NCBI GenBank assembly: GCA_964354755.1
Contig: CAYHBA010000001.1
Location: 320,706-384,705 of the forward strand
Origin: an uncultured Thermoplasmata archaeon
Lineage (GTDB): Archaea; Thermoplasmatota; Thermoplasmata; SG8-5
Length of the DNA stretch: 64,000 nucleotides
Direction of reading: 5' to 3'
Part shown: positions 1 through 64,000 of the stretch, one piece after another
How positions within the stretch are numbered: the first letter of the stretch is position 1
Layout: the number at the start of each line of letters is the position of its first letter
Translations under genes and position numbers: made by a program
Notes under the pieces: generated by a model
Database searches by the model: none
What the model was told of the DNA's origin: nothing
The model's input: only the letters and a program-made list of their open reading frames with translations

Positions 1-487
1 GATCAAGAATAACAACATTAACTTCTACACGCTGATCCTCGTCGAATGCATCTGTCGCATCCCCGAAGTAGGATGTGTGGCCGGTTGCGCTCCAGGCCTC
101 GGGAGTGTAAACCTTGAATGTCTTGCTGACCACCAGTTGACCTGTGTAATTCGCATAGAGAATGTAGTCACCTATCGCATAGGGGCCATAGTCAATCTCT
201 GAAATGATGCCAAAGCTGTTCGTGGTGCCTGAACCGGTGAATACAACCCCGATTCCAGCCAGACCGTAAATGGTCACATCAATCAGTGCTGACTGAAGGG
301 GGGCACCTGCGTCATACGCGGTAACCTCGAATCTTACGTAATCCCCGGTATCGAAATAGTCTTGCTCATGATAGTTCCAATCGGACAGAACGACCGTTCC
401 GCTGAAAGGTGCGGCCCTTGCTGCGGGGGCCATCACCATTGCGCTCGTCATCAGCAGGCACACTATCAAAATTGCTCTCCAGTTCAT
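1..487 (-). CDS. secreted protein, N-terminal part (gene runs off window start)
   Basis: Minus-strand ATG at 485-487 followed by signal-peptide-like MNWRAILIVCLLMTSAMVMAPAARA; frame open down to position 1; not in ORF track because truncated by the window edge. Confidence 0.45.
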   Translation of the reverse strand, partial: MNWRAILIVCLLMTSAMVMAPAARAAPFSGTVVLSDWNYHEQDYFDTGDYVRFEVTAYDAGAPLQSALIDVTIYGLAGIGVVFTGSGTTNSFGIISEIDYGPYAIGDYILYANYTGQLVVSKTFKVYTPEAWSATGHTSYFGDATDAFDEDQRVEVNVVILD

Positions 488-576
488 TTTATTACCTCAT
501 AATTATTCTAATCAATAAACGCTTTGACACTATATATTATTTTGGTGAAGGATTAAAAATATGCGGACGCCGGGAT

Positions 577-666
577 GCAAAAGATTGATCTCTGAGACGC
601 TAACCCAATCTTTTGCCAACGCCGAATTCATTTCTTGTGGAGTCTGTTCCAAATCATGAATTCGGC
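577..666. other. two adjacent perfect 11-bp stem-loops (gcaaaagattg/caatcttttgc and gccgaattcat/atgaattcggc)
   Basis: Read directly from the sequence; lies in a 480-nt region with no credible long ORF. Confidence 0.6.
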
Positions 667-964
667 TTGCTCGCAACATAGGCTGTGAATTTGCTGAGGT
701 CTATGTTGCTCGGCCAGCCGAATACGTATAATAATGTTATCAAAGTATTCGGCGTATCAAAACATATTCCAGCATATTTTTCTGTGAACGATAATAGGCG
801 ACGAGAAGAAAAAGATGCGGATGCCGGGAGTTTCGATGAACATACCAGGGGCTGTTCATTTCGAACCCGAGCAGCAAGCTTGGGAAGCTTGAATCCTAAC
901 CAGCTAGATTACATCCGCACAAGGGCTGGGCAGGGATGGATTCGGGATATTAATATTTCTGCGG

Positions 965-1708
965 CTACCACTTGCCCTTATTCTTGTCCTTCTTCATCTT
1001 CCAGCCCTTGGGGGCTTTGCCCATGACGACCTCTGGCTGTTGAACGGGAGACTGTGCCGGCTGGACAGCAGAATCGACGGCCTTGGGCATGTGCATATGA
1101 ATGCTGGGCAGTGTCACGGGGAAGAACGGGTGGTCCTTGCCCTCGGCCTCCATCTCCCTGCGGTGCTGGAGGGACATTATCCCACCCACATAACCGAATA
1201 CAACTGTCAGGACATACGGATACACGAAGAATTCGGCTGACCACAGGGCCTCGGCGAACTTGTGCAGGTAATCCGACATGAATGCAAGTGCCGGACCGAA
1301 GACAGGCAGATTCTCCGAGACAAAGTCCGCGCCCCGCCCAGGGAAGCCCAGGAACCAATCTATCTCGGACACGTGGCTCCCCATCGCCCTGAGGATGAAC
1401 AGAAGGAAAATGATGCTCATCGGTGCGAGCGCGGCGAGCGCGCCTTTCCACGGGACTCCGGCCTTCCTGCCTCCGACGTAACCGGCTATCATCTGCCCGA
1501 AGGGCGGGAACCAGAATAGCAGGAGCGAGAGAATCGATGTGTACCATACAGCGGACCAGAAGCTGTAAATTTTCTTCTCCTTCACGGCTTCGACAGTTTG
1601 GTCGTCGACAATGAACGGGTGCGGGGCATTGCCCATGCTGTAAACTCCGCCTGACTGGAGCCGCCTTGTGGTGCCATCCTGGCTGGCCAGCTTGTTTCTG
1701 CCGAACAT
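965..1708 (-). CDS. hypothetical polytopic membrane protein
   Basis: ORF track; several hydrophobic helices (e.g. ILSLLLFWFPPFGQMIAGYVGG, VLTVVFGYVGGIMSL); start uncertain. Confidence 0.5.
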   Translation of the reverse strand: MFGRNKLASQDGTTRRLQSGGVYSMGNAPHPFIVDDQTVEAVKEKKIYSFWSAVWYTSILSLLLFWFPPFGQMIAGYVGGRKAGVPWKGALAALAPMSIIFLLFILRAMGSHVSEIDWFLGFPGRGADFVSENLPVFGPALAFMSDYLHKFAEALWSAEFFVYPYVLTVVFGYVGGIMSLQHRREMEAEGKDHPFFPVTLPSIHMHMPKAVDSAVQPAQSPVQQPEVVMGKAPKGWKMKKDKNKGKW

Positions 1709-1758
1709 CCCATCCCGGTAATATATATGGACTGAAGTATAAAAAAGTTGTCAGCCGG

Positions 1759-3732
1759 TCACTTCATCTTCCTCATGACGAGCCAGCCCGCGATGCACGC
1801 AACTGCGAATATGATGATAATGACGATCGCTATCATGGTTCTGCCCGTACCCGGAGCGCTGGCTGTAGTGAAAGTGGCAACGTAGGGCGCCGCGAGGCCG
1901 TTGCTCCAGAGGTCGGTTGCTCCCGTGCCCACCGTAACCGTGTAAGGCTTCGAGTAATCCAGGCTGTCCGGGTGGAATGTCATGTTCCGGCCGTCCCAGG
2001 TGAAGGTCCCTGTCGCATTCCCTGAAATTGCGAACGCAGCTTCTGTCAGAGTATGGTTCATGGGTTCGCTGAACATTATTGTGATGTTGCTGTCAACCGG
2101 GAACGCCCTGTCCCCGTCCTCGAACGAAAGGCCGATAATCTCGGGGGGGAATATGTCTCCAAGGTCGGTGAAGGTGACCTGCTTGGTCTGCGACACATAG
2201 ATCCCTGTCAACGGATTCGGGTCGAAGTTGTAGCCTTCGGCAAATACCTGGATGTTCAGCGGGGAAAGGATGACACCGGCCTCGGACACAGTGCCGTCCT
2301 TGACAACCATAACTGGAGTGCTGCCCCCCTGGTCCGTTGTTACATTGTGCAGGACCAGCTGACTCTCCCGAACGACAACCCGCGCCCCTGCAATCGGGTC
2401 CCCGTAGTAATCCAGGACCCGGGCTCGCATGCCGTCGAAGGTCTGGAACAGGCAGTTGTATCCGCCGATGATTACTGAGTCAGGATCCACTGACCCGTTG
2501 AAAGCCGTGCCTGTGGCATTCTCGTCCAGGTATATCTGGGATTTCAACGAGTTGAAGAATTCGGAATTGTACACTGTGAAGCTGGAGTTGGTTGCAAAAA
2601 CCGAGTTCATCGTGTTGGAGACATTGCTGTTCCGCATCGTCACATTGCTGCAGTCGTAAAGCGTCACAGAACCCTGGGCCGTGAGCGTGCCATAATACCC
2701 TTTGGACCAGCCCGAGTCCATCTGCAGGCCGTCAATGGTGAAATCGCTCCTCCCGACATAGAAGCAATCGGTCACCTCGATGCCGTTCACCGTGTTGTTG
2801 ACCATGTTGGCCAGAATATGCCTTGATTCATAGTCTATGTCCATGCCGACATGGTTGTAGACCAGCCTGTTGTTCATGATGGTGGCGTTGGAATGTATGA
2901 ACCTTGTGCCGTTGCCGCCGCATACCCTTATCGTGTTCCCATCAATGATAGGCGCAGCGTAGAATCCGTGAATCCCGTCCCTGCACTGATATATGTCGTT
3001 ATGGGCTATGGTCGAGTTGCCCCAGCCTATTATGCCGATCCAGCATGTTTCAATCTTATTGTTGACAACATAAGCCACATCGTAGCAGACTATTCCGTAA
3101 TAGCATGTCAGTATGCGGTTGCCGTCGACTACCGGGGTGGATTTATTGTCGCAGACTATGCCGACCCAGGTGGTGAAATTCACATAATTGGCTCTCACAA
3201 CGGGGGAGCAGTTCATCCCGCACCGAACGCCGTAGTAAAAGGTGAACTCGATGGATGAATTCGTCAGAGTCAGGTCCGAGCCCCAGCATCCTATGCCGAC
3301 CTCCGAGTAACTGATTGCCGCATTGTCAAATATGCATGGCCCGGTGCAGTTCTCCAGGGTGATGCCCTCCCAGTCCATGGTGGCCGGCGTGTCCGAGAAC
3401 GGCTTGAAGGATATTGTCTGGTACGGCGAGCCGTCAGCCGTGATGTTGCCCTTCACATGCAGGCTTGCGCCGAGCTCGAACTTCACGGTCACGCCCGGCA
3501 CTATGGTCAGCGTGACATTCTCCGCGACCCAGATGTCCTTTGCGACGTAGATGAACGGATATGTCAGCGCATTCCATTCCGTGTCAGCAGTGATATTATC
3601 AGAAACAATGAGGCCGCCTATGGCAGCCCTGGTCCCCGGAGAATCAGTATTTAGGCCCTGATGGCAGTGACAGTACAGCGCGCTGCCCAGCAATGCGAAT
3701 ATGACTATGACACATGCGATTATCCGGTTCAT
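1759..3732 (-). CDS. cell-surface protein with right-handed parallel beta-helix (PbH1/NosD-like) repeats, N-terminal signal peptide and C-terminal TM anchor
   Basis: Signal peptide MNRIIACVIVIFALLGSALY; repeated N-x-[ST] sequons; beta-helix repeat motifs (NNTVNGIEV, NNKIETCWIGIIGWGNSTIAHNDI...); C-terminal IAIVIIIIFAVACIAGWLVMRKMK. Confidence 0.7.
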   Translation of the reverse strand: MNRIIACVIVIFALLGSALYCHCHQGLNTDSPGTRAAIGGLIVSDNITADTEWNALTYPFIYVAKDIWVAENVTLTIVPGVTVKFELGASLHVKGNITADGSPYQTISFKPFSDTPATMDWEGITLENCTGPCIFDNAAISYSEVGIGCWGSDLTLTNSSIEFTFYYGVRCGMNCSPVVRANYVNFTTWVGIVCDNKSTPVVDGNRILTCYYGIVCYDVAYVVNNKIETCWIGIIGWGNSTIAHNDIYQCRDGIHGFYAAPIIDGNTIRVCGGNGTRFIHSNATIMNNRLVYNHVGMDIDYESRHILANMVNNTVNGIEVTDCFYVGRSDFTIDGLQMDSGWSKGYYGTLTAQGSVTLYDCSNVTMRNSNVSNTMNSVFATNSSFTVYNSEFFNSLKSQIYLDENATGTAFNGSVDPDSVIIGGYNCLFQTFDGMRARVLDYYGDPIAGARVVVRESQLVLHNVTTDQGGSTPVMVVKDGTVSEAGVILSPLNIQVFAEGYNFDPNPLTGIYVSQTKQVTFTDLGDIFPPEIIGLSFEDGDRAFPVDSNITIMFSEPMNHTLTEAAFAISGNATGTFTWDGRNMTFHPDSLDYSKPYTVTVGTGATDLWSNGLAAPYVATFTTASAPGTGRTMIAIVIIIIFAVACIAGWLVMRKMK

Positions 3733-3753
3733 GGGACCGCCAGCGTAGCTGAA

Positions 3754-4311
3754 TTAATGCAGGAGCCCGGCCGCGCGCAGCTCCTTCTTGAGAGTCTCGA
3801 CGCCTGTCTCGATGTCGTCCACCTTCTTGGCGCCGGTGCATACGACCTTGCCGGAGCCGAAAAGCAGCATGACAACCTTGGGGTCGGCCACCCTGTACAC
3901 CAGACCGGGGAACTGCTCAGGCTCGTACTCGACCCTCTCGAGGCCGAGCGTTATCGCGATGGCGTTGAGGTTGAGGTCGTTCTTGAGGTCGTAAACAGCG
4001 ACAATGTTCTGAACAGTGATGACAGGTTCCTTGATTACCGGAAGCCCGGCTTTCTCAAGCTTCTTGCTCACGGTTTTAATCGTCTTCTTGACGCTCTCGA
4101 TTGTCTTGGCACCTGTGCAGTTGGCCTTCCCGCTCCTGAAGAGCAGGATTGCCGTCCTCTCCTCTTTCAGCCTGTAAACCAGACCGGGGAACTGCTCTGG
4201 CTCGTATTCCGCGCCGTCCAGGGCAAGTGCCACCTGGTTGAGGTCAAGTTTCTCCGCAAGAGTGGTCGATGCAACGATATTCTCAATGCTGATTTTCTGT
4301 TTCTCGGACAT
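3754..4311 (-). CDS. tbp: TATA-box binding protein
   Basis: Two direct repeats, each containing EYEPEQFPGLVYR, diagnostic of TBP; ORF track start is 4326 (MGACK), but MSEKQK at 4311 gives a conventional N-terminus. Confidence 0.9.
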   Translation of the reverse strand: MSEKQKISIENIVASTTLAEKLDLNQVALALDGAEYEPEQFPGLVYRLKEERTAILLFRSGKANCTGAKTIESVKKTIKTVSKKLEKAGLPVIKEPVITVQNIVAVYDLKNDLNLNAIAITLGLERVEYEPEQFPGLVYRVADPKVVMLLFGSGKVVCTGAKKVDDIETGVETLKKELRAAGLLH

Positions 4312-4351
4312 TTTACACGCCCCCAAGTTGTATGCATTTTCAATCTTAGAT

Positions 4352-4371
4352 GTATAAATACTATATAAAGA
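4352..4371 (-). promoter_or_regulatory. TATA-box region upstream of tbp
   Basis: Minus-strand tttatatagtatttatacatc lies 20-45 nt upstream of the tbp start codons. Confidence 0.45.
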
Positions 4372-4379
4372 CTATTGGA

Positions 4380-4712
4380 GATAATCTGTGCTCGGAGAGC
4401 TGCATTCGCGGGCATCCGACCGACCGCGCCATGCCCCGCCTGTTTTTAGCGGTATCCAAAGTCCTGCGGGACATTTGGAACGGGAGGGCGGGGTTGTACC
4501 ACCCGGTTGTCTGAATCGAGTGGGTTGACAAAACTAATATCCAAAATCCCTTAAAACCTTGGCTGTACGAGCATTGTAGCTCCATGGCAACTTATTAACA
4601 TCAATGCGAGTGAGACGAATGGCTTGCCATTCGTTGCAAGGGCAGGGATGTGAGGCCCCACAAACGCTCACCGTGGCCTCCGATGTATGAGCTCTTGTAA
4701 GGGGACGATTCT
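4380..4712. repeat. structured non-coding element A (candidate ncRNA; shares motifs with elements at 39336 and 55678)
   Basis: 333 nt with no ORF; contains catgccccgcctgt and ggagggcgggg motifs also found in element B; several strong hairpins (acgaatgg-cttg-ccattcgt; gaggcc...ggcctc). Confidence 0.4.
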
Positions 4713-4713
4713 C

Positions 4714-5268
4714 TCATCCTAATGATACCGCCGCCACATCCGAGTACACCGGCCTCTGGGGCGTCAGCACGCTCTTCTTCAGGATGATGCGGTCGACACT
4801 GACTTCGCCGAACTCGCCCGGCTCCCACTCCCGGACTACCTGGGCCAGCTCTCGGATGTTGCGCCCGTCCTTGATTCTACCGATGGTGATGTGGGGAGAG
4901 AATTTCCTTTTCTCGGGCTCGAAGCCCAGGGGCTTCAGGCCGTCGTCGATTTTCCCCGCAATGATGCCCAAGGGTTCCGCCCCCTCCAACCCGGCCCAGA
5001 CAACCGATATCCTGTTGAGGTTGGGAAAGGCTCCCGAGCCTTTCATCTTCATCTGAAATGGGGGTATGCCGACTGCTGCGGACTTCATGATTTTCTCGAT
5101 CTCCGGAATCAGTGATTCATCAGTGTCTCCCAGGAACTTCAGCGTGACATGGATGTTATGCAAATCCACCAATTTAACGGTCGCGCCAGAAGCTTTCACA
5201 GCCTTGGTATATTTCTCCAATTCGGCCGAGAAAGGCACTTCCACAGCGATGAATGCCCTGAAGGTCAC
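4714..5268 (-). CDS. thpR: RNA 2',3'-cyclic phosphodiesterase (2H/LigT family)
   Basis: Two H-x-[TS]-x motifs (HVTLKF, HITIGR) in a ~180-aa protein. Confidence 0.8.
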   Translation of the reverse strand: MTFRAFIAVEVPFSAELEKYTKAVKASGATVKLVDLHNIHVTLKFLGDTDESLIPEIEKIMKSAAVGIPPFQMKMKGSGAFPNLNRISVVWAGLEGAEPLGIIAGKIDDGLKPLGFEPEKRKFSPHITIGRIKDGRNIRELAQVVREWEPGEFGEVSVDRIILKKSVLTPQRPVYSDVAAVSLG

Positions 5269-5948
5269 TTACTCACCGTAGTGCCGTTGAAGGGCTTTCC
5301 CAATATTGCCTTCTCCAGCTCGGCAAGGTCCCTGCCCTGCACCACCAAGGTCCTGATGCCCGACCTTGCTACAATCTTGGCGCCCATCGGGTCGAATACC
5401 ACGTTCGGGCCTGCTCCCGGCTCCACTTTCATGCATATCTCCAGGAGCTTTGTGAATGTTATGGCTTTCAGCCGCTTGGCCTTCGGGTCCTTCCTCGGGT
5501 CCGATGTATAGACACCGTCAACCGATGTGGCATTGACCAACCGGACTGCGCTGGCTCTCTCCCCCAGCATCGCGGCCACGGCGTCGGTCGTGTGTCCGGG
5601 ATGGGTGCCTCCCATAACCACTATCGAATGATCTTTGGCGGCCGAAAGGGCTTCGTCGAATGTCTCGGCCGGTATGTGGTAGGCCGAATCCCCGAGCGCG
5701 GTTATCAACATCCTGGCATTCAGCCTTGTCACTTCAATGCCGATGTCATCGAGATAGGATTCATCGGCTCCCAGACTCCTTCCCAGCTTAATGTAGTATC
5801 GGGCTATGCGGCCGCCGCCCACGACGATGAATAATTTCACTTTCCCGGAGACGCGGTTCAGCATCCTGGCCAGCTTGACGATGAAGCCTTTGTCGTCATC
5901 GTCCGGGACGAGAATCGAGCCGCCGATTGAGACTACAACTGTGTCCAT
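5265..5948 (-). CDS. pyrH: UMP kinase (archaeal-type amino-acid-kinase fold)
   Basis: VVSIGGS...FIVVGGG...MGGTHPG... motifs of the uridylate kinase family. Confidence 0.8.
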   Translation of the reverse strand: MDTVVVSIGGSILVPDDDDKGFIVKLARMLNRVSGKVKLFIVVGGGRIARYYIKLGRSLGADESYLDDIGIEVTRLNARMLITALGDSAYHIPAETFDEALSAAKDHSIVVMGGTHPGHTTDAVAAMLGERASAVRLVNATSVDGVYTSDPRKDPKAKRLKAITFTKLLEICMKVEPGAGPNVVFDPMGAKIVARSGIRTLVVQGRDLAELEKAILGKPFNGTTVSK

Positions 5949-6006
5949 GCTATCGATGGGGAATCAGCAGAACCATATTTGATGGTTGCGTAGAAAAAAG
6001 CTATCG

Positions 6007-7587
6007 CTATTCGCCGCCGAAGAAGCCCCTTAGAACGGGGTGCATCTCCATCATCTGCTCGCGGCCCATAGCCTCGTACATCTGTATCATGATGCCCACG
6101 GACAGCAGGACTCCCGTGCCGCTTGAATTTCCCACGGTCCCCAGCATGTCTGCGAATGCGGCCAGGCCGCCCACGATTGCGCCGCTCAATACCGTTACCA
6201 CTGGAACATAGCGTTCAAGCACTTTTTCGAGCACCCTCGGATCGCGCCTGAAACCGGGTATCTGCATGCCGCTGTCCTGTATCTGCTCAGCGACGGCTTT
6301 CGGGCCCATGTTGGTCGTGTCAATCCAGAACTTGGCGAACATCACCGAGCCGACAATCATCACTGACAGGTACAGGAATAACCTGGCCATCACCTGGAAC
6401 ATTGTTTTCTGCACGCCTTCGGTGTAATAAGGCAGATAGCGCGAGTCGAAAATCGGCAGCAGCCAGTCCTGGAGACCATTGATGCTTGACACATACCACG
6501 CGGCACCTCCGGTAAGCTGGGGGGTTGTGCGGGCTCCGATTTCTGCATAATGGCCTAGCATGGCATTGTGCCCGAGGAACGGGACAGTGGAAAAGAAGGA
6601 GTTGGACCAGAAAAGCATTGCGAACATTCCCACGTTTGCCAGCACAGCGGCTATCAGGATGACAGGGATATTTGATGCATAAATCAACTTGATGGGGTAA
6701 CGGCCCCTGGCCCCTCTGGCGCTCTCATGCGACAGGGGCAGTTCGATGCGCACGGATTCTATGTAAGCGACAAAGAAGAATATGGTCAGTGTCCCGACCA
6801 GCGCGACAATGGGATTGGGCTGTTCGATCAGCACGCGCTGGAAATAACCGCCAGACATATTGCTGGAGGATACATGCGTGAAATAGTACACTGTTTTCAT
6901 GAGGGTGCCGGCCGGCGGATTGCTCACGCTTGTGGGCAGGGAACTGTCCACAGGCATCCAATTCAGCGTTCCTGTGAACATCTGCTGCGCCACGCCGGCT
7001 GCGATGAAGAGGGATATGCCGCTTCCGATGCCCCATTTGGACACTGTCTCGTCCATGAGGAACACCAGGTAGCTTCCGAAACATAATTGGCCTATGACGA
7101 GGAGTTTGGCCCAGTCCGATCCGATGTTGGTCTCGAGCGAGCTCGACGGTATCAGATAACCGTAGACCTGGGGAACGGCCTCCACGATTATCATGATTAT
7201 GACGAGGAATTTCTGGACACCCTGGTAGACTTGTTTGTCCTCATCGTCCTTGAGGTCCAACTTGATTATCTTGGCGCCCACGAAGAGCTGCATTATGATG
7301 GACCCAGTGACGATCGGGCCTATGCCCAGATGCATTAGCGAGCCCTGGGCGCCGGCCATGATGGCCCTGTAGCTCTCGAACAGGTCTATTGTCTGCTCCT
7401 GGTCAAGGCCGTATATCATGACGTTTGTCAGTACAAAATAGAGTATGAGAATCAGGACAAGCCAGAACATCTTCGTCTTGAAGTGGACATGGCCGTCAGG
7501 CTTCTTGATGGAGGGAAGCCTCTCGTAAATCGGCTTCAGTTTGTAAAGCAGACTCTTCGGCTCTTCATCCTCAGTCATGGACATCAC
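6007..7587 (-). CDS. secY: preprotein translocase subunit SecY / Sec61-alpha
   Basis: 526-aa 10-TM protein in the canonical position after L15. Confidence 0.95.
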   Translation of the reverse strand: MMSMTEDEEPKSLLYKLKPIYERLPSIKKPDGHVHFKTKMFWLVLILILYFVLTNVMIYGLDQEQTIDLFESYRAIMAGAQGSLMHLGIGPIVTGSIIMQLFVGAKIIKLDLKDDEDKQVYQGVQKFLVIIMIIVEAVPQVYGYLIPSSSLETNIGSDWAKLLVIGQLCFGSYLVFLMDETVSKWGIGSGISLFIAAGVAQQMFTGTLNWMPVDSSLPTSVSNPPAGTLMKTVYYFTHVSSSNMSGGYFQRVLIEQPNPIVALVGTLTIFFFVAYIESVRIELPLSHESARGARGRYPIKLIYASNIPVILIAAVLANVGMFAMLFWSNSFFSTVPFLGHNAMLGHYAEIGARTTPQLTGGAAWYVSSINGLQDWLLPIFDSRYLPYYTEGVQKTMFQVMARLFLYLSVMIVGSVMFAKFWIDTTNMGPKAVAEQIQDSGMQIPGFRRDPRVLEKVLERYVPVVTVLSGAIVGGLAAFADMLGTVGNSSGTGVLLSVGIMIQMYEAMGREQMMEMHPVLRGFFGGE

Positions 7588-8021
7588 TCATTTTTCTGTG
7601 CGGGAGTCTCGACCTTGCCCCCTGCGGCTTCGACCTTCTGCCGGGCAATGGCAGTGGCCTCGGCAACCCTGATTGTGAGGGGCGTTTTAATGCTTCCGCC
7701 ACCCAGCAGCTTGTTGTACTTGGAATTTGTGAGGTCAATAACCATGCCCTTCTCGGCTTTCTTGGCAAGGCCGTATTCGATCAGCTTCGGAAGCTCGGTC
7801 TGGAGGCTTCCGACATTGATGGTGACCACGTCCTTCTTTGGTGCATGGCGCTTGAATCCGTGCCTTCCGAAATGGTAAGGGTCGTACTTGACCGTGTAAA
7901 GGTACTTGTGCTTGTGCAGCCCGGCGTTTCCCTTGCCGCCCCTGAGACCTGCGCCCCTTCCTGCCTTTTTTCCGCGGCCATGCGTCCTGCGGCCCCTGTA
8001 TTTCTCTGTCCTGTGCCTCAT
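7584..8021 (-). CDS. rpl15: 50S ribosomal protein L15 (uL15)
   Basis: Basic Gly-rich N-terminus (GRGKKAGRGAGLRGGKGNAG); operon position. Confidence 0.9.
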   Translation of the reverse strand: MRHRTEKYRGRRTHGRGKKAGRGAGLRGGKGNAGLHKHKYLYTVKYDPYHFGRHGFKRHAPKKDVVTINVGSLQTELPKLIEYGLAKKAEKGMVIDLTNSKYNKLLGGGSIKTPLTIRVAEATAIARQKVEAAGGKVETPAQKNE

Positions 8022-8821
8022 TTGGGAGCCTCCTTCTTTGCCGGGGCCTTCTTGGCTGTCGGTTTGGCCTCCTTTCCCGGAGCGGTCGCTGCATCAGCCG
8101 GCTTGGCTGAGGCGGCCGTTGCCTTGGCTGGCTTCGCCGGGACAGGCCCTGCTTTGGTCGGTTTGGCTGGAGCAGGCCCCACCTTGTCTGATTTGGCCGG
8201 GGCAGGCTCGGTCTTGGTGGCTTTGACCTTGGGAGCTGGGGCTTTGGTTTGCTTGGTCTTGATGGCCTCAGCCTTGACTGCCTGTTTCTTGGCTACGGGG
8301 GCTTTAGGCTCAGCCTTCGGCTTTGCAGGTTCCGGCTTGGCCTTTTCCTTGGGCACGTCCAGCATTCTGAGGATAAGGTCATTTATCGCCTCCCCGCGGT
8401 ACCCGAGGGAACCGTGGTCATTGAACGACCGCTTCACTGACTTGAAGCCCCTGTGCGGCGGGTGAAGCCTGAAAATTGGCTTCACATCCTTCAATGCAGT
8501 GTATTTGACATTGCCGCCAGCCACTGCCTCGGCGAACTTCATCAGGGATTCGTGCTTTGTGTTCTCCTTGATATACTGGTTGGTTACCGGCCTGTCCCCT
8601 GACAGCCTGCCGCGCCTGAGTATCATGTTTGTCAGGACCTCGGACTTTATCTCGCCCCAGGTGATGTAATCCTTGGCTTTCTGCAGCATGCCGTCGTAGG
8701 ATTTTCCGTCCGGAACGAGCACGCAATGGTTCACCCTGGTCAGCCTGAGCGACTTCAGTGTCAGTTTGACATCATGTATGGCGTTTATGTCGCTCCTTAT
8801 ACGTATCGCGGCGCGCGTCAT
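8018..8821 (-). CDS. rpl30: 50S ribosomal protein L30 (uL30) with ~110-aa Ala/Lys/Pro-rich C-terminal extension
   Basis: N-terminal 155 aa match archaeal L30; tail [18 protein letters not shown]...KKEAPK. Confidence 0.85.
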
Positions 8822-9921
8822 TTTGCATCACCTTCCTTTTTTTCCTCCGCGGGAGGAGCCTCATCCTTGGCCGCGTCCCCCTCGGGGGCTGGTTCGGATG
8901 CGAGCGGGTCGACACCCGGCGCTTCGATAATCAGCTCCAGCTTCTTCTTGCCGGACTTTAATTTCCTGGCCGCGGTCTCCTCGTCCGCCAGCTCCTTCTC
9001 TCGTATCTCGATCTCCCTGGCCTTGGCCTTCTTCTCCTCGATTATCCTGGCCATCTCCTCCGGGGACGTGTCCAGGGAGACTTGGTTCAAGGGCCCGGTG
9101 AGTATATGAAGATTCTTGGCCTGGGTCGCCGTCACCTTCATTCTTGATGTTTTCTTGAGCGCCTCGAATACGGCGACGCTGTAATTGACAGTTGTCTTGG
9201 TGTGCCCCTTTGTGAGGCCCCAGGAATCCTTTATCCCTGCCATTGTGACGACTTTCTTGGCTATGTCCCCGAGTGCGAGCCCGACGCCCCTGGGCGCTGG
9301 CTTCAGCGTGACAATCACAGAGCCGCATTTTCCGTCGACCGCGAACGGTACTGTGTGCGGGGTCCCGCAGCCGCATTCCCATGAACCGCAGCCGCGTTTC
9401 ACCTCAATCATGTTGAGTTTGGCCTTGTCGATGGCATTCCGTATCGCCGGACCGACCTCCTTGCCCTTGGCCCGGCCCATTCCGACGAAGCCGTCGCCGT
9501 TGCCCACGACGGCCGTGATGGCGAACCTGACCCTGCGTCCCGAGTCGGTCATCCTCTGGACCATGTTGACGTCCAGGACCTCGTCCATGAGCTCGGGAAG
9601 AAGTATATCCACTATCTCCGGCTCCTTGATGGGGAGCCTTGTGGCAAGCGCGTCGCTCATCGTCGTTATCTTGCCTGAATAAACCAGCTTTCCAAGCTTG
9701 GTCTTCGGAACCCATGCAGCGCTCGACTTCGAGTCGTCCGGGCGCCTTTCCCTGCGTCCGCCCCCGGGTCCACCTGAAGAACCGCCCCTGGGCCCGCCTC
9801 TCGGACCTCCTGGCCCCCTCTGGCCGCCGCGGGGTGCGCCCCTCGGACCGCTCCTTGGGCCCGGCGGTCCCCTTCTGGGTCTGTCAGACGGTCCGTTTCT
9901 CTGTGGTTGCTCGTCAGCCAT
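8818..9921 (-). CDS. rps5: 30S ribosomal protein S5 (uS5) with RGG/PRG-rich N-terminal and acidic/Lys-rich C-terminal extensions
   Basis: Core S5 motifs ([22 protein letters not shown]...); 367 aa versus about 210-240 aa typical. Confidence 0.9.
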
Positions 9922-9923
9922 GT

Positions 9924-10430
9924 CTAGCCCTCCCTGATCTTGCCGGCGACAGCCTCGAACATTTTAGCCACCTTTTCGTTAATGTGACTGCCTGATATGC
10001 GTTCCCCCGCAGGAAGAACCTCTTCGCTATGGGGAATCTCGATGCCCGCATCCAGCATCCCCTTGAGGGCCGCGAACACCTTTGTGCCCCTCTTGGGGGG
10101 CCTGAGACCCATGTCCAGCACGGCCTTTTTCACTCCGGCTTTCGAGGCCCTCTTTCCGGCCATGAAACCGGCTAGATAGGCCGAAGGTATGTTTCCGGTG
10201 GTGTGCTTCCAGCCCAGCTTTTCCAGCTCCATGGTGGTGGCTGTGGCCAGGACTGAGTCGCCCCGCGGGTTGAATTCGATGAACTGGACAATGGTGTTCT
10301 TGGATGTGCAGCGCACGACTGCCCTGGGCAGCCCCGAGGAAATGAGCTTGTGCCTCATCCTGTAGTCCGTCTTGCCCAGCCTCCGTCTTTTGAACGGCAC
10401 ATGGTATCTCGGTCCAGTCGCCATGTTCAC
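9924..10430 (-). CDS. rpl18: 50S ribosomal protein L18 (uL18)
   Basis: [17 protein letters not shown] motif; operon position. Confidence 0.9.
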
Positions 10431-10924
10431 TTCGCCTCCTGTGCAACAGGCGCCTGTGCGGATTCCGGCATGTCCTTCAGGTAACCCTGCAGTTTAAGCT
10501 GGGTGATTAGGTGGGCCTTATTCTTGAACATGCCGCCCTTGGCCTTCATATAGAATTGGCGGTATGTATGGTTGTCTATGGCTCCCTGATCCTTCAGTTC
10601 TCTGAGTTTCATCCTTACGGGACGGATGAGCCTAATCCACTCGCGCTTCCTGGGAGTCCTGGCATTTTGGCCTCCTTTCCGGCTGCCGGGCCCCCTGCGC
10701 CTGCCCTTGCCTTTCTGGGCATGGGCCTGTTTGGACCTGCCCGTGGACTTGCCCTTCTTCTGCTTGGCCTGTATCAGGCCCCACTTGATGGCCATCCTGA
10801 TGTCCTCTCGTGTTATGCAGTCCGCGACCTTCTTCATGTTGTCGGGGTCCGGGTCAATCCAGATCCTGTTCTCGCCGCATTTCAGCATCTCAGCGGCCAT
10901 CCTGCGCTGGTTCTTCAGGTTCAT
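10427..10924 (-). CDS. rpl19e: 50S ribosomal protein L19e (eL19)
   Basis: MNLKNQRRMAAEMLKCGENRIWIDPD... typical of L19e. Confidence 0.9.
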   Translation of the reverse strand: MNLKNQRRMAAEMLKCGENRIWIDPDPDNMKKVADCITREDIRMAIKWGLIQAKQKKGKSTGRSKQAHAQKGKGRRRGPGSRKGGQNARTPRKREWIRLIRPVRMKLRELKDQGAIDNHTYRQFYMKAKGGMFKNKAHLITQLKLQGYLKDMPESAQAPVAQEAK

Positions 10925-11502
10925 TTCTCCGCCTCCTTTGAAGGAAGTTCTATGCCCCGCTTCTTGGCTTCAGCCAATAGCTCGTCATGAGTCGCCCTGT
11001 CGAAATTGAGTATGCGTAGGTTCATCTCATCCGCCTTAAGCGCGATGTGCATCCTCTTCAGGTAACCAACCGAATGGCCTATTCTGACGGCCTGCTTCTT
11101 CGGGTCAAGATTATCGAGGTCTCCGGCATTGAAAACCATGACTTCCTGAAATCCCGATGGATGCCTGCCCCTGGCTGCTTTAGGGCCCCTGTAGCCGATA
11201 GACACAAAGCCGGGTTCTCCGCTGAAATGGCGTCGCAATTTGGAATGTATGCCCCTGGGCTTCCTCCATTGGGTGCCGACTCTTTTGTACCTGAACCATT
11301 CCTGCCTGTGGAATTCCGGCCTCCTGCGGTTCTTGTCCTGCCTGAGGTCAAGGGCAATTTTCTCGGATGGTGAAATATCCGGCTTGGCGCGGGGTTTGTA
11401 CTTCTTTTCCTTCTCGCTGTCCGCCTTGGGAATTTTTTCCTTCGCAGGTTTCTCCCCATTGGGGGATTTTGCTGCTTTGGCCTTCTTATCGTCCTCGGGC
11501 AT
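10921..11502 (-). CDS. rpl32e: 50S ribosomal protein L32e (eL32) with Lys-rich N-terminal extension
   Basis: Core WRKPRGIHSKLR...; ~50-aa KAKAAKSPNGEKPAKEK leader. Confidence 0.85.
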   Translation of the reverse strand: MPEDDKKAKAAKSPNGEKPAKEKIPKADSEKEKKYKPRAKPDISPSEKIALDLRQDKNRRRPEFHRQEWFRYKRVGTQWRKPRGIHSKLRRHFSGEPGFVSIGYRGPKAARGRHPSGFQEVMVFNAGDLDNLDPKKQAVRIGHSVGYLKRMHIALKADEMNLRILNFDRATHDELLAEAKKRGIELPSKEAEK

Positions 11503-12045
11503 TTAATTACCTCCCTTGCGCACAATGTATATCCCATCCTGAAACTTCCTTGGATCGTAATGTTTTATTATAGTGGCCTGTTCGATATTCGCTGCGGTCT
11601 GGCCCACAAGTTCCAGGTCAATTCCGGAGACCATGACTTCGTCGCCCTTGACTGCGACCTTGGTCCCGCCAAGTATCTTGGCCTTCCTGGGGAATTTCTC
11701 GCCCAGGAAGTTCTCAATCATGAAATCCGTCCCCTTGACGGCCGTCTTCACCGGGAAGTGCGAGTAAACTATCTTCATCTTGTACTCGAATCCCTTGGTC
11801 ACTCCCTCTATCATATTGTTGATGTGGGACCTTATGGTTCCCTGGAGGGCATATTCCTTTCTCTTGGGGAGTGTGCATGTTAAAATCACATTGGATACTT
11901 CCTTGGATATTTTCACGCGGGATGTGGGGAATTCCCTTGCCAGCGTTCCCTTGGGTCCTGTGACCGTGACCTTCATTCCCTCGACCTGGACCGTGATGCC
12001 CTTGGGAATCGCTATTGTATCCTTTCCCTGTCCTGTAACCGGCAT
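11503..12045 (-). CDS. rpl6: 50S ribosomal protein L6 (uL6)
   Basis: Two-domain L6 pattern; operon position. Confidence 0.9.
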   Translation of the reverse strand: MPVTGQGKDTIAIPKGITVQVEGMKVTVTGPKGTLAREFPTSRVKISKEVSNVILTCTLPKRKEYALQGTIRSHINNMIEGVTKGFEYKMKIVYSHFPVKTAVKGTDFMIENFLGEKFPRKAKILGGTKVAVKGDEVMVSGIDLELVGQTAANIEQATIIKHYDPRKFQDGIYIVRKGGN

Positions 12046-12054
12046 TGTCTCACC

Positions 12055-12444
12055 TCAGTACACGTATGCCAGCAACCTGCCGCCAAGCCCTTGTCTCTTG
12101 GCCTCGGTATGGTTGATGACACCCTTCGTCGTGGTCAGTATCAATAGTCCGAAGTCCTGGGCCGGAAGGTACCTGGCCTCGAATTTCTCGAGGTCCACCT
12201 TCTTCACCGAGAACCTTGGCTTGATAACGCCGCATCCGTTGATGCTTCCGTTCAACACAACGCGGAAGGACCCAGCCCTCCCGTCTTCTATATACTCGAA
12301 TTGCGAGATGTAATTGCCGTCCTGCATTATCTTCAGTACACGGCCGATGAGCTTGGAGGACGGTGAAATAATGCATTCCCTCTTGCCGACTGTCTCGGCG
12401 TTCTTTATCTGCGACATCGCATCGTTCAGTGGGTCATGTTGCAT
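12055..12444 (-). CDS. rps8: 30S ribosomal protein S8 (uS8)
   Basis: [17 protein letters not shown]...; operon position. Confidence 0.9.
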
Positions 12445-12456
12445 TCTTTCGTCCTC

Positions 12457-12603
12457 CTAGGAGTACTTCTTGAAGCCTATCTTGGGGGCCATATCCCTGA
12501 AGCACTGCCTGCAGAGCCTCAGGCCGTAACGCCTGACCATGCCGCGCTTCCTTCCGCAGCGCCTGCAGCCAACCTTCCTCCCGAAGACCTTCTTCGGTTT
12601 CAT
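12457..12603 (-). CDS. rps14: 30S ribosomal protein S14 type Z (uS14, zinc-binding)
   Basis: Hand translation: [48 protein letters not shown] (CxxC...CxxC); below the ORF-track length cutoff. Confidence 0.85.
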
Positions 12604-12629
12604 TCAGATACCTCCGGCAGTAAATGTAA

Positions 12630-13157
12630 TCAAGATATCACCTCGACTTTGAACTTGTTCTTGACGAAGGCCATGCCCTCCTCCTTCGTGATGCGCTGCT
12701 TCGGGGGCAGCTTGCTCGATGAAAGGTTCCTGTCAGACACGCGCCTGCCCGGTCTTGCCAGCGTGACGCAGACATCCAGGCCGAGTATGCCAATCTGGGG
12801 GTCGTATCGCATTCCCTCGAAGTCTGTGTAGTCAGATATCCCGAGGGAAAAATTGCCTTCCTGGTCGAACGAGTAGTCTGCTATTCTGTTCTCCTTTACC
12901 CAGAATGCTCTGGCTATGAAGTCCTCTGCGGCCTGGCGCCTGAGAGTCACCTTGCAGCCTATCGGCATGCCCTTCCTGATGCCCCAGTCCCTGTTCGTGG
13001 TCTTGGACTTGGTGCGGACCGGGGTGGCTTTCGTGAGCATCGCCAGGACCTTCTCAGCCTTTTCAAGGTTCTCGCCGGCCTCGCCGACGCCGATATTGAT
13101 TACCGCTTTCTGGACGCGTATCATCCTCATCTTGCCGCTCGCCCCGGTCTTCTTCAT
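12630..13157 (-). CDS. rpl5: 50S ribosomal protein L5 (uL5)
   Basis: VINIGVGEAGE motif; operon position. Confidence 0.9.
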   Translation of the reverse strand: MKKTGASGKMRMIRVQKAVINIGVGEAGENLEKAEKVLAMLTKATPVRTKSKTTNRDWGIRKGMPIGCKVTLRRQAAEDFIARAFWVKENRIADYSFDQEGNFSLGISDYTDFEGMRYDPQIGILGLDVCVTLARPGRRVSDRNLSSSKLPPKQRITKEEGMAFVKNKFKVEVIS

Positions 13158-13864
13158 AAGGCGTTCACCTCCGGAAGCGTTATCTCCGAGGATTCCCCGC
13201 CGACCATGAACACATAGTCCTTTACGGTCGAGAAACCGTCCTTGAACTTCACCAGGTTCGGGGTCGAGCTCCTTGTGACAATAAGCGCTTCCACCGTCCC
13301 AAACTGGCCGATATGGGTGCCCCCGGTCAGGTACGCGATGTTGCCCTCCTTGAATTCGTGCACTCCGAGTATTCTCTGGTCGGGTATGGAGATTTTAAGG
13401 GTGTCGCCGGTCTTCCTGACATTCTTGTCCAGGACAATGTTCCTGCCGTCATGGAGGTTGAGTTGTATCCTGCCGTCCTTGATCGTTGTCTTGTTCTCTA
13501 TGCGGACAAGCTTCCACTTCGCCTCTTCAGGCATTATCCTCATCAACCTGAAATGACCGTTCCTGTCGAGAAGCAGCCTGAAATGTTCCTTGCTGGCAGG
13601 GATGGATATCACATCCATGATGCCCACCGGGGCCTTGAAGTGTGTCGCCACCTTGCCATCGATGAATATCTTCCTCTCGCCTATGATGCGCCTGGCCTCT
13701 CTGGCCGAGTCGCAGTATCCTGCAAGGTCCCTGAGCACGACCAGGAGGGGCATGCTCCTCTCTATCGGATGGGCCCCGGGGATCTGCTTGGTGATCCATA
13801 CATGGGTCTTCCGGCCTACTGGCCAGGATGTCGGCGCTGTGAGCCTCTTCATGTGTTTGCTCAT
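13154..13864 (-). CDS. rps4e: 30S ribosomal protein S4e (eS4)
   Basis: MSKHMKRLTAPTSWPV... typical S4e N-terminus. Confidence 0.9.
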   Translation of the reverse strand: MSKHMKRLTAPTSWPVGRKTHVWITKQIPGAHPIERSMPLLVVLRDLAGYCDSAREARRIIGERKIFIDGKVATHFKAPVGIMDVISIPASKEHFRLLLDRNGHFRLMRIMPEEAKWKLVRIENKTTIKDGRIQLNLHDGRNIVLDKNVRKTGDTLKISIPDQRILGVHEFKEGNIAYLTGGTHIGQFGTVEALIVTRSSTPNLVKFKDGFSTVKDYVFMVGGESSEITLPEVNAL

Positions 13865-13867
13865 TGT

Positions 13868-14260
13868 CTATCCCTCCTTCAGCCTTTCAAGCTTCTCCTT
13901 CCTTCTCGCATCGGACAGGTTGAGCTTGGTGATTATCACATTGGACGGGGAAATCTTCCTGGCAATCTGAGTTTTATCCGCTTTCGGGATGGTGATTCCC
14001 TCCAGCCCAATGGCCATGTTCCTTGTGAAAATATCTGTGACTATGGCTTCCTTTCCCAGGATATCCTCGTCGCCCCTTACTATCTTGACAACATCGCCCT
14101 TTATTACCGGGAGAGACCTGCAATTGTACTGCTTGATCAGGTCGTTCCCGCTGTCGCCGCACAGGTGCGCGGAAATCAGCTTGCGCTTGTTGTGGGGCTT
14201 GGCCGTGGCACGCCCCTTCCTCTGCTTCCTTGGCTGCTTTGATGACACTGATGCTGGCAT
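13868..14260 (-). CDS. rpl24: 50S ribosomal protein L24 (uL24)
   Basis: KOW-like GDVVKIVRGDEDILGKEAIV; position. Confidence 0.85.
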   Translation of the reverse strand: MPASVSSKQPRKQRKGRATAKPHNKRKLISAHLCGDSGNDLIKQYNCRSLPVIKGDVVKIVRGDEDILGKEAIVTDIFTRNMAIGLEGITIPKADKTQIARKISPSNVIITKLNLSDARRKEKLERLKEG

Positions 14261-14269
14261 GTTGATCCC

Positions 14270-14677
14270 TCACACAATGATGGATGCCGTCGCGGCTATC
14301 CTGGGCCACCTTTCGGCGGCCTCCCTGGCCACCGGCCCCTTTATGTCCGAGCCCTTTGTCTCGCCGTTCTCGGCCGTGATAACCACGGCATTGTCTTCGA
14401 ACTGGACCATTGTACCGTCCGAGCGTCTGAATGGTCTCTTCTGCCTCACTATGACGGCATGCAGAATCTGCCTTCTCATCTCAGGGGTTCCCTTCTTGAC
14501 GCTGACTATTATGAGGTCGCCTATCCCGGCCATCGGATACCTTCTGTGCGTACCGTGGTATTTGGGGACGGCAATGACCTCAACAATCTTGGCACCGGTG
14601 TTGTCTATGCAATCCAGCTGGGCGCCCGTGGGTATCCCCCTTGTCTGATTTCCCGCCAGTCCTTTCATCTTCATCAC
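14270..14677 (-). CDS. rpl14: 50S ribosomal protein L14 (uL14)
   Basis: [15 protein letters not shown]... motif. Confidence 0.9.
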
Positions 14678-15132
14678 TCCTTATTTATTTTCTCGATTAT
14701 GACGAACGAGACCTGCTTGCTGAGTGGCCTGCATTCCATTATCTTGACATGGTCGCCAACTTTGATGTCCAGGCATGGAGGATTGTGCACCATGTACTTG
14801 CTCGACCTCTTCTCCAGCCTTTCGTACTTTCGGTTCTTTCTCATGTATTGCTTCTTGACCACTGCTGTCAGCTGCATCTTTGTGGACACGATGTCCCCCT
14901 CGAGTATCTGGCCCCTTACGGGGAGCGTTCCGTGGAAGGGGCAGTCCCTGTCCGCGCATGCCTTTCCTGGGGCTTTGACATCGATGCCTATGCCCGATGC
15001 GTCCTTCTGCTTGGCCGGCGCGGGTGTCTTGGGCTGGCTTTTCCTTACTGTCGCCCTCTTGGGTTTTACAGCTGGCTGCTTCGGTGCCGGTTCCGCTTTC
15101 GCCCCGTCCGTGTTTGCCTTTGCGTTTGTCAT
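14674..15132 (-). CDS. rps17: 30S ribosomal protein S17 (uS17) with ~45-aa Lys/Ala/Pro-rich N-terminal extension
   Basis: Core [16 protein letters not shown]...; extension [24 protein letters not shown]... Confidence 0.85.
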
Positions 15133-15446
15133 TCTTTCGCCTCCTGCGTTTCAGCAGGTGAATTATTGACCTTGATCTGCTCGCCTTTCTTGACCTTCTT
15201 GGTCCTGTCCTCGGACCTGAACATAATACCGCTGCCCATCAGCATGACATCCTGTCCGCTCTCCAGGTGGAAGAGGAAATCCCTTCCCTGCTTCGGGACC
15301 ATTATCCGCCTGTTTCCGGAGAGCAGTCTGAAGGTATTCATGGTCTCGTCTATGACCAGGCCTGCGTGTTCGGGTGCGCCGCCCCTAAGGACAGTGACCC
15401 TGAGGCCTATCAGTTCGTGGCTGCCCAGGTTTTCGGGCGTTCTCAT
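15129..15446 (-). CDS. rnp1: RNase P protein component 1 (Rpp29/Pop4)
   Basis: Conserved position between sui1/L29 and S17; LIGLRVTVLRGGAPEHAGLVIDETMNTFRL Rpp29-like core; ORF is open to 15548, but that start would overlap sui1 by 76 nt, so the internal MRTPENL start is preferred. Confidence 0.7.
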   Translation of the reverse strand: MRTPENLGSHELIGLRVTVLRGGAPEHAGLVIDETMNTFRLLSGNRRIMVPKQGRDFLFHLESGQDVMLMGSGIMFRSEDRTKKVKKGEQIKVNNSPAETQEAKE

Positions 15447-15471
15447 GGACGCCCTCCCATGCAAACCGTTC

Positions 15472-15783
15472 TCATGGCATGTCCCCCTTGACTTCCACCT
15501 TGAAACCCATCTCAGCGAGAACTTTCTTGACCTTCTTGACATGGTCACCCTGGAGTTCTATGTTTCCGGCTTTGATGGTCCCCCCGGCAGCGCACTTGGT
15601 TTTCAGGGTCCTGGCAAGCTCCTCCACATTGATGTCGGAGGTGTTTATGCCCGTGACCACCGTAACCAACTTGCCGTACCGGCGCTTGTCGCTCCGGATG
15701 ATTATCTGCTGCTGCTCCCTGGCAATCTCCTCGCACATGCAAAGCTCTTCGGGGAGCCCGCAGACTGAGCATATTCCGGCCAT
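15472..15783 (-). CDS. sui1: translation initiation factor SUI1 (aIF1)
   Basis: ~100-aa SUI1 fold motifs (KRRYGKLVTVVTGI...GGTIKAG.IELQGDH). Confidence 0.85.
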   Translation of the reverse strand: MAGICSVCGLPEELCMCEEIAREQQQIIIRSDKRRYGKLVTVVTGINTSDINVEELARTLKTKCAAGGTIKAGNIELQGDHVKKVKKVLAEMGFKVEVKGDMP

Positions 15784-16013
15784 TATTTGCTGGCCTCCGT
15801 TTTTGTTTTCCCGGCTAATGCAACCTCTCTCTGGATTGTCAGTATTCTCGAAATGTTCTTTCTAAGCGAGCGTATCTTTCCCGGGCTCGTTGGAGCGCCG
15901 CCCATGGCGCCAAGCCCTCTCTCGTGCATTAGCTCGTCCCTCAGTTCCTTGAGTTTTTCCGCCCTCACATCGGGTGTCATCTGCCTTATCTCACTCGGCT
16001 TTAGCTGGGTCAT
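15783..16013 (-). CDS. rpl29: 50S ribosomal protein L29 (uL29)
   Basis: Helical 76-aa protein MTQLKPSEIRQMTPDVRAEKLKELRDEL. Confidence 0.85.
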   Translation of the reverse strand: MTQLKPSEIRQMTPDVRAEKLKELRDELMHERGLGAMGGAPTSPGKIRSLRKNISRILTIQREVALAGKTKTEASK

Positions 16014-16905
16014 GGACTCCCTCCTTCGGTGTCTCCGTTTCGTGCTTTTTTTCAGCGGGTGCTTCTGTCTGAATTGGTTCCTCGGCTTTCTTCTTCTTCT
16101 GCACTGGCTTTTCCGGTTGCTCGGGTGTCGCCTGTGCCGGTTTGGCCACTGCGGGTTCCGCCGGTGCAGCCAGCTGAGCCGGTTCCTCGACCTTCTTCCT
16201 CCTCTGAGCGGGTTTTTCCGGTTGCTCGGGCATTTTACCCGGAGCTTGGGTGGGCTCCTCCACCGGTGCTTGGGCTTGTTGCGGAGCCTCAGCCTGAGCT
16301 GGCTCTTGGGCCGGTTCTCTGATGTTCACCTCGTCGGGCAATCTCGCCTTCGGATGCATTATCTGGACCTTCACGCCGATGATGCCCGGCTTCAGCTTGG
16401 CCGGTGTGAAACCTTCCTCCATCCATTGGAGTTTAGGCTCGCCGCAGAATTTGATGTGGCCCTCCTTGAACTTCTCTGTCCTGTGCCTCTGGCCGGTGAG
16501 CTTGCCGGATATTATTACCTGGCAGCCTCTGGCTCCGTTGTCCATTATCCTGCGGACCGTGGAGTGGCCGGCCCTCCTGAAGTGCCATCCCCTCTCGAGG
16601 GCTGAGGCGAGCTTTTCCGACATTATCTGGGCGTTCAGGTTTGGGTTTTCCACCTCCACGACCTCGACCTGCGGCTTGTCGAACCCGAAGTCGAACTGAA
16701 TGGCATCCGTGAGGGCTTTTATGCTGTCCCCCTTCCTGCCTATTACAAGCCCCGGTCTCTCGGTGTACAGCGTCACCCTGGTGCCCATGGGTGTGCGTTG
16801 GATGTCGGCTCCCCCGAATCCTGCGCGTTTCACCTCCTCCTTGAGATATTCGCGGAGCAATGCCCTCTTCACGTTTATGTCGACAAATGCGCGCTCGCCA
16901 GCCAT
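15991..16905 (-). CDS. rps3: 30S ribosomal protein S3 (uS3) with ~105-aa Pro/Ala/Gln/Glu-rich C-terminal extension
   Basis: KH-domain core (ERPGLVIGRKGDSIK); tail EPAQEPAQAEAPQQAQAP... Confidence 0.9.
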   Translation of the reverse strand: MAGERAFVDINVKRALLREYLKEEVKRAGFGGADIQRTPMGTRVTLYTERPGLVIGRKGDSIKALTDAIQFDFGFDKPQVEVVEVENPNLNAQIMSEKLASALERGWHFRRAGHSTVRRIMDNGARGCQVIISGKLTGQRHRTEKFKEGHIKFCGEPKLQWMEEGFTPAKLKPGIIGVKVQIMHPKARLPDEVNIREPAQEPAQAEAPQQAQAPVEEPTQAPGKMPEQPEKPAQRRKKVEEPAQLAAPAEPAVAKPAQATPEQPEKPVQKKKKAEEPIQTEAPAEKKHETETPKEGVHDPAKAE

Positions 16906-16907
16906 GC

Positions 16908-17384
16908 CTATTCCTCCATCATCTCGAGTATTATCTCGATGTTCACTGTCTCCTGGTTGAACTTCTCCCAGCGGCCGTGGGCCCTCGGCATGTAGCCCTT
17001 GGTCACCCTGCCCCGCGAAGCTGCGGCGGTCGCAATCTTGAGGTTCTCCTTGTCGCCAAGGTCGTCTATGGACTTGTCCGCGTTCATCTGCGCACTCTCG
17101 ACAACCGTCAGAATGGCTTTGGCTGCCTTCACCGGGAATCTGCCCGGGCCGGCGCCTTTGGTCGCATATCCGCTCCTTCTGCGGTGCGGAACCATGCTGT
17201 TGTATCTCCTGAACGGCACGGCCTCCTTCTTGTCTATGACATTCTGGAGCAGGTCAATGGCAGATGTTATAGGGAGGCCCCTGATGGCCCTGCATATCTC
17301 GACCGAGTGCTTCGGGGAGATGGGCAGTTCCTTGCCTGTGGCCCTTGCCATTTTTTCCGGGTCGAATTTACCTGTGTATCCCAT
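16908..17384 (-). CDS. rpl22: 50S ribosomal protein L22 (uL22)
   Basis: Operon position and size; SPKHSVEICRAIRGLP motif. Confidence 0.9.
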   Translation of the reverse strand: MGYTGKFDPEKMARATGKELPISPKHSVEICRAIRGLPITSAIDLLQNVIDKKEAVPFRRYNSMVPHRRRSGYATKGAGPGRFPVKAAKAILTVVESAQMNADKSIDDLGDKENLKIATAAASRGRVTKGYMPRAHGRWEKFNQETVNIEIILEMMEE

Positions 17385-17396
17385 TTCATCACATCC

Positions 17397-17861
17397 TCAC
17401 TTGAGCGGCATGAACTTGGAGGACCTCGTCGCCCCCACGCCCGGCCCGGAGTGCTTAACGGCACCCCTCGTCGGAGCGAACTCCCCGAGGTAGTGGCCTA
17501 TCATCTCCGGCTTGATCTCGAATTCCAGATATTTGCTGCCATTGTAAACAGCCACACGCTTCCCGATGAAGTTCGGCAGGATTACAATCTGCCTTCGGTG
17601 GGTCTTCAGCACGGGCTTGTGCCCGGTGAGAAGCCTGTCCACGAAAACCTGTTCTTCGGAGTTAAGGCCCCGCGTATACGAGCGCCTGGCCCTGGACGGG
17701 AGCAACGGCAGAATCTCGCCCATCGGCATCTTCTGCAACTCCTCCACGGTGAAGCCCTGGAACGTGAATTCCTTCTTCTTCCTTGCCGTGATTGCGCCCT
17801 TCTTCTTCCTCGCCTTTCTCCTGGCTGCCTTCGGCGACGGCCCCTTGCCTGGCCTGGTCAT
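17397..17861 (-). CDS. rps19: 30S ribosomal protein S19 (uS19)
   Basis: FTFQGFTVEELQKM...GHYLGEFAPTR motif. Confidence 0.9.
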   Translation of the reverse strand: MTRPGKGPSPKAARRKARKKKGAITARKKKEFTFQGFTVEELQKMPMGEILPLLPSRARRSYTRGLNSEEQVFVDRLLTGHKPVLKTHRRQIVILPNFIGKRVAVYNGSKYLEFEIKPEMIGHYLGEFAPTRGAVKHSGPGVGATRSSKFMPLK

Positions 17862-17863
17862 GG

Positions 17864-18574
17864 TTATTCATCCCTCCCTTTGTTCTTCTTTCTCTGAGGA
17901 GACAGTCTGCCAACCTTTCTGCCTGGCGGCGTATTGCGGCCGACAGTACTCTGGGTACCGACATGTGGGTGGCCCCCGCCCCCGTGCGGGTGGTTGCAGG
18001 CGTTCATTGCCACGCCTTTCACCTTCTTGTTCCTCTTTGCCTTGCTTATGCAGCTGTAATACTTGTTGCCAGCCTTGGCAAAGGGCTTGTCCGACCTGCC
18101 AGAGTTGGCCAATATGCCTATGGTCGCAAAGCATCTGCCGTCGAAGTCTTTCAGTGCGCCAGACGGCATCTGGACAGTGACCTTGCCGCTGCGGGTTATG
18201 ATGGCCGCATAGGTTCCCGCTGTGCGGACATACTTTCCGCCGTCACCCGGCACAGATTCTATGTTATGGACCAGTGTTCCTTCCGGGATCTCCTGGAGTG
18301 GAAGTATGTTCCCCATCTCTATCGGGACGCCGGAGCCCATTGTGATTGTCTGGTTGATTCTCATGCCCTCGGGGACAAGCAGCAGTGCGAACCTGTCGCC
18401 GAATTGGACCTTTGCCATAGGAGCGCTCCTGCCCGGGGCGTGGAATATGTCCACGACTGTTCCCTGACCCACGACGTTCCTCGGGTAACCCGGAACGCCC
18501 TTGTGCCTGTGGCTTGGCGACCTGTATGTGGAGCCGCCCTTTCCCCGTCTCTGCGGGATTATCGGTTTTCCCAT
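17864..18574 (-). CDS. rpl2: 50S ribosomal protein L2 (uL2)
   Basis: Highly conserved HPHGGGGHPH motif. Confidence 0.95.
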   Translation of the reverse strand: MGKPIIPQRRGKGGSTYRSPSHRHKGVPGYPRNVVGQGTVVDIFHAPGRSAPMAKVQFGDRFALLLVPEGMRINQTITMGSGVPIEMGNILPLQEIPEGTLVHNIESVPGDGGKYVRTAGTYAAIITRSGKVTVQMPSGALKDFDGRCFATIGILANSGRSDKPFAKAGNKYYSCISKAKRNKKVKGVAMNACNHPHGGGGHPHVGTQSTVGRNTPPGRKVGRLSPQRKKNKGRDE

Positions 18575-18620
18575 TTCAATTCCCTCCTAGTTACATTAAT
18601 CGTATTCATGAATATCAGCC

Positions 18621-18899
18621 TCAGAATATCCCCAGCCTCATCCCGACTTCCTCCGCGGAAAAGTCCTTGGTGAGCAGGATAATGGCATGCTTGCCGTTCA
18701 TCGTTATGCGGGTGTTCACGCGCTGGACCTTCACATCGTATCTCTTCTCGAATGCTTCCTTAATTTCCTTCTTGGTCGCGTCCCTGCGCACAATGAACTC
18801 AAGCCTGTTCCCGTCCCTGTTTTCCTGTTTGGGCGAGCCCGAGATGTGGTTCATGGATTTTTCTGTGACATAGGGCGTCAGTAAAACCTGTTTCGGCAT
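18621..18899 (-). CDS. rpl23: 50S ribosomal protein L23 (uL23)
   Basis: Size, position and KKEIKEAFEKRYDVKV motif. Confidence 0.9.
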   Translation of the reverse strand: MPKQVLLTPYVTEKSMNHISGSPKQENRDGNRLEFIVRRDATKKEIKEAFEKRYDVKVQRVNTRITMNGKHAIILLTKDFSAEEVGMRLGIF

Positions 18900-19927
18900 T
18901 ATTCCTCACCTCCCAGCATATGCAGGGCCTTCTCGCTGAACACTGTCAGCCTGCCTGCGTCCCCTCCGGGGGCCAGGAGCTCTACGTTCAGCCTGGAGGG
19001 GGACACTATGTCGACGCCCGGAAGGTTGCCGAAGCATTTCCTGACCTTCTCGGTGTTGCTGACCACGAACAGTATGCTTGACGGGCACCTGTATTTCCTC
19101 CCCCTGGTCTTGCCCCGACCGGCTCTGAGATGAATGCCTCCCTTGGCCCGGTCCAGCTCGTTTGACAGACCTAGGGCCAGTAATACTTTGGCAGCCTCCT
19201 TTGTATAGGCGGGCCTCGAGTTCTCCTTCTGGTAATCCTTTGTTATCCTGTCGAACAGTGTCTCGAAATCATCGTTGACGACCATCGGCACTGTTGCGTT
19301 CTCCGGAACCCTGTGGCCTCTGGTGACGACAATGCTCTGGTTCCCGACCGCCGCAAGGGCGGATTTGAGCGCAAGCGCCTTTTCCTTCTTGTTTATCTTC
19401 TCAGTCCAGTCCTTCTCGGCCCTGGGCGGGTGCGCCCTCCTGCCCCCTGGGGTGTTTGGAGCCTGTGCGCCTTTTCCACCGCCGTGAAGCAGCCTCGGTG
19501 TCCTTGCCATTCCGCGGCCTTTTCCCGGCCAAGAGACTGAATGCCTCATTCCGGCCCGGGGTGCGGAGCCGTAAGGCTGGCGCCTGTTCGCCCTGGAGGA
19601 ATTTACAGCCTTTCGGATGATGTCGGGCCTAAACTGGGTCGTGAAAACATAAGGAAGCGGGATGCTCTTCTCGACTTTGCCGTCCAGAGAGTAAACATTG
19701 ACCTCGGACCCCTTTGCCTGAACGGCAATCTTTTTAACCTTCTTTTTTGGAGCCTCGACCGGTTTGGATGATTCCTTCGGAGTTTCGGTCTTGGAAGGAG
19801 CATCCTTCTTGACCGGTATCTTTGGGGCAGGTGCGGCCTCCTTCTTCGGGGCAACCTTCTTCGCGGGCGCCTCTTTCCTGGCGGGGGCCTTATTTTCTGC
19901 TTTCTTGGTTTCTGTCTTCTCTGCCAT
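18899..19927 (-). CDS. rpl4: 50S ribosomal protein L4 (uL4) with ~85-aa Lys/Ala/Pro-rich N-terminal extension
   Basis: C-terminal 343 codons of the 573-aa track ORF; starts MAEKTETKK at 19925-19927; the upstream 231 codons of that ORF overlap rpl3 in another frame and are rejected. Confidence 0.85.
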   Translation of the reverse strand: MAEKTETKKAENKAPARKEAPAKKVAPKKEAAPAPKIPVKKDAPSKTETPKESSKPVEAPKKKVKKIAVQAKGSEVNVYSLDGKVEKSIPLPYVFTTQFRPDIIRKAVNSSRANRRQPYGSAPRAGMRHSVSWPGKGRGMARTPRLLHGGGKGAQAPNTPGGRRAHPPRAEKDWTEKINKKEKALALKSALAAVGNQSIVVTRGHRVPENATVPMVVNDDFETLFDRITKDYQKENSRPAYTKEAAKVLLALGLSNELDRAKGGIHLRAGRGKTRGRKYRCPSSILFVVSNTEKVRKCFGNLPGVDIVSPSRLNVELLAPGGDAGRLTVFSEKALHMLGGEE

Positions 19928-19932
19928 TCTGC

Positions 19933-20922
19933 TCACGCCCCCTGCTTCGATTCCCTGGAGATATATACAATATCCGGGGACTCGACCTTGACGCCGACAG
20001 TGTACCTGGTGGCGTCCCTGAATCTTATCAGCCGCTTTGTCGGGCCCGGCACCGAGCCATGAACTATTACGTACTGGTTCACCACTTTTCCGTAGTGGAG
20101 GAAACCGCCGTTCGGCGTTATCTCGTCCTCCGGGCTTCCTATCTTGAGGACGCGCTTGTTGTACTCGGTCCTCTGGTGATAGCCAGTCTGCCCAGCTTGA
20201 GGGACAGTGGGCCTCACGTATTTCGGGGATTTCGGGCCGAGCGTACCGATCATCCTCCTGTGCTTGCTGTTCTTGTGAGAGAGCAGCTTCACTCCCCATC
20301 TCTTCGTATGGCCCTGGAAGCCATAACCGGCTGTTATCGCGGCCACGTCGATCATCTGGCCGGGCTTGGTGAAATCTGTGATTGCAATTTCCTTTCCCAG
20401 AAGGGATTTGGCATAGTCCATCCTCTCCTGGACCGTTCCGCCGCCCACGCGAACCTCCATGAGCTCCGGCACCTTTTTCGGTATTCCGGTGACCATTTTC
20501 GGAATCGTGTGCATTATCACGCGGACCTCTTCCACGTCGGCGGTTTCCACATCCTCTCCGTGCTTCTTCTTGGGCAAGGGTTTTCTCTTGGCCAGTTCCT
20601 TGTCGAACTTGCTGGTCCACACCTCGCCAAGGCTCTTCAGCCCGTAGCTGCTTCCGCCGTAATATCTCACGGCCACGACCTTCATCGGCGGCGTCTCCAG
20701 GACAGTCACGGGAATCTGGACCTCCTGCCCGGCTGTCGTGCTGGTAGGCCTGTAGTCAGTCATGAAGGCATGCGTCATGCCGGCCTTGTATCCGGCAAAA
20801 CCCTGAATCCTCGGCCCCTCGCGGCTTTCAGGCCACGAACTGAACTTGGGTACCGGGCTTTTCGCTCTCACGCGCGGAGAGTAACCTCTCGAACCTCTTT
20901 TCGGTCTGCTTGGTGCTGCCAT
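19933..20922 (-). CDS. rpl3: 50S ribosomal protein L3 (uL3)
   Basis: FAGYKAGMTHA... L3 motifs; first gene of the cluster. Confidence 0.95.
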   Translation of the reverse strand: MAAPSRPKRGSRGYSPRVRAKSPVPKFSSWPESREGPRIQGFAGYKAGMTHAFMTDYRPTSTTAGQEVQIPVTVLETPPMKVVAVRYYGGSSYGLKSLGEVWTSKFDKELAKRKPLPKKKHGEDVETADVEEVRVIMHTIPKMVTGIPKKVPELMEVRVGGGTVQERMDYAKSLLGKEIAITDFTKPGQMIDVAAITAGYGFQGHTKRWGVKLLSHKNSKHRRMIGTLGPKSPKYVRPTVPQAGQTGYHQRTEYNKRVLKIGSPEDEITPNGGFLHYGKVVNQYVIVHGSVPGPTKRLIRFRDATRYTVGVKVESPDIVYISRESKQGA

Positions 20923-21134
20923 TCTTTTGCCCCCTGGGGGTGAGCGCCGCTACGCTGAGTTGCGCTGCATTCCGCCGTTCCTATGTTCGACGGTGAGTCG
21001 TGCCAGTCCGATATTTCAGGCCAACCGTGACGGGGGCCGTCCCTCAAAACATCGTCGGGGACAGCTATGGGAATGACTATCCCAAGCCGTGTGGTTGACA
21101 TATCAACCTGGCGGATTGCGGGATAAGATGGGGG

Positions 21135-21143
21135 TATATAAAG
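21135..21143. promoter_or_regulatory. TATATAAAG box in the divergent region between rpl3 and the sugar dehydrogenase gene
   Basis: Only strong TATA element in 20923-21225; could serve either or both divergent units. Confidence 0.35.
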
Positions 21144-21225
21144 ATAATGGATTTTGCCAGTCTGAACCGCGTCTCGGGCGCCATCCTCAGAAAGGTTAAT
21201 ATTGCGAGGGCCACTGACACGGCCG

Positions 21226-22581
21226 ATGACCATGAAAGTAGTGGTAATAGGCATGGGCTATGTCGGCATTCCCGCAGCAGCTCTTTTCGCGGATGTCGAG
21301 GGATTCACTGTCACGGGCGTCCAGAGGAAATCGGCCCGTTCCGGCTGGAAGATTGACTGGCTCAATCAGGGGAAGAACCCGATTGGCGGAGACGAGCCAG
21401 GCCTGGAGGAACTGCTGCGGCGCGTGCACAAGAGGGGATCTTTCAAGGTGGTGGACGATTACTCGGCGGTGAAGGATGCCGATGCCGTTCTCATAGATGT
21501 CCAGACGCCCACCGATGAGGACCACATCCCAAGGTACGAATCGCTCAAAGAGGTCAGCCAGACCATATCCAAGCTCATAAAGAAAAATGGGCTTGTCGTC
21601 ATCGAATCCACTGTTGCCCCCGGAACCACGGAGCATATGGTGAAGCCCATCCTGGAGAAGGGCTCGGGCATGAAGGCCGGAAAGGACTTCTACCTGGCAT
21701 TTTCATATGAGAGGGTCATGGTCGGACGATTGCTGAAGAACATCACTGACCTTCCGAGGATAGTCGGCGGGATTGACAGCGAGAGCACAAAGAGGGCCAT
21801 GGCCTTGTACAAGCACATTGTCAAGGCGCCGCTGCATGCTACGGACTCGCTCACTGCCGAGGTCGCCAAGGTCGTGGAGAACACCTACCGGGACGTGAAC
21901 ATAGCCTTCGCAAACGAGGTGGCAGTGGCATGCGAGAGCCTGGGCGTGGACGTGTACAAGGTGAGGGAGCTGGTCAACACCCTTCCCAACGATCCTTCGA
22001 ACCCCTCCACCAACCCTGTGAGGAACATGCATTTCCCCGGTGCCGGGGTCGGCGGCCATTGCCTTCCGAAGGACCCCTGGCTTTTCAAGTACGGCCTGGA
22101 CACGTACGGAAAATTCAAATTCGAGCCGAAGATAATCGTGAACAGCAGGCATCTCAATGACTGGATGCCGGTTCACATCGTGGACATCCTCGAGCAGGAG
22201 CTGACCAAGGCAGGAAAGAAAATGAAAGGGGCCAAGGTGGCAATCCTCGGGGTCGCATTCCTCGAGAACTCGGACGACACGAGGAACTCGCCGTCCATGA
22301 TTTTCTACGACGAGCTGGTGAAACGGGGAGCAAAACCCGTGCTCCACGACCATCTTGTCAGGGAATTCGTGAGGCCCTATACCAATGACCTGGAAAAGGC
22401 GGTCGGGGGCTCGGACGCCATCATCCTGGCGGTCAAGCACAGCATCTACAGGGACCTGGACTTCGCTGCCCTGAAGAAAAGGGTCAGCACGCCCATCCTG
22501 ATCGACGGAAGGAATTTCTACACAAAAGAGAAAATTGAGAAAGCTGGCTTCATATACCGCGGCATAGGAAAGCCGGAATGA
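21226..22581 (+). CDS. nucleotide-sugar dehydrogenase (UDP-glucose/GDP-mannose dehydrogenase family, WecC-like)
   Basis: N-terminal Rossmann VVIGMGYVGIP; catalytic GGHCLPKD motif; ORF track begins at 21202, ATG at 21226 or 21232 preferred. Confidence 0.85.
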   Translation: MTMKVVVIGMGYVGIPAAALFADVEGFTVTGVQRKSARSGWKIDWLNQGKNPIGGDEPGLEELLRRVHKRGSFKVVDDYSAVKDADAVLIDVQTPTDEDHIPRYESLKEVSQTISKLIKKNGLVVIESTVAPGTTEHMVKPILEKGSGMKAGKDFYLAFSYERVMVGRLLKNITDLPRIVGGIDSESTKRAMALYKHIVKAPLHATDSLTAEVAKVVENTYRDVNIAFANEVAVACESLGVDVYKVRELVNTLPNDPSNPSTNPVRNMHFPGAGVGGHCLPKDPWLFKYGLDTYGKFKFEPKIIVNSRHLNDWMPVHIVDILEQELTKAGKKMKGAKVAILGVAFLENSDDTRNSPSMIFYDELVKRGAKPVLHDHLVREFVRPYTNDLEKAVGGSDAIILAVKHSIYRDLDFAALKKRVSTPILIDGRNFYTKEKIEKAGFIYRGIGKPE

Positions 22582-23040
22582 TCACTCGTATACGTTTGTC
22601 GAGGCGGACAGCATGACGCCGGCCGGAACGAACGATATCGTGACCAGGAGCGGGATGAAGAAGCCGTAGAAGAGCACGTTCTTCAGGAATCCGGAGCCGT
22701 ACTCCGCAAGGTCCAGCAATTTTGGCAGCATCATCAGGAAGATGCAGATGCCTATGGATGTGAAACCGATGAGTAGGGAGAATATAAGAGCCCGTTTCGG
22801 GCTGTCGAATGCGAAGCCGAGAATCAGGCCAGCGAAGAAAGGCGTCATGACGAGTATCAGAATCCCTATCACTGAACCGAACAGGCCCCACGGAAGCTCG
22901 CTCAGCGCATATATCAGGTAGACCGATGACATCATGCAAAGGGCGAATCCTGTCTTTGCCAGCATCCAAGGAAGGGAATTGTACTTCGCATGGTCGAAAT
23001 CGGATGTCTGCCCGTCCTGGCGGTCCCACAGGACTCCCAA
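22582..23040 (-). CDS. hypothetical small membrane protein (4 predicted TM helices)
   Basis: Hydrophobic segments; no recognisable motif. Confidence 0.45.
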   Translation of the reverse strand: MGVLWDRQDGQTSDFDHAKYNSLPWMLAKTGFALCMMSSVYLIYALSELPWGLFGSVIGILILVMTPFFAGLILGFAFDSPKRALIFSLLIGFTSIGICIFLMMLPKLLDLAEYGSGFLKNVLFYGFFIPLLVTISFVPAGVMLSASTNVYE

Positions 23041-23081
23041 ATCCGTAACTGGATTTGTTCGAGGGGGTTCATTCGAGATGC

Positions 23082-23579
23082 CTATGTGACCACCTCCACA
23101 CCCTTCTCCTCGAAAGCAAGATTAGTGACAAGGTCGCGCTCCGGCACGTACAGCCTGAGGTTGAGCGCGATATCTGCAGAGCCTGTGCCTTTGATGGTGT
23201 CCAAGTCTGCTTGGGCAAGGTCTACATACAGTATCACAGTGGTGGTATTATCAGCTTTGATGCGGGTGGATGCGAGTGCAATGGGGTATGCTGTTCCCAG
23301 GGTCAGGTTGCCGTCGGCGCCGGTTCCCCCAAGGTCGATGTCCAGGCCTCCTGGGTTCTCCACCCTGAGGCGTATCACTAGTCGTTCTTCGCGTTCTTCG
23401 CTAAGCCAGGCCTCCGCGACCGAGACCTTCAGGCCGTAGCCGTCGCTGGCATAATTCAGGTAAGTCAGGACGGAGAAGGCCATGATTATGACCGAGATCA
23501 TGCCGATGGCCAAAAAAAGCCAGTGCAATGCCTGCCTAGCGCTGCGTATTTTCATGTGCAATACAGTAAACAATCTCAA
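23082..23579 (-). CDS. hypothetical N-terminally membrane-anchored protein
   Basis: TM segment HWLFLAIGMISVIIMAFSVLTYL followed by a ~120-aa soluble domain. Confidence 0.45.
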   Translation of the reverse strand: MRLFTVLHMKIRSARQALHWLFLAIGMISVIIMAFSVLTYLNYASDGYGLKVSVAEAWLSEEREERLVIRLRVENPGGLDIDLGGTGADGNLTLGTAYPIALASTRIKADNTTTVILYVDLAQADLDTIKGTGSADIALNLRLYVPERDLVTNLAFEEKGVEVVT

Positions 23580-23625
23580 TATAATTAATATATCATTGAT
23601 AATATTCTCAATAACGGCTGGTAGT

Positions 23626-24714
23626 TTACTGTTTGCCCTTGCTCGAGAGCTTCATGAATGCGAACAGGAGCGCCTGCATGTACTTGCCGCTGCTCTTTAG
23701 GCTTGTAACGTCCCCGTTCCATTCCTTCAGCTGCAGCTGGTCTTCCTTCTCCATGAGAGTGAGAACTTTCGTGACAATCTTCTCGCTCCACGGGTCCACC
23801 GAACCCTCGGTGATGGCTATCACTATCGTGAACCTGCCGCTCTGGACAAGTATGTATCTGTTGTCCACGGGTATGACATTGAGCTTCTGAGGTACGTACT
23901 TTGGCGAGCGCAGGAAGTTCCTGCCCGTTTTAAGGTCGCCAAACAGTTCCTTCTGCTGGTCCTTTGAAACGACCCTGTTCGTGTGATGCGAGATGAATCT
24001 CCCGTCTTTATAGAGCAGGAACAGGTCTTTTACGACCATTGGGACGCGCCGCCTCTGGCTTTCCGTCCTGGGCTGTTCTGACCCGGAACTTGATATCTGG
24101 GCTCTCAAGCCTTCCTCGGCATACGCCTCCTTGTACTCCCGCTTCAGCTCGCTGAACTCAATCTCAATGCTCTCCGGATCTGCGGACTCGGCCAATTTGG
24201 CCCTGAAGGTTTCCACGCTGGCCTTCATCGAAGGCAGGACCATCTTATCCAACATTGATAAAATCTCCTTTGTCCTGCACTTCTTATTCAAGCCATTGAA
24301 GAGCGCATAAGCGGCCTCATGCTGCATGGGCTGGGAAAGGAGCCTGTTGAGTTCTCCGACCTCGGCCTCGAATCCTGCAGTGTCAAGCTTCTGAAGCTCG
24401 CCTTTTATGACGCCGTTTATCCCTATCCCCTTCTCAAAAGTGTCAATGGCCCCTTTCAGTTCCGAAGGAGAAGCTGTCTCGGCCAGCGTTTCGAGCTGGG
24501 AGACATCGTGTCCGTCAGCGGTGAATTTCGCAAGCTGGGTCCTGAACTTTTTTGATTTCTTGTCCTTGGAGTCGTCCTTGGCCGAACCCCCGATGACCTC
24601 GGAAACCGCATCGGCCAGTGCCGGTGCCGCCTCTGAATCCTGTCTTGCCTGGGGCGATTCAGAAATCTGTCTGTCTCTGTCTTTGCCTTTTTTTCCACCT
24701 TTCTTTCTGGCCAT
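23626..24714 (-). CDS. hypothetical protein: Lys-rich N-terminus, helical middle, C-terminal alpha/beta domain possibly Roadblock/longin-like
   Basis: C-terminal ~100 aa (VPMVVKDLFLLYKDGRFISHHT...RYILVQSGRFTIVIAITEG...EKIVTKVLTLME) has the beta-alpha-beta-beta-alpha pattern of Roadblock/LC7; assignment tentative. Confidence 0.5.
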   Translation of the reverse strand: MARKKGGKKGKDRDRQISESPQARQDSEAAPALADAVSEVIGGSAKDDSKDKKSKKFRTQLAKFTADGHDVSQLETLAETASPSELKGAIDTFEKGIGINGVIKGELQKLDTAGFEAEVGELNRLLSQPMQHEAAYALFNGLNKKCRTKEILSMLDKMVLPSMKASVETFRAKLAESADPESIEIEFSELKREYKEAYAEEGLRAQISSSGSEQPRTESQRRRVPMVVKDLFLLYKDGRFISHHTNRVVSKDQQKELFGDLKTGRNFLRSPKYVPQKLNVIPVDNRYILVQSGRFTIVIAITEGSVDPWSEKIVTKVLTLMEKEDQLQLKEWNGDVTSLKSSGKYMQALLFAFMKLSSKGKQ

Positions 24715-24747
24715 CTCTTTGCCTCCGATCCACCGAGCTGTTCCGGT

Positions 24748-25545
24748 TTATTGGCTGATGACTTCGAACTTGCCGTTCTCGAATATCAGCGGCATAAACT
24801 GTCTGGAGTGGTGGGTCTTACGCATCTTGACTACTCCTAGGTAAAGATTGGCTCCCCTATCGGTCTGCTCGACCTTGAGGTGGATTATACCGTCGGAGAG
24901 GAAATCCTCTATGCCATAGAGACCGTACACCTGGCGGTCGGTCGGCATCTCGGAAATCAGGAATGTGGTAACGCCGAGGTCGCGTATCTGCTCGAAGAAT
25001 TGGAACAATTCCCCGCGCGGGTTCTTGAACGTGGTCAGCGCGTAAACGGCTGCCAGCGAGTCCAGGACCAGTGCCTCGCATCCGAACTTCTGCTTGTAGT
25101 TCTTGAGAACGCCGATGATGGATTTGAGCCAGTCCACATTCTGGGGCTTGGTCTTGTCCACAGTGATGTCCTTCCTGACGCGGGCCAGGTCCACGACAAC
25201 CAGGTCGTCCAGTCCCCTCGAAGGCAGGCCCAGCTTCTCGACATGGTCAAGTATGCTCTGCTTGCTCTGTTCAAGGGTGAGGTAAATAGCCCTCAGTCCG
25301 TTCTTTTTGCATCCGTTGTAAATGATGCTGTAACCGACGGTCGATTTCATTGTGCCTGCGTGACCGCAAATCAGCACTATGTAATTTCTCGGCACTCCTC
25401 CCTCAAGTATCTCGTCGAGTCCGATGATATGGGTCGGTATCCTTGAGTCCACGCCGCCCGTTTCCTCGGGCGCCTGTACATTTTCTTCTCCAGACATATG
25501 AATCCCAGTCCTCATATTTGATTGTGGAATTAATTTCGCACTCAT
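24748..25545 (-). CDS. KaiC-like / RecA-superfamily ATPase, single domain
   Basis: IIGLDEILEGGVPRNYIVLICGHAGTMKST Walker A with the KaiC-type GLDE.L.GG lead-in; alternative ATG starts at 25515 and 25497. Confidence 0.8.
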   Translation of the reverse strand: MSAKLIPQSNMRTGIHMSGEENVQAPEETGGVDSRIPTHIIGLDEILEGGVPRNYIVLICGHAGTMKSTVGYSIIYNGCKKNGLRAIYLTLEQSKQSILDHVEKLGLPSRGLDDLVVVDLARVRKDITVDKTKPQNVDWLKSIIGVLKNYKQKFGCEALVLDSLAAVYALTTFKNPRGELFQFFEQIRDLGVTTFLISEMPTDRQVYGLYGIEDFLSDGIIHLKVEQTDRGANLYLGVVKMRKTHHSRQFMPLIFENGKFEVISQ

Positions 25546-25639
25546 GAGATATAGAACAGCTATATATACTTTTTACGGAGGATTGAGATATTACCAAGTG
25601 TCCAAAGGTGTGCCATATAATTCTTCAGTTAACAGTTAA

Positions 25640-25690
25640 ATCATAAATATTCGTAATTGTATAGTTAATTATTTATATCACCGCATTTAT
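25640..25690 (+). promoter_or_regulatory. AT-rich TATA-like region upstream of the giant SBP gene (SD GGAGAGG at 25763-25769)
   Basis: cataaatattcgtaattgtatagttaattatttatatca; Shine-Dalgarno 6 nt before ATG 25776. Confidence 0.3.
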
Positions 25691-25775
25691 TTGCTGAATA
25701 ACCTAAACCTGAGAAACAATGAAATATTCATTCCTAAATCAATGGAATGAAATGAATGAATAGGAGAGGAAACGG

Positions 25776-28700
25776 ATGAAAACAACCAAAGTTTTAAGTG
25801 CACTAGTAATCGGAATGATGATAGTGTCCAGTATCCCTCTGTTCGCCACAGCCCAGTCGACAAGTGGCGAGCTCGTCATAGCTCTGCAGCAGGACATGAC
25901 TAGCATGAATCCCTGGGACCCTGACACGAACGATGTATGGAAAACTTTTCAGATAGGTTGGAACTTCGAGGGCCTTATGGCCTACAACCCTGATTATGAA
26001 CTATACCCCGTTCTGGCGGCACCGAGCGCAACTGGACCCAATGGAGTGGATGCGACCATCACAAATGGTGGAATGAATATCTCTGTCAACATAAGACAGG
26101 GCGTCACGTTCCATGACGGAACCGCAATGGACTCCCAAGATGTAGTGTTCTCATACCAGACACTCGGATGGGGCCTTTTCCAGACGCAGGTCCTCGGGCC
26201 GCTGTACTGGGATGACGGCACAACCTTCACCCGGTACGATGGCGGAGTATGCAAGATCGGCGTCGAAACCAACGGAACATACAGGGTGGACTTCCGCCTG
26301 AACGGCAACTATGCCATGTTCTGGTACCTGACAATGGCCGTCCCGATCATGCCGCACCATATATGGAACACACACACTATCGATATGGTTCCAGCTGACT
26401 ATCCAGCATACAATGTCACAGACGAGAAGAGCTGGGATTACAGCTTCGGAGACGATACCACAGAAACGACTGCAACGATCGGTACAGGGCCTCTGATGCT
26501 CCAGAGCTGGGTAAAGGAGCAAGGCTCAATTATTGTGCCATACACAGGCTACTGGGATATAACCGGCACTACCACATGGCAGAGTGTGAATTACCCGAAC
26601 TACCCACAGAACGTCGACAAGATACGATTCAAGATATACACACAGCTGGACGTCGCAATACTGGCTCTCCAGAACGGCGATGTGCACCACCTCCCGTGGT
26701 CTCTGACACCGGGCTACTACAACCTGCTCAAGACAGACCCCAACATAGGGATCGAGCTGAACAAGGACCAGGGATTCTTTTACATGTCCTACAACTTCAG
26801 GAAAGGCGCGATAGCTGACGTCAACTTCAGAAGGGCAGTGGCCTACTGCGTTGACAAGCAGTACATCGTGGACAGGCTGATGGGCGGATACGGCATCCAG
26901 GGAAGCGTCCCTATGTCCGTGACTAACACATATTACGTTAATACATCAGTCCCAGCATGGATTGCTGGAGGAGACCTGAACGCGGCAAAGGCGCTTCTTG
27001 ACACAAACGGCTACACCGACAAGAACAGCGACGGCTGGAGGGACATGCCCGACGGCTCCCCGCTCAAGTACAACATACTGACGCCGCCGAAGGACTACGA
27101 CCCGATAAGGGCTGACGCCGGCATCATGATCGAGAAGAACCTCAAGTCTATCGGCCTGAACATCGCGGCCGTGCCGACAAGCTTCGACACAATAGTGAGC
27201 GCGGCATATGTCTCGCTGGACTTCGACATGTACATCCTCGGATGGTCTGTCGGTTCATTCCCTGAGTCATACCTGAGGGACTTCTTCCACGGCGACTCCG
27301 ATGTTGCAATGAACCCGGCCGGCTCCAACGCAGCCGGTTACCACAACGCAACGGTCGATGGCATGATAGATGCCATGGAAGAAGAGATGGACACAGAGGC
27401 AAGGGCCCAGATGATAAAGGATATCTGCGGAGCAACAATGATGGATGTTCCGTACGATGTTCTTTACTACAGGACCAACATCGAAGCCTACCGCAAGGAC
27501 ATCTGGTCCGGTTGGGTACCTGCATTCGGAACCATTTACAACGGATTCTCGGTATTCAACCTGGGCGCAACGCCCAGCAGCGGCGGCGGCGAGGGCGGGG
27601 AATCAGGCGGAACGCCCGGATACTCTGACGGAGCTGCAGACAAGGTCGCATTCAACGGCACGATGGCCCTTGACGCTGTCATGACAATGCCCGACTCTGT
27701 ATCCACGGATTCAAGCTTCGTGGCCACTGTCATGGTCAATGAGTTCTACGAGAACACGACCACCCATGTAAAGGACACAAGGGCCTGCGTCGGGGCAAAT
27801 GTCCAGTTCATAGCGGATATCGGCCAGTTCGCCAACGTCACGACTGGCGCGAACGGAAAGGCAAATTTCGTTGTGGATGTTGACTGGGCCAACTATGGTT
27901 CAATCAATGTGTTCGCTAACGCCAGCAAGGGTACGTTCTTCAAGACGATGTCCCAGGATATCACTGTTAACTTCATACCTGCGACAGCCACGCTCAGCCT
28001 CTCTGCCGAACACGCAGTTATCGCACCTGGCGGAAATACAAATGTCACTGCGAAAGTCACCGATATCAATGGCGACCCAATGGCCGGAGTGACTGTCAGC
28101 GTTGACAACAACCTGATGTTCGGATGGTCAAGCAGCAATGCGTCTGCCACGAATGCAGGCGGAGAGGTTTTATTCGTCTACCACGCGCCTCCCACATCAA
28201 TGCTGCCCAATACAAACAGGTACGAGCAATTCAAGGCAACCATCACGGTGCCCGGAACAATCATACCCGAAGTTCAGGCCACATCGCTCATCATCGGCAT
28301 CCAGAACAGCGTAAGGGACTGGTACTCGATTGACATAACAAGTGTTACCGAATACGTCATCTCGGGTAACCTGTCAGGCACGCTTCCACTGACCACAGAT
28401 GTAACAGCCACCATTCTGAACCAGGCCGGGACACCGGTGAACGGCGTCAAGGTCAATATATCGGTTGACAACACCATAGCGACACCTGATGCACTTGTGA
28501 AGACCACAGCCGGAGCTGGAACAGTAACATTCACCCTGACCGCAGTGGACCTGGGAAATAATACCCAGAGCACACCGGTCAAAGTCTACAACTACACAAA
28601 AGCCTACGCCACATCAGACATGTTCCTGCTTTGCAACGCCAACGAGACCAACACAACGACCGGATACGCAGCGGATATCGACTTCGACGCAATGGTCGAG

Positions 28701-30602
28701 CACCAGGGCGCCGGGTCAATATCGGCCACAGTCTGGGACCAGACCGGAGCGCCCGCAGCGGGAGTTCCGTGCCAGTTCTTCATACCGGTCATGGCCGAGG
28801 GCATACCCGCCATGATCGACGGCGGAGACCACTGGGAATGGTACGAGTACGGAGAGGACTGGGACCTCAACTGGCTGGGATCCAGCTATATCGGAAGCTG
28901 GCTTGGCGACAATGCAACCGTAACTGACGCCTTCGGACAGCTGAACGCGACCTTCACCACACCCTCATTCATCGCAGACAGCCTGATAGCGCTCGAATTC
29001 GGAATAGGCGGATACGGCGTCACAGAATCCTTCAACAGGACCGTCAACAACTTCTGGATGGAGTACCCAGGCCCCGGATATGCGACCCCACCGCTCACAG
29101 ACGATGCGGACGTCTACTACTGGGCACCGGCTGACTTCACACTGAAGGACTCCGGAATAGTGTTCAGAGCACCGGTTGCCGCACTGGCGAGCTTCGAGAT
29201 GGATACACCGATTCTGTCTGCAGCTGACCAGGCAGGCCTGTTCACCATGACCTTCATGGACCTGGGCGGGCCGCTCGCAGGCGCAGATGTCACCCTTGGC
29301 CTTGGAACCGCAAAGCCAACCTTCCTCGACGATGAGGTAACCGACGAAGACGGTATCTACACCTACATGTGGGACGCCGCGACAGCAGGATACGCCGACT
29401 TCGACGGAGCGCAGGGCTTCACAGCAACCATAACACAGGCAGACTACTCGCACTTCCCGTTCGCCTTCTACGCGCCATACGTTGCAAAAGGCAGCGAGCC
29501 GTCGAAGTTGATTGTGAACGCAACCACAACCACACCGACACTGGTCTACGGAACTAAGGCAAACATAACGGCCAAGATAACCGATGACTACGGCAACAAC
29601 ATCGTGAATGCGACCGTCATAATAGGCGGAACCGTTGTCATGTCCAGCGCCACAGGAGTTGCACAGGCACTCATCGACATACCCAAGGTAGAGGGCCTGC
29701 AGGCAATACCGGTGGTTGCGTTTAAATCCGGATACGACGGCGCAGACCAGCTGGTATACGTGCAGGTCTACGACGACGAGCTGTTCCTGGCCATCGAGTA
29801 CTGGAACCTCAGCGCACCGACAATTGTCACGGAGAACGTGTCATTCGAAATAGGCTTCACAGCCAAGAACAACGGAACGATTGCCGGATGGACGACATTC
29901 GAGTTCCTGGTCGACGGAGTTGTCAGGGAGACAATCTACCCGAGCTTCACGGCCGGGCAGACCAAGAACTTCGAGTTCGCATGGACTTTAACCGACTTGG
30001 CCAACCACACATTCACGGTGCGCCAGCAGAACAGGAGGGCTCTGTCCCCCTGGACACTGGCCGCCGCGAGCGACTTCGACGGCGACGGGATACGGGACCT
30101 GATTGACACCGACGACGACAACGACGGAGTCCTGGACACCGCAGACGCTTTCCCGATGGACCCGACTGAATGGGCGGATTTGGACGACGACGGAATCGGC
30201 GACAACACCGATACCGATGTCGACGGCGACGGCGTGCTGAACACTGCCGACGACTTCCCGTGGGACGCAGACGAGACACTTGACACGGACGGCGACGGAA
30301 TCGGCGATGCAGCAGACACTGACGATGACGGCGACGGAATCCTCGACGCAGAGGATGACGACCCGCTCACCCCGGCTGTTGTGGAAGCTGAATCGACCGG
30401 CTACGGCATGGCAATTGTCGCGGGAGCGGCAATCGCGATGCTGGTTGTCGGCCTGCTGATCGGCATGATAGTCGCCAAGATGATGGCCGGAAAGGCAGCC
30501 GAGACAGCTGCACCGAAGCCGGAGCCCCGACCGAAACCGGCCGAGGAACCGGTAGAGGAACCAGCAGAGGAAGTTCTGGAACCCGAGAAGCCAGAGGAAT
30601 AA
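25776..30602 (+). CDS. giant cell-surface protein: signal peptide + family-5 solute-binding domain (DppA/OppA-like) + Ig-like (Big) repeats + thrombospondin-type-3-like Ca-binding Asp repeats + C-terminal TM anchor and charged tail
   Basis: SBP_bac_5-type motifs (NIRQGVTFHDGTAMDSQDVVFSYQTL); Gly/Ser linker; ~800 aa beta-rich T/S/N-rich repeats; DxDxDGxxDxxD repeats (DFDGDGIRDLIDTDDDNDGVLDTAD...); TM GMAIVAGAAIAMLVVGLLIGMIV; sits upstream of the dppBCDF-like genes. Confidence 0.85.
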   Translation: MKTTKVLSALVIGMMIVSSIPLFATAQSTSGELVIALQQDMTSMNPWDPDTNDVWKTFQIGWNFEGLMAYNPDYELYPVLAAPSATGPNGVDATITNGGMNISVNIRQGVTFHDGTAMDSQDVVFSYQTLGWGLFQTQVLGPLYWDDGTTFTRYDGGVCKIGVETNGTYRVDFRLNGNYAMFWYLTMAVPIMPHHIWNTHTIDMVPADYPAYNVTDEKSWDYSFGDDTTETTATIGTGPLMLQSWVKEQGSIIVPYTGYWDITGTTTWQSVNYPNYPQNVDKIRFKIYTQLDVAILALQNGDVHHLPWSLTPGYYNLLKTDPNIGIELNKDQGFFYMSYNFRKGAIADVNFRRAVAYCVDKQYIVDRLMGGYGIQGSVPMSVTNTYYVNTSVPAWIAGGDLNAAKALLDTNGYTDKNSDGWRDMPDGSPLKYNILTPPKDYDPIRADAGIMIEKNLKSIGLNIAAVPTSFDTIVSAAYVSLDFDMYILGWSVGSFPESYLRDFFHGDSDVAMNPAGSNAAGYHNATVDGMIDAMEEEMDTEARAQMIKDICGATMMDVPYDVLYYRTNIEAYRKDIWSGWVPAFGTIYNGFSVFNLGATPSSGGGEGGESGGTPGYSDGAADKVAFNGTMALDAVMTMPDSVSTDSSFVATVMVNEFYENTTTHVKDTRACVGANVQFIADIGQFANVTTGANGKANFVVDVDWANYGSINVFANASKGTFFKTMSQDITVNFIPATATLSLSAEHAVIAPGGNTNVTAKVTDINGDPMAGVTVSVDNNLMFGWSSSNASATNAGGEVLFVYHAPPTSMLPNTNRYEQFKATITVPGTIIPEVQATSLIIGIQNSVRDWYSIDITSVTEYVISGNLSGTLPLTTDVTATILNQAGTPVNGVKVNISVDNTIATPDALVKTTAGAGTVTFTLTAVDLGNNTQSTPVKVYNYTKAYATSDMFLLCNANETNTTTGYAADIDFDAMVEHQGAGSISATVWDQTGAPAAGVPCQFFIPVMAEGIPAMIDGGDHWEWYEYGEDWDLNWLGSSYIGSWLGDNATVTDAFGQLNATFTTPSFIADSLIALEFGIGGYGVTESFNRTVNNFWMEYPGPGYATPPLTDDADVYYWAPADFTLKDSGIVFRAPVAALASFEMDTPILSAADQAGLFTMTFMDLGGPLAGADVTLGLGTAKPTFLDDEVTDEDGIYTYMWDAATAGYADFDGAQGFTATITQADYSHFPFAFYAPYVAKGSEPSKLIVNATTTTPTLVYGTKANITAKITDDYGNNIVNATVIIGGTVVMSSATGVAQALIDIPKVEGLQAIPVVAFKSGYDGADQLVYVQVYDDELFLAIEYWNLSAPTIVTENVSFEIGFTAKNNGTIAGWTTFEFLVDGVVRETIYPSFTAGQTKNFEFAWTLTDLANHTFTVRQQNRRALSPWTLAAASDFDGDGIRDLIDTDDDNDGVLDTADAFPMDPTEWADLDDDGIGDNTDTDVDGDGVLNTADDFPWDADETLDTDGDGIGDAADTDDDGDGILDAEDDDPLTPAVVEAESTGYGMAIVAGAAIAMLVVGLLIGMIVAKMMAGKAAETAAPKPEPRPKPAEEPVEEPAEEVLEPEKPEE
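30064..30360 (+). repeat. tandem GAC/GGC-rich coding repeats encoding TSP3-like calcium-binding motifs
   Basis: Repeated gacggcgacgg(a/g) units read from the sequence; cause of the spurious antisense ORFs 29936-30644. Confidence 0.6.
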
Positions 30603-30614
30603 ACAGGAAACAAT

Positions 30615-30648
30615 GAGGGGGCGCAACGCCCCCTCCCTTTTCAATTTT
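30615..30648 (+). terminator. intrinsic-terminator-like hairpin plus T-tract after the SBP gene
   Basis: gagggggcg-caa-cgccccctc perfect 9-bp stem followed by ccttttcaatttt. Confidence 0.6.
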
Positions 30649-30953
30649 AATTATTTTGATAAATGCTGTTACAAATCGGGGCGTTCGCAAAATATGATAT
30701 GGGATTGTCACAGTCTTATTTTGCTTACACAGCCGAATTCATTCAGTTGACATAATAGGCTATCCATGAACCCGGCGTGCTCGAGACATATGCCATGAAT
30801 TCAATCCTGTCTTAAGTCTCTCGTCCCTCCCTTTTCATATTTTCTATTATTTTCATTTCTCACAGGATGCAACGAATGGCACTGCTGGAACGCCAGGAGC
30901 ATGGAGGGCGAGCAGGCCAACACGGGCGTTTTAAACATGATTCTGGAATATCC

Positions 30954-30961
30954 ATATATAC
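30954..30961 (+). promoter_or_regulatory. TATA box for the ABC permease operon; transcript probably leaderless
   Basis: atatatac ~25 nt upstream of ATG 30983 with no room for an SD. Confidence 0.45.
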
Positions 30962-30982
30962 TAAATATGTATAAACCACGGC

Positions 30983-31978
30983 ATGGCCAAAATGGGTCGG
31001 TATGTGGCCGGCAGACTTGTTCAGGGTTTGGTCACAATGATCATCGTGACCAGCATCATATTCATTCTCTTCGAAGCCATGCCCGGCGACCCTCTGGACA
31101 AGTTCAGGGCGAATCCGAACACAACTCCAGCGGATTTGGCAAGGCTTGAACGCATGTACGGTCTGGACCAACCCGTTTATGTGAGGTATTTCAGGTTCAT
31201 GGGGAACATGTTCACATTCCACTTCGGGGATTCATATTCCAAAGGCGCGCCTGTTTCCGACCTGATCGCCCAGAAAGCTCCGAGGACGCTCGCGCTGTTC
31301 GGCACCGGGGCGATATTATCGTACATCATCGGTGTGGCTATCGGGTCCTACATTGCATGGAGGAGAGGCGGCATCGCCGAGGGGTCCATCATCACCAGCT
31401 CGCTGTTTTTCTACAATATGCCAACCTTCTGGATCGGCCTGATAATGATATGGGTGTTCGCCTATTACTGGCAGCTGTTCCCTCTTGGCGGTTTCACAGG
31501 AATGGAGGAGACAATTGCCCAGTTCGGGCTCACAGGTTCCGAGTCCTATGCGGGGCTTCTTGATTTCCTCTGGCATATGGCTCTGCCTTTGTTCGTCGAG
31601 GTTCTTATCGGGGTTGCGGGTGTCATCCTGCTCATGAGAACCTCTCTGTTAGAGGTCATGAGGGAGGATTACATACTCACCGCCAAGGCGAAGGGCCTGA
31701 AAGAAAGGCAGGTGAGGATAAAGCATGCCAACAGGAACGCCTACCTTCCGATTGTCACATCCCTCACCCTGACAATGGCTTCGGTGCTCGGCGGGGCCGT
31801 GATTTTCGAACAGGTGTTCTCCTACCCGGGCATGGGGCTGCTCTACCTTGAGGCCCTGTACAACCAGGATGTTTTCCTTTCAGGCGCTATTCTCTTCATC
31901 CTTTCCCTGCTCGTGATAATTGCCAATCTGATTGCCGATCTTCTTTACGGGTTCCTTGACCCGAGGGTGAGGTATTGA
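30983..31978 (+). CDS. ABC transporter permease (DppB/OppB family)
   Basis: N-terminal MPGDP motif and ABC-transporter type-1 (EAA-loop) TM domain. Confidence 0.9.
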   Translation: MAKMGRYVAGRLVQGLVTMIIVTSIIFILFEAMPGDPLDKFRANPNTTPADLARLERMYGLDQPVYVRYFRFMGNMFTFHFGDSYSKGAPVSDLIAQKAPRTLALFGTGAILSYIIGVAIGSYIAWRRGGIAEGSIITSSLFFYNMPTFWIGLIMIWVFAYYWQLFPLGGFTGMEETIAQFGLTGSESYAGLLDFLWHMALPLFVEVLIGVAGVILLMRTSLLEVMREDYILTAKAKGLKERQVRIKHANRNAYLPIVTSLTLTMASVLGGAVIFEQVFSYPGMGLLYLEALYNQDVFLSGAILFILSLLVIIANLIADLLYGFLDPRVRY

Positions 31979-31979
31979 C

Positions 31980-34292
31980 ATGACAGTAACGGTCACCTCC
32001 AAAGTGAAATTGTACATGCGAAATACCCTCCTCCTCACAAAGAAAGCGCTCTTGCTCATCAAAGGCAGCAAGCTGGGCATAGCGGGACTCGGCATCATTT
32101 TCGCATTCGTGTTCATGGCAGTATTCGCTCCCTGGCTGGCTCCATACGACCCGGCTTTCATCGCACCCGCCGAGGATATATTCAATATCGACAGGATTGT
32201 AATTAATTATTCCGCATCGGACGGGTATCACCCGATGGTCATCGGGCCGACCACTCCCGGGGAATCCTCGATGGAAGGCGGGACATGGTTCATCCTGGCT
32301 AACAGCAATGGCAGTATTAGAATGGATTTCGCCATAAAGTCCCAGACAGAGGATCCGTTCACAAGAGGGAATATTAGCATCGTACTTGACATAGCCGCCC
32401 TTGGGCTGGATACCCCCCTCTCTGAGGTATTGTATATCACTCCGGCGAGAGGGTATAACAATAGCTATGCCAATGCCCCGACCTATGGCGAGAGGGTGAT
32501 GGCCGGGCTCCTGGCCTTCATGGCAAATGATTCTTTTGTGATACTTGACCCATTTACTGACACTGTGCTCTATCAAGAGAGTGTCGGTTTCGAGCCTATC
32601 TGGTTCAACCAGGACACGACCTCCGCGGCCAACATGCTCAATCCGCCGACTCAGAAAAAAATCACTACAGGCTGGTTTCCGTCGCTGGAAGGACCTATGA
32701 GATACCTCACCTTGGCTGATGACAGCCACATCCTTACGTACGAGTTCGAATATTGCTGGAACAGCAGGGGCATAGGCCCTGTCCAAAAATTGCTCGATCA
32801 GAACCTGACCGTGGCAGAGGAGCCGCTGGCCTATACATTCGACAATCCCAAGTACAGGGACAATGTCACAGGAATTTATGTGCCCACTGCCAACGGAACC
32901 CTGAACTTCTACAACACAACCACGAACGGGACGCCCCAGTATGCCGTACAACTGAACGCCAGCGGGGCTGTGGCTCAGTTCACCGGTCCGATGGGATTCT
33001 TCAGGAGCCCTGACTCTTTCCCGAGGGTGTACATCCCGACGGGTGCAAACGGCGATTTCTCGGTCAAAGTACTTGACCCAACACAGTTCCAAAACACCAC
33101 AACGAAAGGCTTGATAGGCGACTTCGCCGGGGCAGACGGAGAAGTGACGCTTGCCCCCACGTCAGCCGTGACTGGCAACGTCTATGTCACAGTCAACTAT
33201 ATTGCGGACGACGGAACGCCCTACAGTGCCGTCTACCGCATCAATTCCAACGGGACCGTGGACCCGAACTTCCTCGGAAAAATGGAAGCTGTCGCCGTGA
33301 CCGTCTTCCCGGTGGAATCGGCATCCCTTATCTACGCCATGGACACGCAGGGGACAGTGTGGGCTTCGCAGAGCATTTCGTCCGTTGACACGCCCTATGC
33401 TGACAGGGGCATGAAGGAGAAATTCAACACCGGCTCAGCCCAGACCCAGTTCGTGTACTTCGGCAGCTTCGGCGGCACGAAATACAGCACGACCACGACC
33501 TCGGAGGAAATTTACGTCATGTTCTACAACCCAGATGAGGATACAATGACAATTTTCCAGGCCACAGGCACTTCGCTGGGCGCCCTTCCGCCCGGAACCT
33601 ACCCGTCCGGCAACAGGTACTACCTGGGCACGGACAATGTGGGCCATGACATACTCACGCTCCTGATATACGGCAGCCGCGTGGCCTTGTACGTAGGCCT
33701 GACAGCGGCCTTCTTCTCGGTCGTCGTCGGAACACTGGTCGGGCTTGTCTCCGGATATTACGGGGGCATGATTGACGTGGTTCTGATGAGGATCACGGAC
33801 ATTGCCCTGAGCCTGCCCTTCCTGCCCATAGTCCTGATTTGGGGACAGATATGGGGCCCGTCCATGACAAATATAGTCATAATCCTGGCCCTCTTTGGTT
33901 GGCCCGGAATAACCCGTGTTGTTCGAGCACAGACACTCTCCCTGAAGGAAAGGTCGTTCATCGACGCGGCCAGGGTCTCAGGTTCGAGCGACACCAAGAT
34001 AATAATGAAGCACATAGCGCCGAACGTTCTTCCGTTCACGTTCCTTTACATGACCCTGTTCGTGGCCGGAGCCATCCTCACTGAGGCGGCGCTCAGCTAC
34101 CTGGCCCTCGGCGACCCGAAGAGCATATCATGGGGAAACATGCTGTCCACCATCCAGACTAGCGGTAGCTCTCTCATTGCCCCCTGGTGGCTGCTGCCGC
34201 CCGGCCTCTGCATCACCATTCTCTCAATGGGATTCTATCTGCTGGGCAGGGGAGTGGACGAGATTATCAATCCCAGGCTGAGGAGGCGCTGA
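31980..34292 (+). CDS. ABC transporter permease (DppC/OppC family) with ~480-aa sequon-rich extracytoplasmic insertion after TM1
   Basis: C-terminal 250 aa is a canonical permease core (LGTDNVGHDIL...); 770 aa versus ~300 aa typical; the insertion carries more than 15 N-x-[ST] sequons. Confidence 0.85.
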   Translation: MTVTVTSKVKLYMRNTLLLTKKALLLIKGSKLGIAGLGIIFAFVFMAVFAPWLAPYDPAFIAPAEDIFNIDRIVINYSASDGYHPMVIGPTTPGESSMEGGTWFILANSNGSIRMDFAIKSQTEDPFTRGNISIVLDIAALGLDTPLSEVLYITPARGYNNSYANAPTYGERVMAGLLAFMANDSFVILDPFTDTVLYQESVGFEPIWFNQDTTSAANMLNPPTQKKITTGWFPSLEGPMRYLTLADDSHILTYEFEYCWNSRGIGPVQKLLDQNLTVAEEPLAYTFDNPKYRDNVTGIYVPTANGTLNFYNTTTNGTPQYAVQLNASGAVAQFTGPMGFFRSPDSFPRVYIPTGANGDFSVKVLDPTQFQNTTTKGLIGDFAGADGEVTLAPTSAVTGNVYVTVNYIADDGTPYSAVYRINSNGTVDPNFLGKMEAVAVTVFPVESASLIYAMDTQGTVWASQSISSVDTPYADRGMKEKFNTGSAQTQFVYFGSFGGTKYSTTTTSEEIYVMFYNPDEDTMTIFQATGTSLGALPPGTYPSGNRYYLGTDNVGHDILTLLIYGSRVALYVGLTAAFFSVVVGTLVGLVSGYYGGMIDVVLMRITDIALSLPFLPIVLIWGQIWGPSMTNIVIILALFGWPGITRVVRAQTLSLKERSFIDAARVSGSSDTKIIMKHIAPNVLPFTFLYMTLFVAGAILTEAALSYLALGDPKSISWGNMLSTIQTSGSSLIAPWWLLPPGLCITILSMGFYLLGRGVDEIINPRLRRR

Positions 34293-34293
34293 T

Positions 34294-35301
34294 ATGGCCC
34301 TGCTCGAGGTCAAGAACCTCACTATGCATTTCAAGGTCACGGACGGCTGGGTTTATGCCGTGGAGGATGTGAATTTCACTCTGGAATCAGGAGAGACCCT
34401 GGGCCTGGTGGGCGAATCCGGCTGCGGCAAGACCACTCTGGGATATGGCATATCGCAGCTCCTGCCGGACAATGCCTACATCAAGGGCGGCCAGATATTT
34501 TTCAAGGGCCAGGACATTCTGACGCCCAGCGTGAAGAAGAACGGTACGCTGGACGGGTACAGGGCGGAGATCAGGGAGCTCAGGTGGAAGGAGATATCCA
34601 TGATATTCCAGGGAGCCATGAACGCCTTCAACCCGGTGCAGAGAATCGACGACCAGATCATCGAGGCCATCCGCGTCCACGAGAAAGTCACGAGGCAGGA
34701 AGCCGAGGCCAGGGTGATTGAACTCTACAAGCTTGTGGGCATCCCCCAGGACAGGATAGACAATTACCCGCACGAGTACAGCGGCGGAATGCGCCAGAGG
34801 GCCATGATAGCCATGGCCTTGGTTCACAACCCGAGCCTGATAATCGCGGACGAGCCCACAACGGCACTGGACGTCATCATGCAGAGGCGCATCCTAAGTG
34901 AGATCGAGAAAATCCAGAAAAAATTCAACATGGCCATGATAATCATCACGCACGATGTGTCTGTTGTGGCCAATGTGGCTGACAAGATTGCCGTCATGTA
35001 CGCCGGCCGCATCATGGAGTACGGCAGCATAAAGGACGTGTTCAAGCGCTCGGCCAACCCTTATACCAAGGCCCTGTTCGGCGGTTTCCCCAACCTAAAA
35101 GGCGAGAAGAAGCGCATCGCCAGCATACCGGGCAACCCGCCCAGCCTGGTCGAGCCGCCCAGCGGGTGCAGGTTCCACCCGCGCTGCAAGTATGCCAAGG
35201 AGATATGCAAAAAAGAGAAGCCGAAAGTAATCACCTTCCGAAATGGCCAGCGGTCGCTATGCCATTTCGCCAGGGAGGTTCAGGCGGGAGGTGCGGTCTG
35301 A
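34294..35301 (+). CDS. ABC transporter ATP-binding protein (DppD/OppD-like)
   Basis: Walker [10 protein letters not shown], signature [16 protein letters not shown]-terminal oligopeptide-type extension with Cys cluster. Confidence 0.9.
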
Positions 35302-36347
35302 TGGGCGAGCCCATACTTCACATCCGGAACCTGAAGAAGTACTACGAGATTCGGCAGGGCCTGCTGGCTTTCAGGGCCAAGCCAATTCATGTCAAGGCCG
35401 TCGACGATGTCACCTTCACAATCAACAAAGGCGAGATATACGGCCTGGTGGGCGAGTCCGGCTGCGGCAAAACCACGACAGGAAGATGCATCTCCAGGCT
35501 CGAGGACCCCACTGACGGGAGCATCCTGTTCAGGGACAGCGACATAGCCAAAATACCAAAGAAGGAGCTGAGGGGCTTCAGGAAGAACATGCAGATGATA
35601 TTCCAGGACCCTTACGAATCCCTGAATCCGAGATTCACCGTGTTCCAGGCTGTCGCCGACCCGCTCACAGTCCATGCCAGGGAGCAAAACATCGAGGAAA
35701 GGCTGGACGCGGTCGTGAAGGCGCTGGAGGACGCGGGGCTGAAGAACCCCCAGGACCTGCTGGAGCGGTTCCCGCACGAACTGAGCGGCGGGCAGAGGCA
35801 GAGGGTCGCGATAGCGCGGGCGCTGGTCGTGGACCCCAAATTCATTGTGGCGGACGAGCCTGTTTCCATGCTCGACATCTCGATACGCGCAGGGGTCATG
35901 AACCTGATGCTTGACATCAAGGACAAGTTCCACATCGCCTACCTGTTCGTGACGCATGATGTCGCCATAGCCAGATACATGTCCGATAACCTGGGTGTGA
36001 TGTATCTGGGCAACATGGTGGAATCCGCGGAAACGGACGAACTCATCAACAATGCCACTCATCCCTACACAAGGGCTCTGCTGTCTGCGGTACCCATCCC
36101 GGACCCGGACTACGAATGGGTCGACGTGCCAATCAAAGGGGACATACCGAGCCCAATCAACCTGCCCACTGGATGCAGGTTCCATCCCAGATGCGTCTGG
36201 GCAAAGGGCATCTGCAAGGAAAAGGACCCGGCGGCCATCGAAGTGAGAACCGGCCATTTCGTCAAATGCCATTTCGCGGCCGACCTCTTCGGGACCAACG
36301 AGCCCCTGCCAAATGTTCCGTCCGGAGACGAGGATGCCGCCCGATAA
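35301..36347 (+). CDS. ABC transporter ATP-binding protein (DppF/OppF-like)
   Basis: Walker [10 protein letters not shown], signature LSGGQRQRVAIARAL; ATG overlaps the upstream stop (TGATG); track ORF 35166 is an upstream extension in overlap. Confidence 0.9.
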   Translation: MGEPILHIRNLKKYYEIRQGLLAFRAKPIHVKAVDDVTFTINKGEIYGLVGESGCGKTTTGRCISRLEDPTDGSILFRDSDIAKIPKKELRGFRKNMQMIFQDPYESLNPRFTVFQAVADPLTVHAREQNIEERLDAVVKALEDAGLKNPQDLLERFPHELSGGQRQRVAIARALVVDPKFIVADEPVSMLDISIRAGVMNLMLDIKDKFHIAYLFVTHDVAIARYMSDNLGVMYLGNMVESAETDELINNATHPYTRALLSAVPIPDPDYEWVDVPIKGDIPSPINLPTGCRFHPRCVWAKGICKEKDPAAIEVRTGHFVKCHFAADLFGTNEPLPNVPSGDEDAAR

Positions 36348-37020
36348 CAGGGCCGGCAACCCGATATTCTCGGGAAAGCGGCTTGCCTGGGTTCTGATTT
36401 CCCTGGTCTGCGGCATTTCGCTTGCCCTTTCCGCATTCTCTGCAGACAACTACGTGGACATAGCCAAGGCCAAGATACTATCGTATGTGGAAACCACGGA
36501 TACAATGTCATTGAAATTCGACGGGAACGGAACCCTGAGCTCGGTGAACCTGACCCTCGAATTCAGGATAGTGAATCCGAGCGACAAGGAACTTAGGACC
36601 TGGATTCTGACTTACAAAGGCTGGCTCAGGGACACGCCCATGGAGGACGGCACCGACACAAGCCGGTGGATGATAGACGGCCGGCTGGACAACGAAGGAG
36701 CGGAGATGAGGCTCTACCCGGTCTTCGTCACCACCTATTCGCTGGACAATCCGTCGGTTATTGTCCCGGCCAGGTCGGAGATCATTGTCACGAGGTGGCT
36801 GGATGTAAACAGGGACAATTATCCGGACATAATGTCGAACATCGCAGACATCTACACCCATGCAGCATCAGAGGGGCAGGAATTGGAATGGATGCATTAC
36901 ACAAGTTCGATCCTGTTCATCCAGGGCGTCGAGCAATACGCTGGACCAAATCACGACGCGAACCTGATAAGGAGATTCGAGGGATTCGACCTCACGCCCG
37001 GGGTGGGGGGTGCGGGTTGA
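36334..37020 (+). CDS. hypothetical membrane-anchored exported protein, translationally coupled to the ABC operon
   Basis: Start overlaps the end of the ATPase gene by 14 nt; N-terminal TM LAWVLISLVCGISLALSAFSA then ~200-aa soluble domain. Confidence 0.5.
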   Translation: MPPDNRAGNPIFSGKRLAWVLISLVCGISLALSAFSADNYVDIAKAKILSYVETTDTMSLKFDGNGTLSSVNLTLEFRIVNPSDKELRTWILTYKGWLRDTPMEDGTDTSRWMIDGRLDNEGAEMRLYPVFVTTYSLDNPSVIVPARSEIIVTRWLDVNRDNYPDIMSNIADIYTHAASEGQELEWMHYTSSILFIQGVEQYAGPNHDANLIRRFEGFDLTPGVGGAG

Positions 37021-37079
37021 CATTCCCTGCTCTGGCTTTCGATGGGAAAAAGCTCAGGAACATTGCCGCCCAGACAGCC

Positions 37080-37451
37080 ATGTACTTCATGCTGGGCACC
37101 TTCATTGGGTTTTTATTCTTCTACGACGTGTTCAACTACTACTGCGCGCCCTTTAGCGCAAGCTTGCCCTCGTGGGTCCTGGCCGCGTTCCTGCTCTTTC
37201 CCGGAGTCATCGCCTGTTACCTGTACCCGGACATAATCCATGTCATGCTTTCCGCAATCCTGCTCCCTCTTTCAGGGGCAATGTTCTGCTTCCTGCTGTT
37301 CGTCAGCCCCGCATTCTCAGCTGACATTGTCGGGACATTCTCGGACTGGCTATTTGAATTGGCCAGATTCATCCTGCCTGATGTAATTCTTGCATGTGCC
37401 GTGACTTTCACCACAGGGTTTGTATCCCTCTATGTGTTTGACACAGATTGA
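37080..37451 (+). CDS. hypothetical small polytopic membrane protein
   Basis: In-frame ATG after the stop of the preceding gene; 4 hydrophobic helices; the upstream part of track ORF 36666 is overlap noise. Confidence 0.4.
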   Translation: MYFMLGTFIGFLFFYDVFNYYCAPFSASLPSWVLAAFLLFPGVIACYLYPDIIHVMLSAILLPLSGAMFCFLLFVSPAFSADIVGTFSDWLFELARFILPDVILACAVTFTTGFVSLYVFDTD

Positions 37452-37600
37452 ACATGGACAATCGGTGGAAAATTATATAAGCAGAACGATTGTTCCAGGC
37501 GGTGACGAACGGCGCAGAACCGGGTATGGCTCATTGAGTAGAATGTTGCCCGGAACATGCAGCGGAGGCCAACGAGTCATCACCAAGGGCGGCGCTTTGC

Positions 37601-39322
37601 TTGGGATTCAAGAACATAAAAGAACGATTGGAGGGCTCTTACAGGCTCATACGCATCAAACGCATCAAGCTGGGATTCTACGCGCTCGAGCTGATTCTGG
37701 GCCTTGTCCTCGGATCAACCATGGCCGCCTTCCTGGGAGCTGAGTTCGAGCCGTTCTATTTCCCTGTTGATATATTCGTGTTCATCATGCTCATCATGCT
37801 GCTCATCATATCGGCGGAGAACATTTACTTCAACGGCCTGGAGCTCAGGTACACCAAGAACAAGAGCAGGAAGTTCCTTCTGGCCAGGAATGCCATCAGG
37901 GGCTCGATGGCCATAATCGCAGTGAGTGGCATATGCGTGCTTTTACTGATGCTCCCCTACAGCCAGGAAAGGATGGCAGAGATGCATATCGCCGACGGCG
38001 CTGGAGACGTTCAGATAAATCAGAGAAACACCAATACGTCATTCCTCTGCCAGGACCAACTCGGCTTCAGCAGGGCAAAGGCGATTCACATAGAGGTCAG
38101 TGATTCCCATAACCATGTTAGCATAGTTCCGAGCAGCCCCACCGGAACAATCATATGGCAGGCTTCGTCCGAAACCACCTATAATTGGGGCGGCCTGAAG
38201 GACCATTCAGGCATGCAGGATTGGGTTTACATCGTTGTAGAGAACCAACAGGCGCCGGCTCCGATAAATTTCAATTACTCGGTCACAAGCGAGGTGTCGC
38301 CTTTCATCAATGTCTATTTCCCGATAATGGGCCTCTTTTTCATAATAGTGCAATGCGCGGCAATTTCGATAACATATCCCATAAGGGAGACATACGCATC
38401 CTCTTCGATATACAGCAAGAGATATGTCCCGGAGAAAGACACCGGGGAGTACTCGGTCTCGGAAATCAAGCTCTCGAGGAAGGAGAAGGAGGAGGATGAG
38501 GCGCTCTTCGAGAAGACCATCGAGTTTGCGCCACCGCCTGCGCCGAAGCCGGCACGCCCCATGCCCAAAGCGCGCGAGCTGAAAGAGGAACACGCTGAGA
38601 TGGCTCGGGCCAAGGGAAGGGTGGACGACGGCCTGATAGTGGAGCCGGACATTGAATGCTCCAACTGCGGGGAGATGAACTCAGCGCAATCGGCCTTGTG
38701 CTTCTCATGCGGTACGGCACTCAAGGCCAGGGAAAAGGTCGCCGTAGATCCGGCTGCCTATCTGAGGAAAGGCGAGTCCTTTGCCAACGCAGGCAGGTTC
38801 GAAGACGCCTTAGGCTGCTACGATGAAGCCCTGAAGCACGACAGCATGAACGAGAGAACATTGCTGCGCAAGGGCGAGGCACTGCACAAGCTGGGCAAAT
38901 GGGGCAATGCCATCCAGTACGTCAACACGGCGCTGAAGGTCAACCCGAACAATGTCCAGACACTGGTCCTCAAGGCCAAGATTCTGGAAGAGAGGGACAG
39001 GATGGACAAGTCCATCGAGATATACTCCCAGATACTGACACTGGACCCGGAGAACAAATTCGCGAAAGCCAGGATGGAAAGGCTCGGCAGGAAGTTCAAG
39101 GAGGTCGCCGAGGAAGCGGAGTTAGAGAGCGCGGAGGACGTCCTCGAAGCGTTCATGGAGGTGCCGGGAATAGGCCTGGCCCGCGCGACATCGCTCTACG
39201 AGGCCGGGTACACCAGCTTCGGGACGCTGAAGAAGGCCAGCGAAGAGCAGCTGATGCAGGTCAAGGGCATCAGCAGAGGCGTGGCCAAGAAAATCCGTAA
39301 AGGACTGGACGGATTTCAATAG
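37601..39322 (+). CDS. multidomain membrane protein: 4 TM helices with ~110-aa ectodomain, cytoplasmic zinc ribbon, TPR repeats and C-terminal tandem helix-hairpin-helix
   Basis: CSNCGEMNSAQSALCFSCG zinc ribbon; TPR-like YLRKGESFANAGRFEDALGCYDEALKHD...; HhH VPGIGLARATSLYEAGYTSFGTL...VKGISRGVAKKI. Confidence 0.6.
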   Translation: MGFKNIKERLEGSYRLIRIKRIKLGFYALELILGLVLGSTMAAFLGAEFEPFYFPVDIFVFIMLIMLLIISAENIYFNGLELRYTKNKSRKFLLARNAIRGSMAIIAVSGICVLLLMLPYSQERMAEMHIADGAGDVQINQRNTNTSFLCQDQLGFSRAKAIHIEVSDSHNHVSIVPSSPTGTIIWQASSETTYNWGGLKDHSGMQDWVYIVVENQQAPAPINFNYSVTSEVSPFINVYFPIMGLFFIIVQCAAISITYPIRETYASSSIYSKRYVPEKDTGEYSVSEIKLSRKEKEEDEALFEKTIEFAPPPAPKPARPMPKARELKEEHAEMARAKGRVDDGLIVEPDIECSNCGEMNSAQSALCFSCGTALKAREKVAVDPAAYLRKGESFANAGRFEDALGCYDEALKHDSMNERTLLRKGEALHKLGKWGNAIQYVNTALKVNPNNVQTLVLKAKILEERDRMDKSIEIYSQILTLDPENKFAKARMERLGRKFKEVAEEAELESAEDVLEAFMEVPGIGLARATSLYEAGYTSFGTLKKASEEQLMQVKGISRGVAKKIRKGLDGFQ

Positions 39323-39335
39323 CGTTTGACAAGCA

Positions 39336-39585
39336 GCATGCCCCGCCTGTATCAGCTTATTTTTACGCAAGGGCGGGGTTTCATATTATTGGCTGCATGG
39401 GTGACAAGGCATTTCAGGCATTATATCAGCCGGTTTGGAAAGCCTCGCCTGAATACAAGCGTTTGGGAGCAGGAGGGCGGGGATGTCGGGTACTCGCCTG
39501 GCTTGTGCTTGCCAGGCGAAACACATTTCATGGCTCTGGCACTGGAGCGTTTTTCTCTAGCTTCTGACGAAGTTTGAGAGAGACG
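39336..39585. repeat. structured non-coding element B (homologous to element C at 55678-55900)
   Basis: Shares gcatgcccc(g/a)c(c/t)tgt, attggctg(c/t)atg(g/a)gtgaca and the 35-nt block gggtactcgcctggcttgtgcttgccaggcgaaac (hairpin cgcctggc/gccaggcg) with element C. Confidence 0.55.
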
Positions 39586-39762
39586 ATTCCGTGCGAACCA
39601 TGCTAGAGATGAGAATATGGATCCCCGCCCTAGAAAATGCGACCAACTGATCAGGCGGGGCTTCGAGGGATTCTGTGCACGCTGTGAAAAGCGCACTCAG
39701 GATGCCACCACATCGAAAACCCCGGGCTTACACCCGGGGCATGCTGGTGAGATAAGCCTTGT

Positions 39763-40602
39763 TCATAGGTCGCCATGGCGGATGCCGTAGAACGCGCAGC
39801 ATCCGCCATGCTCTTCCAGCTTAATTCCCAGGGCCTGCAATCCCCGAACCAGATTCTTGGAAGGCATCGCCACCGCAGCGATGCCCAGCTCCTTCACCAG
39901 CTCCGGGGGGAGAATATCACCCCTCGGCCTCATGCATCCGATACCCAAGGCGGTCTCCCGGGGAAGGATTTCCCTGGCCATCTTCAGGACCTCAACCAGT
40001 CTCTTTCCGGCCAGGGCATCGTTTTCTCCAATCAAGGCGTTTATCACGACAAAGGGGATTTCATGCCTGGCTATGATCTCCAAAGCTTGTTTCTCCCCTG
40101 AATCCCCGCCCCTGTCCAAGCCGGCCGTGATATGGGGCACTACCCTCAGGCCAGTCTGTTTAAAAGTGTCTAGGGCTTTGCCGAAGTATCCGGGCTCCAG
40201 CTCAATCCCGTAAATCCTCTTCACGACCTCAGGGGAGCCGATGATGTCGAATGACACGATGTCGATGCCCTTTCCCCGGAGCTTGGGGATATTGTCCAGA
40301 TGTATGAAGCCCGTATGTATATTTATCGATATATCTATATTTTCTTTTATATTTCTAATAATATCTAAATATTCGAATACAGGAACCTGGCCGGTCGCAT
40401 CGCAGCCCCCGCTTATGAGCATCCCTTTCGCTCCATCCGTTGCGGCTTTTGCCGCAACGGAATGCAGTTGGACCGGGGTGATGGCCGGAGCCATGTGCTT
40501 CAGGTAGCGTGCCCGGCAGTGGGGGCATTGGAGCTGGCAGCGGGGGCCGGTCAAAGAGATTTGGACGAAGTTCTGCGAGGGATTGTAGATTGCGACCATC
40601 AC
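39763..40602 (-). CDS. radical SAM domain protein
   Basis: CQLQCPHC (CxxxCxxC) cluster near the N-terminus followed by a TIM-barrel-like region. Confidence 0.65.
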   Translation of the reverse strand: MMVAIYNPSQNFVQISLTGPRCQLQCPHCRARYLKHMAPAITPVQLHSVAAKAATDGAKGMLISGGCDATGQVPVFEYLDIIRNIKENIDISINIHTGFIHLDNIPKLRGKGIDIVSFDIIGSPEVVKRIYGIELEPGYFGKALDTFKQTGLRVVPHITAGLDRGGDSGEKQALEIIARHEIPFVVINALIGENDALAGKRLVEVLKMAREILPRETALGIGCMRPRGDILPPELVKELGIAAVAMPSKNLVRGLQALGIKLEEHGGCCAFYGIRHGDL

Positions 40603-42326
40603 AATACCCGCTTGAACATTCGCTCCAGCTCCGCATTGGTTATCCGGATTATGGTCGGCCTTCCGTGCGCACAGGTGTAGGGATTCTCAAGGCCGTGCAT
40701 CTCCTCGATTAGCAGGGCCATCCTCTCGTGGCTCAGCTTCTCGCCCGCCTTTATCGCGGAATGGCAGGCCACCAGGTGCATTATCTCTTCCAGCTTTTCC
40801 CCGATGGACTTGGCCTTCCCCATTTCTACCAGCTCGCCAACCAGGTCCCTGAGGCCCTGTTCGGTCTCTATGTGGCCGCCTATTGCGGGGACGGCGCGCA
40901 CCAGGTACGTGTCCTTTCCGAAGGGCTCTATCTTGAACCCCAGGCCCTCGATGACAGGGCGGAAATGCTCCACCAGCTGGGCTTCCTTCTTCCCGAGGCT
41001 CAGCAGGATTGGCGCGATCAGGTTCTGGGCTCCTTTCTTCTCGGGGCGGTTCTTCAGCCTGTCCAGCATGACCCTCTCATGGGCAGCGTGCTGGTCTATT
41101 ATCATGAGGTCTGTGCCGCTCTGGGCCAGTATGTATGTGTCAAGGATCTGGCCTATGACCTTCATGCGGGGGAGCATGCGGCTTCCTGCGACCTCTTTCT
41201 GCTCCTCGGCGGCCTGGAACAGTTCTCTCTGTTCCTGCGCCTTGGCAGGAGATGCTTTGGGGGATTTGGCTTCCCGCTTTTCTGCTTCGGTCACAGGGAA
41301 TAACTCCCTCAGGGTCGGGGCAGGTTCCGGTATGTGCCGGGTATTGCCAAGGGCATCGGCGACCGACTTCGAGACCAGGCAGGCCACCGCCTTCTCTTCC
41401 GAGAACTTCACAGTCCTCTTTGTGGGGTGCACGTTCACGTCCAGCTTTGCAGGGTCTATGTCCAGGAAAAGCACTCCGACAGGATGCCGGTTCCTCATCA
41501 GCAGGCCGGCATAACCGTCTTCGACAGCTTCGGAAACGAATGAGCTGGCCACGGGCCTGGAGTTGACAAAGATGTAAAGCCCGTCCCTTGTGGATCTAGT
41601 GACCGCGGGCTTGGCCAAGAATCCCATGGTCCTGATTCCTCCGGATGACGCCTCGAAGGTCACAATTTCTTTGGCCACGCGCCTGCCCATGACATCGGAG
41701 ATGCGGTCGACCAGGCTCGCAGCCCTGGGGAGGTTCAGCACCTCGATGTCCCCGTTGTGTAGCCTGAAGGATATTCCAGCATTGGCCAGGGCCCTTTCAG
41801 TTACAATCTCGATGATATGGCTGACTTCTACCCTATCTGATTTCAGGTACTTCAGCCTGGCCGGGTGCCCGCCGAACAGGTTTTTCACTGCAATGGATGT
41901 GCCCACCGGTTTTCCGACCTGTTTCACTTCCCCAGGCTTTCCTTTTTTAAATGTCAGCGACCATCCGTTTGCCGAACCCGCGGTTCGGCTGGAGATGAAA
42001 ATGTCTGCCACGGCGGCAATGCTGGACAGCGCCTCGCCCCTGAACCCCAAGGTGCCCAGGCTCTCCAAGTCCCGGATGGTGTTTATCTTGCTGGTTGCAT
42101 GCTGCACAAAGGCCAGCTTCAGCTCGTCCCCAGGGATGCCGCAGCCGTCGTCCAAGACCTCTATCAGTTCTTTACCGGCTTCGGAGACCCTCACCCGAAT
42201 GTCAGTCGCTCCCGCGTCCAGGGAGTTCTCGACCAGCTCCTTCACGACACTGGCAGGGCGTTCGATGACCTCGCCTGCGGCTATTTTATTCACCGTCGAT
42301 TCATCGAGTATCCGGATTCGGCTCAT
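40599..42326 (-). CDS. mutL: DNA mismatch repair protein MutL
   Basis: GHKL ATPase N-terminus (AAGEVIERPASVVKELVENSLDAGAT) and C-terminal endonuclease region. Confidence 0.9.
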   Translation of the reverse strand: MSRIRILDESTVNKIAAGEVIERPASVVKELVENSLDAGATDIRVRVSEAGKELIEVLDDGCGIPGDELKLAFVQHATSKINTIRDLESLGTLGFRGEALSSIAAVADIFISSRTAGSANGWSLTFKKGKPGEVKQVGKPVGTSIAVKNLFGGHPARLKYLKSDRVEVSHIIEIVTERALANAGISFRLHNGDIEVLNLPRAASLVDRISDVMGRRVAKEIVTFEASSGGIRTMGFLAKPAVTRSTRDGLYIFVNSRPVASSFVSEAVEDGYAGLLMRNRHPVGVLFLDIDPAKLDVNVHPTKRTVKFSEEKAVACLVSKSVADALGNTRHIPEPAPTLRELFPVTEAEKREAKSPKASPAKAQEQRELFQAAEEQKEVAGSRMLPRMKVIGQILDTYILAQSGTDLMIIDQHAAHERVMLDRLKNRPEKKGAQNLIAPILLSLGKKEAQLVEHFRPVIEGLGFKIEPFGKDTYLVRAVPAIGGHIETEQGLRDLVGELVEMGKAKSIGEKLEEIMHLVACHSAIKAGEKLSHERMALLIEEMHGLENPYTCAHGRPTIIRITNAELERMFKRVL

Positions 42327-44914
42327 TTCCCCTCCTCCGTTTTGGATTTCAGCTCATGGAGCTTCTGGAGCGCCTGCATCGGGGTCATGTGGTCCACGTC
42401 CAGCTTGTCAAGCTCCTCTTCGAGCGGGTGCCGTATTTTATCTATGTCCTGGAACATGACGAGCTGCGTGTAGGTCTTGCTCTTCTTCTTCGACTTAGGG
42501 TCGTTCGAGAGGTCCATCACGGTCTGGTCCTCGATGTCCCTGAGCAGCTTCTTGGCCCGCTCCACGACCTCGGGAGGCATGCCGGCAAGCTTCGCCACCT
42601 GTATGCCGTAGCTCCTGTTCGTGCTTCCGGGGATGACCTTTCTCAGGAAGATGATGTCGTCCTTTTCCTCCTTCACGGCGATGTTGCAGTTCACGACTCC
42701 GTCCAGCAGTTCCTCCAGCTCGTTGAGCTGGTGATAGTGGGTGGCGAATATCGTTTTGGCTCCGACCTTCTTGGAATGCACATACTCGGCCACGGCCCAT
42801 GCGATGCTGAGACCGTCGAATGTGGAGGTTCCGCGGCCCAGTTCATCCAAAAGGATGAGGCTGCGCTTTGTGGCATTCCTCAGAATGTCGGAGACCTGGG
42901 TCATCTCGACCATGAAGGTGCTCTGGCCCCTGGACAGGTCGTCGAAAGCGCCTACGCGCGTGAATATCCTGTCGACAAGCCCCAGCCTGGCAGCCCTCGC
43001 CGGCACGAAGCTGCCCATCTGGGCCATGAGGGAGATGAGCGCTATTTGGCGCATGTATGTGGATTTCCCAGCCATGTTGGGGCCGGTGAGGATAATCACC
43101 CTGTTCCGCTTCATGTCCAGCAGCGTATCGTTCGGAATGAAATTCTCGGAGAGAAGGCTCTCTATCACCGGGTGCCTGCCGTCAGTGATGGATATCACAT
43201 CGGATCCCTCCAGCTTCGGCCGGGTATAGTTCTGGAGGACCGCTGTCTCAGCCAGGGATGCCAGGGCATCCAGTTCGCCGAGCGCCTTTGCAGTCGCCTG
43301 GAGCCTTGAGGATTGGGCCGCCACCTTTTCCCTCAGACTGCAGAAAATGTCGTATTCCAGGGCTGTCGAGCGCTCGTTCGCGGAGAGAATCTGCATCTCC
43401 TTTTCCTTCAGTTCGGGAGTCACATACCTGTCTGCATTGGCCAGGGTCTGCTTCTTCGTGTAATCCGCGGGAACCTTATCCGCCTGGCTCTGGGGGATCT
43501 CAATGAAGTAGCCGAACACCCTGTTGTACTTTATCTTGAGCGTCCTGATGCCTGTCCTGGCCCTCTCGGTCTCCTCAAGGCCGGACATCCATTTCCCGCC
43601 TGTGCGCGCCATGCCCCTCAGCTCGTCAAGCCTGGCATCATAGCCCTCCCGTATCATGCCCCCGTCCCGCACGCCGACGGGCGGTTCGTCGGCAATGGCC
43701 TTCCCTATCTCGCCCGTGAGGTCCTGGCAGGGGTCCATGCTTTGCAGGATGCTCCCGAGCAGTTCAGGAACCTTGCCTTCGAGCGTCCTGGTGATGGGCT
43801 CGACAGCGGCGAGCGTCTCCCCGATGGCCGCGACATCCCTGGCATTGGCGCTTCCGTAAATGCTCCGGGCCAGCAGCCTCTCCAGGTCCCTGACGTTCTC
43901 CAGGTATTCGCGGATATCCGATTTCAGTGCCCTGTCGCCGACGAAAAGCCCGACCGAGTCAAGGCGTTGGTCAATGAGTTTGAGGTCCATCAGTGGCTTG
44001 GCCATCCAGTTCTTCAGCGTCCGGCTGCCCATGGGCGTGAGAGTGCGGTCCATGAGCCCGAACAATGTGCCGGTTCTTCCGCCGTCCCGGATGTTGCCGA
44101 AGAGTTCGAGGTTCCGGAGCGTGACTGAATCAAGCATCATGAAGTCTTTTATCTCGTAGAATCGGACGGACTTAATCTGGCCGACGCTGCCCTTCTGCAT
44201 TTCCTCGAGGTATGCTAGCGTCGCGCCTGCAGCCGTTACCGCGGGCGCAGAATCCGCTATTGCGGATATGTCCGCGATATGGCCGCAAAGAGTCTGCCAG
44301 GCATTTTCTTTGGCGAACTGCCCGGGCGTCCCGAGGGTGACGGAGCACCGGAGCTCGCCCTCCATTATCCGCTCCAGCCCCTTCGGACCGATGTCCGGGG
44401 AAACCAGGCATTCAGAGGGAGAGTACCGGGCAATCTCGTTCCTTAGCTGGCGTTCGGCATTCTCTCCTTCCAGATGGGTGACCAGGAACTCTCCGGTCGA
44501 AATGTCGACCGCGGCAAGGCCGTACCCGGATGCGTGGCCGCTCACCGCGACCAGGAAGTTGTTGGCCTTGCCCTGGAGCATCGAATCCTCCATCACGGTT
44601 CCCGGGGAGACAATCCTGATGACGTCGCGCTTCACGATGCCCTTTGCCTTCTTCGGGTCCTCGACCTGCTCGCATATGGCGACCTTGTACCCGGCTTTGA
44701 CCATCTTGTGGAGGTAAGCATCCAGTGCATGGTAGGGTATGCCGGCCAGCGGCATCTTTTCCCCCCTCACCTTGCCCCGGGTGGTGAGCGTGATGTCCAG
44801 GACCTTGGATGTTATCTTGGCGTCGTCCTCGAATGTCTCGTAGAAATCGCCCATCCTGAAGAAAAGTATCGTGCCGGGATACTCCGATTTGATGCGGTAG
44901 TATTGCTTCATCAA
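42323..44914 (-). CDS. mutS: DNA mismatch repair protein MutS
   Basis: N-terminal mismatch-binding FYETF-type motif (MGDFYETFEDDA) and Walker A GPNMAGKST. Confidence 0.95.
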   Translation of the reverse strand: MMKQYYRIKSEYPGTILFFRMGDFYETFEDDAKITSKVLDITLTTRGKVRGEKMPLAGIPYHALDAYLHKMVKAGYKVAICEQVEDPKKAKGIVKRDVIRIVSPGTVMEDSMLQGKANNFLVAVSGHASGYGLAAVDISTGEFLVTHLEGENAERQLRNEIARYSPSECLVSPDIGPKGLERIMEGELRCSVTLGTPGQFAKENAWQTLCGHIADISAIADSAPAVTAAGATLAYLEEMQKGSVGQIKSVRFYEIKDFMMLDSVTLRNLELFGNIRDGGRTGTLFGLMDRTLTPMGSRTLKNWMAKPLMDLKLIDQRLDSVGLFVGDRALKSDIREYLENVRDLERLLARSIYGSANARDVAAIGETLAAVEPITRTLEGKVPELLGSILQSMDPCQDLTGEIGKAIADEPPVGVRDGGMIREGYDARLDELRGMARTGGKWMSGLEETERARTGIRTLKIKYNRVFGYFIEIPQSQADKVPADYTKKQTLANADRYVTPELKEKEMQILSANERSTALEYDIFCSLREKVAAQSSRLQATAKALGELDALASLAETAVLQNYTRPKLEGSDVISITDGRHPVIESLLSENFIPNDTLLDMKRNRVIILTGPNMAGKSTYMRQIALISLMAQMGSFVPARAARLGLVDRIFTRVGAFDDLSRGQSTFMVEMTQVSDILRNATKRSLILLDELGRGTSTFDGLSIAWAVAEYVHSKKVGAKTIFATHYHQLNELEELLDGVVNCNIAVKEEKDDIIFLRKVIPGSTNRSYGIQVAKLAGMPPEVVERAKKLLRDIEDQTVMDLSNDPKSKKKSKTYTQLVMFQDIDKIRHPLEEELDKLDVDHMTPMQALQKLHELKSKTEEGK

Positions 44915-45028
44915 CGGCGTTTCATCTGGCAGTTCCTCGGCCCCCTGAATACCGGAAATGCAAGCCTAATATTTACATATTGGGGGGATTGGAGAAGGTT
45001 AATATCCCCTTTCGCGGTTTGACCGCGG

Positions 45029-45979
45029 ATGCCTCCGGAACCAGCACCGACCATCGCCTCGAAGAACGTCACCGTCAGCTACGGCCATATCACCGCCCTC
45101 AGGGACTTCTCTGTGAATGTCCCCCCTGGCATAGTCGGCCTGCTGGGCCCCAACGGAGCCGGAAAGAGCACGTTCATAAAGGCCGTCCTCGGGCTTCTTG
45201 TCCCCGACAAGGGCCAGATACGCATCGCTGGCCATGATTCCCAGTCGGAGGGCCTCACCGTCAGAGACATGATCGGCTACATGCCCGAGCACGACTGCCT
45301 CATTGACACGTTCACGGCTGTCGAACTGGTTTCCTACATGGGCCAGATATCAGGGATGAAGAAGAACGACGCAGTGCCCAGATGCCACGAGATGCTGGAC
45401 TTCGTCGGCCTCGGGGAGGAGAGGTACAGACCGATATCCTCCTATTCCACGGGCATGAAGCAGAGGGTGAAGCTTGCCCAGGCCATCGTGCATGACCCCA
45501 AGATTCTGTTCCTGGACGAGCCAACGAATGGCATGGACCCGCAGGGAAGGGAGGACATGCTGAGCCTCATAAAGAAAATCCGGGAATCGGACAAATCCAT
45601 CCTGGTCTCCACACACATCCTGGACGACCTGGAGAAGGTGAGCGACCATGCCATAATAATCGGCGACGGGAGGCTAATCACGCAGGGCGGTATTGAGAAA
45701 TTGCTTGCAGGAAGCGAGAGCCTCAGGGTCGTGAAAGTGAGAGGGGCCAGGGCCAATACGGACAGGTTTATAGTCTCGCTGAAGAAGGCCTTCGAAGTGA
45801 GGTCGATATCGGAGGAAGGGGGTCAGACCTCCGCGGTCATAATCAACATAGGCGACGGGAATCCTGTTTTCAGGCTATGCGGAGAGACAGGGGTCCAGCT
45901 GAGAGCCTATTATCCGGAGAAACCCACTCTCGAGGACTTCTTCATAGGGGCGCTCGGAGGTGATTCGGACGGGAATTGA
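45029..45979 (+). CDS. ABC-2 type transporter ATP-binding protein
   Basis: Walker A GPNGAGKST, signature YSTGMKQRV, Walker B ILFLDEPT. Confidence 0.85.
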   Translation: MPPEPAPTIASKNVTVSYGHITALRDFSVNVPPGIVGLLGPNGAGKSTFIKAVLGLLVPDKGQIRIAGHDSQSEGLTVRDMIGYMPEHDCLIDTFTAVELVSYMGQISGMKKNDAVPRCHEMLDFVGLGEERYRPISSYSTGMKQRVKLAQAIVHDPKILFLDEPTNGMDPQGREDMLSLIKKIRESDKSILVSTHILDDLEKVSDHAIIIGDGRLITQGGIEKLLAGSESLRVVKVRGARANTDRFIVSLKKAFEVRSISEEGGQTSAVIINIGDGNPVFRLCGETGVQLRAYYPEKPTLEDFFIGALGGDSDGN

Positions 45980-46058
45980 TCCGATTCGGTACAGGCCATG
46001 GACCGGCAAGCGCACGGCCAAGCGAGAGAGGATACTGGTCATTTCGAGGACTCTCTTC

Positions 46059-46790
46059 ATGAAGAAGCTGAAATCCAAATGGGTCATTTTGCTCCTGGTC
46101 CTGGGCTATCTCGGAGTGTGGGCGTTCCCAATCATATTCAACTCGCTGACGGCGCACGAGACTCTTGATGGCGCCACCATGTCGGTTCAGATGGGTGATT
46201 CCTTATTCTTCATATTCACTGTGCTTCTTGTATCGCTGGTCTGCTCGGATGCGATTTCTGAGGACCTGAGAAGCAATTCATTCGTACTATATTTCTCGAG
46301 GGCCATTAAGAAAGAGAGTTATCTGGCAGGGAAGATCGGGGGCATATTCATGACACTGGCGCTGTTCTGCCTCATACCGCCAATCATAATGGCCATAGCC
46401 CTACTCGGGACACAGTCGGGATCGAATTACCTGGGCGGCATCGGTGTGCTTGGCCTTACAGTCGTCTCCGGGCTGGTCGCCACACTGTTCCTGATTCCGT
46501 TCAGCCTGATGATTTCGGCATTGACTGATAGGAAGTCATTCGCCGCTGTCGGCACGTTCATGACTTTCTTCGTCCTCAGCATAATAGGCAGCATATTTTC
46601 GGAATTTGAAGCCAACTGGCAGCTGTTGGACCCGGGCAGCCTCCAGGCCTTCTTCTTCAGCTGGCTTTACGGCGAGGGGTTGCCTTCAGGGATAAACGGG
46701 GGACTGGCTGCGGCCATGCTCTGCGCATTTGCAATTGTGCCGCTGGCAATTGTATATTACAGGGTGCACAGGAAGGGGGTGGGCAAGTGA
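46059..46790 (+). CDS. ABC-2 type transporter permease
   Basis: 6 predicted TM helices; track ORF begins at GTG 45960 overlapping the ATPase, ATG 46059 preferred. Confidence 0.6.
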   Translation: MKKLKSKWVILLLVLGYLGVWAFPIIFNSLTAHETLDGATMSVQMGDSLFFIFTVLLVSLVCSDAISEDLRSNSFVLYFSRAIKKESYLAGKIGGIFMTLALFCLIPPIIMAIALLGTQSGSNYLGGIGVLGLTVVSGLVATLFLIPFSLMISALTDRKSFAAVGTFMTFFVLSIIGSIFSEFEANWQLLDPGSLQAFFFSWLYGEGLPSGINGGLAAAMLCAFAIVPLAIVYYRVHRKGVGK

Positions 46791-47737
46791 CCTCAGTCCA
46801 GGCACTGAAGCCACCTGTGATACAGGCAAACTACCTATGCAAATGGTACGGGGATGTGATAGGCCTCAACAACCTGCATCTCACAGTCCTGGAAGGGATA
46901 ACCGGCCTGGTGGGACCGAACGGCGCCGGCAAGAGCACCTTCTTCAAACTGGTGACAGGCACGATAAAATCCAATGCCGGGGACCTTACCGTGATGAGCA
47001 GAAGGCCCTGGGGTAACACAGAGAATCTGGCGTCCATAGGTTTCTGCCCGGACTACGAGTTCCTGCCCCTGGAGATGACTGGCCGGGAGTACCTCAGATT
47101 CCTCGGTGGCCTCCATGCGATGGAAAAAGGCACACTCGAGAAGAGAATCGCCGAGGTCACGGCAATAGTCGGCATGGCCAAGAACCTGGACAGGAAGATG
47201 GGCGGTTACAGCAAGGGCATGAAGCAGCGATTGAAGATCGCGGGCGCGCTCCTGCACAACCCGAAACTCCTGCTGCTGGACGAGCCGCTCAGCGGGCTGG
47301 ACCCTCTGGCAAGAAGGGACCTCATGGCACTGATAGACAAGCTACACAAGGAATACGGGCACACGGTGATTGTAAGCTCGCATGTGCTCCATGACATAGA
47401 AAGGATGACACATAACATCGTTCTCATCTACAAGGGCAGGGCCGTTGCCTCGGGCCAGATTTCCGAGATAAGGAATTTGATAAGCCAGCATCCGCACAAT
47501 ATATTGATTGAAGGAAAAACCTTGGGGGAACTGGCCAAGGCCCTGATGGACCAGTCCTACACCGTGTCTGTGGGCTTCAACAACAGCCGGAATAGTCTCA
47601 CCGTGATGGTGAGCATTCCCGAGGAATTCTTCGATTCCATGCCCGGGCTCGTCGAGAAAACAGGGGCGAAGATAGAGCGCATGTACAGCCAGGACGACAA
47701 CCTGGAATCTGTCTTCAAGTACATGGTGGGGTGGTAG
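46787..47737 (+). CDS. ABC-2 type transporter ATP-binding protein (second copy)
   Basis: Walker A GPNGAGKST, signature YSKGMKQRL, Walker B LLLLDEPLSGLD. Confidence 0.85.
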   Translation: MTSVQALKPPVIQANYLCKWYGDVIGLNNLHLTVLEGITGLVGPNGAGKSTFFKLVTGTIKSNAGDLTVMSRRPWGNTENLASIGFCPDYEFLPLEMTGREYLRFLGGLHAMEKGTLEKRIAEVTAIVGMAKNLDRKMGGYSKGMKQRLKIAGALLHNPKLLLLDEPLSGLDPLARRDLMALIDKLHKEYGHTVIVSSHVLHDIERMTHNIVLIYKGRAVASGQISEIRNLISQHPHNILIEGKTLGELAKALMDQSYTVSVGFNNSRNSLTVMVSIPEEFFDSMPGLVEKTGAKIERMYSQDDNLESVFKYMVGW

Positions 47738-47738
47738 G

Positions 47739-48494
47739 ATGGAGTTGAAGAAAATAATCTCACCGGTGCTGGCAATATTCAAGTACTCGGCCAGGAAGAT
47801 ACTGTTCAACAAGCGCTGGCTCATCACCCTGCTCATGATTCTGCTCGCAGCCGGGATAATGGGCTATGCAGGAAGCCAGGACATCGACGCGCTGGACGGC
47901 GGAGCTGACTTCATGGACATATTGATTCTCTCTTTCATGATGCCGATCATCGCGATGATTCACGGGGCATCCCTCATCAGGAATGAAATCGAGGACAAGA
48001 GCATCACGCAGGTCATAACCGCGCCCCTGGACAGGAGGATTGCCTACCTGGGATACTATGTTGCCCTGGCAGTTTCCCTTTGCATGATAATGCTCCTGAT
48101 AAGTGTTGCGGGATGGCTGGCTTACTTCCTCCAGAAAGGCGTCAGCGCGGATTCCCTCGCGATACTGGCTTCCATGTCAGCGGTATCGGTCATCGGAGCC
48201 CTGGCCTACTCGGCCCTTTTCCTGGCGATAGGCACACTCTTCTCGAAGCCGGTCTATTTCAGCCTGTTCTATGCCTTTGTCTGGGAGGCGTTCATAGGCT
48301 CGGTTCCGGGAGCCATCAGCCATTACACTGTCAAGCATTTCGTCAGGTCGCTCGGCTCGGCCTGGACACATCACGGCGACCTGGCGTCGTATGACGGGGC
48401 CGGCGTGGGAACTTCCCTGCTGGTTCTGGCCGTGCTGACTGCGCTCCTGCTGGTCATGGGGGCTGCGGTGTTCAAGGAAAAAGAATATCCATGA
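47739..48494 (+). CDS. ABC-2 type transporter permease (second copy)
   Basis: 6 predicted TM helices; immediately follows the ATPase. Confidence 0.7.
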   Translation: MELKKIISPVLAIFKYSARKILFNKRWLITLLMILLAAGIMGYAGSQDIDALDGGADFMDILILSFMMPIIAMIHGASLIRNEIEDKSITQVITAPLDRRIAYLGYYVALAVSLCMIMLLISVAGWLAYFLQKGVSADSLAILASMSAVSVIGALAYSALFLAIGTLFSKPVYFSLFYAFVWEAFIGSVPGAISHYTVKHFVRSLGSAWTHHGDLASYDGAGVGTSLLVLAVLTALLLVMGAAVFKEKEYP

Positions 48495-48536
48495 AACGCA
48501 AATCTTTTTAACATCTCCCTGCATGGCATCGCCGTC

Positions 48537-49355
48537 ATGAAGACAACTGTCGCGTTCAGCCTTGCAATAATCTTGCTGCTTTCCGCCTGCGGAGCCCAGG
48601 CCCAGTCAGTCGACGAGCCAAGGTTCGTCAACCGCATGCTCGGGGACTTCAGCACGCCCTCGATAGAGCCGGGCGATGACGGGATTCTCTCCTTCACCGT
48701 GAACAATCCGGACCCGGTGAACCTGACTGGCGTCATGGAGGATACTGTAATTTCTATTTCGATTTACAGGTACGCGACCCTGGAGGAATCCCTGCCCGTG
48801 GAGGACGTGGATGAGCCTCCGGTATTCGACAGCACCGGGACCACTTTGACTTCGGTGACCTGCGGCGACATCCAGCCCGGGGGGAATGTGACCGTGCCCC
48901 TCGCTATTGCAACAGAAAGGGGAACGGCCCATGGTTCGTACTTCTCGCAGTGCAGCTATTTCGTGAGGTTCAACCTCACATTTTCCTACTCGGGGGAAAA
49001 TCACACAATGGTGTCCAGGGGCCATTTCACGGACGGGCAGTGGGAGCTTCTCACATCTGGGGATACGGGAGCCGGGGAAATCAACCAGACCTACCTCCAT
49101 GAGCTGGGCTATTCCGGCATCATACCGGACACTGCATTCTCTGTCAGGAAAAGCATACCCATCTGGCCTGCTTTCATGCTTGCCGGCCTAACTGTGCTGA
49201 GCGGCTTCGCAGCATTCTCGTTCTTCGTCCTGGACAATCCCGGGAGGTACCCCAAACTCGAAATCAAATTGCTGAGGTTCAGCGGCCGCCTCAACCTGTG
49301 GAAGAGAAAAATTCCCGGCCTGCTGAGGAGACCCAAGAAAGGGGCTGGCACCTGA
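48537..49355 (+). CDS. hypothetical exported protein with C-terminal TM anchor
   Basis: Signal peptide MKTTVAFSLAIILLLSACGAQA; C-terminal TM IWPAFMLAGLTVLSGFAAFSFFVL and basic tail. Confidence 0.55.
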   Translation: MKTTVAFSLAIILLLSACGAQAQSVDEPRFVNRMLGDFSTPSIEPGDDGILSFTVNNPDPVNLTGVMEDTVISISIYRYATLEESLPVEDVDEPPVFDSTGTTLTSVTCGDIQPGGNVTVPLAIATERGTAHGSYFSQCSYFVRFNLTFSYSGENHTMVSRGHFTDGQWELLTSGDTGAGEINQTYLHELGYSGIIPDTAFSVRKSIPIWPAFMLAGLTVLSGFAAFSFFVLDNPGRYPKLEIKLLRFSGRLNLWKRKIPGLLRRPKKGAGT

Positions 49356-49414
49356 AATTTATCATATCAGAAAGATATAAATAGTCTCTCGCTGATTGGT
49401 CTGACGGCGAACTG

Positions 49415-50074
49415 ATGCTTGACATGGACGTAATGCTGTGGGATTTCCTTCCTAAGATACTGCTGTCCATTTTCTGCGGCAGCCTCATCGGGCTCGAGAG
49501 GGAGCTGAGGGACAAGCCCGCTGGCATGCGCACATACATGCTCATCTGCACGGGAGCGGCAATGTTCACCATGGTCTCGGTTTACTTCATCGAACAGTGG
49601 GGCGGCACTTCAGACCCCCTGAGGGTGGCTGCCCAAATAGTCACCGGGGTCGGTTTCCTGGGTGCCGGCACGATTATGTTCACGAAGGGCCATATCAGCG
49701 GACTGACAAGCGCCGCTGCGATTTGGGCGTCCGCAGCGGTAGGAATGACCATAGGCCTGGACATGCATATCTTCGCCGTGATAGTGACGCTTCTCATCGT
49801 CCTTTCGCTGGTCATCCTCGGGAAGGTGGAGAAGATTCTCGGCCTCAAAGGCAGAAGGCCTTACAAGTTCAGGGCGGTCATGGACCTGCAGGCTGTGGCG
49901 GAGTTCCAGGATGCGGTGAAAAATTCGCCCACGAAATTCAACATAGTGGAGATGGAAACGGCCGCAGACAAGGTGGCCATAGTGATAGAATGTCATCTCT
50001 CCCGTTCGGAGAGGCATAAGTTCAAGAGCCTCCTGATGAAGCTCGGAGCGAATTTCACAATCCTGGAGGATTGA
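49415..50074 (+). CDS. MgtC/SapB family membrane protein
   Basis: N-terminal MgtC domain (LLSIFCGSLIGLERELRDKPAGMRTYMLICTGAAMF...) plus C-terminal ACT-like soluble domain. Confidence 0.8.
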   Translation: MLDMDVMLWDFLPKILLSIFCGSLIGLERELRDKPAGMRTYMLICTGAAMFTMVSVYFIEQWGGTSDPLRVAAQIVTGVGFLGAGTIMFTKGHISGLTSAAAIWASAAVGMTIGLDMHIFAVIVTLLIVLSLVILGKVEKILGLKGRRPYKFRAVMDLQAVAEFQDAVKNSPTKFNIVEMETAADKVAIVIECHLSRSERHKFKSLLMKLGANFTILED

Positions 50075-50076
50075 AG

Positions 50077-50598
50077 CTAATATTTTATGGTGAACTCGCA
50101 GTATTTATCTCTGTCCAGCATGCATTTCGTCTCGTTGACCGTGCCCTTGGTCTTGGTCACTTCCAGGAGACCTTCGCACACGCCGCGCCAGACATCGCAG
50201 CTTTCTTTAATGCGGCATACGTCATAAAGCTTGACGATTATCAGGTTCTCTTTACTGGTGTCGGTCTCGATCTTGCCGTATGAATAAATCTCGCTGAAAT
50301 TCTTCGGAAATTTGTTAGCGATTGTCTTGGGGTCGGAAAACCTGACCAGCCAGGACAGTATCCCAAGGTTCGATGCGAGGTACCTGCCGCACTCGAGAAC
50401 GTAGGGCTCGCCCTTCTCCCTGGATATCCACCTGAGTATGTTCTCGCGTATCGCGTCCTGATAATAGTTGCCGTCCCTGAACTCGCCCCATAGGCCAATG
50501 TCGCTCATGCAGAGGCGATACCCCTCCTTTCCCCATTTCTTCGTGACGAAGCCCAAATACGAATTCAATATGCTTCCGCGGACCTTCCTCTCCATCAA
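50077..50598 (-). CDS. hypothetical cytoplasmic protein, possibly V4R/Bet3-like Cys-containing alpha/beta domain
   Basis: C-terminal CDVWRGVCEGLLEV...CMLDRDKYCEF resembles the 4-vinyl-reductase domain pattern; weak. Confidence 0.4.
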   Translation of the reverse strand: MMERKVRGSILNSYLGFVTKKWGKEGYRLCMSDIGLWGEFRDGNYYQDAIRENILRWISREKGEPYVLECGRYLASNLGILSWLVRFSDPKTIANKFPKNFSEIYSYGKIETDTSKENLIIVKLYDVCRIKESCDVWRGVCEGLLEVTKTKGTVNETKCMLDRDKYCEFTIKY

Positions 50599-50690
50599 GC
50601 ACCAGTAACGGATGTATTGTCCAGCCAGTTTAAAGATTTAACTGCTTGCGATACATTTATGGCATGAAAAAGTTTGAAATAGTAACATTT

Positions 50691-52226
50691 TTATATTATC
50701 GGGATGAGCTTGATGTTCGGCGTGCCCCTCTCAACATCATTGACTATGCCATATATTATTGTCTTTGGCTTAATGCCAAAGATGCAGGGGCATTTGTCTA
50801 TCGTTATTATCTTGAAGTAGGTGTCGGCCATGTTCATTATCTCCTGGGTGAGCTTCAGGCCAGGCTTCAGAATTCCGATTCCCAAGTCCCTGGATATTTT
50901 TATCTTTGCGACGGCATCCAGCAAATGCTGTATGGCCACCTCGCCACCGCGCAGATATTCAAGCGTGTCGAAACCAGTGAAGTCCATGATCGGTTTGTTC
51001 TCCGAACCCCTGAGGTATTCGACATTGCTCTTCCATGTCCTGAGAGCATCGTCCTTGTTCCGTGTTCCCAGAGCCATGATGTAGGATGAGTCGCTCTTGT
51101 TCGTGAAGTAATCGGCAATGCGCACGAAGTTCTCGAACTGACTTTCCGGCAGGAATTTGTCCAGGTCTTTCTTCAGCGTTTCGGCATGGTCGCCTCCCGA
51201 GAGGACCGCAAAAATGCCCTTGTCCAGCGATATGAAATTCAGGAGAATCGGCACAACGATGGAGTGGTACTCCTCGTTGGAGACATTCTCGTTCACCTCG
51301 ATGACATTGTAGCTGCCTGCGGCATATCCGCCTCCGAGCAGTGCATCCAGGTCCCTGGTGCCAGTGCTGTAGTGATTGTCCTTATCGGGCATGGGTTCCC
51401 ACTGTTTTATATCGCCCAGGTAAATTTTGAAGGGGTCGAATGTGTTGAACCGCCCGTCGTTCAGAGTTACAAGGTAGGATGGCTGGAGTATCTTGGTTCC
51501 CCTTAGTTTCTCTATGTGAATGTTCCTGACCCGCCTGCCGTCCCTGGACTCGAATGTGTGCTTTACGACGCCGTCCACCAGGTACTCCACGTTCGTGGCT
51601 TCCTTATTCTCAAGGACGAAAATGACGTCTGCGTTGGAGCCTTCGACAAGGTCCTTCTGGATGCAGGTGACCAGCTCCTCGTTTTCCAGGCTGTATTTGT
51701 TGGTCACGCCTTCGATGCTGTCGATGATTATCATGGTCTTGTCCGGGAGGTTTGCCTCGACGCGGTCGTAAATGCGTTCTATCTCGGGCATGCGGTTCCT
51801 TTCGAGCAGAACCGTGAGCCTTGTCCTGTCCACCTTGGCCGGCGGGGCCAGGGGCTCGTCGCTGACGCTTCTCAGGAAATCCTTGGCTCGGCTGAGCTTC
51901 TCCATTGTCTCCCTGTCCGGAGTTTCGTCCCCTTCATCATCCGGAACCAGGGCTTGGAGCAGCACGCGGCTGGAGTCGATTATGCGGTTTTTCATCTCCT
52001 CCTTCTCGAGCCACGGAAATTGCTTGAACAGGGCTTCATCCGATACCCGGCTGGACAGGTATATGCTCTTCTGCGGGTCCCCAAGGTCCTCGAGGAGCTG
52101 GAGCGCCATGGTTGTTTTCCCGGAGCCGGCACCTCCCTTCACAAGCAGGGAGCGGCCGCCGGGTTTGCCGAAGAACGTTCTGAGTTCGCCGGGAATGGAT
52201 ATGTGATTGGAATGCGGCTTATTCAT
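50691..52226 (-). CDS. KaiC-like two-domain RecA-superfamily ATPase (first domain intact P-loop, second degenerate)
   Basis: Domain 1 Walker A GGAGSGKTT; domain 2 retains the GTRDLDALLGGGYAAGS KaiC-type loop without a GK[ST]. Confidence 0.75.
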   Translation of the reverse strand: MNKPHSNHISIPGELRTFFGKPGGRSLLVKGGAGSGKTTMALQLLEDLGDPQKSIYLSSRVSDEALFKQFPWLEKEEMKNRIIDSSRVLLQALVPDDEGDETPDRETMEKLSRAKDFLRSVSDEPLAPPAKVDRTRLTVLLERNRMPEIERIYDRVEANLPDKTMIIIDSIEGVTNKYSLENEELVTCIQKDLVEGSNADVIFVLENKEATNVEYLVDGVVKHTFESRDGRRVRNIHIEKLRGTKILQPSYLVTLNDGRFNTFDPFKIYLGDIKQWEPMPDKDNHYSTGTRDLDALLGGGYAAGSYNVIEVNENVSNEEYHSIVVPILLNFISLDKGIFAVLSGGDHAETLKKDLDKFLPESQFENFVRIADYFTNKSDSSYIMALGTRNKDDALRTWKSNVEYLRGSENKPIMDFTGFDTLEYLRGGEVAIQHLLDAVAKIKISRDLGIGILKPGLKLTQEIMNMADTYFKIITIDKCPCIFGIKPKTIIYGIVNDVERGTPNIKLIPII

Positions 52227-52590
52227 TCTGCATCACCTCGCGTATCCTGACCTCGGCCTCGCTGGCTTTTTTGTCCAATTCGGCTGCGTCCAGCTTATGG
52301 CTCATCAGCACAAGTATGGCCTTTCTGCCCAGGCTCCTGGTTATCATGATGCCGCTCGGGCTGGTTTCCACGCTCACCTTATGGGGCTTGTCCCAGCCGC
52401 TGCCGGTGAAAATGACTTCGGAAGCGCCGAATATGGTCGCAGAAAGCGTGGCTATTGTTTCAGCCGAGATGCCGTGAGGCAGATGCCAGGCTATTGGAGC
52501 TCCGCTGCGGGTGATGACCGCTGAAATCTCCACACCGTGCTCGCTCTCGAGTTTTTCAAGTTCCCTGTTAAGTTCGGCGACTATTGTCAT
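52219..52590 (-). CDS. Roadblock/LC7 (MglB-like) domain protein
   Basis: 123 aa; EISAVITRSGAPIAW...ATLSATIFGASE...SGIMITRSLGRKAILVLMS matches the Roadblock fold pattern; overlaps the downstream ATPase gene by 8 nt. Confidence 0.7.
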   Translation of the reverse strand: MTIVAELNRELEKLESEHGVEISAVITRSGAPIAWHLPHGISAETIATLSATIFGASEVIFTGSGWDKPHKVSVETSPSGIMITRSLGRKAILVLMSHKLDAAELDKKASEAEVRIREVMQNE

Positions 52591-52785
52591 TGTCCTGCCC
52601 CCTTTAGGTCAGAGTGACGTCATGCATCTCAAGTTATATAAGGATTGTGGATGAAAAAAGGTATCTGGCGAACTGCAACCTCAATGCCTCTGCAATGTCC
52701 GGATAATGTTCTGCCCGGAAGCGAATCATGCGCTGCCGATGGCATCAGCCAAGGTTATTGCAATGCCGCGACCCGCTTACATAAC

Positions 52786-52808
52786 TTTTTATATATTTGT
52801 ATATGTTT
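52786..52808 (+). promoter_or_regulatory. TATA-rich ftsZ promoter region (SD AGGTGA at 52857-52862)
   Basis: tttttatatatttgtatatgttt ~60-80 nt upstream of ATG 52867. Confidence 0.4.
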
Positions 52809-52866
52809 AGGGTGAAAGGTTGCGGGCATGCAAATGCCTGCGATTTTGTTCAAGGCAGGTGAATGG

Positions 52867-53982
52867 ATGAGTTCCATTGTAAAAGAGGTATTGGCCCGTT
52901 CGGTCCCGGAGGTTACGCACCAGGAAGCCCCGACAGAATACCGCGTCGGAGGACAAAACGCGGAGGACGAGGAATTAGAGCGCATACTGGCAGGTCTCAA
53001 GACAAACATCAAGATTGTCGGCTGCGGTGGAGGAGGAAGCAACACCGTGAACAGACTGGTGGAATCCGGCATCCTCGGCGCGGACCTCTACGCGCTTAAC
53101 ACCGATGCCCAGCATCTCCTAACGATTCACTCCCCCCACAAGATTCTCATAGGCAAGAGGTCCACAAAGGGCCTTGGAGCCGGCGCACTTCCCCAGATAG
53201 GGGAGGAGGCAGCCAGGGAAGCCGAGGAGGAGATAAAGGCCGCCCTCACCGGAGCGGACATTGTTTTCGTCACCTGCGGCCTGGGCGGAGGAACCGGAAC
53301 TGGTTCGGCGCCTTTCGTGGCCGCGATAGCCAAGGAACTCGGGGCGCTGGCAATAGCAATCTGCACATCGCCTTTCAAAGCGGAGGGAAGCATCAGGATG
53401 GAGAACGCCGAGTACGGGCTGGAGAAGCTGAGGGCCGTGGCGGACACAGTCATAGTCATACCCAACGACAAGCTAATCGAGCTTGTGCCTAAGCTCTCGA
53501 TTAACGCCGCGTTCAAGGTGGCGGACGAGGTTTTAATGAGGTCCATAAAAGGCATCACAGAGGTCGTGACAAAACCCGGCCTGGTCAACCTTGACTTCAA
53601 TGACATTAAAACAATAATGAGGGGAGGCGGCGTGGCCATGATTGGACTTGGGGAGAGCGACAGCGAGGACAGGGCCATTGAGGCAGTGAACGAGGCCATT
53701 GACTCGCCGTTGATTGACGTGGACATTGCGGATGCCACAGGCGCACTGATAAACGTCACAGGAGGCTCGGACATGACAATATCGGAAGCCGAGCAGGTCG
53801 CTGAGATAGTCCAGTCGAGGATTAGCTCGAACGCCAGAATAATCTGGGGGGCTGCGGTCGACCCGGAGCTCGAGGGAATGATCAGAGTCATGATAGTAAT
53901 TACTGGTGTGAAATCGAACCAGATGTTCGCAAAACAGGACACCAGGAGGGGCAAGGACATAGGTGTGGACCTCATAAGGTAG
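52867..53982 (+). CDS. ftsZ: cell division protein FtsZ
   Basis: [17 protein letters not shown] and [15 protein letters not shown] tubulin/FtsZ signatures; track ORF begins at 52828, SD-preceded ATG 52867 preferred. Confidence 0.9.
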
Positions 53983-54006
53983 GCACTTTTCAACCCGGGT
54001 GAGCAC

Positions 54007-54231
54007 ATGGTGGACATAGTCGAGGAATCATGGAACGTACAGGGCCGTATCGAGGGCCGCTTCAAGAACATAGGAAAAGGCAAGTACGGCAGAGTCCTCA
54101 AGATGGCCAGAAAGCCGGATAATGACGAATACGTCAAGGTCCTCCAGATAACCGGCATCGGACTGACACTCATAGGCGGCCTGGGATTTCTCATATACTG
54201 GCTATGGACGCAGCTTCCCGCATATTTCTGA
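54007..54231 (+). CDS. secE: protein translocase subunit SecE (Sec61-gamma)
   Basis: 74 aa with a single C-terminal TM helix; canonical position between ftsZ and spt5. Confidence 0.75.
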
Positions 54232-54246
54232 ATTTTGAGGTCTCAC

Positions 54247-55164
54247 ATGTCGCTTCTCGAAGGAATGGAAAAAAAGGAGCCTGAACAGCCCCCCAAACCG
54301 GCAGATGGGCCTCAGCCGCAGGAGTCCAGGAAAATCAAAATTACCTGCGAAGGCGAGGAGAAGAGGTCCATCACGACAGGCATCACCACCGAATACGTTC
54401 TGAAGGTCATATACGAGGGAGCCAGGCCGGACAGGCTGAAGCTCTCGGTTAAACCTATGCTGGACTCCGCGCTCGGAGAGCAAGGCGCTGACTGGGTCGT
54501 CGTTGTGGACATGAAAGAGAGGGACCAGAAAGCCTGGGAGGTCACCAGGACAGGCATCACGGAGAAAGAAGTTGATGTGACGTCCAACCAGACGCTCGGC
54601 ATGGCAATCAAAGTGACGTCCCCCAAGGGAGCCAGGTACGGAGACGCTATCAATATCGTCATGAATGTAAGCTCCGTATCGGACCCTGCGATGGCAGACT
54701 CTCTGACCACGAGAACCACAGCCAGGCAGTCAGTGCTCGCAGTCAAAACACAGATAGGCCACGAGAGAACAGTGGCGGACACGCTCAGCGTCCGCGCGAA
54801 GGACCTCGGCGTGCTTTCCATACTTTCTCCGGCGCCTCTCAGGGGATATGTCCTCGTCGAGGCGATGAACTCAGACAGATTGGAGGAAATAATCAGGGGA
54901 ATAAAGCGCGCCAGGGGGCTCGTCGACGGCGAGATGAAGCTGGACGAGGTGGAGCATTACCTCACTCCGAAGGCCCTTGTCTCGGGGATTGTCGAGGGAG
55001 ACATCGTCGAACTGGTTGCAGGGCCTTTCAAGGGAGAGAAGGCCAGGGTGCAGCACATAGACGAGGGGAAGGAGGAAATCACGGTCGAGCTGTTCGAGGC
55101 CTTGGTGCCCATACCGGTCACAGTCAAGGGCGACAGCGTCAGAGTAATCGGAAAGGAGAAGTGA
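54247..55164 (+). CDS. spt5: transcription elongation factor Spt5 (NusG homologue) with unexplained ~150-aa N-terminal extension
   Basis: C-terminal 158 aa is a canonical NGN+KOW Spt5; the N-terminal 150 aa form a novel beta-rich region in the same frame; ATG 54247 has SD GAGGT 6 nt upstream and lies 16 nt after secE. Confidence 0.75.
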   Translation: MSLLEGMEKKEPEQPPKPADGPQPQESRKIKITCEGEEKRSITTGITTEYVLKVIYEGARPDRLKLSVKPMLDSALGEQGADWVVVVDMKERDQKAWEVTRTGITEKEVDVTSNQTLGMAIKVTSPKGARYGDAINIVMNVSSVSDPAMADSLTTRTTARQSVLAVKTQIGHERTVADTLSVRAKDLGVLSILSPAPLRGYVLVEAMNSDRLEEIIRGIKRARGLVDGEMKLDEVEHYLTPKALVSGIVEGDIVELVAGPFKGEKARVQHIDEGKEEITVELFEALVPIPVTVKGDSVRVIGKEK

Positions 55165-55168
55165 ACAT

Positions 55169-55648
55169 ATGCCAGAAGTAATTGAGGTGCTTGTCGACGG
55201 AGGAAAGGCCACGCCCGGCCCACCGCTCGGACCCGTTCTCGGGCCGATGCAGGTCAATATCATGGAGATAATCAAGGTCATCAACGAGAAGACGAAAGCG
55301 TTCGTTGGAATGAAGGTCCCTGTCAAGATAACGGTGGACCCGAAGACCAAGGCATTCGATATCTCGGTCGGAACGCCGCCCACCAGCGCCCTTGTCATCA
55401 AGGAGTTGGGAATAGAGAAAGGCTCAGGGTCCAACAATGCCACGAAGGTCGGCGACCTGAAGATGGAGCAGGTCATCAAGATTGCCAACATGAAGGAGAC
55501 CGCCGTTCTCGGCAAGACCCTGAAGAACCGCTGCCTCGAGGTCGCTGGGACATGCGTTTCCATGGGCGTCACGATCAACGGCGAGGACGCGAAACAGGCG
55601 CAATTTTTAATCAAGGATGGAAAGTGGGACAAATTCTTTAAAGAATGA
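55169..55648 (+). CDS. rpl11: 50S ribosomal protein L11 (uL11)
   Basis: PPLGPVLGPMQVNIMEIIK... L11 motifs; SD AAGGAG upstream. Confidence 0.95.
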   Translation: MPEVIEVLVDGGKATPGPPLGPVLGPMQVNIMEIIKVINEKTKAFVGMKVPVKITVDPKTKAFDISVGTPPTSALVIKELGIEKGSGSNNATKVGDLKMEQVIKIANMKETAVLGKTLKNRCLEVAGTCVSMGVTINGEDAKQAQFLIKDGKWDKFFKE

Positions 55649-55677
55649 TGGTCTCATTTTCAAAACATCTTATTGCT

Positions 55678-55900
55678 GCATGCCCCACTTGTGAGGGTGG
55701 GGTAATAATGTATTGGCTGTATGAGTGACAGAGCAATCTTGGACATTCTGTTGCTCTGTTTTCGGGGACCTCGCCTGTGAGGGCGAGGGGGCTGGGTACT
55801 CGCCTAGCTTGTGCGCGCCAGGCGAAATTGGCAGCTCTTGCAAGGTTTCGTTTCTCTCTAACTTCGCATTGCATACTATCATCAAAGTTTGAAGAATCGC
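55678..55900. repeat. structured non-coding element C (homologous to element B)
   Basis: Contains gcatgccccacttgt, attggctgtatgagtgaca, gggtactcgcctagcttgtgcgcgccaggcgaaat and the aagtttga tail; sits where rpl1-rpl10-rpl12 would be expected. Confidence 0.55.
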
Positions 55901-55923
55901 CTCCATGCCAGAGCCGATTTGAA

Positions 55924-58900
55924 TCAATCGCCGGCCATCGCCTTCCGGCACTTCTCGGCCCAGGGGCGCATTCCCATCCTCTCGAATTCAGCGAGAGCTT
56001 TTCCAAGTTCTTCCTTGGCCTTGGTTTCTTTGCCCGCTATCGACAAGAGACAGGCCTTTTCGAAAATCAGAATCGCCTTTTCCTTCAGGTCTCCGATTTC
56101 GGTCAGGATTTCTTCGGCTTTGTTGTACTCGTCCATGGCTCCGTTATTATCTTTCAGCTTGCTCAGTACTGTGCCCAGGACGCGCCGGCTCGCTCCTTCC
56201 TGAGACCTGGCTCCGATCTCCACAGAGGTTCGAACTGCCTTCCTGGAATAATCCAAAGCAGCATTGGCATCTCCCTGGCATGCATAAACCTCGGCCATGC
56301 CTCTCAAATTGTGAATCGAGACAAGTTTGTCTTTGATTTCGATGCAGATGTCAAGGCTCTTCCTGTAATGCTCCATGGCCTTGTCCAGGTCGCCCTTGTC
56401 TTTGAAAATCTCTCCGATATTGATTAGGGCCAGGGCCATGCCAGACTGGTCGCCCATCTTCACCCTCAGGGCATAGCTCAATTTCTGGTTTTCCAATGCC
56501 TTCTCCAGTTCCCCGAGGTCCCGTTGGGCAAGGCTGATATTCCCAAGCGAATTGGCAATGCCGACGGAATAGCCGATTTTCTCGAAAATTCTCAGGCTCC
56601 TGGTCTGGTAACCAAGCGACACCTCAAGCTCTCCCCTGTCCCAATGGGCAAGACCTATGTTGGCGAGCACGCCCCCAATCCCCGCTTGGTTTCCGATTTT
56701 TTCGTTTATCTCCAAACAACGTCTGTAATGATCCAAGGCCAGGTCAAGGTTCCCTTGGTTATGGTATACGATTCCCATGTTGACAAGGGCAGCGGCTGTC
56801 CCCTGTTCGTCCTTGATCGACTCCATGATGCTCAGGCTGTGCTTGTAATACTGCAGTGCCTTGGCGAAATCGCTATTGTTCCAGTATATTATTCCGATGG
56901 CCCGGAGAGCATCCCCGACATCCTTCTGTTCGCCTACCCTGGAGTAGACAGCCAAGGCCTCCTGCAGCCGTGCAAGGCCCTGTTCGTTATGTCCCTTTCT
57001 CTGAAGTGCACGGCCCTCTCCGAACAGCAACCTTCCCAACTCCACGTCATCTTCGCTTACGAGTTTCTTGGCGGTCCCCAAGATGCCGAGCGCGCTCTCG
57101 AAATCTCCTTTGTTGAGGAACACCTCGGCCGTTTTCCTTAACATGCGCGCTTTGGTTGTTCCGTCGGCTGCGGAATCATTGATTGTTTTATAGAAATTAA
57201 TAGCTTCGTCATAAATGCCGCTGACCACTTGGAGGTCGGCCAGCTTTTCCATGACCTCTGATTTTTGTTGCTCGGGCAAAAAGGCAAGGGAATTGCGGTA
57301 TGCATGGATGGCTTCTTGATTGAAGAACCTCTCCCTTGCAGAATCTCCGGATTTGACTAGGTATGGGCCGGCTCTCGCATCGGTTGCCTTTTGGTAATGG
57401 TATGCCAATTCACTCATTACTCTATCGGGGCTGGCCGAAGCTTCGAGGAACTCGGCAATCATCCTGTGGTATTCCTCCCTGAGTTCCTCCATGATGCCGT
57501 TATAGAGCACCTCCCTTATTTTTGTGTGATCGAAGGAATACGTCCTGGCTGAGGAATGAATCAGCCTGTGGCTGTTCTCGATTTCAGCCAAATTCCTCAG
57601 CACGGCAATTCTGCTTAGGCCTGTCAGTTTAACAATTATTTCTGCGGAGAATGTCTCTCCGATAACGGCCCCGCATTCCAGAATGTCATGCTGCTCTTTA
57701 TGCAATCTGTCCAGACGTCTCCTCACCACATCATAGACCTTTGTAGGGAGCTCCACCTTCTCAAATTTGCTCGTGAATGTCCATTCGTCCTCCTCATTCT
57801 TCACCATGGCCCCTTCCTCGACCAGCATTTTCAAAAGCTCCAAAACGAAAAGAGGCGTGCCTCCCGTTTCCGTGTGAATCTTCTCAAGGAATGCGTCCTC
57901 CACGGAGAGGCCCCGAAGGGCTGAGCACATCACTTGGCGAGTGCCCTCCATATCAAGTCTGCGAAGCTCCAATCTTTCAAAGGAATCCTCCTGGCTCATG
58001 TCCTGCATCGTTCTTTCCAGGGGATGCACCTTTCCATAGTCGGGATGTATCAGGTCCTCGGGCCTGTAAGTGGCGATAATAAACACTCTGGAAGTCCTGA
58101 TGTTGCGAGCCAGGTAATGAAGCAGATTCAGCGTTGTAGCATCCGCATTGTGAAGGTCGTCGATGAATAGAATCACCGGCCTTTCAAGCGAAAGGCGCTG
58201 GATGCCCAGGAGTACATTGTCGTATAAATTTTCCCTCTTCAGTTTGGGGTCCTCCACCAGAAATTTACCGCAATATTTACCGCTCTTGACAAATTTGGAT
58301 AGAATGGCCTCGAACCCTTCTATCTGGGCCATGTCACCCTCCCATTTTTCAATGATGGTTCCGAATTGCTGCCATGCATCCGCCAAAACCTCCTTCATGT
58401 CGGTGATGAGCAACTCGCTGAAACCGCCCTTGACCACGCAGGCCAAATGCAACCCTCTGTCTTCTTCCATTATGATTTTGAAGTCCCCATAACCCAACAC
58501 ATTCAGCTTGCCGGTCTTCGAAGATTCGTCCACCATCCGCATGGAGTCCTTTACGAATTCCCCAATGGCCCTCAGCATCGCTGAAAAGATGTCCGAATCG
58601 AGATTGATGTCACCGATCTCAGACCTTGCCATCAATAGGCCGCTGTCGTTCACGAGATATGAGGAAATCAGCAGAGGCGGGGGATCCCCCGAAATAAGAT
58701 GGGGCAGCCCCACCTCTTTCAAGGCATTTTTTATCGGCATGAGGGGTTCAAGGCTTTCAGTGAAACACTGGCCGGTCATTATCCTGAAATCCTTTGTCCT
58801 TGCCTCCTTGATAAGTTCCTGGACTATCCTCGTTTTGCCCACGCCAGCCTCACCGGAAATAAAAATGGTTGAGCCATTTCCGGCCATTGCCGATTCCATG

Positions 58901-58971
58901 GCCTTTGTCAATTTCCCCATTTCAAGCTCGCGGTCCACCAGTTTGGGCCTCAGCAGCAACCTTTTTTCCAC
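55924..58971 (-). CDS. STAND-type P-loop NTPase (AAA_16-like, Walker B DDLH) fused to a long TPR array, with a Roadblock/LC7-like insertion between Walker A and Walker B
   Basis: Walker A GEAGVGKT (residues 40-47); Walker B VILFIDDLHNAD (residues 266-277); residues ~100-205 (LVNDSGLLMARSE...FKIIMEEDRGLHLACVVKGG...ELLITDMKEVLADAW) follow the Roadblock profile; more than 12 TPR-like repeats in the C-terminal 450 aa. Confidence 0.75.
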   Translation of the reverse strand: MEKRLLLRPKLVDRELEMGKLTKAMESAMAGNGSTIFISGEAGVGKTRIVQELIKEARTKDFRIMTGQCFTESLEPLMPIKNALKEVGLPHLISGDPPPLLISSYLVNDSGLLMARSEIGDINLDSDIFSAMLRAIGEFVKDSMRMVDESSKTGKLNVLGYGDFKIIMEEDRGLHLACVVKGGFSELLITDMKEVLADAWQQFGTIIEKWEGDMAQIEGFEAILSKFVKSGKYCGKFLVEDPKLKRENLYDNVLLGIQRLSLERPVILFIDDLHNADATTLNLLHYLARNIRTSRVFIIATYRPEDLIHPDYGKVHPLERTMQDMSQEDSFERLELRRLDMEGTRQVMCSALRGLSVEDAFLEKIHTETGGTPLFVLELLKMLVEEGAMVKNEEDEWTFTSKFEKVELPTKVYDVVRRRLDRLHKEQHDILECGAVIGETFSAEIIVKLTGLSRIAVLRNLAEIENSHRLIHSSARTYSFDHTKIREVLYNGIMEELREEYHRMIAEFLEASASPDRVMSELAYHYQKATDARAGPYLVKSGDSARERFFNQEAIHAYRNSLAFLPEQQKSEVMEKLADLQVVSGIYDEAINFYKTINDSAADGTTKARMLRKTAEVFLNKGDFESALGILGTAKKLVSEDDVELGRLLFGEGRALQRKGHNEQGLARLQEALAVYSRVGEQKDVGDALRAIGIIYWNNSDFAKALQYYKHSLSIMESIKDEQGTAAALVNMGIVYHNQGNLDLALDHYRRCLEINEKIGNQAGIGGVLANIGLAHWDRGELEVSLGYQTRSLRIFEKIGYSVGIANSLGNISLAQRDLGELEKALENQKLSYALRVKMGDQSGMALALINIGEIFKDKGDLDKAMEHYRKSLDICIEIKDKLVSIHNLRGMAEVYACQGDANAALDYSRKAVRTSVEIGARSQEGASRRVLGTVLSKLKDNNGAMDEYNKAEEILTEIGDLKEKAILIFEKACLLSIAGKETKAKEELGKALAEFERMGMRPWAEKCRKAMAGD

Positions 58972-59030
58972 GAGGCTAGGTAAGGCATGTTAATAAAAAA
59001 AGGCTTTCCCGGGACGAAACATGGAATTGT

Positions 59031-60461
59031 TCACAAACAGGCCCGGTTCAGGCACCGCTCCAGCGCTGTCGGGATGCATGCGATGACGTCCGTCGCCGTC
59101 ATCGACTGCCCCAGCCGCTCGAACGCCAGGTCCCCGGCTGCGCCGGAGAGGTAGGCGCCCATCCTGGCTGCGTTGTAGGGCTCCACGCCCTTGGCCATGA
59201 GACCGGCGACAATGCCCGCAAGGACATCGCCAGTGCCACCCACGGTCATCCTGGGGTTTCCAGTGCGGTTGAGCTTGTGTCTTTGGCCGTCTGAAATAAT
59301 ATCAACAGGCTGTTTGAGAAGGACTGTGGCGTCAAACTTCTTGGCCAGAACATCAACGGCTTCCGGACCGAGCTGCTTCGAACCCCCGAGGCGCGTGAAT
59401 TCCCTCGCATGGGGAGTGAGAACCGCCGGAACCATGAATTTGAAAGATTTCGCCTGTGCCAGTGCGAATAGCCCGTCAGCGTCCACGACCACGGGTTTGT
59501 CGAGGCCCTTGAGAAATCCGTTGACCGCTGCAACGGTTTCTCCGCCCCTGCCCAGGCCAGGGCCGATGAGAATCGCGTCTGCGTCCTTGGATAGTTCTTT
59601 AAGGGAGTCCAGGTGCGAAGGGGCGAGGAAGCCGCCTTCCAGGCTGCGGACAATGAACGTAGGGCTGTATGAGGCAATGGCCTGGAAGCTGGACTCGGGC
59701 GTCGCAATGGTGACCAGGTCCACGCCGACTGCCTGCGCTGCGAATGCGGATAGCGCGGGCGCACCTGTGTAAGGCCCGCCGCCAATTATGAGCAGGCGGC
59801 CGTTCTGACCCTTATGCGAGTCCTTGGCCGGAAGGGGGTAGTGGACGAATTCGCCCATACCGGTGTATTCAGCAGCATTCGCTGGGATACCGATATCGGC
59901 TGTCAATATCTTGCCGCTGTTTTTTTCAGTCATGCCCTCCTTGGAGTCATGCAAGGTCACTGTCATCAGGGGTTTGACTGCAAGGTCGGTGCCGAGGCCG
60001 CTGGGTATGTCAACGGAGATCACTCTGGCCTTGGAGGCATTGACCGCCTTTATCCAGGCCGCAAACGGTTCGCGGGGCGAAGACCTCAGGCCAACGCCGA
60101 GCATGGCATCGATTATAACAGGATGATTGGCAATGACTGAAGGCTCCGGGTCATTCAGTATTCTCACGGACTTTGGCAGTTTCCCAGCATTATCGCGCAG
60201 GAGCTGGCTCTTGGCCTTTTCCAGGGGGACTACTTGGGCAAGCGTCACATCCCGGCCCGCAAGCGCCAGATGGCAGGCCGCCACCACACCGTCCCCGCCG
60301 TTGTTCCCGCCACCGCATATGATAAGTATGGCTCCATCCGGGCATTCGCGCAACACCGCATCGGCCACTGCCTTGCCTGCGTTCTCCATGAGCTGGCTTG
60401 CCGGAACGCCCAATTCCTCGGAATTGATGTCAAGCACTTTCGATTCTGAGCAGGGCATCAT
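59031..60461 (-). CDS. nnr: bifunctional NAD(P)H-hydrate epimerase / ADP-dependent (S)-NAD(P)H-hydrate dehydratase
   Basis: YjeF-N (ICGGGNNGGDG) and YjeF-C/carbohydrate-kinase (GPGLG, GGTGDVLAG) motifs. Confidence 0.85.
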   Translation of the reverse strand: MMPCSESKVLDINSEELGVPASQLMENAGKAVADAVLRECPDGAILIICGGGNNGGDGVVAACHLALAGRDVTLAQVVPLEKAKSQLLRDNAGKLPKSVRILNDPEPSVIANHPVIIDAMLGVGLRSSPREPFAAWIKAVNASKARVISVDIPSGLGTDLAVKPLMTVTLHDSKEGMTEKNSGKILTADIGIPANAAEYTGMGEFVHYPLPAKDSHKGQNGRLLIIGGGPYTGAPALSAFAAQAVGVDLVTIATPESSFQAIASYSPTFIVRSLEGGFLAPSHLDSLKELSKDADAILIGPGLGRGGETVAAVNGFLKGLDKPVVVDADGLFALAQAKSFKFMVPAVLTPHAREFTRLGGSKQLGPEAVDVLAKKFDATVLLKQPVDIISDGQRHKLNRTGNPRMTVGGTGDVLAGIVAGLMAKGVEPYNAARMGAYLSGAAGDLAFERLGQSMTATDVIACIPTALERCLNRACL

Positions 60462-63043
60462 CTGTTGTCCTCCAGGTACATCTTCAGTATCTTCTCGTAG
60501 AGCTTGAAATCCTCGCTCCTCGCGAACGAGTCAATCACGTCCTTGGGGAGGTTCTCCAGTATATTGTCCATGGCCTTGAGCAGGCGCGCCATCTCGTCCC
60601 TGTGCCCGGGGTCCAGCATATGTTTGCCTTCGAGCATCTCGGCCTGCTTCTTCATCTTGTCCTCGACTTGGGCCAGGGCATTCTGCATCTCAGTATGGCG
60701 CGTGTCATATTCAAGCTCCTCATGGATCAGTTCCCTCAGGCGCTTATCCATGCTGTCCTTCTCCCTGAGAGTCTCTTCAAGCTCCTTCTCGAGGGCTTTT
60801 ATGCGGGCAGAGAGGCCGTGGGCCGCAAGGGTCTCGACTATCTCGGCATCCTCTATCTTCCTGGACACGTCCACGTTGAGACGGCCCCTCACCTTGGTGA
60901 GCTGCCTGTACTCCTGCTGGAAATGGCAGCCGCGCATGCTGAGTATGCCAAGCTCGAGCGCGCCGCCGTTGTTCCTGATGTCAATTATCCCGTCGAACAG
61001 CTCCTCTATCGCGGCACTGGTCATGGTGTCGTGGGCATCCCTCTCCATCAGCGTGAATGAGGTGTACTTCCTGCTAGCCAGCTTGGCGTTTATCGACTGC
61101 GCGAACGAGTAAACCGTCCTTGTATCAAACAGCCTCAGGGCCGGGGATATCACCTCGAGGACCGCGAGCGATGTCACCTGCTCGCTTATCTTCCTGAGGG
61201 ACAGGTCAATGCCGACGCCCAGGTGGGTGAGGTCCTTGGATGTCCTCACAATGCCCTCGTCTATCTCCATGCCCAGGACCTTGGAGCTCTTCTGCCCGTA
61301 CCAGTCCACTATCTGCAGCAGGCCCCTGTCGATCAGGCCTTTCCGGCTGAGGCCGTTCTCGGACATCCACTCCCCTATCGTATCGGCGTTAACCGATGAC
61401 AGTGCCAGGAGTATGGCATGCCCCTCCTTCTGGGCTTCCATGACCACGGGCTTGACATAATCGGCCGGCATCATCGAACTGGGTATCCACACGAGGAACG
61501 AGCTGCCGACCGGAAGGCCGTCCGGGGAGAGTGATTCAATACCTGGCAGGCCCATTGTGGCCTTTTCCTCGTCATGGTCGAACTTCACAAGCTCAGGTAC
61601 TTTCCCTGACTCGGGACCGTTAATCTCAAGCCCCCGGCCAGTGACTGCGATAGGAAGCCTTGCCGCGCTGAATCCCCCTCCGGAGTAGGATGTTATGCGG
61701 AATGACGACCGCACCTTTCCGTGCTCCACAGACCTTTCAATGCACATGGTGCCGTCGAATATGTCTTCGAGCATGTCCAGCTGGTCAGGGGGGTGAACAG
61801 CCCTGTTGAGCAGTACGAGCCCTCCGCATCCGGCATTCTTCAGCTTTGCCCTGAGAGAACTCAGGAAATCATGCATTCTGTCGAAGCCCTCTACGACTGA
61901 CGTGGGCGAGACAATGTCCATGACCAGCCTGACAGTCGGGAAATCCTTCGAGCTGCGGAGGGCCATGTCTATGCCCACGGCAAGATTGGTCAGGTCGTTG
62001 GACACCTTTATCGTGGACCCGGAGACCTCGATGCTGGTTATGCGCTCAGTGTGCCTGGTGTGCCAGTCCACGAATATGAAGCGTCCTGATTGATCTACCT
62101 CGCCCATGTTCACGCCAGAGACCTCAAGCTTCCTGCGCACACACACGCCCGAACAGCCCGCGCTTACTACAATCACGCAGCCGCCCTTCTGAAGGCCTTC
62201 CCTGACAAACATGCCTGCCAGTATTTCCTTCTCCACGCCGCTCGGGCCCTCCAATACAAGCGTGTCATCCTTCCCGATGCCGTTCCTGAACAGTGCGTCA
62301 ATGGCCCCGCATCCGAACCTCACTGTCCGGGCCAGGGCCCCGCCGAAAAGACCTGTAATAATGCCCAGTTCCTCGGGTATGCGGCCGAAGGTTGACAGCT
62401 CCCACTCGAAAACCGACAGTGGAAGACCGGATTTCTCGACAACAGCCGAGAGCTGGGAGACAGCCTCCTTCACGGTCGTACCCTGGGTAAATTCAATAGA
62501 GTCGAGAAGGTCCGAGACTGATTTCACGCAGCCACATTTTCTGACCTGGGAGAGTATTGCAGAGTTGCCCTCGGTGCTCTCGGCGGCAATCCTAGATAGG
62601 AGGCGCAGGAAGATCGCTCTGACTTTGCCCAGTTCGTCAAGTGCCTCGATGCTGGACTCGGGAGTCTCCTCCCCTATCTGGAAGAGCTCGGAGTATGACT
62701 TCGACAGGATGCCGGCGTTCTCCTCCCCCACCTTCTTTCTGTAATTGGCGATGGAAGTGCTAAAATATATGCCTGTCTCGACCGAGCCTATGAATATCTC
62801 GAGGAATTCCTTTATCGTAAAAATAAGCGTGCTCAGAGCTTCGCCGGTCTCTGCGTCGTCCTGTAGTCCTGACGGTTCAATTCTCAGTTCGTCAGTCACC
62901 GCGAGAAGCGTAAGGACTGGGTTCTCGCGCTTGAACCGCGATATGACATTGCCTATGTTGAGCTCAAGAAACAACGCCTTGTTGTCCTGCAGCACAGTTT
63001 CCAGGAGGCCTGCGAGCAGGCCAACGTTTGACACGCCTGCCAA
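60458..63043 (-). CDS. KaiC-like tandem-domain protein with degenerate P-loops, N-terminal helical domain and C-terminal coiled coil
   Basis: Two RecA/KaiC-like cores (RIPEELGIITGLFGGA...LVLEGPSGVEKE; GLPGIESLSPDGLPVGSSFLVWIPSS) lacking GK[ST]; C-terminal ~130 aa heptad-rich (KALEKELEETLREK...). Confidence 0.55.
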   Translation of the reverse strand: MAGVSNVGLLAGLLETVLQDNKALFLELNIGNVISRFKRENPVLTLLAVTDELRIEPSGLQDDAETGEALSTLIFTIKEFLEIFIGSVETGIYFSTSIANYRKKVGEENAGILSKSYSELFQIGEETPESSIEALDELGKVRAIFLRLLSRIAAESTEGNSAILSQVRKCGCVKSVSDLLDSIEFTQGTTVKEAVSQLSAVVEKSGLPLSVFEWELSTFGRIPEELGIITGLFGGALARTVRFGCGAIDALFRNGIGKDDTLVLEGPSGVEKEILAGMFVREGLQKGGCVIVVSAGCSGVCVRRKLEVSGVNMGEVDQSGRFIFVDWHTRHTERITSIEVSGSTIKVSNDLTNLAVGIDMALRSSKDFPTVRLVMDIVSPTSVVEGFDRMHDFLSSLRAKLKNAGCGGLVLLNRAVHPPDQLDMLEDIFDGTMCIERSVEHGKVRSSFRITSYSGGGFSAARLPIAVTGRGLEINGPESGKVPELVKFDHDEEKATMGLPGIESLSPDGLPVGSSFLVWIPSSMMPADYVKPVVMEAQKEGHAILLALSSVNADTIGEWMSENGLSRKGLIDRGLLQIVDWYGQKSSKVLGMEIDEGIVRTSKDLTHLGVGIDLSLRKISEQVTSLAVLEVISPALRLFDTRTVYSFAQSINAKLASRKYTSFTLMERDAHDTMTSAAIEELFDGIIDIRNNGGALELGILSMRGCHFQQEYRQLTKVRGRLNVDVSRKIEDAEIVETLAAHGLSARIKALEKELEETLREKDSMDKRLRELIHEELEYDTRHTEMQNALAQVEDKMKKQAEMLEGKHMLDPGHRDEMARLLKAMDNILENLPKDVIDSFARSEDFKLYEKILKMYLEDNR

Positions 63044-63071
63044 TTCATCCCCCTGCCGGCTGTCCAGGATT

Positions 63072-63797
63072 TCAGAAAACCTTGGAGTCAGCCGACACGC
63101 TTATCCCGCTGGAGGTGATGAGCATGGGGTGCTTCATCGTGTCGTGCTTGGTGAACCTCATCTTTCTCACGGTAACGGTTCTCCTCAGCTCGCCTTTCAT
63201 GTCCTCCAGGCCGAAAACAATGAAGGAGTCGGCGATGAACTGCTCTACGCCGTACCTTGTCAGCTGGCCTCCTTCAATGGATTCAGTGACCATGAGTGAA
63301 GTGATGTCCTTCTCCCTAAGGAAGCTTCCGAACTTGAACAGTTCCCTTCTCAGTACGCCGGGCGAGTCCTCGTAGTACAGCCCGACTGCTGTAACCGAGT
63401 CCAAGGCAAACCTCTTGGCTCCTGTGAAGTCCATCAGGTTCCTCAGCAGTTCGATGAGTGCGCCGAAGCCAATAACGCCTTCCTCCTCCGTTGTCTTGAC
63501 CCGTCGCCTTACTTCCCCGAGATCCAGAAGAATGAACTTACCATCCTCCTCATACTTGGTGATGTCCAGGCCGTACGCGCTCAGGGCCCTGAGTATGTTC
63601 TCCCTCGGTTCTTCGAGCGTGAGATAAATCCCTGTCTCGTCCTTGTCTTTGACGCCGTTGTAGATGTACTGAAGCGCCAACAGGCTCTTCGCGCTTCCGG
63701 CCGGTCCGCTGACCAGGTTGACCGTGTTCTCGGCAAAGCCGCCGCTCATCAACTCATCAAGTCCGGGAATCCCGGTTGGTACCCTGCTCTTTATCAT
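63072..63797 (-). CDS. KaiC-like / RecA-superfamily ATPase, single domain with intact Walker A
   Basis: TGIPGLDELMSGGFAENTVNLVSGPAGSAKS canonical KaiC N-terminal motif plus P-loop. Confidence 0.8.
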   Translation of the reverse strand: MIKSRVPTGIPGLDELMSGGFAENTVNLVSGPAGSAKSLLALQYIYNGVKDKDETGIYLTLEEPRENILRALSAYGLDITKYEEDGKFILLDLGEVRRRVKTTEEEGVIGFGALIELLRNLMDFTGAKRFALDSVTAVGLYYEDSPGVLRRELFKFGSFLREKDITSLMVTESIEGGQLTRYGVEQFIADSFIVFGLEDMKGELRRTVTVRKMRFTKHDTMKHPMLITSSGISVSADSKVF

Positions 63798-63985
63798 GTC
63801 ATCACCACTTTGTCGCCGTTGGCTATCTTGCGAATCTGCATCAGGACTTCGTCAGTCTCTTCGCCCAGGAAGAACGGGAGCACTGTCTTCAGCTTGGTTG
63901 ACAGCCTGACCACGCCGTTCGGATCGATTGTGTTGAGGTCCAGCCCCAGGTCCGAGCTCTGCTTGGAGAGCACGTATACGCTCAT
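63794..63985 (-). CDS. small hypothetical protein (63 aa), overlapping the start of the downstream KaiC-like gene by 4 nt
   Basis: ORF track only; no recognisable motif. Confidence 0.3.
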   Translation of the reverse strand: MSVYVLSKQSSDLGLDLNTIDPNGVVRLSTKLKTVLPFFLGEETDEVLMQIRKIANGDKVVMT

Positions 63986-64000
63986 GAGACCCAGGGAGCT

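Follow-up and report, generated by a model that had tools for sequence, protein, structure and literature searches.

A family of hairpin-bearing non-coding repeats in an uncultured Thermoplasmata group and its resemblance to miniature mobile elements

REP, BIME and REPIN elements are bacterial repeats mobilised by single-copy RAYT (TnpA_REP) transposases, with a GTAG tetranucleotide standing before the REPs, and ERIC, Correia/CREE, RUP and BOX are transcribed bacterial intergenic repeats with inverted termini and target duplications. PATEs are non-autonomous IS200/IS605 derivatives, known from Haloquadratum walsbyi (PMC3119063) and also from Geobacillus stearothermophilus (PMC10055086). They have neither terminal inverted repeats (TIRs) nor target duplications, carry similar near-terminal palindromes, are too short for a transposase, and form heterogeneous subfamilies with small repeats inserted into the palindromes (PMC3119063). 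Some PATEs carry omega-RNAs that are used in trans (PMC10055086). The omega-RNAs of TnpB and IscB include the Rfam HEARO and IS605-orfB motifs, together with the archaeal sotRNAs (PMC4615843).

The window, meaning the whole 64-kb stretch of DNA that was analysed, holds four full copies (A, A', B and C) and one fragment (B') of a single non-coding repeat family. The syntenic loci of relatives were retrieved via the element neighbours L11, radical-SAM protein and TBP, yielding six lineages and ~228 kb at 73-92% DNA identity to the window (individual loci are denoted below by L and a number). PATEs are the closest described class and REP/REPIN-RAYT systems the next closest. Like PATEs, the family is short and non-coding, with two similar palindromes and heterogeneous subfamilies that keep a conserved terminal oligonucleotide, and it shares with them frequent strain-specific insertions, smaller repeats within palindromes and an archaeal host. 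It likewise has no TIR and no target-site duplication (TSD) and is too short for a transposase (150-340 bp, no conserved ORF). In contrast to the near-terminal palindromes of PATEs, the second palindrome of the family (H3) is set back 70-110 nt from the 3' end, and the first (H1) 0-9 nt from the 5' end. H1 is near-terminal, and H1 and H3 are near-duplicates kept by covariation; a small hairpin located closer to the 3' end does not resemble H1. The family further differs from PATEs in that no IS200/IS605 gene-bearing relative with shared ends was found among the ~228 kb, and in having full-length unpaired conserved blocks, extra hairpins and no target oligonucleotide common to all subtypes.

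With REPs the family has in common many intergenic GC-rich hairpins with a fixed 5' tetranucleotide (CAUG here, GTAG in REPs), frequent inverted pairs between convergent genes, copies that greatly outnumber transposase genes, and probable co-transcription with upstream genes. However, its unit is 5-10 times longer and multi-hairpin, its pairs consist of whole elements in a tail-to-tail arrangement and not of two 35-nt REPs, the host is archaeal, and no RAYT-like gene was identified in the ~228 kb. Classical MITEs are similarly miniature, non-coding, multicopy, intergenic and presence/absence polymorphic, whereas the family lacks TIRs (score 3-7 over 35 nt) and lacks TSDs at two filled/empty sites. 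Omega-RNAs are also multicopy structured RNAs of ~150-300 nt at a transposon end, which can outlast the protein gene; the family is set apart from them by the absence of an Rfam match, of an adjacent or nearby TnpB/IscB gene and of any sign of a guide segment. ERIC, CREE, RUP and BOX resemble it as mobile repeats whose RNA hairpins join mRNAs and can affect stability or termination, but their inverted termini and target duplications, their bacterial hosts and their unrelated sequences distinguish them.

Copies in the window and their gene neighbourhood

The window encodes archaeal TBP, FtsZ, Spt5, ribosomal protein L11, MutS/MutL and peptide ABC transporters, and the named closest homologues of L11 and TBP belong to 'Thermoplasmata archaeon' MAGs. 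Genes are tightly packed, and the A, B and C elements occupy three of the few long spacers: A between the convergent TPR-HhH and radical-SAM genes, B between the convergent L11 and TPR-ATPase genes, and C in the spacer that separates the 3' end of a LigT-like gene from the TBP gene start. A previous sequence-only reading, which had noted three related intergenic regions, had placed them in convergent or 3'/5' intergenic space, and this description is accurate for all three. The coordinates of the copies and their parts are collected in Table 1.

Table 1. Repeat copies, their structural parts and associated short repeats in the window and in loci of relatives
Feature	Sequence	Position	Strand	Remarks
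Copy A	window	39333-39566	+	subtype 1; E 1e-29 with non-window profile
Copy A, 5' GCAG-CATG	window	39333-39340	+	
Copy A, H1 stem	window	39341-39348/39371-39378	+	
Copy A, block ATTGGCTGCATGGGTGACA	window	39388-39406	+	
Copy A, H3 stem	window	39443-39450/39475-39482	+	
Copy A, H4	window	39495-39518	+	
Copy A'	window	39747-39568	-	subtype 2, without H4; E 4.9e-12; newly found
Copy A', H1	window	39739-39719	-	
Copy A', H3	window	around 39660-39623	-	
Copy B	window	55675-55866	+	subtype 1; E 5e-39 with non-window profile
Copy B, GCTG-CATG	window	55675-55682	+	
Copy B, H1	window	55683-55702	+	GTGA loop
Copy B, GUGACA block	window	55712-55730	+	
Copy B, H2b stem	window	55728-55736/55751-55759	+	
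Copy B, H3	window	55769-55788	+	GTGA loop
Copy B, H4	window	55801-55824	+	
Fragment B'	window	55883-55915	-	33 nt; GGCTCTGGCATGGAGGCGATTCTTCAAACTTTG on minus strand, matching subtype-2 3' part
Copy C	window	4426-4724	+	subtype 3; full, diverged member
Copy C, CATG	window	4430-4433	+	
Copy C, H1 stem	window	4434-4441/4486-4493	+	44-nt loop
Copy C, short repeat TTTTTAGCGGTATCCAAAGTCCTGCGG	window	4443-4469	+	in H1 loop
Copy C, H3 stem	window	4557-4564/4640-4647	+	
Copy C, 74-nt insertion module	window	4565-4638	+	in H3 loop; shared with H1 and/or H3 loops of other copies
Copy C, alternative hairpin GAGGCC...GGCCTC	window	4652-4680	+	replaces H4
Hairpin CCGGTAATC-N-GATTACCGG	L131	14261-14291		
Hairpin CCGGTAATC-N-GATTACCGG	L140	2475-2506		
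Hairpin CCGGTAATC-N-GATTACCGG	L140	10853-10883		
Hairpin CCGGTAATC-N-GATTACCGG	L142	9904-9934		
Hairpin CCGGTAATC-N-GATTACCGG	L145	4203-4233		
Hairpin CCGGTAATC-N-GATTACCGG	L158	4319-4349		

Comparison of A with the window by blastn returned a 92-nt core shared with B (E 1e-9) and smaller collinear blocks, and a mechanical repeat finder listed no non-coding repeat in the window other than this family. The near-identical blocks claimed for A and B are present: gcatgcccc(g/a)c at 39337 and 55679, attggctg(c/t)atg(g/a)gtgaca in the GUGACA blocks of both copies, and the 8-bp hairpin cgcctggc-ttgtgctt-gccaggcg, which is H4 of copy A and whose counterpart in B has one A.C mismatch. A profile HMM was built from 10 copies of other genomes with zero window sequence. 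In the 64 kb it matched B (E 5e-39), A (1e-29), C at 4424-4726 (9e-16) and the minus-strand segment 39750-39570 (5e-12), and nothing beyond A, A', B, C and the weak 33-nt B'; with the profile of its own subtype, copy C reached 6e-33. Because the window-free profile recovers the window copies, the family is real, and it is more extensive than first described. Its elements recur in independent assemblies from NCBI, JGI, ENA and Logan.

The similarity might instead reflect coincidence, a fault of assembly or small protein genes that had been overlooked, and mechanical ORFs of 74-93 aa do lie over every copy; this explanation is, however, effectively refuted. The independent-profile E values, down to 5e-39, and the agreement of independent assemblies speak against chance and artefact. 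As for coding potential, the elements had been said to overlap no credible ORF; the mechanical ORFs that do overlap them are non-coding. The small-protein reading was rejected: the open frame differs among copies, indels between copies are not multiples of three, and the ATG of GCATG in copy B meets a stop after 4 codons. An antisense ORF is open in both B and its orthologue in L122, but the two antisense peptides are 66% identical, compared with 86% for the DNA.

Copy A starts 11 nt past the stop codon of the TPR-HhH gene, in the orientation of that gene, and closes with a pyrimidine-rich tail ending in CTTCTG at 39566. The region had been taken as a single element at 39336-39585; instead, the spacer holds A on the plus strand and A' on the minus strand, and the supposed 'hairpin' at 39556-39583 is the A/A' junction. 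A' reads CCAG-CATG-CCCCGGG GTAA... on the minus strand, and its 3' end, CTTCG, meets that of A tail to tail, 1 nt apart; A' lies immediately downstream of the radical-SAM gene and in its orientation. The radical-SAM gene beside A' (39763-40602) encodes 279 aa in the window and was called with 217 aa in L140 (10001-10654). In L140 (92% identical) the radical-SAM spacer is without elements and looks rearranged.

Copy B starts 27 nt past the L11 stop codon, again in the orientation of the gene, and ends in CTTCG at 55866. It is faced tail to tail by B', which lies immediately downstream of the TPR-ATPase gene and whose match is weak on its own (E 0.011 with the non-window profile, 1e-4 with the census profile). 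Copy C had been credited with sharing only some motifs with A and B; catgccccgcctgt (4430-4443) and ggagggcgggg (4483-4493) are indeed shared, but C is a complete member. It is antisense to both flanking genes, with its 5' end towards the TBP promoter, and strands within the window are mixed (three plus, two minus). The 3' tail of C (4714-4724) overlaps the opposite-strand stop codon of the LigT-like gene, and the C-terminus of the LigT-like protein may for this reason have been reshaped by the insertion of C. The short repeat TTTTTAGCGGTATCCAAAGTCCTGCGG of the C H1 loop occurs also twice in tandem right behind the TPR-HhH stop codon in a relative (L142 1387-1428), and may be a second tiny mobile repeat.

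Modular architecture and hairpin conservation

A census with nhmmer found 17 copies and two fragments in the ~228 kb of the six related lineages, all of them intergenic, with a typical copy length of ~180-340 bp and a density of ~1 per 13 kb. The further copies on which the sequence-only reading had made its proposed family depend do exist. In a 14-copy alignment, the module order is identical on one strand in every copy: (1) (GCAG)CAUG; (2) hairpin H1, CCCCGCC.../...GGCGGGG; (3) UU, then an optional hairpin CAUCGAAUU...AAUUCGAUG, in L152 CGCCAGAUUU...AAAUCUGGCG; (4) the GUGACA block; (5) a variable arm; (6) AAAGCC and hairpin H3, a near-duplicate of H1; (7) a subtype-specific hairpin (H4); (8) CUCUUGCA(C)AGG; and (9) ACG with a pyrimidine-rich tail and terminal YUUCG. 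The hairpin of subtype 1 (A, B) is GGUACU-CGCCnnnn...nnnnGGCG-AAAC and that of subtype 3 (C) is GAGGCC...AACGYUCACC...GGCCUC; subtype 2 (A') has no subtype-specific hairpin, and subtype 4 has a different tail.

In some copies a module of ~74 nt, with compensatory changes of its own, lies in one or both of the H1 and H3 loops, reminiscent of the Haloquadratum SMR-A repeats, whose targets are the palindromes of PATEs. The module reads GUACGAGCAUUGUAGCUCC...AUCAAUGCGAGUGAGACGAAUGGC...GCCAUUCGUUGCA and is seen in copy C of the window, at L122 3857-4210 and at L145 3625-3878; in the L122 copy, the H1-loop module is closer to the H3-loop module of copy C than to the H3-loop module of the same copy. 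Tail-to-tail pairs are formed by A/A', by B/B', by one pair in L145 and by one in L152, with another in a divergent spacer of L145. In L152 (8691-9248) there is also a second TBP paralogue, which lies between LigT and TBP and is 86% identical to the TBP of the window; the two tail-to-tail element copies of L152 lie between the two TBP genes, and the window has one TBP there.

Another hairpin family, CCGGTAATC-N-GATTACCGG, is unrelated to the first and is found repeatedly just past stop codons in relatives (Table 1). It is absent from the window; by chance, 0.03 occurrences would be expected per 64 kb. In L158, around 9600-10240 (GCA_002496385.1 lineage), four tandem units of ~196 nt separate a 247-aa gene from a UPF0147 gene, with a tRNA-like sequence just upstream of them.

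The hairpins H1 and H3 covary: across 12 copies, 94.9% of cells are paired and double changes occur at 8 of the 18 pairs. None of 500 shuffles attained any of five measures, and pairing dropped to 37-64% when the partner was slid by 1-3 columns. Two-sided changes lead, for example, from CCCCGCC/GGCGGGG to CCCCGGG/CCCGGGG, CCCCCGC/GCGGGGG or CCCAGCC/GGCUGGG. In H4, 97.5% of cells are paired, with three compensatory pairs (five copies). The inner stems hold 13 G·U pairs versus 2 A·C (50 versus 2 with terminal pairs counted), and since G·U so far exceeds A·C on the sense strand, the complementary strand would fold worse. Four-base loops are mostly GNRA (14/17), with CUUG in another 2/17. Copy A folds with z = -4.4, and RNAalifold on seven subtype-1 copies recovered H1, the arm past GUGACA, H3 and H4. 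Comparison of copy B with its orthologue in L122 (86% identical, versus 88% for the L11 gene and 65% for the adjoining 26-nt spacer) points to constraint on the copy in its place and revealed compensatory changes in H1 and H4.

H1, H3 and H4 are therefore preserved by compensatory changes, which indicate selection on the single-stranded fold of the sense strand. Given the tetraloop classes and the wobble asymmetry, this fold is most likely that of an RNA and less likely that of single-stranded DNA. Longer-range RNAalifold helices rest on too few changes to claim. Two candidate pairings, a closing helix of the 5' GCAGC with the sequence just past YUUCG and a helix between GRGU of the GUGACA block and RCUC, show few one-sided changes only and are not claimed.

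The earlier reading could not match the elements to tRNA, RNase P RNA or SRP RNA consensus, and they correspond to no known RNA family in the searches made here. Rfam 15, whose families include tRNA, RNase P, SRP, riboswitches and ribozymes, gave no match at gathering thresholds in the whole window, and at E<=10 A, B, C and the L122 copy attracted only miRNA, snoRNA and CRISPR-DR noise far below threshold; the HEARO and IS605-associated motifs had no match among these copies at E<=10, and ARAGORN found no tRNA or tmRNA. Among known ribozymes and introns, the hammerhead was rejected (CUGANGA core absent, no Rfam match), as were group I and group II introns (5' flank not ending in U, far too small for group II, no Rfam match). 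Plasmid and phage collections gave no blastn match. Viral contigs scanned with the H1/H3 patterns contained no copy, the sole match being a bacterial-type terminator hairpin in a high-GC phage. A scan of the genome collection with the 15-base TTGGCTGNATGNGTGAC, which is too short, returned chance bacterial matches only, and a metagenome scan with a 20-base H4 pattern, which is too strict, returned two already implied lineages and a chance match in a bacterial gene. No description of this repeat family was found in Rfam, the plasmid and phage collections or the literature searched.

Insertion sites, turnover and placement behind genes

The mobility of the family is well supported by orthologous sites. 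In L122 (3857-4210), a 340-bp subtype-3 copy is inserted precisely at the junction of ...CAG with the conserved MgtC promoter AAAGATATAAATA; L131, L125 and the window have this site uninterrupted. L158, whose TBP protein is identical to that of the window, has no copy C in its LigT-TBP spacer. These two filled/empty pairs with alignable flanks display discrete insertion. The LigT-TBP site of L152 holds a subtype-1 copy in the same orientation as C, faced by a subtype-4 copy. Copy B is present in the window and in L122 (92% identical) and missing in L125-L136 (two other lineages), and both A and A' are missing from the closest relative, L140 (91-92% DNA identity). In the radical-SAM spacer, subtype and orientation vary among lineages, and the site downstream of TPR-HhH is occupied in four of five lineages. 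Between genomes that differ by 8%, three gain or loss events fall within the ~40 kb compared. Of the options offered by the sequence-only reading, miniature mobile elements are borne out by the filled/empty orthologous sites and by differing subtypes at one site.

In 12 copies, the best local alignment of the 5'-terminal 35 nt with the reverse-complemented 3'-terminal 35 nt scored 3-7, with no TIR. No TSD was found at the two informative filled/empty sites, and flanks share no words. CAG stands before CAUG in 6/11 copies of subtypes 1 and 2, and the insertion point of empty sites reads (T)CAG. Copies of subtypes 3 and 4, among them copy C, do not have it, which weakens a universal 'CAG' target motif. 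The CAG may belong to the element itself.

No transposase (Y1/TnpA, TnpB or RAYT) was found among the called genes of the ~228 kb or in six unannotated ORFs, no tnpB gene adjoins any of the 17 copies, and the ~228 kb contain no gene-bearing full-length element sharing the family ends. In L131 (14296-19807), three ORFs (348, 925 and 426 aa) replace the YjeF_N and KaiC-like genes of the window, with an element copy at the edge of the block, which may be an inserted island; a search of these unannotated ORFs for a hidden transposase gave no Pfam match.

Twelve independent sites were available for the analysis of placement. At 8 of the 12 the element lies immediately downstream of a stop codon in the orientation of the gene, and at the remaining four it points away from a neighbouring gene start. 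No common TATA-like box occurs at a fixed distance upstream (14 copies), and a tail T-run of >=5 is present in only about half of the copies; the combination of a BRE/TATA element ~25 nt upstream with an oligo-T terminator, which would mark an independent archaeal sRNA gene, was not found. The earlier option of a structured ncRNA family holds for the existence of a family and for one-strand structural selection on its hairpins; a regulatory or termination role is hypothetical. Taken together, its interpretation as an ncRNA family, miniature mobile elements or regulatory-termination elements is partly supported.

This placement bears on the main rival explanation, in which the elements are host-encoded structured sRNAs or cis-acting 3'-UTR modules for transcript-end protection or termination, spread by duplication, recombination and gene conversion and kept because they are useful. 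We consider it a minority possibility. Its case is built on the sense-strand-specific G·U pairs and GNRA/CUUG loops, on single-stranded blocks conserved along the full length in all subtypes, and on the orientation of the sites, 8/12 of which are directly behind a gene while the other four diverge from a gene start. The site behind TPR-HhH, filled in 4/5 lineages, an orthologous copy B as conserved as coding sequence, and ~228 kb without a transposase also fit it. Against this stand presence/absence differences at 8% divergence with whole-unit insertion into an otherwise conserved spacer, the differing subtypes and orientations within one spacer, the missing promoter of their own and the T-run in about half of the tails. 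A density of ~1 per 13 kb, together with truncated fragments such as B', is moreover typical of selfish repeats.

Proposed mobilisation in trans and the possible role of an RNA

We favour, with a probability of roughly 0.55, the reading that the family is a non-autonomous, trans-mobilised, hairpin-bearing non-coding repeat of one uncultured Thermoplasmata group, resembling PATE and REP elements and mostly co-transcribed behind genes. The mobilising enzyme would act in trans and recognise hairpins of single-stranded nucleic acid; its best precedent would be the HUH/Y1 'peel-and-paste' chemistry of IS200/IS605-derived PATEs and of REP/REPIN. As the ~228 kb contain no Y1, TnpB or other transposase gene, such an enzyme is something we infer rather than observe, and membership in the PATE or REP/REPIN-RAYT class is not established. 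Because most copies lie directly behind a stop codon in the orientation of the gene or beside a divergent promoter, read-through transcription is probable, and copies read through from the upstream gene would then probably fold as RNA. The GNRA/CUUG tetraloops and G·U pairs support RNA folding of transcribed copies, and the element RNA may serve the element itself or act as a 3'-UTR end structure.

Several features argue against a PATE-like mobile repeat. The called genes of the ~228 kb include no transposase of any kind, and the geometry of IS608 is not matched, given that H1 lies 0-9 nt from the 5' end and H3 70-110 rather than ~10 nt from the 3' end. No target motif is conserved across subtypes; orientation in the window is mixed, in place of the strong strand bias of IS200/IS605; no consistent TATA box is present upstream; and the full-length conserved unpaired blocks exceed the needs of a transposase substrate. 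Filled/empty sites with alignable flanks number just two.

A more far-reaching reading, which we regard as unlikely, is that the elements are genes for a new class of mobile, modular structured RNA that acts in its own spread or maintenance rather than as a passive transposase substrate. Such an RNA would consist of a core of 4-5 helices with GNRA/CUUG-capped arms and optional Y-shaped extensions, and might serve as guide or scaffold for an RNA-guided enzyme with a single gene per genome, or be a small homing RNA of ribozyme-like character.

One variant of the PATE/REP-like reading, which we likewise consider unlikely, is that the elements are IS200/IS605-derived PATEs retaining a TnpB-type omega-RNA scaffold. 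H1 would then correspond to the left-end hairpin, and the stretch of ~150 nt that starts at the GUGACA block and reaches the 3' end to the guide-RNA scaffold; the guide would come from the flank past YUUCG, and a TnpB encoded elsewhere would cut empty sites. Such elements would be expected to lack TIRs and TSDs and to be too short for a transposase, as here, and PATEs 'often encode omega-RNAs' for use in trans (PMC10055086). The concentration of conserved structure towards the 3' end and the conserved terminal YUUCG fit as well, and the small modules within palindromes recall SMR-A elements (PMC3119063). On the other hand, the ~228 kb hold neither tnpB nor tnpA and no gene-bearing full-length element with the family ends, no Rfam match appeared at E<=10 even with the IS605-associated motifs included, the hairpin geometry is unlike that of IS608, and the adjacent target motif is inconsistent.

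Within the preferred reading of a non-autonomous mobile repeat, the family is best filed as a structurally elaborate variant of archaeal hairpin-bearing non-autonomous elements. It was previously uncatalogued, and adds a new case to the miniature mobile elements, not a new kind of biology; interest would be high only if the RNA actively partners in mobility. If the family is merely a selfish repeat, the finding is an ordinary one and still useful for annotation, where these spacers are not to be called small ORFs. Non-autonomous repeats in uncultured Thermoplasmata have been little described so far. The rapid turnover of the elements means that they could be used as strain markers, and they are a source of spacer remodelling near core genes (the neighbours of L11, TBP, SecY and MutL). 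With its RNA-type hairpin signatures and compensatory evolution, the family is a good candidate for leading to a new archaeal hairpin-recognising transposase or a trans-acting RNA partner, for example an omega-RNA.

Follow-up and report, generated by a model that had tools for sequence, protein, structure and literature searches.

A conserved N-terminal extension with a predicted Ig-like domain on the Spt5 of Thermoplasmata archaea

Spt5/NusG is, to our knowledge, the sole transcription factor conserved in all life, and in archaea it is regarded as a minimal protein of ~150 aa with two domains. The locus analysed in this study lies in a 64-kb stretch of DNA from an uncultured Thermoplasmata archaeon (the whole stretch is called the window here) and carries an spt5 gene for a product of 305 aa, about double the normal length. 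It therefore raises the question of whether the additional N-terminal residues belong to the translated protein, what they fold into and what they contribute to the factor. Our analysis indicates that the most probable answer is a translated extension of 161 residues on an NGN+KOW Spt5, which we propose to act as a protein-interaction platform combined with a tethered docking motif.

No published description of such an Spt5 extension, and no evidence on its role, was found in full-text literature searches; in a review of 2021 on the diversity of the NusG family, the only extra domains mentioned are those of bacteria such as T. maritima (PMC7819879). The long Spt5 sequences themselves are already public, where they are annotated plainly as Spt5 or NusG.

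Spt5 identity and the boundary of the canonical core

The features of the locus are collected in Table 1.

Table 1. Features of the spt5 locus, in window coordinates
Feature	Coordinates	Strand	Basis or remark
ftsZ	52828..53982	+	Pfam Tubulin and FtsZ_C domains
74-aa ORF with C-terminal hydrophobic helix, probably SecE/Sec61-gamma	54007..54231	+	Position and size
Shine-Dalgarno-like GAGGT	54237..54241	+	5 nt before the spt5 ATG; read from the sequence
spt5 ORF, 305 aa	54247-55164	+	ATG at 54247, stop at 55162-55164
N-terminal motif MSLLEG, residues 1-6	54247..54264	+	Homolog alignment
Linker, residues 7-28, E/P/K-rich	54265..54330	+	Composition and pLDDT; predicted disordered
Predicted Ig-like (E-set, NEW3/FixG_C-type) 8-strand beta-sandwich, residues 29-161	54331..54729	+	AF2, Foldseek, Pfam, hhalign
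Spt5 NGN, residues 162-243	54730..54975	+	Pfam PF03439, DSSP of the model, solved Spt5 chains
Linker and KOW, residues 244-305, plus stop codon	54976..55164	+	PF00467, TIGR00405
Ribosomal protein L11 gene	55169..55648	+	Pfam L11 N- and C-terminal domains

The C-terminal part of the product was identified by three profiles: the NGN domain (PF03439) matched residues 164-239 with an E-value of 5.9e-15 and 55 bits against a cutoff of 22.4, a single C-terminal KOW (PF00467) matched residues 250-281 with 32 bits against 22.3, and the Spt5 equivalog TIGR00405 covered residues 165-305 at 168.4 bits against 69.95, using profile positions 2-144 of 145. The gene order FtsZ-SecE-Spt5-L11 is that of the usual archaeal cluster and includes the secE-spt5-rpl11 synteny, with 15 nt between the secE-like ORF and spt5 and 4 nt between spt5 and the L11 gene. 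Since the 74-aa ORF had no Pfam match at E<=1e-4, its assignment as SecE follows from position and size. Synteny and the equivalog score together argue for the orthologous Spt5 rather than a specialised paralog, and by these comparisons we take the gene to be the syntenic Spt5 ortholog of the genome; its product passes every test of an archaeal Spt5 that could be applied (NGN, KOW, TIGR00405 and synteny). Scans of the whole window returned no tRNA and no Rfam match.

The boundary between core and extension was set with solved archaeal Spt5 structures (Thermococcus 9BCT, Pyrococcus 3P8B and Methanocaldococcus 4ZN1), whose chains of 147-152 aa align, from their own residue 2-5, with the studied protein from residue 162/163 through 305. 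Its NGN therefore starts near 54730, and residues 1-161 (54247-54729) are extra, because the solved proteins align to 162-305 alone. Compared with the canonical archaeal Spt5 proteins of P. furiosus (3P8B/3QQC), M. jannaschii (4ZN1) and T. kodakarensis (9BCT), residues 162-305 align end-to-end at 43-48% identity, and the NGN+KOW architecture and the secE-spt5-rpl11 synteny are common to both; the difference is that the solved proteins begin 1-4 residues before NGN strand 1, whereas the studied protein has 161 additional residues at that end.

These data bear on several points of the original prediction, which had been made from the sequence alone. The ORF at 54247-55164, running in a single frame into an NGN+KOW Spt5, was correctly described, as were the presence of a Shine-Dalgarno sequence and the size of ~150 aa given for normal archaeal Spt5. 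The adjacency of secE and spt5 also holds, although the gap proves to be 15 nt rather than 16, the secE-like ORF ending at 54231. In contrast, the core had been put at 158 aa with a start near 54691, and the alignment with solved Spt5 reduces it to 144 aa (162-305); Met149, encoded at 54691, instead lies where the last strand of the extra domain begins. An N-terminal extension is thus present as predicted, but its size is ~161 aa and not ~150 aa.

Conservation, selection and start site of the extension

A database search with the full-length protein returned more than 120 homologs of ~300 aa, with 48-96% identity over 88-100% of the length, and the named ones among them were labelled as Thermoplasmata Spt5 or NusG. 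In addition, a genome scan with one genome per GTDB species yielded 582 relatives, of which the best 80 loci were fetched. In each of these best 80 of 582, one uninterrupted reading frame of at least 270 codons extends into the KOW. Among the labels of these loci are Methanomassiliicoccales, Methanomassiliicoccus sp., Methanomethylophilaceae, Ca. Methanarcanum hacksteinii and Ca. Saliniplasma, and many are MAGs named only 'Thermoplasmata archaeon'. A word-indexed homolog search with the extension alone gave 2 matches, which we regard as a sensitivity artefact because the full-length and profile searches found hundreds. A further query with a Thermoplasmatota homolog (P0272), aimed at cultured Thermoplasmatales, matched exclusively unnamed or MAG proteins.

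The extension evolves faster than the Spt5 core, since the identity to the studied protein was 27-93% (median 33%) in the N-terminal part and 64-100% (median 73%) in the core. Against the closest genome, Methanomassiliicoccales UBA280 (L001), dN/dS was 0.11 for residues 1-28, 0.10 for residues 29-161 and 0.03 for the core; these figures are those of the L001 pair, dS being saturated in more distant pairs. By this codon comparison, the extension is under purifying selection.

The start site is marked by the N-terminal motif, which falls exactly on an ATG, TTG or GTG with GAGG(T/G) upstream in 37 of 42 related loci. An in-frame TTG at 54235 was also considered as the spt5 start, and the N-termini of the homologs give it no support.

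Two readings would remove the extension from the protein. According to the first, translation begins at the internal Met149 and the upstream frame is an untranslated leader or arose by chance. An in-frame ATG does exist at 54691, and its product of 157 aa would be near the canonical Spt5 size; however, the corresponding alignment position is M in 15 of the 116 homologs and L, V or I in 84, no SD-like sequence could be read before this ATG, and Met149 falls within the extra domain, where its final beta-strand begins. Moreover, the 148 codons upstream have a dN/dS of ~0.10, encode a fold predicted with high confidence and are in frame in 80/80 fetched species. According to the second reading, a frameshift or a lost stop codon has fused a separate Ig-domain gene to a normal Spt5. 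Nothing other than the unusual length speaks for this artefact, whereas an uninterrupted frame is seen in over 120 independent proteins as well as in 80/80 fetched assemblies, the junction TTARQS-VLAVKT is among the best conserved stretches, and the complete matches of the profile search are either Spt5-type proteins with the region at the N-terminus or multi-repeat giants, the remaining short N-terminal fragments coming from short contigs.

Because Met149 is unconserved and lacks an SD, and because no homolog splits the frame, both readings are excluded, and neither the internal start nor the fusion artefact retains more than a negligible probability. On this comparative evidence, the extension is shown to be conserved and translated. 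The check for a frameshift hiding an upstream gene, which had been advised with the original prediction, accordingly found none, and its proposal that a core elongation factor has gained a lineage-specific domain by fusion agrees with every test, namely those of conservation, selection and start site.

Predicted anatomy of the extension and its relatives

The anatomy described here is based on the alignment of 116 homologs and on two AlphaFold2 (AF2) runs with 96-sequence alignments, whose mean pLDDT was 83.9 for the N-terminal run and 86.7 for the full-length run. Three parts can be distinguished. The first is a hexapeptide, M-[SG]-L-[FL]-[ED]-[DG], found in 105 of the 116 aligned homologs, always at the extreme N-terminus, and modelled with a pLDDT below 50; it occurs in no other ORF of the window. 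The second is a linker of variable length, with 21% E, 20% P and 14% K and a pLDDT of 46-80. Its net charge is -2 in the studied protein, which is also the median across homologs (range -13 to +1), and motif and linker together span 8-43 aa. The proteins of Methanomassiliicoccaceae and Methanomethylophilaceae (269-291 aa) keep the Ig domain and have neither motif nor linker, and the tail is therefore dispensable in some lineages.

The third part is a predicted all-beta sandwich of eight strands, with pLDDT values of ~90-97 and a dip to 73-76 at residues 71-80. Two residues, W83 and P126, are invariant; G45, W97, G128, G132, D133 and P147 are shared by at least 90% of the homologs. The loop SPKGARYGD at residues 125-133 forms a signature, S-P-[KR]-G-A-R-Y-G-D, that is highly conserved across the homologs. 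The last strand of the sandwich (residues 150-160) is separated from NGN strand 1 (162-168) in the AF2 model by one residue, without a linker. As the junction is conserved and confidently modelled (pLDDT 93-96), the connection between the Ig domain and the NGN looks stiff in the model.

The fold was assessed by structure comparison. Foldseek returned 97 PDB matches at E<=1e-3, and the top 50 were overwhelmingly Ig-like sandwiches with TM-scores of 0.31-0.58; the PDB matches, at 5-16% identity, included the PapD-like domain of CEP192 and GH123 N-terminal domains, along with the FixG-related protein 2R39, complement MG domains and pilins. A structure search of BFVD gave the same generic Ig-like picture. 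At the level of sequence, the Ig domain of the studied protein itself had no Pfam match at the gathering threshold, and the extension profile had no match among PDB sequences at E<=10. Among 27 diverse homologs, weak Pfam matches (E<=1) were obtained for FixG_C in 15, for NEW3 (NPCBM_assoc) in 13 and for Ig_VWA7 in 4, with best E-values of 7.7e-5, 1.1e-5 and 5.3e-7, respectively. A match of the extension to IF4E in the Pfam/NCBIfam search (E=0.04) was far below the cutoff and was dismissed as noise.

The profile of the extension was also searched against 1.84 billion cluster representatives with 950 matching proteins at E<=1e-3. Among them are Spt5 fusions matched in their N-terminal part, some truncated fragments of such fusions, and many giant proteins of 1,000-5,000 aa with 4-18 repeated matches each. 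Pfam analysis of three giants (P0126, P0131 and P0136) identified NEW3, FixG_C or CARDB domains; other giants, from bacteria and one Thermoplasmata archaeon, are labelled as DUF11, membrane or TIGR01451 repeat proteins, and among ten that were looked up two carry the label 'uncharacterized membrane protein' or 'repeat protein'. When the extension profile was aligned by hhalign with a repeat module of P0126, a protein in which NEW3 and FixG_C score above cutoff, the probability was 96% with an E-value of 2.6e-9 over 115 columns.

Taken together, the fold, the Pfam matches, the profile search and the hhalign alignment place the extra domain as a divergent, single-copy E-set Ig-like member; because no Pfam match reaches the gathering threshold, this membership is at the level of the superfamily and not of a named family. 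By profile similarity, its nearest relatives outside Spt5 are the repeat modules of giant surface proteins. The NEW3 (PF10633), FixG_C (PF11614), CARDB and DUF11 modules share with it the beta-sandwich and a strand-loop-strand signature, V-T-x-P-x-G-A-x-Y-G-D, but they occur as tandem repeats, mostly in large proteins, whereas the Spt5 copy is single and sits on a cytoplasmic transcription factor. A repeat module of the surface-protein type has thus apparently been recruited onto Spt5. The fold, which the original prediction had called unknown, can accordingly be given as a predicted Ig-like beta-sandwich with pLDDT above 90, and the claim that the extension is not low-complexity stands for the globular residues 29-161 and fails for residues 7-28, which are E/P/K-rich and predicted to be disordered.

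Possible roles on the transcription complex

The NGN of Spt5 binds the clamp coiled-coil of RNAP and closes the DNA cleft (PMC7289017, PMC7819879). Because the Ig domain is fused directly to strand 1 of this clamp-bound NGN, it should lie beside the NGN on the elongation complex, a position relative to RNAP that we infer from chain connectivity alone. There, we propose, it serves as a platform for protein-protein interactions, which would enlarge or stabilise the footprint of Spt5 on RNAP or Spt4, as has been proposed for domain II of T. maritima NusG (tmNusG-DII). The hexapeptide, on its tether of ~22 residues, could be a short linear motif for the capture of a partner, or alternatively could dock back in cis; AF2 docks it nowhere (pLDDT below 50).

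The closest precedents for an accessory domain at this place are tmNusG-DII (2XHC) and the insertion of Aquifex aeolicus NusG (1M1G/1NPP), which are likewise lineage-specific and adjacent to the NGN. However, these domains are located inside the bacterial NGN of hyperthermophiles, whereas the domain described here is an N-terminal fusion in an archaeal Spt5. tmNusG-DII also has no sequence similarity to the Spt5 extension and no tethered N-terminal motif like that of the extension. Neither 2XHC nor 1M1G was among the top 50 Foldseek matches of the Ig-domain model, and against the full-length model they gave an rmsd of ~22 A. Since it precedes NGN strand 1 and shows neither sequence nor structural similarity to DII, the extra domain was rejected as a member of the tmNusG-DII class.

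The precedent also raises the possibility of a function in nucleic-acid binding. tmNusG-DII is reported to bind both RNAP and dsDNA and has been proposed to make the NusG-TEC complex more stable (PMC5224480, PMC7819879), and the Ig domain might similarly clamp upstream duplex DNA or nascent RNA, holding Spt5 on the elongation complex. Non-specific binding of nucleic acids is described for both tmNusG-DII and the A. aeolicus insertion, DII has been modelled beside upstream dsDNA (PMC5224480), and the basic residues K39/R40, K127/R, R130 and R160 of the Ig domain are conserved. On the other hand, the binding site of DII is positively charged (PMC5224480), whereas the net charge of the Ig domain has a median of -5 (range -17 to +3 in 116 homologs), making the domain acidic on average; the profile without PDB matches and the N-terminal position, as opposed to an insertion in the NGN, also separate it from DII. 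Since the Ig domain usually carries a net acidic charge, it is less likely to bind DNA directly, although a local basic patch, and hence a contact with DNA, would be compatible with such a charge. We therefore consider a nucleic-acid clamp possible but unlikely, and the interaction platform remains the preferred reading of the Ig domain.

For the tail, a comparison with eukaryotic Spt5 suggests itself, since there too a disordered and charged region precedes the NGN (PMC7819879). In eukaryotes this region is long and strongly acidic, and it includes no globular domain, whereas the linker described here has ~22 aa, is near neutral (net -2) and is followed by an Ig-like domain, and so it was rejected as a eukaryote-like acidic N-terminal region.

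Motif and linker could also form an autoinhibitory or regulatory tail that docks in cis, either on the hydrophobic face by which the NGN binds RNAP or on the KOW. The hydrophobic dipeptide flanked by acidic residues and the reach of the tether to either domain would suit such a role, and autoinhibition is recurrent in the NusG family (PMC7819879), with RfaH and tmNusG as models for the tail. The absence of any docking of residues 1-11 by AF2 (pLDDT below 50), together with the loss of the tail in families that kept the rest of the protein, makes a docking tail of this kind distinctly unlikely.

The acidic residues of the tail invite another comparison. The tail of the ribosomal stalk protein P1 consists of an acidic linker and GLxxLF, and a mimic of it on Spt5 could recruit translational GTPases or ribosomes and thereby couple transcription and translation. 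MGLFDD or MSLFED followed by an E-rich linker is loosely like a stalk tail, and the aP1 genes of nine related loci end ...EEAAAGLGALFG; the window itself holds no P1 gene. However, the likeness amounts to 2-3 residues in mirrored order at the N-terminus rather than the C-terminus, the stalk motif of this lineage, LGALFG, differs from [SG]L[FL][ED][DG], and in place of an acidic linker there is often one rich in K and P. Because the aP1 tails of the lineage read ...GLGALFG and the likeness is loose, stalk mimicry is weak as an explanation, and we hold it to be very improbable. Capture of a protein partner remains the role that we propose for the motif.

A last possibility connects the extension with the basal factor TFE. 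TFE binds the same clamp coiled-coil site as Spt4/5 and normally competes with it there, and the Ig domain, the tail or both might have taken over the control of the clamp or the stabilisation of the open complex when TFE was lost. The class Thermoplasmata reportedly lacks the genes for TFE-alpha and TFE-beta (PMC4495717, PMC7289017), the fetched representatives of this class carry the extension throughout, and Spt4/5 binds the clamp coiled-coil (PMC7289017). This amounts, however, to one co-occurrence without statistical power, in which the absence of TFE is taken from the literature on the class, and the all-beta fold is unlike the winged helix of TFE. Such a link is quite improbable. The same low probability is given to its more elaborate form, in which Thermoplasmata, after the loss of TFE-alpha/beta, rebuilt clamp control around Spt5 by means of a rigid Ig domain and a tethered motif. 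If this were true, Spt5 would act at initiation or promoter escape, or would recruit a new co-transcriptional machine, and the extension would parallel, in archaea, the way in which eukaryotic Spt5 has accreted domains; the Ig domain and the motif would then touch RNAP, DNA at the promoter or upstream, or a partner specific to the lineage.

The proposal of an interaction platform with a tethered docking motif has consequences for the transcription machinery of the whole group. The Methanomassiliicoccales/Thermoplasmata lineage includes human- and rumen-associated methanogens, and every fetched representative of Methanomassiliicoccales and other Thermoplasmata has, with the tail losses noted above, an Ig domain and a tethered motif on its Spt5. 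Given this conserved Ig domain and motif, the elongation complex of the lineage, and perhaps its initiation complex, would therefore gain an extra contact surface that is absent in the Pyrococcus, Methanocaldococcus and Saccharolobus (Sulfolobus) model systems. A module of large surface proteins has apparently been recruited into a cytoplasmic nucleic-acid machine, and its coincidence with the reported absence of TFE offers a testable handle on clamp dynamics in Thermoplasmata.

Spt5 variants among relatives

In Spt5 of the Methanomassiliicoccaceae and Methanomethylophilaceae (258-291 aa), the Ig-like domain is kept and the N-terminal hexapeptide M-[SG]-L-[FL]-[ED]-[DG] is lost together with the E/P/K linker, as found at the loci L047, L048, L052, L053, L057, L064-L068, L074, L075 and L078. 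The PxGARYGD loop, the signature of the Ig-like domain, has diverged in the Methanomassiliicoccus-type sequences, where it is replaced by PIGSAYQD. Methanomethylophilaceae-type long Spt5 is encoded at two loci, L067 and L070, on contigs assigned to bacterial bins (Dialister hominis and Bacteroidaceae bacterium), an assignment that is likely the result of binning contamination in human-gut assemblies.

Further insertions were found in two variants of the long Spt5. P0127 / L041:3001-4068 (359-363 aa) carries a helical insert of ~55 aa within the Ig-like domain, and P0125 (406 aa) carries one of ~100 aa within NGN. The match of the latter insert to ribosomal L1 was sub-threshold (31.1 bits vs. 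a cutoff of 32.2), and the insert may be genuine or may stem from chimeric assembly.

Neighboring genes in the window

The gene for L11 is not followed by the usual L1-L10-P1 genes in the window, because a convergent gene encoding a STAND-type regulator is located there. Among the related loci (best 80 of 582 relatives), a P1 stalk gene was present within 3 kb downstream in 9. On the other side, the genes for the first KaiC-like ATPase and the Roadblock/LC7-domain protein overlap by 8 nt; therefore, the data suggest that they form an operon immediately upstream of ftsZ.

Neighboring features in the window
Feature	Position	Strand	
GvpD-like/KaiC-like P-loop ATPase, 511 aa	50691-52226	-	
Roadblock/LC7-domain protein, 123 aa	52219-52590	-	
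AAA_16 ATPase with long MalT-like TPR array, 1015 aa (STAND-type regulator)	55924-58971	-	
Second KaiC-like ATPase, with DUF7504	60458-63043	-	

Start codons of FtsZ and Spt5

When FtsZ (52828-53982, +) was called from the first ATG, 59 residues preceded the tubulin/FtsZ GTPase domain, and a downstream Met may be the true start. In a large Thermoplasmata subgroup, represented by many loci among L007-L045, the start codon of the conserved N-terminal motif of the long Spt5 is TTG or GTG (reading LGLFD...), and GAGGG lies ~6 nt upstream of these starts without exception. Therefore, gene calls from the first ATG would shorten the TTG/GTG-started long Spt5 by 25-130 residues.
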